A stretch of DNA of 31,504 nucleotides from a virus (lineage: Duplodnaviria; Caudoviricetes). The stretch is from the IMG/VR virus record IMGVR_UViG_3300032257_000079, positions 1 through 31,504 of that record; one strand, 5' to 3'. Below the pieces are notes generated by a model. It was not told where the DNA came from. It did no database searches and saw nothing but the letters and a program-made list of their open reading frames with translations. Each line of letters starts with the position of its first letter. Within the stretch, counting starts at the first letter, position 1. Both the position numbers and the translations under genes were made by a program. Of the stretch, positions 1 through 31,504 are shown in pieces.

Positions 1-86
1 GCCAGTACATTAACGTGGAAGCAGAATTTTCGATTGTCGAAGGCGAAATTAAAAAAGTGCTGATTTTGCGTCCGGCAACAGATTAA
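1..86 (+). CDS. 3' end of a hypothetical protein (partial), convergent with the leftward early operon
   Basis: Open frame from position 3 reading QYINVEAEFSIVEGEIKKVLILRPATD to TAA at 84-86; protein-like composition; AT-rich spacer follows. Confidence 0.55.
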   Translation, partial: QYINVEAEFSIVEGEIKKVLILRPATD

Positions 87-121
87 ATAATATTCCAATA
101 AATTAAATTGTTGAATAAACA

Positions 122-325
122 TCACGCCGCGTCCGGGTGGTGGGGTGGTGTGTGCGTCCGGGGGTCGTCGGTGACGCCCCAGCGTTTCAGAAACCGCCAA
201 GCCAAACCGCGATACGTGGCGGTGCTGGCAACACGTCCGGTGATGACATCCATCGCCAGCTTGCGATTATTGTCGACGGCGGTGATTTTGCATTGGCTGA
301 TAAACGGGTTGTTTTTTTGGGTCAT
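122..325 (-). CDS. Small hypothetical protein, first gene of the leftward early operon
   Basis: ATG at 325 preceded by GAGGA; lies just downstream of the PL-like promoter; ends in ...DAA like other early genes of this phage. Confidence 0.7.
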   Translation of the reverse strand: MTQKNNPFISQCKITAVDNNRKLAMDVITGRVASTATYRGLAWRFLKRWGVTDDPRTHTPPHHPDAA

Positions 326-354
326 TTCATCCTCGACATTGTTATTTGTCAAGG

Positions 355-409
355 ACGATAATTCAACTCTTGTGAACTTGTCAATTAAAATAATTCACAA
401 GAGTTGAAT
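355..409 (-). promoter_or_regulatory. PL-like promoter with two repressor operators
   Basis: Minus-strand TTGACA (384-379), 18 nt spacer, TATCGT (360-355); perfect 16-bp inverted pair ATTCAACTCTTGTGAA (361-376) / TTCACAAGAGTTGAAT (394-409), each TTCA-N7-TGAA and near identical to the operator at 1387-1401. Confidence 0.85.
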
Positions 410-502
410 AATAAGATTTTAAATTAATATTTTTTTTGTAATTTATGGATAATAAATACTGTAAAAAAACCATTATTTTTAAGGCTTAAAAGATTAAAAC
501 AA

Positions 503-907
503 TCAATAGTCTGGTGGTTTTGTGAAATTGTTTACCAGCCCGTTTTTGACAACTGCCTTCACAATTAAATCCTTTTGTTTTTTATCGGATATATGCTTGT
601 GATAATAATACCAATCTTCATAACGACCAGCCCGTTTGTCTTCTTCGCCTGCCAATCGATTCAGAAAATCACCCGTGGCTTCATCAAGAACATTTTTGAC
701 TTTTTTTCCTGTAAAAACCATCGCAATTCGTTTTCCGGATTCCGGGCCTTCATGAATTTTAAATCCGCAAATAATTGTTTCTTTATTGTCAACGATCCCG
801 CCGTGTTCTGTATCAAACAGAACCAAATATCTGCCATCTGGGACACTATCGAATTCAAGGCTTTCTTTGGGTTTTTTGTTTTTCTTGCGTTTAAAAAGAC
901 CAAACAT
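503..907 (-). CDS. AT-rich hypothetical protein downstream of the repressor (lysogeny-expressed cargo position)
   Basis: 134-aa ORF co-oriented with cI, between cI and PL; visibly more AT-rich than core genes. Confidence 0.75.
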   Translation of the reverse strand: MFGLFKRKKNKKPKESLEFDSVPDGRYLVLFDTEHGGIVDNKETIICGFKIHEGPESGKRIAMVFTGKKVKNVLDEATGDFLNRLAGEEDKRAGRYEDWYYYHKHISDKKQKDLIVKAVVKNGLVNNFTKPPDY

Positions 908-1046
908 GATTTCTCTTGTAAATTTGTGATTTTATTAAAGTTCTGATGTCCGGTTGTGTTTTTAAAGGTAATAAAAAATAAATTAAATTAAATGCATAGT
1001 AGTACCAGCAGTCAAATTTTTTTAGTTCGCCTGCCTATTGGCAGTA

Positions 1047-1334
1047 TTACGACGCGTCCTTGAGCGCTTTGCTGGCAATGCTGTAGGGCAACCCGGCGGG
1101 ATCACCTGCATAAATCCAATCAAGAGAAACGCCAAATTGGATTTTAAGACGTGTTGCTGCGGCTGGATCAATCATGGCCTTGCCGTGTTCCCATTGTGAA
1201 TAGGTGTTCGGTTGAACATTTATTGCTTCACAAACATCTTTAGATGATAAGCCTAGCGCAAGCCTAGCCGCTTTTAAACGTTGGCCCGCTTCTAAAATAA
1301 AATCAGGTGATCGGGAAAATTTTGGCATAAGCAT
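1047..1334 (-). CDS. XRE-family HTH phage repressor (CI-like), no peptidase domain
   Basis: RLKAARLALGLSSKDVCEAINVQPNTYSQWEHG...GVSLDWIYAG is a typical Cro/C1 HTH; divergent from a cro-like gene. Confidence 0.9.
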   Translation of the reverse strand: MLMPKFSRSPDFILEAGQRLKAARLALGLSSKDVCEAINVQPNTYSQWEHGKAMIDPAAATRLKIQFGVSLDWIYAGDPAGLPYSIASKALKDAS

Positions 1335-1337
1335 AAT

Positions 1338-1407
1338 TTCACATTTTAGATGAAATAAGTCATTTCATAAATTTATGTTGACAGACTTCACAAGAGATGA
1401 ATATTAT
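1338..1407. promoter_or_regulatory. PR/PRM-like divergent switch region with operators
   Basis: PR: TTGACA 1378-1383, 18 nt, TATTAT 1402-1407, with operator TTCACAAGAGATGAA (1387-1401) in the spacer; related site TTCACATTTTAGATGAA 1338-1354; palindrome CATAAATTTATG 1366-1377; minus-strand TTTATG-N17-TAAAAT could be PRM. Confidence 0.8.
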
Positions 1408-1414
1408 TTGCGCC

Positions 1415-1624
1415 ATGACAGTGAATGAACTCATCGATGAATTTGGTGGAACGACGGCAACAGCGCGGTTGTTTGGCGTGTTGCCCAGTGCGGTTTCAAA
1501 CTGGCGCAAGTTCGGATCATTTCCCGGAAGATTGCATTTCCGGATTTTACGTGAAGCCGAACAGCGCGGTATTAAAATCACTGATCAGATTTTTTCTGTG
1601 CGGTTTTCAGGTGAAGCCGCATGA
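1415..1624 (+). CDS. Cro-like HTH protein
   Basis: LIDEFGGTTATARLFGVLPSAVSNWRKFGSFP is a Cro-type HTH; first gene after PR; ATG 1415 chosen because 1397 lies inside the promoter. Confidence 0.88.
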   Translation: MTVNELIDEFGGTTATARLFGVLPSAVSNWRKFGSFPGRLHFRILREAEQRGIKITDQIFSVRFSGEAA

Positions 1625-1788
1625 TTATTTTGTTGAATATCACTGGTTTGATCATCCGCGCCATCGACCAAGGCATCGATCAGGTCACCCAGCGTGACCA
1701 GCAATGGTGCATGGCCGGAATGGCCAATAGCCAGTCTGCGAATTTCGGCGGCATGTTTTTTCAGTTGTTTTTTCAGATCGTTATTCAT
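1585..1788 (-). CDS. Small helical hypothetical protein antisense to the early operon
   Basis: ATG at 1788 with AAGGA about 10 nt upstream; MNNDLKKQLKKHAAEIRRLAIGHSGHAPLLVTLGDLIDALVDG looks amphipathic and protein-like. Confidence 0.5.
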   Translation of the reverse strand: MNNDLKKQLKKHAAEIRRLAIGHSGHAPLLVTLGDLIDALVDGADDQTSDIQQNNHAASPENRTEKI

Positions 1789-1869
1789 TTTCAGCACATC
1801 CTTGATCAGTTGTCGGGCGGATTTGGTCCGCACATCAACATTGCCCGTGCCGGGGGTGCAAAGCCATGA
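1621..1869 (+). CDS. 82-codon ORF coupled at both ends (possible bridging ORF)
   Basis: ATGA overlap with cro stop (1621-1624) and with next gene start (1866-1869); composition looks like an antisense shadow. Confidence 0.4.
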   Translation: MIILLNITGLIIRAIDQGIDQVTQRDQQWCMAGMANSQSANFGGMFFQLFFQIVIHFQHILDQLSGGFGPHINIARAGGAKP

Positions 1870-2417
1870 CCTTGACGGTCCATAAAATGTTTGAAGCGGC
1901 GGGTTTTGAAAACCCCATCGGGGAACGGTTGGCAAACTGGTTGCGCCCATATCAGGCCAAAGAATTGGCCCGCATGTTTGGGGTCGAGGCGCGTACGGCA
2001 AAAAACTGGCGCGGCGGGAAATACCCGCAAATGCGGCACCTGATTTTGATGGCCGAACGCTGGGGCGTGGCTTTTTTAGAAGACATATTTGAGCCGGTAT
2101 TATCCGAAACCGACATCAGTTTGTCGCGCCGTCTGGAACGCATCGAAGCCGACGCACGGCGGTTAAAACAGGAGATGGAAATTGAAGAAAATAATGGCGC
2201 GCATTTTGGCGCGGCTACACATCAATTGGGCCATGCGTCATCTGTCCGCAGCACGGTGGTGGCGCGGACGTTACGAAAAACCGGACTAATTTTATCATTC
2301 GTGGCCGTGATGGTTTCGATCACAGTTGTGCGCGATGACATGCGCCGGGTCCGTCCAGCCCCCAACGGTCGCACGGTGGCGGCACGGGTGATGCGCCCGG
2401 GGCGGGGTGATGCGTGA
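1866..2417 (+). CDS. HTH-containing protein in the CII position, with coiled coil and hydrophobic C-terminal segment
   Basis: AKELARMFGVEARTAKNWRGG HTH; LSRRLERIEADARRLKQE coil; GLILSFVAVMVSITVV hydrophobic stretch. Confidence 0.7.
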   Translation: MTLTVHKMFEAAGFENPIGERLANWLRPYQAKELARMFGVEARTAKNWRGGKYPQMRHLILMAERWGVAFLEDIFEPVLSETDISLSRRLERIEADARRLKQEMEIEENNGAHFGAATHQLGHASSVRSTVVARTLRKTGLILSFVAVMVSITVVRDDMRRVRPAPNGRTVAARVMRPGRGDA

Positions 2418-2686
2418 TGAATAAAATCAGTTTTTTAGAATCCAAACAACCCTCCCTGAAACAAACTGGTGCGCGGGCGGGTGGTGGTAAAATCCATTTC
2501 CAATCCGTGCACCACTTTTTTTTAAAAGTGTTTAGTTGGAAATTTTGGGATGAAATTGCACCGACACCAGACCGCGAATGGGATCGCTGTATCCCGGTTG
2601 CGATCATGTTGATCTGGTTATCGTTGGCATTAGGCGCGTCGGGGATTATGCACGTCGTGATTTATTTAACCGGTGACTTGCCATGA
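2414..2686 (+). CDS. Hypothetical membrane protein
   Basis: GTGA overlap with upstream gene; C-terminal hydrophobic segment IPVAIMLIWLSLALGASGIMHVVIYL. Confidence 0.6.
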   Translation: MMNKISFLESKQPSLKQTGARAGGGKIHFQSVHHFFLKVFSWKFWDEIAPTPDREWDRCIPVAIMLIWLSLALGASGIMHVVIYLTGDLP

Positions 2687-3123
2687 ATGAATTAAATTAC
2701 CAGCGCCGCCGTCCGTTAACGCGTCGCGATGCACAAATCATTCGTATCGAATGGGTCAAATCCATCGGCGATATTCCGCAACCGTTTGATGTGGGGTTTG
2801 GGTTTTATGCAGCCACCAATGCGGCGGGTAATTTTTTGGCATCCGAAATGTGCGAAGTTTTTGCCGCAGGTCCCAAAGAGGGATCGTTGATGCAAGACAT
2901 CATCCACGGCGGATGTATCAAGGCTTCAATGTTGCGGCAAATGGGGATGCCGTTCAAAGATATTTTAAAAAGCGTCGCCGGTGTCACGGTCGATAAATTC
3001 CCTAGCCCCGATCCGGCCACCACAAATGGCCCGCCGTTGTTTATTGGCGGCACACCCAACATCGCCATTTTGAAAACGGCGGCGATTGTTGAAATGGAAA
3101 GGTTAAATAATGAAACAAAATAA
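2683..3123 (+). CDS. Stand-alone TSCPD-like domain protein (resembles class II ribonucleotide reductase C-terminal domain)
   Basis: Pattern RRPLTRR...VGFGFY...EVFAAGPKEGSLMQDIIHGGCIKASMLRQMGMP resembles RxRLPxRR...EIF..xGKxGS...SxxLQxGxP of TSCPD proteins (recognised by eye). Confidence 0.6.
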   Translation: MNELNYQRRRPLTRRDAQIIRIEWVKSIGDIPQPFDVGFGFYAATNAAGNFLASEMCEVFAAGPKEGSLMQDIIHGGCIKASMLRQMGMPFKDILKSVAGVTVDKFPSPDPATTNGPPLFIGGTPNIAILKTAAIVEMERLNNETK

Positions 3124-3406
3124 TGAATTTTATCCAATGTCTGAAATTGAGCGGGCAAAAATGGTTGCTGTTGGAAAGCTTGATCCAGCGGCCATTGAAA
3201 TTGTTTGGCACGCGCTTGACGCGGCCAAGACCGGTGGCGTGATCAAAGACTGCCCGTTTACGGGCGGGGCGGCGGACCGCTGGCATGATTATTTTTCGGT
3301 GTTCAAAGCATCGGTGCAGACGCCGGCTGACGTGGTTCGGGTCCCGGCGCGGGACCGACAAGTTGCGCCCGCAAATTATTACTGGAACCGGGGATCGATG
3401 GCGTGA
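3110..3406 (+). CDS. Hypothetical protein
   Basis: 98-aa ORF overlapping both neighbours in the early operon, GGAAAGG upstream. Confidence 0.65.
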   Translation: MKQNNEFYPMSEIERAKMVAVGKLDPAAIEIVWHALDAAKTGGVIKDCPFTGGAADRWHDYFSVFKASVQTPADVVRVPARDRQVAPANYYWNRGSMA

Positions 3407-3588
3407 AAATCAGACACAAATATTATATTCCTAAATGGCGGGAATTTTTCTGGATCATTTTCATGTTGGCGGGCGGGGTAATGATCAATGCCGGTTGTTG
3501 GTTATCACGGATTGGTGGCCGGGTTTTTGGCTACGGCGTTGAAATTCGTTACGCTAAAGAATTCAAAAAAGTGCGGGGTTCAAAATAA
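3403..3588 (+). CDS. Small hypothetical membrane protein
   Basis: GTGA overlap upstream, TAATG overlap downstream; one hydrophobic segment. Confidence 0.55.
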   Translation: MKIRHKYYIPKWREFFWIIFMLAGGVMINAGCWLSRIGGRVFGYGVEIRYAKEFKKVRGSK

Positions 3589-3995
3589 TGAGCCAGTGTA
3601 TCACGGCCCACTTTTTAAACCTGCCGCTATTTTCGGTTGGCCAAGACCGCGCCATTATGACGGTTTGGTGTTCGGGGCGGTCGTTCCCGGCTGTGGTCGC
3701 GGAATTCCGAAATTTAGCCAAAGATTTCGAACGGCCGTTTGATGACGTGGCACGCCGGGTCAGTTTTTTAATCAGTCATGAAGCGTTTCAAATGGGACGA
3801 GTCGATCCAATTCAACGCGCACTTTACACGCTGGGAAAACGGGCCAGCCGGGCACCGACGACACCGGGCGGTTTTAATCTGGATGGAAAGTCCGTGCGCG
3901 CGATTGATGTCATTAATGCCGCCAACAAAATTTTGTTGATGATCGGTGAGGTGGAAATTGATTATCCATTAATAGAAATCAAAGGGGCGGCGTAA
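3588..3995 (+). CDS. Hypothetical phage protein
   Basis: Coupled ORF; C-terminal GFNLDGKSVRAIDVINAANKIL...IDYP motif reminiscent of alphaproteobacterial phage proteins. Confidence 0.7.
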   Translation: MSQCITAHFLNLPLFSVGQDRAIMTVWCSGRSFPAVVAEFRNLAKDFERPFDDVARRVSFLISHEAFQMGRVDPIQRALYTLGKRASRAPTTPGGFNLDGKSVRAIDVINAANKILLMIGEVEIDYPLIEIKGAA

Positions 3996-4415
3996 ATGAA
4001 AAATAATAAATTTTTGGGGATTGATCCGGCGGGGCTGCGGCTTTACCGGGTGATGGAAAAATCATCCAAGGCCGGGGAAGTATGCCCAACCACGCGCGAT
4101 TTGGTTGTTGCCGGAATTGGCGGGGATAATGCCAGAGTCAACCGGTTGTTTGGTGATTTGATTAAACGGGGGCTGATCACGGTCCGGTGCGTTGGTGGTC
4201 ACCAGCGCCGTATTGTCACCATCGTTGAAACCGGCCTGACGACCTCGGATAAGGTTGGCTGGGGCGCGCGCAAAAACGGCGACAACAGGAATTGCCTTAA
4301 ATGTCACCGGGATTTTATGTCAACGTGGATGGGAAACCGTATTTGCCCGGTCTGTCGGGATTCGTCGGAATGGCGTTCCGGTGATGACGGTGGCGATTAC
4401 CGGATGGTCGGATGA
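3996..4415 (+). CDS. Winged-helix protein with C-terminal zinc finger
   Basis: CPTTRDL...RVNRLFGDLIKRGLITV wHTH-like; CLKC-x13-CPVC (CLKCHRDFMSTWMGNRICPVC). Confidence 0.75.
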   Translation: MKNNKFLGIDPAGLRLYRVMEKSSKAGEVCPTTRDLVVAGIGGDNARVNRLFGDLIKRGLITVRCVGGHQRRIVTIVETGLTTSDKVGWGARKNGDNRNCLKCHRDFMSTWMGNRICPVCRDSSEWRSGDDGGDYRMVG

Positions 4416-4423
4416 TGGAAAAA

Positions 4424-4852
4424 TCAAGCCGCCTTATCTTCGACCACCAGCGTGCGACCCAAAATTTTAAGGGCGGTTTCAACCTGTCCGATGTGCGATC
4501 GATGATCCGGGTTACACAATTTGCGCACGGCGCTTTCCGAAATATCAAGCCGCGCCGCCAAGGCAACTTTGGTGATTTTTTGTGTCCGCATGGCGGAATA
4601 AAGCGCCAGTTTCGCGGCGACCACCGGTGGCAAGGGAACAAGCACCTGATTTTTGGTGGCGGTGCCGGGGGACGGGATATCACGTTTTTCATGGACGTAC
4701 CCGGCCAAGGCAACGGCCAGCGCGTCTTCGGCCAATTCAAGGCATTTGTCCATTGTTTGGCCGCCGGTCAAGGCTTCGGGCACATCATTAAATGTGACAA
4801 AAAACCCGCCGTCATTTTCCGGGGTGATGGTGCAGGGGTAAAGATAGCGCAT
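4424..4852 (-). CDS. hicB: HicB family antitoxin with C-terminal HTH
   Basis: YPCTITPENDGGFFVTFNDVPEALTGGQT..E.LELAEDAL and AKLALYSAMRTQKITKVALAARLDISESAVRKLCNPDH match E. coli-type HicB. Confidence 0.93.
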   Translation of the reverse strand: MRYLYPCTITPENDGGFFVTFNDVPEALTGGQTMDKCLELAEDALAVALAGYVHEKRDIPSPGTATKNQVLVPLPPVVAAKLALYSAMRTQKITKVALAARLDISESAVRKLCNPDHRSHIGQVETALKILGRTLVVEDKAA

Positions 4853-4855
4853 TTT

Positions 4856-5062
4856 TTAAAACTCCGATTTTTTAATATCAAGCTGTTTCAACATGGCGTT
4901 CAAAAGTCCTGTTCCGATTTCATGGTCGACCACGGTGGTAAATTTATCACCGTAATAAACGCGGCCATGGCTGCCTTTGCCCGTTTTGCTGTCAACGCGG
5001 ACGGCCATCCCGGTTTTTTTCGAAAGGCGTTTCAAACGCTTGATGAATTGTTGTCTGTTCAT
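4856..5062 (-). CDS. hicA: HicA family mRNA interferase toxin
   Basis: 68 aa, basic, GKGSH catalytic motif, EIGTGLLNAMLKQLDI C-terminus; directly upstream of hicB. Confidence 0.92.
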   Translation of the reverse strand: MNRQQFIKRLKRLSKKTGMAVRVDSKTGKGSHGRVYYGDKFTTVVDHEIGTGLLNAMLKQLDIKKSEF

Positions 5063-5068
5063 GCAATT

Positions 5069-5122
5069 ATAATCGCACTTAAAGGTGCGTTTGTCAATAT
5101 AAAAAACGCACTAAAAGGTGCG
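5069..5122 (-). promoter_or_regulatory. hicAB promoter with two palindromic HicB operators
   Basis: CGCAC-TTAAAG-GTGCG (5074-5089) and CGCAC-TAAAAG-GTGCG (5107-5122) flank minus-strand TTGACA (5097-5092); AT-rich -10 region around 5066-5074. Confidence 0.8.
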
Positions 5123-5148
5123 AAAATTAATCATAAAATGGTGGCGGC

Positions 5149-6177
5149 ATGAGTATTCAAATTATTCAAGGTGATGTTTGTGAACGGTTGGCTGATTTGC
5201 CTGAAAATTCTGTTGATTGCGTGGTCACAAGTCCGCCGTATTGGGGGCTTCGTGATTACGGTGTTGACGGGCAGATCGGGCTAGAACCGACATTGTCTGA
5301 ACACATTGAAAAAATGGTTAACGTTTTTCGTGATGTCCGCCGGGTGATGAAGCCATCGGCGACGTTGTGGCTGAACTACGGTGATTGTTACGCCACCAGC
5401 CCCAACGGGCGAAGTGCTGCGGCCACAAAAGCCGCGGGCGGTGATGATCGAACGTTCCGGGATAAACCGTTTTCAACAATTCAAGGTGTTCTCAAGGCAA
5501 AAGATTTATGCATGGTGCCAAACCGTTTGGCGATTGCGTTACAGGAAGACGGTTGGTGGGTCAGGTCTGAAATTATCTGGGCCAAACCCAATCCGATGCC
5601 GGAAAGTATTACAGATCGTCCGGCGACAGCGCATGAGAAAATATTTTTGTTATCAAAATCAGCTAAATATTTTTATGACGCCGAAGCCGTACGTGAAAAA
5701 TCAAGCAGTTGTCCTGATAATTGGAAAAATCCCGACGGTTGGGATACGGATCCCGGCAGTCATGGGAACATCCATCGATTAGGTAGATCAAAAGGGAAGC
5801 CCGCAAAAGAAAAAAAGAAACGTGGGTCAGGCCGTCCCCATGCCGGATTTGATGCCCGTTGGGACAACATGAGCCGCAAAGAACAACAGGAGAATGGGCG
5901 AAATTGCCGGAATGTCTGGACTATTGCGACCAAGCCGTTTTCAGCGGCGCATTTTGCGACTTTCCCTCCAGAATTGGCGGCGAGGTGCATCAAGGCCGGG
6001 TGCCCGGTTGGTGGGGTGGTGCTTAATCCGTTTGGTGGGGCCGGGACAACGGGATTGGTTGCCGATCAGTTACAACGTGACGCGATTTTGATCGAACTCA
6101 ACCCGGAATATGTTGAAATCGCCCAGCGCCGCATTGCCGAAAATGCCGGGATGTTTTCGGCTGTGGAGGTGGCATGA
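5149..6177 (+). CDS. Orphan DNA methyltransferase (N4-C/N6-A, beta class)
   Basis: VTSPPYW motif IV near N-terminus, HFATFPPEL and PFGGAGTTG motif I near C-terminus. Confidence 0.93.
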   Translation: MSIQIIQGDVCERLADLPENSVDCVVTSPPYWGLRDYGVDGQIGLEPTLSEHIEKMVNVFRDVRRVMKPSATLWLNYGDCYATSPNGRSAAATKAAGGDDRTFRDKPFSTIQGVLKAKDLCMVPNRLAIALQEDGWWVRSEIIWAKPNPMPESITDRPATAHEKIFLLSKSAKYFYDAEAVREKSSSCPDNWKNPDGWDTDPGSHGNIHRLGRSKGKPAKEKKKRGSGRPHAGFDARWDNMSRKEQQENGRNCRNVWTIATKPFSAAHFATFPPELAARCIKAGCPVGGVVLNPFGGAGTTGLVADQLQRDAILIELNPEYVEIAQRRIAENAGMFSAVEVA

Positions 6178-7331
6178 TGGTCGGAAAAATTCCGGAACAA
6201 GTCATATCTGAAATTATCAAACGAACGGATTTGGTGGCCGTGGCGTCGCGGGTGGCTGGATTAAAATTCCGGGAACGCCGGCGCGGAGATTTTTGGGCTT
6301 GTTGCCCGTTCCATGCGGAAAAAACACCCAGTTTTCACATTGAACAACGCAAAGGCACATACCACTGTTTCGGCTGTTCTGCCGGTGGGTCGGCGTTCCA
6401 GTTTTTAATGTCGATCGATAATATTTCATTCAAAGAAGCGGCCATTGAACTGGCAGCCTTGGCCGGGATCGAAATCGAAGGCGAAACATCAAAACCACGC
6501 CGTAAACCACAGCCGATGGTCGTTGACCAAAAAGCCGTGGTTGCCAGCGAGGCGGCATCGGCGGAAGCCGCCCGGCGTAAAGCTTTCGACAAATGGTGGC
6601 GGCCACGCAAACCATTTGCTGGATCACTTGCTGAAACATATCTGGTTAACGTGCGGGGGATCGCCGGGGATGTAGCGCGGTCGTTCAAAAATTTAGGTTA
6701 TCTGGATGATGCGCCATTTTACGCGCAATTGTCGCGTGGTCGGTTTGATGTGGTTAACCGCGGCCCGGCCATGGTGGCGGGTTTGCAATATGCCGATGGA
6801 CGGTTTGCCGGTGTGCACGTCACGTTTTTAAAGGCGGATGGTTCAGGGAAATTGGAATTACATGATCCCATGAATGCGGGTAAAAAACTGCCCGCGAAAA
6901 AAGTTCAAGGTCGTCCGTGGGGATCGGCAATCCGGTTAACCGATACGGCACCGCGCATGGTGGCGGGCGAAGGCATCGAAACCACTGCCGCTGTTATTGA
7001 CGCCACCGGGTATGCCGGATGGGTGGCTTATTCATTGGGTAATTTGGTTGGTGCCGCCAATGGCAAAGGCGCGCGGCATCCGGAAAATGGACGAACGCGT
7101 TTGCCGTCAACCACGCCTGATATGGGGCGTCACGGATTTTTACCACCTAAACAATGCGAACACCTGACTTTGTTAGGCGACGGCGACACCAAAGACGTGT
7201 GGATGTTGCGGGCGTTGCTGAAACGGGGTTGCCTGCGGTTTCAAATGTTGGGTGTCAAAACCGATTACAGTATGTCCGATTCAGGGCGTGATTTTAATGA
7301 CTATTTGATGAAGGAACAAGCCCATGGATGA
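6174..7331 (+). CDS. Primase: CHC2 zinc finger plus Toprim domain
   Basis: CPFHAEKTPSF...YHCFGC zinc finger; GEGIET, LLGDGD and DFND Toprim motifs. Confidence 0.9.
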   Translation: MMVGKIPEQVISEIIKRTDLVAVASRVAGLKFRERRRGDFWACCPFHAEKTPSFHIEQRKGTYHCFGCSAGGSAFQFLMSIDNISFKEAAIELAALAGIEIEGETSKPRRKPQPMVVDQKAVVASEAASAEAARRKAFDKWWRPRKPFAGSLAETYLVNVRGIAGDVARSFKNLGYLDDAPFYAQLSRGRFDVVNRGPAMVAGLQYADGRFAGVHVTFLKADGSGKLELHDPMNAGKKLPAKKVQGRPWGSAIRLTDTAPRMVAGEGIETTAAVIDATGYAGWVAYSLGNLVGAANGKGARHPENGRTRLPSTTPDMGRHGFLPPKQCEHLTLLGDGDTKDVWMLRALLKRGCLRFQMLGVKTDYSMSDSGRDFNDYLMKEQAHG

Positions 7332-8787
7332 TAATCAACAACCGCCGACCGGCGCCCGGGCACGCATAAAAAATCAGGTCGATGGTGGTAATGTAACGGC
7401 CATGCCGCCGGCCACCATCCAGCGTCCGAATATGATGTTTTTTGATCCAGAAGAACTCAACGAAAAATATGCCGTTGTCATGGTCGGATCGAAGACCATG
7501 ATTTTAGAAGAAAATTTCAATGATTTTGAAGACCAGGACGATCGCGTTCCAGCACAGGATCGGTTGCGATTTATGGCCTTTGATGCGCTTGAAAAATGGA
7601 TGGCGAACGATTTGCTGTACGACAAGGATAAGGACAAGGAAGTCGCTAAATCCCGCGTGTGGTTGGCGTCGCCCAGGCGGCGACAATTTCGCGGTGTGGT
7701 GTTTGAACCCGAAGGCGCGCCGGGCGGATATTATAATCTCTGGCGCGGTTGGGCGGTGGAACCGTCGGAAAATGGATCTTGTAAAAAATTCAAAGATCAT
7801 ATGATGACAAATCTTTGTAACAACGATCAGGATTTGTTTAACCGGGTGTTTGGCTGGGCGGCGCATATATTCCAGCGACCCACAGAACGGTTAGGTGTGG
7901 CCTTGGCAATCCGTGGCGGTAAAGGCACCGGGAAAACTTTTTTTGGTGAAGCCATCGGCTATTTAATGGGGTCGCATCATTTGTTGGTTGATGACAGCCG
8001 CTATGTCACCGGGAATTTTAACGCACATATGGCCAGTTTGTTGTTGTTGCAAGCCGACGAAGGTTTTTGGGCGGGGGATGTTGCCGCCGAAGGGCGATTA
8101 AAAGGCCTGGTCACATCAAAAACACAAATGATCGAAGCCAAAGGTGTCGACGCTATTTCTGTTAAAAATTATCTGCGGTTAATGGTTACATCAAACGAAG
8201 ACTGGGTGGTGCCGGCGTCATACGATGAACGACGATTTATGGTCATTGATTGCGCCGATTATGCCAAACAAAACCGCCAATATTTTAAAGAAATCGATGA
8301 TGAATTGAAAAACGGCGGATATGAACGGCTGCTTTTCGAATTATTGAATTTTGATTTATCGCTAGCGCATTTGGGTGATATTCCGCAAACCGATGCCTTG
8401 GTCGAACAAAAATTACGCACGTTAAAACCGGAACGGCAGTGGTGGTACGAATGTTTGCACCGGGGCTGGATCACCCACGGTAAATGGCAAGACATTATCG
8501 ATAAAAACAATGTGCATAAAAACTACAAATCGTTTTGTGATGATTTGGGGGTTAAACATCGGCGGTCGATGTCTGAATTGGTTAGGGGCACGTTAAAACC
8601 TTTGGTGCCGGGGATATCCGAAAAACGAAAAACCGTTGATGATGGTGTTCGGGTACGATCGTTTGTGTTCCCAAACCTTGATGCGTGCCGGGATGCCTTT
8701 GATGAATGGATCGGCGGGCGCGTGCCGTGGTCCGATTTGCCTGAAATTTACGAAACCAAAGAAGAATTTGACGACGATCCGATTTAG
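7324..8787 (+). CDS. Primase-associated SF3 helicase (D5/DUF5906-like)
   Basis: Walker A GGKGTGKT, Walker B LLLQADE, MVTSN and DERRF motifs. Confidence 0.9.
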   Translation: MDDNQQPPTGARARIKNQVDGGNVTAMPPATIQRPNMMFFDPEELNEKYAVVMVGSKTMILEENFNDFEDQDDRVPAQDRLRFMAFDALEKWMANDLLYDKDKDKEVAKSRVWLASPRRRQFRGVVFEPEGAPGGYYNLWRGWAVEPSENGSCKKFKDHMMTNLCNNDQDLFNRVFGWAAHIFQRPTERLGVALAIRGGKGTGKTFFGEAIGYLMGSHHLLVDDSRYVTGNFNAHMASLLLLQADEGFWAGDVAAEGRLKGLVTSKTQMIEAKGVDAISVKNYLRLMVTSNEDWVVPASYDERRFMVIDCADYAKQNRQYFKEIDDELKNGGYERLLFELLNFDLSLAHLGDIPQTDALVEQKLRTLKPERQWWYECLHRGWITHGKWQDIIDKNNVHKNYKSFCDDLGVKHRRSMSELVRGTLKPLVPGISEKRKTVDDGVRVRSFVFPNLDACRDAFDEWIGGRVPWSDLPEIYETKEEFDDDPI

Positions 8788-8852
8788 TCCAGCCAATGGC
8801 CGGGCAATGTCCGGCGTTGTGATGGTCTGAAACACGCAGAAATCTGCGATAG

Positions 8853-9023
8853 GTCCAGTGTGTCCAACCAGTCCACCCAGTTTGTTACATGTACGTAGGC
8901 GCGAATATGCATATTGAATATGTGGTTGGACTGGTTGGACTGGTTGGACATAAGTAATAAAATCAATGGCTTAAGCGGTTTAAATAAGTCCACCCAAAAA
9001 TTACAAAGGTGGACTGGTTGGAC
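8853..9023. repeat. Iteron-like repeats with IHF site: putative replication origin
   Basis: TGGTTGGAC x3 tandem (8923-8949), inverted copy GTCCAACCAGTCCA (8862-8875), GGTGGACTGGTTGGAC (9008-9023); AATCAATGGCTTA (8961-8973) matches IHF consensus WATCAANNNNTTR; immediately after the helicase. Confidence 0.7.
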
Positions 9024-9046
9024 AGAAAAACAGAAAGGAATAATCG

Positions 9047-9478
9047 ATGAGGAAAGTTCAAACGGTACAAGAAAATCAAAGTCATGATGCTATGTCAGCG
9101 GCGCGGGCCGGTGTTGTTGAATGGTTGTTTGAATGTGGCGGTCTTGTCCGCCGTGATGTATTGCCGGATGATATCCGTAGGTTGGTTGGTGCTGTATCCA
9201 GTTTGCCTGATTTTATCCGTGATAAAAATGATTATGCCGGTGATGTTAAAGTTAAACGGCGGGGGCTGTCAGTAGAAGATCATGCGACCTTAGAAAAGTT
9301 TCTGGATGTGATTGTAAGGCTGCCTGCTAATGAACGGCGTGCAGTTTTTGGTAAAGCATGTGGTTATTCTTTTCGAAAGATCGCAAAATCATATCATAAT
9401 GGAATATCCCATCATATTGTTAGACGCAGGTATTATGCTGGAATTACAACGCTTTTGATTTATTTTCAAAAAAAATAA
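9047..9478 (+). CDS. Late-transcription regulator (sigma region-4-like HTH, Q-like position)
   Basis: LPANERRAVFGKACGYSFRKIAK...GISHHIVRRRY; last early gene, directly before a promoter-terminator unit. Confidence 0.7.
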   Translation: MRKVQTVQENQSHDAMSAARAGVVEWLFECGGLVRRDVLPDDIRRLVGAVSSLPDFIRDKNDYAGDVKVKRRGLSVEDHATLEKFLDVIVRLPANERRAVFGKACGYSFRKIAKSYHNGISHHIVRRRYYAGITTLLIYFQKK

Positions 9479-9486
9479 AAAAAGAT

Positions 9487-9516
9487 GTGACAAACGTCCC
9501 AGAATTAGGCTATAAA
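9487..9516 (+). promoter_or_regulatory. Putative late promoter (pR'-like)
   Basis: GTGACA 9487-9492, 18 nt, TATAAA 9511-9516. Confidence 0.5.
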
Positions 9517-9535
9517 AAGATTATGGTTATAGAAA

Positions 9536-9568
9536 TCCGCCCGGAAATATCCGAGGCGGTTTTTTTTA
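9536..9568 (+). terminator. Intrinsic terminator (tR'-like) ahead of late genes
   Basis: CCGCCCGGA-AATA-TCCGAGGCGG hairpin followed by a T run. Confidence 0.75.
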
Positions 9569-9579
9569 TGGGAAAAGCA

Positions 9580-10194
9580 ATGATTAGTCTTAGCGTCAAA
9601 TCGAATATCAAATCATTTACGCGGGGCTTAGATAAAATACAAAAGAAAGAATTGCCAACAGCAATCAGGAATGCGTTAAGCGATACGGCGTTTGATGTTC
9701 GAAAGCGGATTGTTAACAGAACGTTTCCAAGATCATTTAATCTCAGGAATAAACGGTTTGCTTCACAAGCCATGCGGGTGAAGAAAGCCACAAAAACAAA
9801 TCTGGTTGCCAGTGTGTTTGATCCCAAACGTCGGGAATGGTTAGCCCGTCATGTGACGGGTGGAATTAAAAAGCCCCGTGGGCGCAATCTCGCTATTCCT
9901 GTTGGCATTAAACGATTGGCATCTGGAAAGATTGGTAAGGCTAAACGGCCTAGAGCATTATTAAATAAACCAAAAACGTTTGCAGTTAAAAATGATAAAG
10001 GTCGATTGCACGCTGGGATATATCAGCGTCGTGGTAAAAAACAATATCCGATTAAACTTCTATATATTTTTTCCTCATCTGCTGCAATTCGTCGTCGGTT
10101 TCCATTTTATGAAGATGCGAACAGTACTGCGACCCGTTCGTTCCCAAATAAATTCCGTCGTGAATTATCATTCGCGCTCCGGCGGGCACGTTAG
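9580..10194 (+). CDS. Basic phage morphogenesis protein (lambda gpZ-like tail completion family)
   Basis: ATG 9580 after GGGAAAAG; very K/R-rich; ISLSVKSNIKSFTRGL...AIRNALSDTA N-terminus and FRRELSFALRRAR C-terminus typical of gpZ-like genes placed before terS. Confidence 0.65.
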   Translation: MISLSVKSNIKSFTRGLDKIQKKELPTAIRNALSDTAFDVRKRIVNRTFPRSFNLRNKRFASQAMRVKKATKTNLVASVFDPKRREWLARHVTGGIKKPRGRNLAIPVGIKRLASGKIGKAKRPRALLNKPKTFAVKNDKGRLHAGIYQRRGKKQYPIKLLYIFSSSAAIRRRFPFYEDANSTATRSFPNKFRRELSFALRRAR

Positions 10195-10212
10195 CTTCCG
10201 CGTTAAATAAAT

Positions 10213-10257
10213 GGGTCCTTCCAGCGGTGAGTCTGTCACGGGTAACGCGAGACCGTG
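10213..10257 (+). other. cos-like packaging site (cosQ plus cosN)
   Basis: GGGTCCT (10213-10219) is identical to lambda cosQ; followed by dyad CACGG-GTAACGCGAGA-CCGTG (10237-10257), about 70 bp upstream of terS. Confidence 0.7.
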
Positions 10258-10327
10258 GAAAAAACGTAATTTTTTATTCTGTTGGGGGGTTCTTTTTCTT
10301 TTGTTGTTTATGTCGTAGGGACAAATC

Positions 10328-10891
10328 ATGACTGACAAAGACGTTCTGGTAAGCCGCGCGGATATAGCGGAAGCCTTCGGTGTGTCTTTGCCGACCATTG
10401 ATAATTGGTTTAAGGATGATGATTTTCCAACTGCGAAAGAGAATGGCGGACAAGGCAAGGCATACCAGTTCAGTCTTAATGATGTTCGTAACTGGTACGA
10501 AAAACGCCAGTTAAGAAAAACCGAAGAAGACAAACAACGCCGTGAGGCCATTAGAAAATTACAATCCGAACTGGATCTTGAAGGTGGCGAAGCCAATGGC
10601 ATCGATGCCCTGCCATCAAAAGCTAGAAAAGAATATTACGATGCCGAGGCTCGTCGCATGTCTGTCGCCAGACAGCGTGGCGAACTGATGGAATCGTCGA
10701 TTGTCGAAAAAGAATTTGAACAAATTTTGCAAACGATCGCTCGTTTTTTACAGGCCCTGCCCGATCAACTGGCCCGTGACTGCGATTTGAAACCGGGTGT
10801 TGTCGGCACCATTCAGGAAAAAGTTGATCAGCATCAAGAAGGACTGGCGCGAATGATGATGGCAAAACGAAAACTTGCCGATGTCGCATAA
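10328..10891 (+). CDS. terS: Terminase small subunit (Nu1/DUF1441-like)
   Basis: N-terminal HTH SRADIAEAFGVSLPTIDNW, coiled coil, LQALPDQLARDC; overlaps terL. Confidence 0.9.
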   Translation: MTDKDVLVSRADIAEAFGVSLPTIDNWFKDDDFPTAKENGGQGKAYQFSLNDVRNWYEKRQLRKTEEDKQRREAIRKLQSELDLEGGEANGIDALPSKARKEYYDAEARRMSVARQRGELMESSIVEKEFEQILQTIARFLQALPDQLARDCDLKPGVVGTIQEKVDQHQEGLARMMMAKRKLADVA

Positions 10892-13037
10892 TGTCGATCT
10901 GTCATTATTGATCCCGGATGCGGAACCCTTGCCGCCATTTGCCGATCCAGTTGCCGCACGAATGCGCGCTGCCGAAGTTCTCCTGCCGCCAAAGCGAATG
11001 CAGGTTGCCGAAGCTGCCGAGCGTTACCGCATTGTTCACAATCCCGGCGGTGGTTACACCGGGCCATGGGATAACGCCATGACGCCTTACATGGTTGAAC
11101 CCATGAATATGTTAACCAGCCGTTTGTTCGAGGCTGAAATATTTGTCGGTCCGGCTCAGTCCGGGAAAACCGATGCACTGATTTTGAACTGGGCAGGTCA
11201 CGGTATGGTTTGCGATCCGGCTGATATGCTGATTGTGCAAACGACCAAAGACCAAGCCCGAGATTTTTCTAAACGCCGTGTCGATCGCATGATCAGGCAC
11301 AGCCCTGACATACTGGCGCGCACGTCACAGTTAAAGGCCGACAACAACGTCTTTGATAAAATTTTCAGGGGCGGCATTCTGACCCTTGGCTTTCCGTCGA
11401 TCGATGTGTTGTCGTCAAAACCGATTCCGCGGGTGGCGTTTACAGACTACGACCGGATGACTGAAAATGTTGACGGCGAAGGCGCACCATTTGATTTAGG
11501 CCGAACCCGGACCAGAACGTTCGGATCTGCCGGCATGACTTTGGCTGAAAGTTCACCGGGCCGTCCGGTACAAAAACCAAAGTGGACCCCGCCCGAAGGC
11601 GAACCACACCGGGCCCCACCGACAACCGGTGTGTTGGCTCTTTACAATCGTGGCGACCGTCGGCGGTGGCATTGGCCGTGTCCGCATTGTGGCGAATATT
11701 TTGAAGGAGAATTTGACAACCTGAACTGGCCTGATGGCGCAAGCCCCGAAGAAGCCGCCCAATCCGTCACCATGACATGCCCTGCCAACGGGTGCGTGAT
11801 TGAACCTAAACACAGAAAATCTATGAACGCATCCGGCATCTGGGTAACAGAAGGATGTTGGATAGCACCTGATGGCACAGCCCGAGGCACAGCCCGATCA
11901 TCGTCGATCGTATCATATTGGTTAAAAGGAACCGCCGCGGCATTTTCGACTTGGGGCGAACTGGTTAAAAAATACATCGAAGCCGTTACGGATTTTGAAA
12001 CCACCGGCTCCGAAGAAACCATCAAGACAACGACTAACGTCGATCAAGGATTGCCCTACCTGCCTAAAGCGGCAGAACACGAAGGCTCCCTCGAAGCCCA
12101 GGACCTGATCGACCGTGCCGAAGATTATTCGCTCCGGGTTGTACCAGACGGCGCACGGTTCCTGATCGCATCTGTCGATGTGCAATCGAACCGGTTTGAT
12201 GTGATGATCCGCGCATTCGGGCCCGGTCTTGAAAGCTGGGTTGTCGATTGGTTCACGATTTTTAAAGCCCCGTCGGCTGGCGGCGGTGACCAACCCGTCG
12301 ATCCAGCGACAAGGCTCGAAGACTGGGGCCTGTTGTTGACCGGTGTGCTGGCAAAAACCTATCCGCTGGCGGACAAATCCGGCGTCATGTCGATCGCCCG
12401 CATGGTGGTTGACAGCGGGGGCGCGGCAGGGGTGACCGATAACGCATACGATTTTTGGCGGCTCACGTGCCGCAAGCACAATAAACGCCGGGCTGTGTTG
12501 TTGTTAAAAGGCACCGGTGCACCGACTGCACCACGGTTCGCACGTCGCTTGCCTGACAGCGAACGCAAAGACAGAAAAGCCAAGGCCCGCGGCGAAGTCC
12601 CCGTCGGCTTTTTTAATTCGAACCTGATGAAAGACGCCCTTGATGCCCAGCTAAGACGCGAAGACGAAGGCGCAAAACGACTGCATTTGTCATCCGATTT
12701 ACTGGATGACAAACCGCCACATACATTTTTTGAACAGGCCACAGCCGAAGCCAGACAACCAGACGGCAAATGGAAAAAAACTAAAGCCCGAAATGAAGTC
12801 ATCGATTTATTGGTGATGTCCCATGCCGGTGCACTTAGCCTGAAAGCCGATCGCATCGTTTGGGATCACCCAAAAAACACACCGGGCTGGGCTCGGGCTT
12901 GGGCTGAAAACAGCATGGTCGAACATGTGAAAACAAAAACTGAAACCGACGTTAAAACCGACCCATCGACCCCGACCAAAGTCAAACGACAACGCCATGG
13001 TAATCGCCGCGGTGGTTTCGTCAACAGTTGGAGATAG
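10875..13037 (+). CDS. terL: Terminase large subunit (lambda GpA family)
   Basis: TPYMVEPM, GPAQSGKT Walker A, CPHCGEYF, VDVQ, VDSGG and RNEVIDL motifs. Confidence 0.96.
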   Translation: MPMSHNVDLSLLIPDAEPLPPFADPVAARMRAAEVLLPPKRMQVAEAAERYRIVHNPGGGYTGPWDNAMTPYMVEPMNMLTSRLFEAEIFVGPAQSGKTDALILNWAGHGMVCDPADMLIVQTTKDQARDFSKRRVDRMIRHSPDILARTSQLKADNNVFDKIFRGGILTLGFPSIDVLSSKPIPRVAFTDYDRMTENVDGEGAPFDLGRTRTRTFGSAGMTLAESSPGRPVQKPKWTPPEGEPHRAPPTTGVLALYNRGDRRRWHWPCPHCGEYFEGEFDNLNWPDGASPEEAAQSVTMTCPANGCVIEPKHRKSMNASGIWVTEGCWIAPDGTARGTARSSSIVSYWLKGTAAAFSTWGELVKKYIEAVTDFETTGSEETIKTTTNVDQGLPYLPKAAEHEGSLEAQDLIDRAEDYSLRVVPDGARFLIASVDVQSNRFDVMIRAFGPGLESWVVDWFTIFKAPSAGGGDQPVDPATRLEDWGLLLTGVLAKTYPLADKSGVMSIARMVVDSGGAAGVTDNAYDFWRLTCRKHNKRRAVLLLKGTGAPTAPRFARRLPDSERKDRKAKARGEVPVGFFNSNLMKDALDAQLRREDEGAKRLHLSSDLLDDKPPHTFFEQATAEARQPDGKWKKTKARNEVIDLLVMSHAGALSLKADRIVWDHPKNTPGWARAWAENSMVEHVKTKTETDVKTDPSTPTKVKRQRHGNRRGGFVNSWR

Positions 13038-13043
13038 CAGATA

Positions 13044-13607
13044 GTGCCCAACAATATACCCACCAACGAACCGCAGGAATTGGTTGCCGGTGATACCTGG
13101 GAATGGACCCGGTCACTGGCCGATTATCCTGCACCGACGTGGTCGCTTGTTTATCATTTTCATAAATCGGGCAATACGTTTAACGTAACAGCAACAACAT
13201 CTGGCACCGATCATGCGGTGACAATTGCCAAAGGAACAACGGCAAACTATGTTGCGGGCACATATATGTGGGATGCCTACGTCGATAATGGCACAAAACG
13301 ATACCGTGTCGATTCTGGCACGCTGATTGTCCTGCCTGATTTGACAACGGGCACGGCAACGGATCGTCGCAGTCACGCAAAAATCACACTGGACGCTATC
13401 GAAGCCGTGATCGAAGGCCGCGCCGCCAAAGATCAGGAAAGCTACAGCATCAACGGTCGCTCGTTATCTCGTACATCCATTCCTGATTTGCTGGTGCTCA
13501 GGGACCGATACAAAGCCGAAGTCGCTCTTGAAGCCCGCGCCGACCGTATCAATAACGGCCTTGGTCACAAAGGCCGGGTACTGGTCCGTTTCGGTCGGGC
13601 TAGGTAA
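13044..13607 (+). CDS. Head-tail joining protein (gpW-like C-terminus with beta-rich N-terminal domain)
   Basis: Between terL and portal; LDAIEAVIEGRA...SYSINGRSLSRTSIPDLL..RDRYKAEV resembles gpW. Confidence 0.7.
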   Translation: MPNNIPTNEPQELVAGDTWEWTRSLADYPAPTWSLVYHFHKSGNTFNVTATTSGTDHAVTIAKGTTANYVAGTYMWDAYVDNGTKRYRVDSGTLIVLPDLTTGTATDRRSHAKITLDAIEAVIEGRAAKDQESYSINGRSLSRTSIPDLLVLRDRYKAEVALEARADRINNGLGHKGRVLVRFGRAR

Positions 13608-13610
13608 TTT

Positions 13611-15113
13611 ATGGGATATTTAAATAATCTGAAACGGGCATTGCTTGGCAAGGCCCGGCCAAACAGTGTGTCTGGATCGAGGGCTTTCAACGCCGCCATT
13701 GTCAATCGTTTGACGTCAGATTGGACGACCACAAATAAATCAATAAATGCTGAATTGCGATCATCACTGCGCCCGCTGCGGGCCCGTTCGCGGGACCTTG
13801 TGCAAAATAATGACTACGCAAAAAAATTGATGAACATGGTTGCCGCTGGTGTGGTCGGGCCCAAAGGCATTATTCTGCAAGCCCGTGTTTTACAGGATGA
13901 TTTTGTCACCGCTGACAAGGTTGCCAATGATAAAATTGAACGGGCGTGGACGGCATGGGGGCGTCGCGGTATTTGCACCATGGATGGTCGTTTGTCATGG
14001 CAAGACGCTGAAAATTTAATCATCAAATCCATCGCTCGTGACGGTGAAATTTTGATCCGCAAAATCCCCGGGCGTCAGGCCGGAAATGATTTTGGCTTTG
14101 CCATTCAACTGATCGAAGCTGACCATCTGGATGAAGATTTATGCCGCGATCTTGGCTCTGGAAACCGGATATACATGGGCGTTGAAACCAATCAATGGTC
14201 CCGGCCCGTTGCCTATCATGTGCTGACCCGCCATCCGGGTGATGAAACCTATCTTTACGGCGGGCGGCGTTATTTGCGCATCCCGGCGGATGAAATTATT
14301 CACCCATTTGTGTCCGACCGCGCCCAACAAACCCGAGGTGTGCCGTGGATGCACGCGGGTATGCAACGTCTGCAAATGCTGGGCGGTTATGAAGAAGCCG
14401 AATTGACGGCGGCGCGCGTGTCGGCGGCGAAAATGGGTTTTATTACAACACCCACCGGCGAAGATTACCCGGGCGATGATACCGACGCCTTCGGCAACAC
14501 CATCACCGAAGCCGAACCGGGATCGTTTGAACAGTTGCCCGCCGGGTCGGACATGAAAATGTTTGACCCCAAACATCCAACCGATGCCTTCGGGACGTTT
14601 TGCAAAACTATGTTACGGGGGTTTGCCGCGGGCGTTGGTGTTTCATACAACGGCCTCGCGAATGATTTGGAAGGCGTTAACTTTTCATCACTTCGCCACG
14701 GCCTGAATGACGAACGTGATGGCTGGCGGGTTTTACAAACATGGTTGATTTCATCGGTACATGATCAGGTGTTTGAAGAATGGCTGACATGGTCATTGAC
14801 CACCGGCGCGCTGGCGTTGCCGATGAATAAATTCGCTAAATTCAATCATGTGATTTGGCAGCCCCGTGGTTGGGCGTGGGTTGATCCTGAAAAAGAAATT
14901 AAAGCCAATATTCTGGCGATTGATAAACATCTTAAATCCCGTTCTGAAATAATGGGCGAACAAGGTCGCGATTTAACCGATACGTTCCAGCAATTAAAAT
15001 CTGAACAGGAACTGGCCAGCACCATGGGGTTGACCCTGACGGATGCCAATACCGATCAGCCGATGACACCATCAGAAACAGGAGACACCAATGCCGAAAC
15101 AGAAAACAATTAA
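13611..15113 (+). CDS. Portal protein, lambda family
   Basis: LRARSRDLVQNNDYAK, RDGE, QLIEADHLD, QTRGVPW, VNFSSLR, WVDPEKE motifs. Confidence 0.96.
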   Translation: MGYLNNLKRALLGKARPNSVSGSRAFNAAIVNRLTSDWTTTNKSINAELRSSLRPLRARSRDLVQNNDYAKKLMNMVAAGVVGPKGIILQARVLQDDFVTADKVANDKIERAWTAWGRRGICTMDGRLSWQDAENLIIKSIARDGEILIRKIPGRQAGNDFGFAIQLIEADHLDEDLCRDLGSGNRIYMGVETNQWSRPVAYHVLTRHPGDETYLYGGRRYLRIPADEIIHPFVSDRAQQTRGVPWMHAGMQRLQMLGGYEEAELTAARVSAAKMGFITTPTGEDYPGDDTDAFGNTITEAEPGSFEQLPAGSDMKMFDPKHPTDAFGTFCKTMLRGFAAGVGVSYNGLANDLEGVNFSSLRHGLNDERDGWRVLQTWLISSVHDQVFEEWLTWSLTTGALALPMNKFAKFNHVIWQPRGWAWVDPEKEIKANILAIDKHLKSRSEIMGEQGRDLTDTFQQLKSEQELASTMGLTLTDANTDQPMTPSETGDTNAETENN

Positions 15114-16959
15114 AACGCCAAAACTGACCCGTGCTGCGACCATTACGCGCCTACATAGCGATGGTGAGGGTGAAAATGACCGCACTATTGATTTGTCGTT
15201 CTCGTCCGAAGACCCGGTGACCCGGTGGTTTGGTGATGAAATTCTTGATCACGGTCAAAGTTCCGTTGATCTGAACTGGTTCCGGGGCGGCACCGCGCCG
15301 CTTTTACTGGACCACAACCCTGAAAAACAAATCGGGGTGATCGAAAGCGCAAGCATCGGGGGCGACCTGCGCGGTCGTGCCACCGTCCGGTTTGGTAAAA
15401 ACTCGCTTGCCGAAGAAACGCTGGCCGATGTCCGTGACGGCATTCGCGCCAATATCTCTGTTGGGTACCGTATCAATCGCATGGTTTTGGAAGAAACCGG
15501 GGATGATGTCGGCAGTGACATCTACCGCGCGGTGGATTGGGGCCCGCTTGAAATCAGCATCGTTTCTGTTCCCGCCGACATGACCGTCGGCATCGGACGT
15601 GACGGCGATGCTCAACCTGAATTTGAAACCATTATTGAAGGAATTAAAAAAATGCCCGAACAAAACACAACACCCGAAACTGGAACCCGCGGCGCCGTGG
15701 CACCAGTTCCCGCCCAGCCCAAAATTGACGAAGCCGCGGTCCGTGACGCCATCCAGAAAAAGGAACTGTCGCGCATCAATGAAATCACGGCCATGGGGCA
15801 ACGCCATGGTATGGTTGATGACGCCAACCGCGCCATTTCACAAAATGTCACCCTTGATGACTTCAGGATTCAGGTGCTGGATAAAGTCGCCGAACGCTCA
15901 CCGGCTGATATCAAACGTGCCGAAGAACCAGAAATTGGTTTGACAGCGAAAGAAGCCGACAGCTTTTCTTTTGTTCGCGCCCTTAACGCCATCGCTAATC
16001 CTAATGATCGCCGGGCACAGGAAGCCGCTGGCTTTGAACATGAATGTTCAGTCGCCGCTGGTAAACGCATGGGTAAAACGGCACAAGGTATTATGGTCCC
16101 GGTCGATGTCATGAAACGTGATCTGAATGTTGGAACAACTACCGCCGGCGGCAACCTTGTTGCAACTGATTTGTTGCCGGGATCATTTATTGATCTGTTG
16201 CGCAACGCGATGGTGATGGACCAAGTCGGTGCCACCTTGTTGACGGACTTGAACGGCAACATTGCCATTCCAAAACAAACTGGCGGTGCGACTTCCTATT
16301 GGATTGGGACCGAAGGTGGATCGCCCACGGAAAGCCAGCAAACTATTGGTCAAGTGGCATTGTCGCCCAAAACATTGGGGGCCTTTACGGACTACACCCG
16401 GCAATTATTGATGCAATCATCAATCAGCATCGAAAATTTTGTCCGCATGGATTTATCCCGCGTCATTGCTTTGGCCATTGATCTGGCATCGCTTTACGGA
16501 ACCGGATCATCCGGACAACCGACTGGTGTGTCGCAAACCACCGGCATCAATACAACAACGTTTGCCGGGGCTGACCCAACATTTGGCGAAGTTGTTGCCA
16601 TGGAAACGGCGGTATCCGTCGATAATGCCGATGTTGGTAACCTGTCTTATGTCACTGACGCGGCTATGCGGGGGGCTTTTAAAACCACGGAAAAAGCATC
16701 CGGAACCGCGCAATTTATTTGGGAACCCGGTAACACAGTTAACGGTTACAACTGTCCGATTTCCAATCAGGTTACAGATGGTGATGTGTTTTATGGAAAC
16801 TGGTCGGATCTGTTGATCGGGATGTGGGGCGGGCTTGATCTAACTATTGATCCTTACACGTCTTCGACCAGCGGCACGGTCCGGATTGTGGCTCTGCAAT
16901 CGATGGACTTGGCGGTGCGCAATGCGGTCAGTTTCTGTCATTCAAATGACGCAGCCTGA
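15091..16959 (+). CDS. Prohead protease - major capsid protein fusion (HK97 fold)
   Basis: N-terminal PLLLDH...SVGY...EISIVSVPAD protease; C-terminal GGNLVATD...FIDLLRN...YGNWSDLLIGMWGGL capsid. Confidence 0.93.
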   Translation: MPKQKTIKTPKLTRAATITRLHSDGEGENDRTIDLSFSSEDPVTRWFGDEILDHGQSSVDLNWFRGGTAPLLLDHNPEKQIGVIESASIGGDLRGRATVRFGKNSLAEETLADVRDGIRANISVGYRINRMVLEETGDDVGSDIYRAVDWGPLEISIVSVPADMTVGIGRDGDAQPEFETIIEGIKKMPEQNTTPETGTRGAVAPVPAQPKIDEAAVRDAIQKKELSRINEITAMGQRHGMVDDANRAISQNVTLDDFRIQVLDKVAERSPADIKRAEEPEIGLTAKEADSFSFVRALNAIANPNDRRAQEAAGFEHECSVAAGKRMGKTAQGIMVPVDVMKRDLNVGTTTAGGNLVATDLLPGSFIDLLRNAMVMDQVGATLLTDLNGNIAIPKQTGGATSYWIGTEGGSPTESQQTIGQVALSPKTLGAFTDYTRQLLMQSSISIENFVRMDLSRVIALAIDLASLYGTGSSGQPTGVSQTTGINTTTFAGADPTFGEVVAMETAVSVDNADVGNLSYVTDAAMRGAFKTTEKASGTAQFIWEPGNTVNGYNCPISNQVTDGDVFYGNWSDLLIGMWGGLDLTIDPYTSSTSGTVRIVALQSMDLAVRNAVSFCHSNDAA

Positions 16960-16979
16960 TCCATCCTGAAACCGTAATC

Positions 16980-17007
16980 GGTCCGGGCGGGGAAACCTGC
17001 CCGGACC
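16980..17007 (+). terminator. Strong hairpin after capsid gene (no U tract; stabiliser or partial terminator)
   Basis: GGTCCGGGCGGG-GAAA-CCTGCCCGGACC, 12-bp stem with GNRA loop. Confidence 0.6.
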
Positions 17008-17024
17008 ATAACCGGAGCAATCCA

Positions 17025-17324
17025 ATGAAAGTTAAAATTTTTAAAGATACTGTTGGCGGCGGTAAACGCTTGTCGGCGGGTAAAACCTGCGACTTGCCTG
17101 ATGATGACGCGCGCATCCTGATCCGAATGGGTCGCGCTGAAATGGTAATGTCCAAGGCTGAAAAAAAAGCCGTAACCAACGCCGAACGTGAAGCCCGCGC
17201 CAAAGCATCTGGTCAACCATTGGCCGGCGGCAACGGCACCGCCGACAAACCTGATGGCACCGATGACAACACTGACAACACTGGTGACGTCGATGACGGC
17301 GATGCCACAGAAACGGAGACTTAA
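17025..17324 (+). CDS. Small head-associated hypothetical protein with acidic tail
   Basis: GGAG RBS; G...DLPDDDARILIRMGRAE motif common in genes following capsid genes. Confidence 0.75.
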   Translation: MKVKIFKDTVGGGKRLSAGKTCDLPDDDARILIRMGRAEMVMSKAEKKAVTNAEREARAKASGQPLAGGNGTADKPDGTDDNTDNTGDVDDGDATETET

Positions 17325-17327
17325 CCA

Positions 17328-17708
17328 ATGCCCACGCTTAATGCCCACGATAATTTCACAGCCATTGAACTTTTACCCGCCGTCCGCCGCACGGCCAGTG
17401 CCAACGGTGGTGGCGTCGATATGCGCGACTATGTCGGCAAGGTCAAAGTTATTTTGGCCTCGTCCGCCGGTGGCGGCGTGGATCACACGCTGGACGTCAA
17501 ATTACAAGACAGCCCTGATAATTCGACGTTCACGGATATAACGGGTGCTGTTTTTACTCAAATTACCAATGCTGCCGATTTGACAGAAGATTTAGGTATC
17601 AATATCGATGGCGCGGCCCGCTACATCCGGGCGGTGGTCACCATTGCCGGTACATCGCCCGTGTTTGATTGTGTTGTTCTCGGCGTTGGCCGTAAACAGA
17701 CCGTCTAA
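17328..17708 (+). CDS. Probable capsid decoration/cement protein
   Basis: Beta-rich, LDVKLQDSPDNSTFTDI...RYIRAVVT pattern; position after capsid. Confidence 0.65.
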   Translation: MPTLNAHDNFTAIELLPAVRRTASANGGGVDMRDYVGKVKVILASSAGGGVDHTLDVKLQDSPDNSTFTDITGAVFTQITNAADLTEDLGINIDGAARYIRAVVTIAGTSPVFDCVVLGVGRKQTV

Positions 17709-17711
17709 AAC

Positions 17712-18011
17712 ATGGCTATTGAAACCGATGCCGATCGTCTGGAATTCTTTGACGCCGATGAATTTGGTGTGGTTGCTATTTATGACGGCTCGGTATCGGT
17801 GTCCGGTTTGTTCGAAAACGAATTTCTGGGCGTTGATATCGGGGCTGCGGTTCCGATCGAAAGCACGCGTCCGGTTTTTACTTGCCGGGCGTCTGACGTT
17901 TCCGGCATCACCCACGGAAAAATAGTGCTGATCAACACCGTCACCTACACTGTTCAAGGCGTTGAGATCGATGGTACCGGCATTGTTAAACTGGTATTGG
18001 AAAAACAATAA
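17712..18011 (+). CDS. Head-tail attachment protein (gpFII-like)
   Basis: FFDADEFG...DGTGIVKLVLE; position in head-tail block. Confidence 0.75.
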   Translation: MAIETDADRLEFFDADEFGVVAIYDGSVSVSGLFENEFLGVDIGAAVPIESTRPVFTCRASDVSGITHGKIVLINTVTYTVQGVEIDGTGIVKLVLEKQ

Positions 18012-18460
18012 TGGCTGATCATGTGCGCCAACAAATCCGCGATGCGGTCGTGACGCTGGTCACCGGCCTGACCACAACCGGCACCAACGTGTTCGCCAGC
18101 CGTGTCTGGCCGATCCAGCCCGCGTCCCTGCCCGGATTGCTCGTTTATCTTGAACGTGATGACGTCGAATATGTCACCATGGGCCTTGGCAACCGACGTC
18201 AGGCGCGGACCGCTGAAATTATTATCGAGGCCCTTGTTCAGGGCACATCAAATATTGACAATACGCTTGACACAATTGGCAAGGAAGTCGAAACGGCCTT
18301 GGCCGCCGATCCGGTGTTGTCCGGTTTGGCCAAGGAAATCCGTCTGGACAGCGCTGAATTTACCTTCGAAGGTCAAGGCGAAAAACCGCTGGCTTCAAAC
18401 CGGATGACGTTTTCGGTCGATTATCAAACCGCTGAAAATGATCCGACTGTGGTTATTTAA
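18011..18460 (+). CDS. Tail terminator protein (gpU-like)
   Basis: HVRQQIRDAVV...VFASRVWP...LDTIGKEVETAL. Confidence 0.75.
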   Translation: MADHVRQQIRDAVVTLVTGLTTTGTNVFASRVWPIQPASLPGLLVYLERDDVEYVTMGLGNRRQARTAEIIIEALVQGTSNIDNTLDTIGKEVETALAADPVLSGLAKEIRLDSAEFTFEGQGEKPLASNRMTFSVDYQTAENDPTVVI

Positions 18461-18473
18461 AAAGGGAAAATCA

Positions 18474-18692
18474 ATGAAACTGATCAAAATGTACCCGCCC
18501 GCTGGCGCGGGCAGTGTCGAAGTCATGCCTGACAATGTCGAACTGATGATCCGGCGCGGCTGGTCGGAAACCCCGCCCGCGCCATCAGACCCGGTCCTTG
18601 CGGACTCCGGTCAACGCCCAGATAAAGGCAAAAATCCAGCCAAGAAACGTCCAGCCAAAAATGACGTTAACCGCGGTGATGGCGGCTTTTGA
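18474..18692 (+). CDS. Small hypothetical protein; 3' half overlaps imm antisense
   Basis: AAGGG RBS; VEVMPDNVELMIRRGWSE motif; C-terminal half in register with antisense imm. Confidence 0.55.
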   Translation: MKLIKMYPPAGAGSVEVMPDNVELMIRRGWSETPPAPSDPVLADSGQRPDKGKNPAKKRPAKNDVNRGDGGF

Positions 18693-18791
18693 ATGATGGT
18701 CCCGATAAAACGCAATGCCCATGGGAAAAAAATAAACCGCGCCAATGACCAGTGAAATCAACACCCCGGTCGTCATATCCATATTTTCCAT
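18585..18791 (-). CDS. imm: Superinfection immunity protein (T4 Imm-like membrane protein)
   Basis: YFFPMGIAFYRDHHSKAAITAVNVIFGWTFLGWIFAFIWAL matches the YFLP.IIA..R.H....I...N...GWT..GW...L.WA Imm signature; AAGGA RBS before ATG 18791. Confidence 0.9.
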   Translation of the reverse strand: MENMDMTTGVLISLVIGAVYFFPMGIAFYRDHHSKAAITAVNVIFGWTFLGWIFAFIWALTGVRKDRV

Positions 18792-18843
18792 TATCAATCC
18801 TTTTAACAGTTGCTTGTAATTTTATAACACAGGAGTATTTAAA

Positions 18844-19236
18844 ATGGCAAATCATACCGGTTCCGAAGGAACCGTCAAAATAGGCACCAACACGGTTGCC
18901 GAAGTCAAATCATGGTCGATCGACGAAACAGCCGATACCATCGAAGATACCGCCATGGGCGATACGGACCGGACCTATAAAACCGGTTTGAAAAGTTGGT
19001 CGGGCTCGATGGACTGTTTCTGGGATGAAACGGATACCACCGGTCAGGGCGCGCTGACCACCGGTGCCAGTGTGACCTTGGCCGTTTACCCCGAAGGCGC
19101 GGTGTCCGGTGACACTTATTTTTCCGGCACGGCTCTGGTTACCGGAATTTCCCGGCAAGCCGCCCTCGACGGCATGGTCGAGGCTTCATTCTCATTTCAG
19201 GGAACAGGTGCCCTGACTGAAACAACGGTGATTTAA
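18844..19236 (+). CDS. Major tail (tube) protein
   Basis: AGGAG RBS; VAEVKSWSIDETADTIEDTAMGD...GLKSWSGS...SFSFQGTGAL. Confidence 0.88.
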   Translation: MANHTGSEGTVKIGTNTVAEVKSWSIDETADTIEDTAMGDTDRTYKTGLKSWSGSMDCFWDETDTTGQGALTTGASVTLAVYPEGAVSGDTYFSGTALVTGISRQAALDGMVEASFSFQGTGALTETTVI

Positions 19237-19563
19237 ATGCGCGCCATTGAAAAAGTTACCGCACATTTTCAGGATCTTGAAACGGCTAAAATAATCGTCC
19301 CCGAATGGGATGATCTTGAAATTTTCGTATCGCCGATCACATTGATGCAGCGCCGGAAACTTAAACAAAAATCGGATAAAACCGACGATGTCGGCGCGGC
19401 CATTGAAACCATTATCCTGCTGGCCATGGACAGTAATGGTGATCCGCTTTTTACCGTCGAAGACAAGCCGGATATGATGCGTTCGGCGGCGGCGGACATT
19501 GTTGGCCGTGTCGCCAACGAAATTTTAACGGCGCACGATAACGCGGACGCGGAAAAAAACTAA
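19237..19563 (+). CDS. Tail assembly chaperone (gpG-like)
   Basis: Between tube and tape measure genes; ends EKN on slippery GGAAAAAAAC. Confidence 0.8.
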   Translation: MRAIEKVTAHFQDLETAKIIVPEWDDLEIFVSPITLMQRRKLKQKSDKTDDVGAAIETIILLAMDSNGDPLFTVEDKPDMMRSAAADIVGRVANEILTAHDNADAEKN

Positions 19564-19688
19564 AAAGCGACCCCACCCTGCAAATCGCCATGGCACTGGC
19601 CGACCGGTGGGGTCGCCCGATTAACGATATTCTTGAAATGACGGAATACGAAATGCAGCTTTGGCAAGTCTTTTTGAAACGGAAATAA
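19554..19688 (+). CDS. -1 frameshift extension of the tail chaperone (gpGT-like)
   Basis: A AAA AAC heptamer at 19554-19560; -1 frame reads LKSDPTLQIAMALADRWGRPINDILEMTEYEMQLWQVFLKRK to TAA 19686-19688, 3 nt before the tape measure ATG. Confidence 0.8.
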   Translation, partial: KKLKSDPTLQIAMALADRWGRPINDILEMTEYEMQLWQVFLKRK

Positions 19689-19691
19689 TCG

Positions 19692-21503
19692 ATGGCAAAA
19701 AAGAATTTGGAATTTGGCATCAAGGCCAAAGACAAAACCGGTGAAGCCTTTGATTCCGTCAAAACCCGGTTGCAGGGCCTGAAACAAGGGCTGGGTGGTG
19801 TCAAGGCGGCCATCGGCGCGGCCTTTGCGGTCGCCGCCGTTGCGGCCATCGGCAAATTTATATCATCGACCATCGATGCCGGGGATGAATTGCAAAAACT
19901 GTCCGTTCGGTTGGGGGCATCGACCGAGGCCCTTTCCCAGTTGCAGTTTGTCGCTGATATTTCCGGTGTATCCATGGGGCAAATGACCAATGGCCTGAAA
20001 AAACTCGGTAAATCCGCGTCCGATGCCAGCCTTGGATTGTCAACCCCGAAACGGGCTTTTGATCAATTGGGCTTGTCCGTTGACAGTTTTAAAAAATTAC
20101 GACCGACGGACCAGTTTCTGACGCTGGCGGACGCGTTGGAAGGCGTCGAAAATCCGTCTGATCGCACGCGAATTGCCATGGATCTGATGGGCCGCGCCGG
20201 GGTTGATTTGCTGTCGGCCATGGACGGTGGCGCGGATGCCATCCGCGGCCTGATGAAAGAAGCCGACCAGATGGGTCTGACAATGACCCGCGTCGAAGCC
20301 GACAATATGGCCAAATTCAACGACACCCTGACCCGTATGGGCGGATCGGTGAAGGGCTTCGGTCAGCGTATTGTTATCAATATGTTGCCGGCCTTGAATT
20401 CCATGGCCGAATGGTTTTCGTCGATCCTGCCGAAAGCGGCGGATGTTTTTACGGATTACCTGAAATTTGTCGTCAATTTCTGGACCGAAGCCTTGCAAAA
20501 ATTTATCGATGGCTTGTCCTTTGTGGCGGACCTTTTGTCCAATTTGCCGCTGGTCGGGGACAAATTCAAGGAATGGTCAACGTCGCTGGACAATACCAGC
20601 CTGTCGCTTGAAAATTTTCAGACAAAACTTAAACAAACCGGATCATCAACCACAGAAGTGACGACCAAGGTTCAGGAACAATCCGCCGTTTTAACCGATA
20701 CTTATGCCCCGGCTGTTACCACGGCGACACAGGCCACATCCGAACTTGACCGCGCCGCGCGCCGGGTCAAGGCGTCGATTGCAACCCCGATGGAAAATCT
20801 GAACAAAGAACTGGCGACACTGGATGAATTGCTGGCGGCGGGAAAACTGACCTTTGATGAATATGGCCGCGCCGTTGAAAAGGCGTGGGACAAGGTCGAG
20901 ACAAAAACCACCGCCGTTAGTGAAAAAATCAAAACCAAGACCGAAGACACCTGGACCCGTGCCGGAGATTCAATCGAAAGTTTTGTTAAACGCGGCGAAT
21001 TTTCACTCGACGGCTTTAAATCGACGGCTTTCGGTATTCTCGAAGACATCGCCAAAAACTGGATTGATAAAATGATCGGACTTCCGGGTCCGGGTGGTGG
21101 CGGCGGTGGTGGTGGTAGTTTTGATTTTGGCAATATCGTCGGCAGCATCGGTGATTTTTTCGGCTTTGCCAAAGGTGGTGTCATGTCGTCATCGGGGCCG
21201 TTGCCGGTGCAATCTTACGCGTCCGGTGGTGTTGCCACATCGCCGCAACTGGCCGTGTTTGGAGAAGGTGCCAGAAACGAAGCCTTCGTCCCCTTGCCGG
21301 ACGGAAAACGCATCCCCGTCGCTTTGCAGGGGCAGGGCGCGGGCAGCATGGTTGTCAATCAAACCCTGAACATCACAACCGGGGTCCAGCAAACCGTCCG
21401 CGCCGAACTGATGCAGATGATGCCGCAAATTATCGCGGCGACAACATCCGGGGTCGAAGACGCGCGGCGCCGCGGCGGTAATTTTGCCCAGGCTTTTTCA
21501 TAA
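19692..21503 (+). CDS. Tail tape measure protein
   Basis: Ala/Gly-rich helical protein, IKAKDKTGEAFDSV N-terminus, FAKGG...FGEG..EAFVPL C-terminal motif. Confidence 0.92.
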   Translation: MAKKNLEFGIKAKDKTGEAFDSVKTRLQGLKQGLGGVKAAIGAAFAVAAVAAIGKFISSTIDAGDELQKLSVRLGASTEALSQLQFVADISGVSMGQMTNGLKKLGKSASDASLGLSTPKRAFDQLGLSVDSFKKLRPTDQFLTLADALEGVENPSDRTRIAMDLMGRAGVDLLSAMDGGADAIRGLMKEADQMGLTMTRVEADNMAKFNDTLTRMGGSVKGFGQRIVINMLPALNSMAEWFSSILPKAADVFTDYLKFVVNFWTEALQKFIDGLSFVADLLSNLPLVGDKFKEWSTSLDNTSLSLENFQTKLKQTGSSTTEVTTKVQEQSAVLTDTYAPAVTTATQATSELDRAARRVKASIATPMENLNKELATLDELLAAGKLTFDEYGRAVEKAWDKVETKTTAVSEKIKTKTEDTWTRAGDSIESFVKRGEFSLDGFKSTAFGILEDIAKNWIDKMIGLPGPGGGGGGGGSFDFGNIVGSIGDFFGFAKGGVMSSSGPLPVQSYASGGVATSPQLAVFGEGARNEAFVPLPDGKRIPVALQGQGAGSMVVNQTLNITTGVQQTVRAELMQMMPQIIAATTSGVEDARRRGGNFAQAFS

Positions 21504-21522
21504 AATGGCTTTTTCATAAAAT
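21491..21522 (+). repeat. 16-bp tandem duplication at the tape measure / distal tail junction
   Basis: GGCTTTTTCATAAAAT at 21491-21506 and 21507-21522. Confidence 0.9.
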
Positions 21523-22144
21523 GGCAATTACTTACCCTTTATCGCTACCGGATATCACCCGTATCATGGAAGTTGAAATTACGGCGTCATCGGTGGTCGC
21601 GGAATCCATCGATCCGTTTACGGCTGTATCTGATATTCAGGAGCATTCCGGGCAATGGTGGCAAGCCATCGTTAATTTGCCAATGATGCAGCGCGGTGAA
21701 GCCGCCGATTGGATCGCGTTCCGGCTGAAACTGAACGGGAAAAAAGGCACATTTTTATTGGGTGATCCGAACGCGCAAACCCCGCGCGGTACGCCCGTGG
21801 GCACGCCGTTGGTGAACGGCGCACAGGCTTCGCAAAGTGCGGAACTATCGACCAAGGGCTGGACCGCGAACGCTTTCGGTGTGCTGTTGACCGGCGATTA
21901 TATTCAATTAGGCACGGGTGCGACTGCACGTTTGCATCAAATTTTAAATGACGTCACCGCCGACGCATCGGGGTTGGCAACGATCGACATCTGGCCGCGC
22001 CTTCGGGCGTCGGTCACGGACGGTGCTGCCATCACCACCAGTAACTGCATGGGTGTGTTCAGGCTGGCGTCCAACACCATGCCAACACCGATTAATGTTG
22101 ATGGTTTTTACAATCTGACGTTCGCAGCCCGCGAAGTCATTTAA
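21521..22144 (+). CDS. Distal tail protein-like
   Basis: First gene after TMP; MAITYPLSLP...WIAFRLKLNGKKGTFLLGDP. Confidence 0.7.
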   Translation: MAITYPLSLPDITRIMEVEITASSVVAESIDPFTAVSDIQEHSGQWWQAIVNLPMMQRGEAADWIAFRLKLNGKKGTFLLGDPNAQTPRGTPVGTPLVNGAQASQSAELSTKGWTANAFGVLLTGDYIQLGTGATARLHQILNDVTADASGLATIDIWPRLRASVTDGAAITTSNCMGVFRLASNTMPTPINVDGFYNLTFAAREVI

Positions 22145-22160
22145 CTAAAACGGATTTAAT

Positions 22161-22718
22161 ATGTCTGAACGCACTTTGACGACGGCGGTTAAAAACGCGC
22201 TGAACGTTGCTGAAAAACGCCCGTTTATCATGGTCGAAATGGATTTTTCGTCTTCACCACTTCGCCTTTGGACCGGGACGGGATCATTAACATGGGACAG
22301 TAAAACGTGGACGGGTTCAGGCGATATGGGCACCATCAGTCCCATCGAAGAAACCGATGACGTGCGCGCAACCGGGCTGTCGTTGACGTTAAACGGTATT
22401 GATGCCGCCCTGATTTCAACGGCTTTGGGTGAAAAATATCAAGGCCGGGCGGTTAAAATCTGGCTTGGTTTTTTTGATGATAACTGGGCGGTGATTGCCG
22501 ATCCGGTGCTGGTTTATACCGGGCGCATGGACATCATGAATATTGCCGAATCCGGTGATACGGCATCGATCACAGTCAAGGTTGAAAACCGCCTGATTGA
22601 TCTGGAACGGCCCCGCGAACGCCGTTACACGGACGAAGACCAGAAAATCGATTATCCCGGTGATCTGGCTTTTGAATATGTCGCCGGGCTTCAGGACGCG
22701 CGTTTCAAATGGGGATAA
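22161..22718 (+). CDS. Minor tail/hub protein (gpL-like)
   Basis: LRLWTGTG...YQGRAVKIW...GRMD...RYTDEDQK..YPGD..FEYV. Confidence 0.75.
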   Translation: MSERTLTTAVKNALNVAEKRPFIMVEMDFSSSPLRLWTGTGSLTWDSKTWTGSGDMGTISPIEETDDVRATGLSLTLNGIDAALISTALGEKYQGRAVKIWLGFFDDNWAVIADPVLVYTGRMDIMNIAESGDTASITVKVENRLIDLERPRERRYTDEDQKIDYPGDLAFEYVAGLQDARFKWG

Positions 22719-23179
22719 AATTAATCCGCCGCACCGATTGGCAATCCCGTCTGGGCGATTATCTGGCCGGGTCGGATGGGCGATTTAAATGGGGAAATTG
22801 TGACTGTTGCCTGGCTGTTTGTGATGCCGTTATGGCGATGACGGGTGTTGATCCGGCGGAATGGTTTCGTGGCCGCTATCAGACAGAAAAAGGGGCTTAT
22901 AAAATGCTCGGTGAATTTTTAACAATGAACAAAGTGGATGTGCCTGCCGGGTTTTCAAACCGTGTTCGCGCCATGACGGCTGTGATCACAAAATCAATCA
23001 GCGCTATTGAAACCCCTGTTCTTCATGCCGGGCGCGGCGATATCGCCTTGTTGCCGTGCGGTGAAAACAGGGCGTCGGGTTTGGGTATTGTTGTTGGTGA
23101 CCGGGTGTTGACGCCGGGGTTGTCCGGTTGGGTCGCAAACTCATTGCCGGTTTGTGAAACTGTTTGGAAAATCGGCTAA
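22709..23179 (+). CDS. NlpC/P60-like tail assembly protein (DUF6950/gpK-like)
   Basis: FKWGNCDCCL...AMTGVDPA..FRGRY...GRGDIAL. Confidence 0.75.
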   Translation: MGIKLIRRTDWQSRLGDYLAGSDGRFKWGNCDCCLAVCDAVMAMTGVDPAEWFRGRYQTEKGAYKMLGEFLTMNKVDVPAGFSNRVRAMTAVITKSISAIETPVLHAGRGDIALLPCGENRASGLGIVVGDRVLTPGLSGWVANSLPVCETVWKIG

Positions 23180-26100
23180 TGGCATCTGCAATCGTCACCG
23201 CTATCGCCACTAAAATCGCTGAAACAACGCTTGCTAGCTTTGTTGTTGATGCACTTTTATCAGCGGTTGTTTCCACGGTGTTCAGCGCGGTCACCGGTGC
23301 TTTTTCGAAAAAACCAAAATCCCCGTCTATTGGAAATATTTCGAACCTAGGCCGTGACCGGACGTTAAATGTCCGCCAGCCGGTCACACCGCGTCAGGAA
23401 ATATTCGGCGAAGTCCGCGTCGGGGGGCCAATGACATTTTTACACGCCACTGATGACAAAGAATTTTTGTACATGATGATCCCCCACGCTGATCACCAGG
23501 TCGAACAGCTGGGTGATTTGATGATTGATGATAAAATCGAAACGTTTGACCCGATCACCGGGGCTGCCACCGGGAATTATTTAGGCGTGATGTGGATCGA
23601 AAACAATCTGGGTATGGAAACGCAAGCCGCCAGTACGATGTTGACGACAGATATACCGACCAAATGGACGTCCAGCCACCGCGCCCGCGGGGTCGCTTAT
23701 ACCGCTGTTAAATTAAAAGCCGATCAGGATAAATTTGGCGGGCAGGTACCGAATATTTCGCGCATCGTCAAAGGCCGCAAATTGTACGATCCGCGCGATC
23801 CCGGTACCGCCATTGTGTCCAGTGCCGCCGGGGGCACGGATTATGCGTTGATCACCACATCGACATCCCATGGCTTGACAGCCAATGACCGTGTGTTTAT
23901 CCGTGGCCACAGCGGGGCTGTTCCGTCTTTGGCCGGCGACTATTTGGTCGACAGCGTGGTTGATGCGACAAGTTTTAAAATTTTTATCGGTGACAGCCAA
24001 GCCATCACCACCGGCGGCACCGGCGGTACGGTCACAAAAATGACATGGACCGACAATGCCGCCTTGTGTCAGGCGTATAAAATTGTTGATGGCAAATATG
24101 GTCTTGATGCCGATTTTGACAGTGAAATTGATGAAACCAGTCTGATTGCACAAGCCAATATCTGTGATGAAATGGTCGCTGTTACTGAACGCACATTTAC
24201 GTTCACGGCGGATGCCGCCACCGATGCCCTAACCCGCGACGATGCCACCTCCCATTATTTACAGGTGGGTGATAAAGTCTGGCTGTCGTCCACCGGGACC
24301 CTGCCGGGCGGCCTGTCCGCCAGCACCGATTATTATTTGACCCGCACCGGACCTGATACCTTTACATTGGCGACCAGTCTGGCCAATGCCCGGGTTGGCA
24401 CCCCAACCGATATCACATCGGCGGGCACAGGTATCCATACCCTGACCCGCAAAGCCGAACCACGGTACTGTTGCCGCGGAACTGTTGACAGCGCCCGCCG
24501 TCCGCGTGAATGGCTGGGCGAAATGTTAACGGCCAGTGCAGGCCGGGCCATTAATACCGGCGGATCGAACTGGCGACTTTATGCCGGGGCTTATGACACG
24601 CCGACCATATCGCTGGATGAAACCGATTTGCGTGGTCCCATCACCGTCACCACCCGGCAATCAAGGCGCGCGCTGGCCAATGCGGTCAAAGGTGTTTATG
24701 TCAACCCGGACGACAACTGGCAACCGACGGATCTGCCACCGGTCACATCCATAACGTATAAAGCCGAAGACAACAACGAACGGATTTACCGCGACATCGA
24801 TGCGCCTTACACCACATCGGCGACGGCCGGGCAACGCCTTGAAAAAATTGTGCTTGAAGAAGGCCGTCAACAAATAACCTGTAAATTAAAATGTAAACTT
24901 TCAGCCATCCGGGTCATTGCCGGGACCACGGTCACAGTGACAAACAACCGTTTTGGCTGGTTATCGAAACCGTTCCGGATTATGAATTGGGCATTTTCTA
25001 CGGATCGCGACAGCGAAGGTGCGCCTTATTTGGGCGTTGATCTGACGCTTCGTGAAACGGCGACCACGCTGTGGGATTGGGACCCATCATTGGAAGAAAC
25101 GACGGTCGATCCGTCGCCTGATACCAACCTGCCAAGCGGCCTTGACGTCACGGCCCCGACTTCATTAACACTAACGAGCGGCACATCGGAACTGTTGACA
25201 CCAACCGACGGCACCATTGTATCTAGATTGAAGCTTTCATGGGCGGCGCCAACCGATGCATTCGTGACATCCGGTGGCTGGATCGAATGGCAGTATAAAA
25301 AATCCGCCGACAGTATCTGGACCGATGGCGAGGCCTTGCCCGGTATCGCTATTGAAATTTATGTTTCACCGGCCATCGATGGTATCAGTTACGATGCCCG
25401 CATCCGATCCCGTAATTCCATTGGTGTCCGGTCCACGTGGGTGACGGTCACCGGCCACACGGTGGTTGGTAAAACCGCATTGCCAAACGATGTGGCAACG
25501 TTATCGGCCCAACAAAACGGCACGGTGGTGACGTTCAAATGGTCGGCGATTTCGGACGTTGACCGCACCGGGTACGAACTGCGTTATGCACCGCGCGGGG
25601 CGTTTGATTTTGGTAATGCCACGGTTTTATCCAAAGAAACCAAAGGCACGCTAGTCACAAACGCGGGTCTGCCACCGGGCGACTGGACGGTGGGGATCAA
25701 AGCCATTGATACAAGCGGCAATTATTCGAACGCGGCCACAACATACAACATCATTGTCACCAACACTTATGACGTAGTGGCATCGCTGGCTGTGGAAGCG
25801 GTGCGTTGGCCGGGCACAATGCCCGGGTTTTTGCGCCATGATGTGTCTGGAAAATTGATCCCTGATAGCAACACCTTGGCGTCCGCCATGTCTGATGCTG
25901 AACTGTGGGACCAGATGACGTTCGATCCGGTGTCGGCGGCGACTTACCAGGCAAAAAATGAAATTGATTTAGGCTTTGATGCCACGGGCGTGCGCGTCTG
26001 GGGTGATCTGACGGCTGAACTGGGGGCCGGGGAAATCGGTGTTGCCGATCCATTATTGCAAATCGATACGCGCAACGGCGCGGGCAGTTATGATGGCTTC

Positions 26101-26442
26101 GAAGACTGGAGCGTCGGCGATGTTGCGGCCCGGTACATCAAAGCCCGCGCTAAAATTGACACATCATCCGGGGTCGCCATGTTGTCGGGGTTTTTATTGA
26201 CAGCCGACGTGCCGGAGCGGTCGGAAAACGGATCCGGCCTGACGGTGGCGGCGGGCGGCACGGCGGTGACATTTGCCGATGTTTTTCATTCGGTGCCGGG
26301 TATTCAAGCCACCGCATCGGGCACGTCGGCCCGGTTTGCAACGTACGAAAATGCATCCAAAACCGGGTTCACGGTGCGGGTATTCGATGCCGGTGGTGTC
26401 GATGTCGGCGGTACCGTCAACTGGCAAGCCACCGGCGCATAA
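23179..26442 (+). CDS. Tail tip / central fibre protein (gpJ-like) with inserted domains and FN3-like C-terminal region
   Basis: TAATG-coupled start; IFGEVRVGG, GRKLYDPR, WTDNAALC, ANICDE, NAVKGVYVNPDDNWQ motifs. Confidence 0.88.
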   Translation: MASAIVTAIATKIAETTLASFVVDALLSAVVSTVFSAVTGAFSKKPKSPSIGNISNLGRDRTLNVRQPVTPRQEIFGEVRVGGPMTFLHATDDKEFLYMMIPHADHQVEQLGDLMIDDKIETFDPITGAATGNYLGVMWIENNLGMETQAASTMLTTDIPTKWTSSHRARGVAYTAVKLKADQDKFGGQVPNISRIVKGRKLYDPRDPGTAIVSSAAGGTDYALITTSTSHGLTANDRVFIRGHSGAVPSLAGDYLVDSVVDATSFKIFIGDSQAITTGGTGGTVTKMTWTDNAALCQAYKIVDGKYGLDADFDSEIDETSLIAQANICDEMVAVTERTFTFTADAATDALTRDDATSHYLQVGDKVWLSSTGTLPGGLSASTDYYLTRTGPDTFTLATSLANARVGTPTDITSAGTGIHTLTRKAEPRYCCRGTVDSARRPREWLGEMLTASAGRAINTGGSNWRLYAGAYDTPTISLDETDLRGPITVTTRQSRRALANAVKGVYVNPDDNWQPTDLPPVTSITYKAEDNNERIYRDIDAPYTTSATAGQRLEKIVLEEGRQQITCKLKCKLSAIRVIAGTTVTVTNNRFGWLSKPFRIMNWAFSTDRDSEGAPYLGVDLTLRETATTLWDWDPSLEETTVDPSPDTNLPSGLDVTAPTSLTLTSGTSELLTPTDGTIVSRLKLSWAAPTDAFVTSGGWIEWQYKKSADSIWTDGEALPGIAIEIYVSPAIDGISYDARIRSRNSIGVRSTWVTVTGHTVVGKTALPNDVATLSAQQNGTVVTFKWSAISDVDRTGYELRYAPRGAFDFGNATVLSKETKGTLVTNAGLPPGDWTVGIKAIDTSGNYSNAATTYNIIVTNTYDVVASLAVEAVRWPGTMPGFLRHDVSGKLIPDSNTLASAMSDAELWDQMTFDPVSAATYQAKNEIDLGFDATGVRVWGDLTAELGAGEIGVADPLLQIDTRNGAGSYDGFEDWSVGDVAARYIKARAKIDTSSGVAMLSGFLLTADVPERSENGSGLTVAAGGTAVTFADVFHSVPGIQATASGTSARFATYENASKTGFTVRVFDAGGVDVGGTVNWQATGA

Positions 26443-26457
26443 ACCAAGGGGAAAATC

Positions 26458-28002
26458 ATGACAGTCAACACATTCACGCAGCCCGACAACACCGCGCAAT
26501 CGGGTGCGGCTTATAAAACCAATCTGGATGCCGGAATTGCCGTCCATCAAATCCTTGCCGGTGCCTTTGCCCCGCATCAACAGACAACAGCCGACATGAC
26601 GGTGGCCGTTGATGCCGGGGTTATTTTCAACGTCGATACCGACACCCGGATCGCTGTTGCGGCTCAGAATACGGCCACCTTGACCGCGCCCGCTACCAAC
26701 CCGCGCAACGATATTATCTACATCGATGAAACGACGGGTGCGGTCGCTGTGGCCACCGGTACCGAAGCCGCCAGTCCGTCTGATCCGGCCATCCCGGCTA
26801 GTAAAATCCCCATCGCCAAAATCGCGTTGACGGTCGGCATGACTGAAATCACCAACGCCGATCTGATCGATTACAGGACCGGGGTATTCACCGGCTGGCT
26901 GAAGCCGGACGGCGACGGTTCGGGCTTGTCAGGGATCGGTGTTGCCGATCAGGTGGCCCGTGATAATACAATTCTTAACGCTTTTGAAATCGCCCGCATT
27001 GACGGGCTGGCAACCAAAGGCATGGTCAACACGGTGATCGATACTTTTAATGATGCCGCTGGAATTTCGGCACTTGGCGGTGCAACGCACGATACGACGA
27101 ATTATTTGTTGACAAATGGCAGTGCCGGTTCTGGTGTTGGGGCTTCATCAAAATGGCAAGGGCAAACGTCAGCGTTTACATTCAGCGCGGATGATATCAC
27201 CGGCCAAAGTGTAGCAGATAGGGCTATTTATTCTGTTGATGCGTTATCAGGTGTCAGCGATGTTTATTTCACTATTACAGACATAACGAACGTTAGCCAA
27301 GTTTTTGGTCTATTTGCTACTGATGAGGTTGGTTCACTTGCTTTAACTGCAACAGCCTCAAATGACGGTTTTGGTATGAATACCATGACTAATTCATGGT
27401 GGATGCATTACGGTGAAACTGCCGTAATTAGTGATATTAAGTTTGGCGGAACAAGTGTTTCAACAACTGGCAGTTTTACTGAAGGCTCAAGCATTATTCA
27501 TTTAAAGGTAGCCTCAGACGGAACTGTTACAATATATGATGGTGCAACACTTTTTTATACATTCACCGATAAAGTTCCAGCAGGTAAATCTTTATATTTT
27601 CTTACTGGCACCAATGCGGCGACCCCTGGAATTACTTTTTCTAATTGGGCGTGGTCCTGGACGGCAGCGCCTGTCAACGTAACCCCGCAATCAAATTCAT
27701 TTACAGCTGGTGCGGCACCTGCGACCTTGCGGCCAATCCTTGATGTCGAAGAAATTGACACCATCACCATCAACACCGATGTGCTGGCGAAAGTATCCCG
27801 TGACGGTGGAACAACCTGGTCAACGGCGACGCTGGCGCAAATATCCGCCGTATCCGGGAACCGCAAAGTCTGGGCCGCCGACGTCGATGTGTCCGGACAA
27901 CCGACGGGGACAGCCGTCCGCATCCGCGTGGACACAGCCAACACCAAAGAAATAAAAATGCATCAGTGGGCCATTCAGGCCGATCAATCTTTGACAATTT
28001 AA
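26458..28002 (+). CDS. Tail fibre / receptor-binding protein
   Basis: Thr/Ala/Gly-rich beta protein after gpJ; PATNPRNDIIY, SRDGGTTWS motifs; AT-rich central segment. Confidence 0.75.
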   Translation: MTVNTFTQPDNTAQSGAAYKTNLDAGIAVHQILAGAFAPHQQTTADMTVAVDAGVIFNVDTDTRIAVAAQNTATLTAPATNPRNDIIYIDETTGAVAVATGTEAASPSDPAIPASKIPIAKIALTVGMTEITNADLIDYRTGVFTGWLKPDGDGSGLSGIGVADQVARDNTILNAFEIARIDGLATKGMVNTVIDTFNDAAGISALGGATHDTTNYLLTNGSAGSGVGASSKWQGQTSAFTFSADDITGQSVADRAIYSVDALSGVSDVYFTITDITNVSQVFGLFATDEVGSLALTATASNDGFGMNTMTNSWWMHYGETAVISDIKFGGTSVSTTGSFTEGSSIIHLKVASDGTVTIYDGATLFYTFTDKVPAGKSLYFLTGTNAATPGITFSNWAWSWTAAPVNVTPQSNSFTAGAAPATLRPILDVEEIDTITINTDVLAKVSRDGGTTWSTATLAQISAVSGNRKVWAADVDVSGQPTGTAVRIRVDTANTKEIKMHQWAIQADQSLTI

Positions 28003-28016
28003 ACGGGGGAATTTCC

Positions 28017-28247
28017 ATGCCACGGGTTGTTGAAAACCAAGAAAATGAAACATATCGTCAAAAACGCGCGCGGGATTATCCACGTGTTGGTGAGCAACTG
28101 GACGCCATTCTAAAAGGCTTTAATCAGTTGCGATTGGGTGGCGCTAATCTGCCAGCCGACCTTGATGACGTCATCGGTAAATGGTTGGCCGTCAAAGCCA
28201 AACATCCAAAGCCGGTAAAAACCGCAAAACGCGGGGGTAAAAAATAA
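28017..28247 (+). CDS. Small fibre-associated protein (possible assembly chaperone)
   Basis: GGGGG RBS; YRQKRARDYPRVGEQLDAI...VKAKHPKP motif typical of genes after fibres. Confidence 0.7.
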   Translation: MPRVVENQENETYRQKRARDYPRVGEQLDAILKGFNQLRLGGANLPADLDDVIGKWLAVKAKHPKPVKTAKRGGKK

Positions 28248-28447
28248 TGGTCGAAAAAAAATCATATCAAGACGGCATTGTTGAGGGCGAGATTAAAGCT
28301 GTTACTGCCATGGTTGCAGATAATAAAGGCCGTTTAGATAATCATAGTCAACGGTTGCGCATCCTTGAGCGACTTGTATGGATCGTTTTTGGCGGCGGTA
28401 TGGTCATAAATTTCTGGCCGCAAATCAAACTTTTTTTGGGGAACTGA
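28247..28447 (+). CDS. Small coiled-coil plus TM protein (holin/antiholin-like)
   Basis: RLDNHSQRLRILERLVWIVFGGGMVINFW; directly upstream of the endolysin. Confidence 0.6.
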   Translation: MVEKKSYQDGIVEGEIKAVTAMVADNKGRLDNHSQRLRILERLVWIVFGGGMVINFWPQIKLFLGN

Positions 28448-28448
28448 C

Positions 28449-28862
28449 ATGGTTGACTGGGACAAATTAAAAGATGATCTAATCCGGGATGAGGGTCTAA
28501 AAAATACCGCCTACACCGACAGCGAAGGGGTGATCACCATCGGCATAGGTCGCAACATCGGCACCCGCCCGTTATCAAAAACAGAAATCGACTATCTGTT
28601 TGAAAATGACACCGGCTGGGTCCGCGTCGAACTGGATAATAACGCAAAATGGTGGCGTGATTTGCCCGAAGCCCCCGCCCGCGCGCTGGTCAACATGTGC
28701 TTTAATTTAGGCTGGCCGCGTTTATCCAAATTCAAAAACATGCTGGCATCATTAAAATCCGGTGATTTCAATGCCGCCGCCAACCATGCCCTTGATAGCC
28801 GCTGGGCGACACAGGTCGGCGCGCGGGCAACCCGTGTGTCCGATTTGATGCGGGAGGGTTGA
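28449..28862 (+). CDS. Endolysin, T4-type lysozyme (GH24)
   Basis: E-x8-D-x5-T triad in DEGLKNTAYTDSEGVITIGIGRN; ALVNMCFNLG; DSRWATQVGARA. Confidence 0.93.
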   Translation: MVDWDKLKDDLIRDEGLKNTAYTDSEGVITIGIGRNIGTRPLSKTEIDYLFENDTGWVRVELDNNAKWWRDLPEAPARALVNMCFNLGWPRLSKFKNMLASLKSGDFNAAANHALDSRWATQVGARATRVSDLMREG

Positions 28863-28864
28863 TT

Positions 28865-29179
28865 ATGGCACGATCCGGAAAATTTTTACGGAAAGTCCAA
28901 GGTGGGTATATGCACCAATGCCCGGGCTGTGACGAAATGCATGTCATATATACTGACCATAAAAACCCTAATCATAACTGGGAATTCAATGGTGATCTTG
29001 AAAAGCCGACATTTAACCCCAGCGTGAAAAATACTATTCCCGAATGTACGGACCCTGATTTTAAATCCGATAGAACGTGTTGCCATTATTTTATCCGTGA
29101 TGGGATGATCGAATTTTGCTCTGACAGCACACACGCACTGTCTGGACAAAAAGTGAAACTGCCAGAATTTTCAAAATAG
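28865..29179 (+). CDS. DUF6527-like protein
   Basis: CPGCDEMH...WEFNGDLEKPTFNPSV...CHYFIRDGMIEFCSDSTHALSG; GGGAGGG RBS. Confidence 0.75.
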   Translation: MARSGKFLRKVQGGYMHQCPGCDEMHVIYTDHKNPNHNWEFNGDLEKPTFNPSVKNTIPECTDPDFKSDRTCCHYFIRDGMIEFCSDSTHALSGQKVKLPEFSK

Positions 29180-29189
29180 GGAATAAATC

Positions 29190-29687
29190 ATGGACGACTT
29201 TTTAAAAGTTTTAGGGAAATTATCACCCACCATCGGCACGGCATTGGGTGGCCCGGTCGGCGGTGCGTTGGGTTTGGGCGTTAAAACATTGGTGGCAACG
29301 ATCACCGGCGAAGACGATGCTGATAAAGCGTTGGAATTATTGAAGGCAAACCCTGAATTGATGTCGCAACTTGAAATGCGTATCCGCGAGATTGAACTGG
29401 AAACGTTACGCGTTCATGCCAATGACCGCGACAGCGCCCGTAAACGTCAAATGATCGTCAAAGACAAAACACCGGCGGTGCTGGCCGTCCTGACCTTGGC
29501 GTCATTCTTTGGCTATATCGGTGTGGTGACGTTCCTGCCCAGCGGCGTCATCGATGGCCGCATGGACTTTATCAATCTGGCCGTTGGCTGGTTGGGTGGT
29601 TCCGCCACATCCGTGGTCGCGTACTATTTTGGATCCAGCGCCGGATCCCGTGGCAAAGATGGGTTGCTGGCAAAGATGAAAAGTTAA
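29190..29687 (+). CDS. Holin-like membrane protein
   Basis: PTIGTALGGPVGGALG, DRDSARKRQ, two C-terminal TM segments, YYFGSSAGS. Confidence 0.8.
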   Translation: MDDFLKVLGKLSPTIGTALGGPVGGALGLGVKTLVATITGEDDADKALELLKANPELMSQLEMRIREIELETLRVHANDRDSARKRQMIVKDKTPAVLAVLTLASFFGYIGVVTFLPSGVIDGRMDFINLAVGWLGGSATSVVAYYFGSSAGSRGKDGLLAKMKS

Positions 29688-30190
29688 TTTTCAGCGGCTT
29701 CAAATGAATCTTGCGTGTAAATTTCAAAAGATGATGCGGCTCGTTTTAACAAATCATCAACATCAAACCCGTCCGGGTCGTCAATCCACATCGCCACGGC
29801 AAGCGATTCTATTCCGGCATCAACTTCGATGCTGTCAGGCATCGACTGGGCAATATCTGGATCAGCAACGACAGCAATAAATCGCGGTCGCCATAAATGG
29901 ATGACTAATTCGCTATCTTTGTCTGACAGCGCATCGGATGCGACGACAAATTCCGGCACGATTTTTTTCATAGTCTCATCCAGCGCCCCTTGTGCGAGGT
30001 AGGTCAAGGCTAAGGCCGCAGGGCCGGTGATAGGTTTGTGTGATTTGTGGTCTTGCGATTGCTCCCATCCGCGCACAGTGCGCCCGACGTCGCCCCCGCG
30101 TAGACCGAGCGCTTTCCCTAGTTCTGTTTGTGTCATTGACAGATTTCTGCGCATTTCACGAACTTGGTCGGGGTCAAGTTTATTGTTCAT
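29684..30190 (-). CDS. XRE HTH regulator with additional acidic C-terminal domain
   Basis: PDQVREMRRNLSMTQTELGKALGL...RTVRGWEQ...ITGPAALAL HTH; C-terminal HLWRPRFIAVV domain. Confidence 0.8.
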   Translation of the reverse strand: MNNKLDPDQVREMRRNLSMTQTELGKALGLRGGDVGRTVRGWEQSQDHKSHKPITGPAALALTYLAQGALDETMKKIVPEFVVASDALSDKDSELVIHLWRPRFIAVVADPDIAQSMPDSIEVDAGIESLAVAMWIDDPDGFDVDDLLKRAASSFEIYTQDSFEAAEN

Positions 30191-30191
30191 T

Positions 30192-30593
30192 TTAAAAGCC
30201 TTTTAATAAATTGCGATCATCCCGGATAGCCCGGTTGGCGTCGCCGCGCCTATGTTTTTCGTCAGCTGCTTCGCCTCTTAGGGCTTCATTAGTCCATGCT
30301 TTGCGCATGGTGCCGTTGCGGTAAACGTTGCGGCCTTTACGGCGGGTTTTCTGGCCGGGTGTTAGCGCGTCATGGCCTTCGCTGTCAATAATCTCGAGAC
30401 TAAAGGTATGTTGTTGTTTATCAGCGCCGTAGCTGTCTTTGACAACTAAAGCGCGGACGGTGCGGTCGCCCATAAATTTAGGGCGGCGATGGGATCCGCC
30501 AAAAACGGCTTCTGTAAATTCGATTTGATCACCCGTAACGACATCACCTGTGCAATCAATGGTATATGTGGATTTGTGTGTGGAATTTAACAT
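30192..30593 (-). CDS. Conserved hypothetical protein resembling a plant SAP-associated domain (DUF7699-like)
   Basis: AAGGA RBS; CTGDVVTGD...VKDSYGADKQQHTFSLE...KGRNVYR...W..E..R....EKH.RG motif string. Confidence 0.7.
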   Translation of the reverse strand: MLNSTHKSTYTIDCTGDVVTGDQIEFTEAVFGGSHRRPKFMGDRTVRALVVKDSYGADKQQHTFSLEIIDSEGHDALTPGQKTRRKGRNVYRNGTMRKAWTNEALRGEAADEKHRRGDANRAIRDDRNLLKGF

Positions 30594-30614
30594 TTTGGTT
30601 TATCCTTTTCTGGC

Positions 30615-30670
30615 GGGGCGTTGCCCCTTGTTGATGTAACCAATATAGGAAATTATTTCCTATATGTCAA
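30615..30670 (-). promoter_or_regulatory. Strong promoter with overlapping palindromic operator and 5' UTR hairpin
   Basis: TTGACA (30670-30665), 17 nt, TATATT (30647-30642); perfect 11-bp inverted repeat ATATAGGAAAT-T-ATTTCCTATAT (30643-30665); GGGGCAACGCCCC hairpin before the RBS. Confidence 0.85.
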
Positions 30671-30689
30671 CAAGAAAAATCAATTTTTT

Positions 30690-31232
30690 TTATTTATTTT
30701 CACGCCGCCATTTTTCCGGGTTTATAAATTCCCCGGACCATATCCCCAGCCCTTCGGCTTTGGCCGCATCTTCGGCGGGCACGTATCGTTTAGAATAACG
30801 CCGGTACGCCACCGCCATCCCTTCCCTGACCATCACCCGTCCGACGTCTTCGCCACCCGACAGGCACACGGATATGGCCCTTTTATAGCGGTCTCTAGTC
30901 ACAACTTGGCAAGTGACGTGTTTGCCGTTGATCATCGCCTTTAACCGATCGGCTGCAACCTGACCACACGGCCAATCGTTGTCGTCCTGATCTTTGCACA
31001 TTTGCTTCCATTCCGGCGCATCGATACCCGATACGCGGACCTCAATCCCCTGACGTGAACAACGCCCGTTCTTCTTCGGCCCATCCGGACCAATCACCAA
31101 ACTGTCGCCATCGATCGCACACGCCTGACCGGATATCGTCGCAGGCTTAGTTTGGGCCAGTGTGGTTGTTGAAAACAGGTTGATTACCAGAATAAGAACG
31201 ATTGCTGAACATCTTCCCCTCGTTTTCCCCAC
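30690..31232 (-). CDS. Secreted thermonuclease (SNase-like); start uncertain (GTG 31232 or ATG 31265)
   Basis: Signal-like AIVLILVINLFSTTTLA; IDGDSL, VRVSGIDAPE, DRYKRAISVC, MVREGMAVAY, AEDAAKAEGLGIWSG. Confidence 0.88.
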   Translation of the reverse strand: MGKTRGRCSAIVLILVINLFSTTTLAQTKPATISGQACAIDGDSLVIGPDGPKKNGRCSRQGIEVRVSGIDAPEWKQMCKDQDDNDWPCGQVAADRLKAMINGKHVTCQVVTRDRYKRAISVCLSGGEDVGRVMVREGMAVAYRRYSKRYVPAEDAAKAEGLGIWSGEFINPEKWRRENK

Positions 31233-31303
31233 ATTTCCCCACGGTTTCACTGTTTGTTCCTGCATTATGCTGCATTCTCCTGCAATTCTTATAAATTGAT
31301 GTC

Positions 31304-31339
31304 TTGTCAAAAGGCAAGGGGGGACTTACATTCCGCACC
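31304..31339 (+). promoter_or_regulatory. Stable-RNA-type promoter for tRNA-Ser
   Basis: TTGTCA 31304-31309, 17 nt, TACATT 31327-31332, GC-rich discriminator CCGCACC. Confidence 0.7.
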
Positions 31340-31342
31340 AAC

Positions 31343-31432
31343 GGAGAGGTGGCCGAGTGGCTGAAGGCGCTCCCCTGCTAAGGGAGTATATGGGAAACCG
31401 TATCGAGGGTTCGAATCCCTCTCTCTCCGCCA
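31343..31432 (+). tRNA. tRNA-Ser(GCT)
   Basis: GGAGAGG/TCTCTCC acceptor stem, CTCCC-CTGCTAA-GGGAG anticodon arm, long variable arm, GGTTCGAATCC, encoded CCA. Confidence 0.97.
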
Positions 31433-31439
31433 TTATCAA

Positions 31440-31463
31440 GCCCCGCCTTTGGCGGGGTTTTCT
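31440..31463 (+). terminator. Intrinsic terminator after tRNA-Ser
   Basis: GCCCCGCC-TTT-GGCGGGGT hairpin followed by TTTCT. Confidence 0.8.
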
Positions 31464-31504
31464 AATGGTTGGATGGGATTAGATTTGAACCCTTGGTTCG
31501 GGAG

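Follow-up and report, generated by a model that had tools for sequence, protein, structure and literature searches.

What keeps a reading frame open across a pair of genes that lie backwards inside an operon? The question is raised by a 31,504-nt window (the whole stretch of DNA analysed) from a temperate phage, in which a cI/cro switch is followed by a rightward early replication operon and a hicAB toxin-antitoxin cassette stands in that operon on the opposite strand (Table 1). A preliminary description of this DNA had reported that a + ORF runs antisense across the cassette and is coupled through ATGA overlaps to the genes on either side, and re-reading of the sequence confirmed this arrangement, which is called a bridge below. 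Comparisons with other loci indicate that the bridge layout is real and recurrent and has very probably been selected. As to its mechanism, the open frame has likely been kept by selection so that ribosomes follow RNA polymerase over the insert.

Table 1. Positions of the features discussed in the early region of the window
Feature	Position	Strand	Details	Basis
cI	1047-1334	minus		Pfam search
cro	1397-1624	+		Pfam search
Upstream operon gene	3996-4415	+	139 aa, function unassigned; C-terminal Cys pairs	phrog_13335
5' ATGA	4412-4415	+	bridge start overlaps stop of gene 3996-4415; second in-frame ATG at 4415	
Bridge ORF	4412-5152	+	246 codons, antisense to hicB, hicA and their promoter	ORF list, translation
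hicB	4424-4852	minus	antitoxin, 142 aa; no TTA, CTA or TCA among 21 Leu and Ser codons	PF15919, PF15970
hicA	4856-5062	minus	toxin, 68 aa; no TTA, CTA or TCA among 10 Leu and Ser codons	PF07927
Predicted hicA promoter	5069-5097	minus	-35 at 5097, extended -10 ending at 5069; 10/12 consensus matches	
Two short palindromes	5073-5123		5074-5089 and 5107-5122	sequence scan
3' ATGA	5149-5152	+	bridge TGA stop overlaps methyltransferase start at 5149	
Methyltransferase	5149-6177	+	N6/N4 DNA methyltransferase, first gene past the bridge	PF01555, phrog_67
Primase	6174-7331	+	DnaG-type; ATGA-coupled to methyltransferase	PF01807, PF13362
DUF5906 protein	7324-8787	+	likely helicase; 8-nt overlap with primase	PF19263

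The hicAB cassette and its operon

The cassette has the make-up of a type II HicAB system, with hicA 3 nt upstream of hicB, HicA and HicB domains in the products, and a promoter and palindromes recognizable in the sequence upstream of hicA; the HicA match scored 26.3 bits (E 8e-6) against a curated cut-off of 27, and a homologue search found 1311 relatives of the HicB protein. The predicted transcription start coincides with the hicA ATG, which makes a leaderless message likely, and the two palindromes are likely HicB operators by analogy with those described for other HicAB systems (PMC11594946). On the other strand, a consensus scan found a promoter-like site at 1378 that is directed into the bridge-bearing operon, and a single transcript would run from it through to 4412. 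The upstream gene that ends in the bridge start retrieved only itself in a homologue search.

The open frame in the window

The bridge shares its codon register with both hicB and hicA, and TTA, CTA and TCA are forbidden to these genes if it is to stay open. The preliminary description held that hicAB avoids these codons while its neighbours use them, and both parts stand: none of the three occurs among the 22 Leu and 9 Ser codons of hicAB, and the methyltransferase gene has 13 of them. In the early genes TTA accounts for 42 of 147 Leu codons, against none in hicAB. The 87-nt promoter region of hicA holds six TAA triplets, none in the bridge frame. Two further features that had been cited in support carry little weight, as the 3-nt gap between hicA and hicB is the commonest one in the family (30/60 loci with hicA), and the ...VAA ending of the bridge product would be a purine-rich ribosome site plus ATGA read in the bridge frame.

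Shuffling synonymous codons, the check that had been proposed, put the chance of an open antisense frame at 4e-4 under the codon table of the genome and at 2e-5 under that of the early genes; for the whole cassette the chance was 2e-4. Under the codon usage of HicB homologues that are not nested and have a similar GC3, it was ~0.08 (0.077 per codon), and other in-register antisense runs in this phage genome span 157-193 codons, the longest being 193 and 177. On its own, the window is suggestive of a selected open frame, not decisive.

HicB relatives inside and outside operons

For a comparative analysis, HicB loci were drawn from viral contigs, genomes, metagenomes and a class-wide genome sample; after removal of 13 duplicates, 215 loci fell into 156 clusters at 88% nucleotide identity, and 18 of these were assigned by curation to a nested group, in which hicB lies backwards within an early operon of an alphaproteobacterial-type phage. 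It was found that hicB is open on the opposite strand in 18/18 nested clusters and in 42/103 GC3-matched non-nested ones, counts that, like the P values, overstate independence because 14 of the 21 bridged loci belong to one HicB clade in a quick tree (bridged loci occur in at least two clades) and because curation came after the frames had been seen. TTA, CTA and TCA make up 0/340 hicB codons in the nested clusters against 109/2309 in the GC3-matched non-nested ones, and control A-ending codons are slightly lower in the nested clusters (0.084 against 0.105). Frequent antisense stops in homologues of the same setting, which had been named beforehand as a sign against selection, were not observed. 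Since curation had followed a look at the frames, the comparison was repeated with a frame-blind gene caller, which placed a spanning frame over 13/18 nested and 12/107 non-nested clusters; among homologues of at least 55%, the spanned fractions were 6/10 and 3/50.

The non-coding DNA and the position of the ends tell the same way. Of the stop triplets in the promoter and gap, 0/34 (16 loci) lie in the bridge frame, compared with 68/210 in 106 controls, and the upstream stop is in coupling phase in 17/18 clusters and 13/14 junction classes, at eight distances from 5 to 356 nt. Two other statistics were set aside: openness of out-of-register hicA (10/10 against 3/32) was dropped as evidence since resampling showed it to be expected from that HicA protein (0.5-0.95 per locus from the protein alone), and the product of the per-locus nulls (1e-21) was rejected as a P value since the loci are related.

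The bridged loci differ in what surrounds them. In the closest phage (L002, 73%), the flanking genes are different and an extra antisense HTH gene is present, and the open frame is bounded by a GTGA overlap at one end and, at the other, by an ATGA overlap with a primase-like start. Soon after that ATGA-coupled start the primase frame is broken (L002:2630-2716), which represents either an assembly error or a real lesion. Rhizobial-type prophages with 35-41% identity have the same layout, the frame lying between methyltransferase or helicase genes and replication initiators or primases. In three loci (L003, L004 and L011) the bridge has its own ribosome site 10-23 nt past the upstream stop, in three different phases, so strict 5' stop-start coupling is not required; an apparent ATGA overlap in L004 was rejected, its partner being a non-gene ORF and the real upstream gene ending 124 nt away. 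In two others (L197 and L209) the bridge continues in frame into the next gene.

Two cases are chromosomal. One (L107:3920-4438) is a hicB gene without hicA that lies backwards between genes for an ABC ATPase and its permease and is bridged, with ATGA at both ends, and the other (L222, G167:C90) is a backwards hicAB with an open bridge and a 21-bp duplication of the ATGA junction, flanked by genes that presumably form a cobalamin operon. Shorter junction duplications are present in L095 (9 bp) and L107 (7 bp). The layout could originate when a cassette enters a stop-start junction, in some cases duplicating a few base pairs, and two ATGA ends result; only in-phase, stop-free inserts would persist, and later changes that create stops would be purged.

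Backwards blocks in phages retrieved by the primase

An independent set was assembled from 22 phage loci found by the window's primase, in which 26 backwards blocks were called between + genes. An open + frame spans 21/26 of these blocks, where ~11 are expected from the summed per-block nulls, in a set that includes some related loci and two low-scoring gene calls. Among blocks with a null below 0.2, 8/10 are spanned against ~0.5 expected, and 20 of the 21 spanned blocks end with a start codon at -4. The five unspanned blocks include a cI region and one block that has an antiterminator gene on one side and an HNH gene on the other. The cargo is unrelated and up to 2.3 kb long, including other HicAB families, HigBA, pentapeptide-repeat and DUF6161 proteins, and the open frames over it have 135-875 codons. 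Two bridges over two-gene cargo at GC 0.54-0.56 (L240:2617-4857, 763 codons, null 0.001; L248:1961-4267, 875 codons, null 0.004) are stronger single cases than the window.

The layout is also found in an isolated phage, Paracoccus phage Pben1, where an unannotated 418-codon + ORF runs ATGA-to-ATGA between the p24 stop and the start codon of the methyltransferase gene p29 and crosses three antisense genes (hicB, hicA and p27). Its null is 0.82 when coding sequence alone is resampled and 0.008 when the non-coding DNA is shuffled too.

Loci without a bridge

The original proposal, that selection maintains an open frame with coupling at both ends, is upheld by these comparative tests as regards selection; the layout is not universal, and the 5' coupling need not be strict. 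Cassettes in late operons, in gammaproteobacterial phages and in low-GC phages are mostly without a bridge. None of nine hicAB loci in named phages other than Pben1 (from gamma-, beta-, one alphaproteobacterial host and one firmicute) has one, some of them not being nested and several lying in late operons. Bridges are also lacking in a phage of GC 0.44 with hicAB in an early operon (L203), in a head-tail cassette (L081/82) and in Chloroflexota loci; the misses in the frame-blind test were L081/82, L024/46/51, L106 and L230. Among seven further Paracoccus blocks, one is open and 0/7 are coupled at both ends. The absence of bridges from late operons and low-GC phages fits antitermination and uncoupled transcription, a fit made after the fact.

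Proposed role of the bridge

Rho terminates untranslated and antisense RNA and thereby causes polarity (PMC12360218; PMC13323073). A stretch of ~740 nt of untranslated antisense RNA ahead of the replication genes would be a Rho target, and a coupled open frame would remove it. The bridge is likely to act as a ribosome path that prevents Rho polarity, so that downstream replication genes are still transcribed. Ribosomes finishing gene 3996-4415 would restart at 4412, cover the ~740 nt that would otherwise be exposed to Rho, and pass on to the methyltransferase, primase and helicase genes. We infer that the bridge is translated, that Rho is the threat and that a stop in the frame carries a fitness cost. 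The ribosome site at the bridge start is weak, at -6.9 kcal/mol where the primase has -14. On the operon strand, the cassette has a small C-over-G skew (+0.02 against -0.04), which gives no clear Rho loading site, and the one weak terminator-like match in this part of the + strand (4556-4574) belongs to a set of 12 such matches where 12.3 are expected by chance.

The main rival to a role against Rho is a ribosome relay or protection of the RNA. Selection would then keep the frame open for another purpose: to pass ribosomes on, through stop-start coupling, to the start that follows, to shield the message against nucleases or against base-pairing with the hicAB transcript, or to help the polymerase past HicB-bound operators and a convergent promoter. 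These possibilities taken together are rather unlikely, yet several observations speak for them. Besides the weakness of the Rho skew signal, the 3' overlap is nearly constant (in the primase set as given above and at most loci of the HicB set), the methyltransferase of the window has a modest ribosome site (-6.2 kcal/mol), and two operator-like palindromes stand in the path of the polymerase. The relay form is weakened by the three bridges that start from their own ribosome site, which shows that an unbroken upstream relay is not needed, and by the many downstream genes that have a purine-rich site of their own.

That the frame is a shadow ORF with leftovers of insertion at an ATGA junction, and that nothing has been selected, is improbable and is largely refuted by the comparative tests. 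In favour of the idea, hicB is open in 36/90 HicB loci, high GC3 favours openness (18/31 controls are open at GC3 0.8-0.95), and the phage genome itself holds the long in-register runs noted above. Junction duplications, as in L222, L095 and L107, would give two ATGA ends without selection, and a 10-mer that occurs both where gene 3996-4415 ends and where the primase gene begins points the same way. A neutral shadow ORF would be no more open than codon usage predicts and its ends would be unrelated to junctions, which is not what was found. Neutrality leaves unexplained the fixed phase at varied distances, the frame-specific absence of stops in non-coding DNA, and the number of low-probability blocks that are spanned in the primase set; it also fails to account for a cassette that has taken up phage-like TTG/CTT usage (19/22 Leu codons in the window, where close homologues favour CTG/CTC) and yet has no TTA.

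The selection target appears to be the open frame (its stops and phase), not the sequence of the bridge protein, and the polypeptide is likely a by-product. The bridge ORF matched no Pfam family, had no homologue among 325 candidates scored, and gave no usable match in the Atlas (recognition 999, best feature score 0.86). Antisense-frame identity is 0.35-0.41 to bridged relatives and 0.37-0.40 to unbridged ones; fourfold-site divergence (0.25/0.57/0.56/0.59 against 0.31/0.47/0.61/0.64) is not consistently reduced, and silent-site divergence of bridged hicB pairs resembles that of unbridged pairs. In a near-identical copy, the single differing site is silent in HicB and changes the bridge protein. 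Purifying selection at the protein level and homologues outside the overlap, which would mark a functional antisense gene, were thus not found. A genuine overlapping gene with a functional product, of the kind represented by olg1 and gene 10 in phage Fc02, which both have exclusion activity (PMC9936078), is a very unlikely reading of the bridge: the bridge is a well-formed coupled ORF that a simple gene caller chose over hicB, and yet it has the null protein-level results just given and bridges elsewhere cross unrelated cargo.

Relation to known systems

The architecture of the window is that of a noncontiguous operon, as described in S. aureus and for tha-1/ith-1 of phage 80alpha (PMC11087260; PMC11034616), in that antisense genes with their own predicted promoter lie between co-oriented genes of a phage operon; what is added to it is the selected stop-free bridge. 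By analogy, switching between lysis and lysogeny through antisense transcription is plausible here as well, and silencing of hicAB by the lytic transcript would fit the noncontiguous-operon model (PMC11087260). In the text available for these two papers, no translated frame over the antisense gene is described; the terms ‘Rho’, ‘polar’ and ‘translational coupling’ are absent from that of PMC11087260, and ‘open reading frame’ and ‘translated’ from that of PMC11034616.

A second parallel is eta of phage P4, an ORF coupled to the gene before it; translation of eta is reported to keep transcription from terminating, which allows the genes beyond it to be read (PMC10111431, citing Forti et al., 1999). 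The bridge is likewise coupled to the gene before it, through the ATGA at 4412-4415. Eta differs in that it lies over a terminator controlled by RNA and over a gene nested on the same strand, and in belonging to the Bro family (PMC10111431). The bridge, in contrast, lies on the complementary strand of unrelated protein genes and has no conservation of its own. No Rfam family matched positions 1300-9100 of the window at gathering score.

The hicAB of Pben1, which stabilised a plasmid, is opposite to the surrounding genes in an operon that leads from cro to a methyltransferase gene (PMC6536676), as in the window; the text available for that paper makes no mention of the 418-codon bridge, of which only the last 77 codons are annotated, as p28. 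The early region of the Pseudomonas phage Fc02 likewise has long opposite-strand ORFs (olg1/gene 10), one of them in the lytic operon, with the difference that both proteins have shown activity (PMC9936078) and the bridge has no protein-level signal. Shadow ORFs, long in-register frames on the antisense strand (PMC8850804), resemble the bridge in their register and in being favoured by high GC3, and differ in that they are not expected to begin and end at operon junctions or to cross non-coding DNA open. Literature searches covering mainly open-access papers found no description of such bridges.

Tentatively, temperate phages of Alphaproteobacteria might have a general class of unannotated ORF whose sole job is to be translated. 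For cargo of any kind (toxin-antitoxin pairs, membrane proteins, pentapeptide proteins), in blocks of up to 2.3 kb, a reversed position in a lytic operon would then require a stop-free opposite strand as a path for ribosomes, and three codons would be forbidden to the cargo; the bridge would replace N-type antitermination and would allow expression of the cargo in the lysogen and its overwriting during lysis. If true, this would show how backwards defence or addiction genes fit into tightly coupled lytic operons without downstream loss, reveal a selective force on codon choice that is exerted from the opposite strand, and account for a class of long antisense ORFs which annotation drops or calls wrongly; p28 of Pben1 (L257:2059-2292) may be such a mis-call. 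Pben1 is isolated and inducible and has a non-pathogenic host (Paracoccus bengalensis DSM 17099), and a direct test by a hicB-silent change is feasible in it.

Other features of the phage

An empty-site relative of the window phage was searched for and none was found, and named phages match the methyltransferase only. The 10-mer mentioned above lies at 4402-4411 and 6176-6185, and sharing at the 10-mer level was found in 60/20,000 random window pairs; it hints that hicAB and the methyltransferase gene may have entered jointly at a former junction with the primase. Three minus-strand genes beyond the lysis module (29684-31310) have stops in all three + frames, as expected since they lie outside an operon. 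The DUF6362 gene at 9047-9478, between the replication and packaging genes, has the position of a late regulator. By eye, the protein encoded at 2683-3123 resembles that of L002:3786-4283, both without Pfam or PHROG match, and the two possibly represent a recurrent early-operon family. An identical copy of the region is present inside a 360-kb contig (L094), so the phage also occurs as an integrated prophage.
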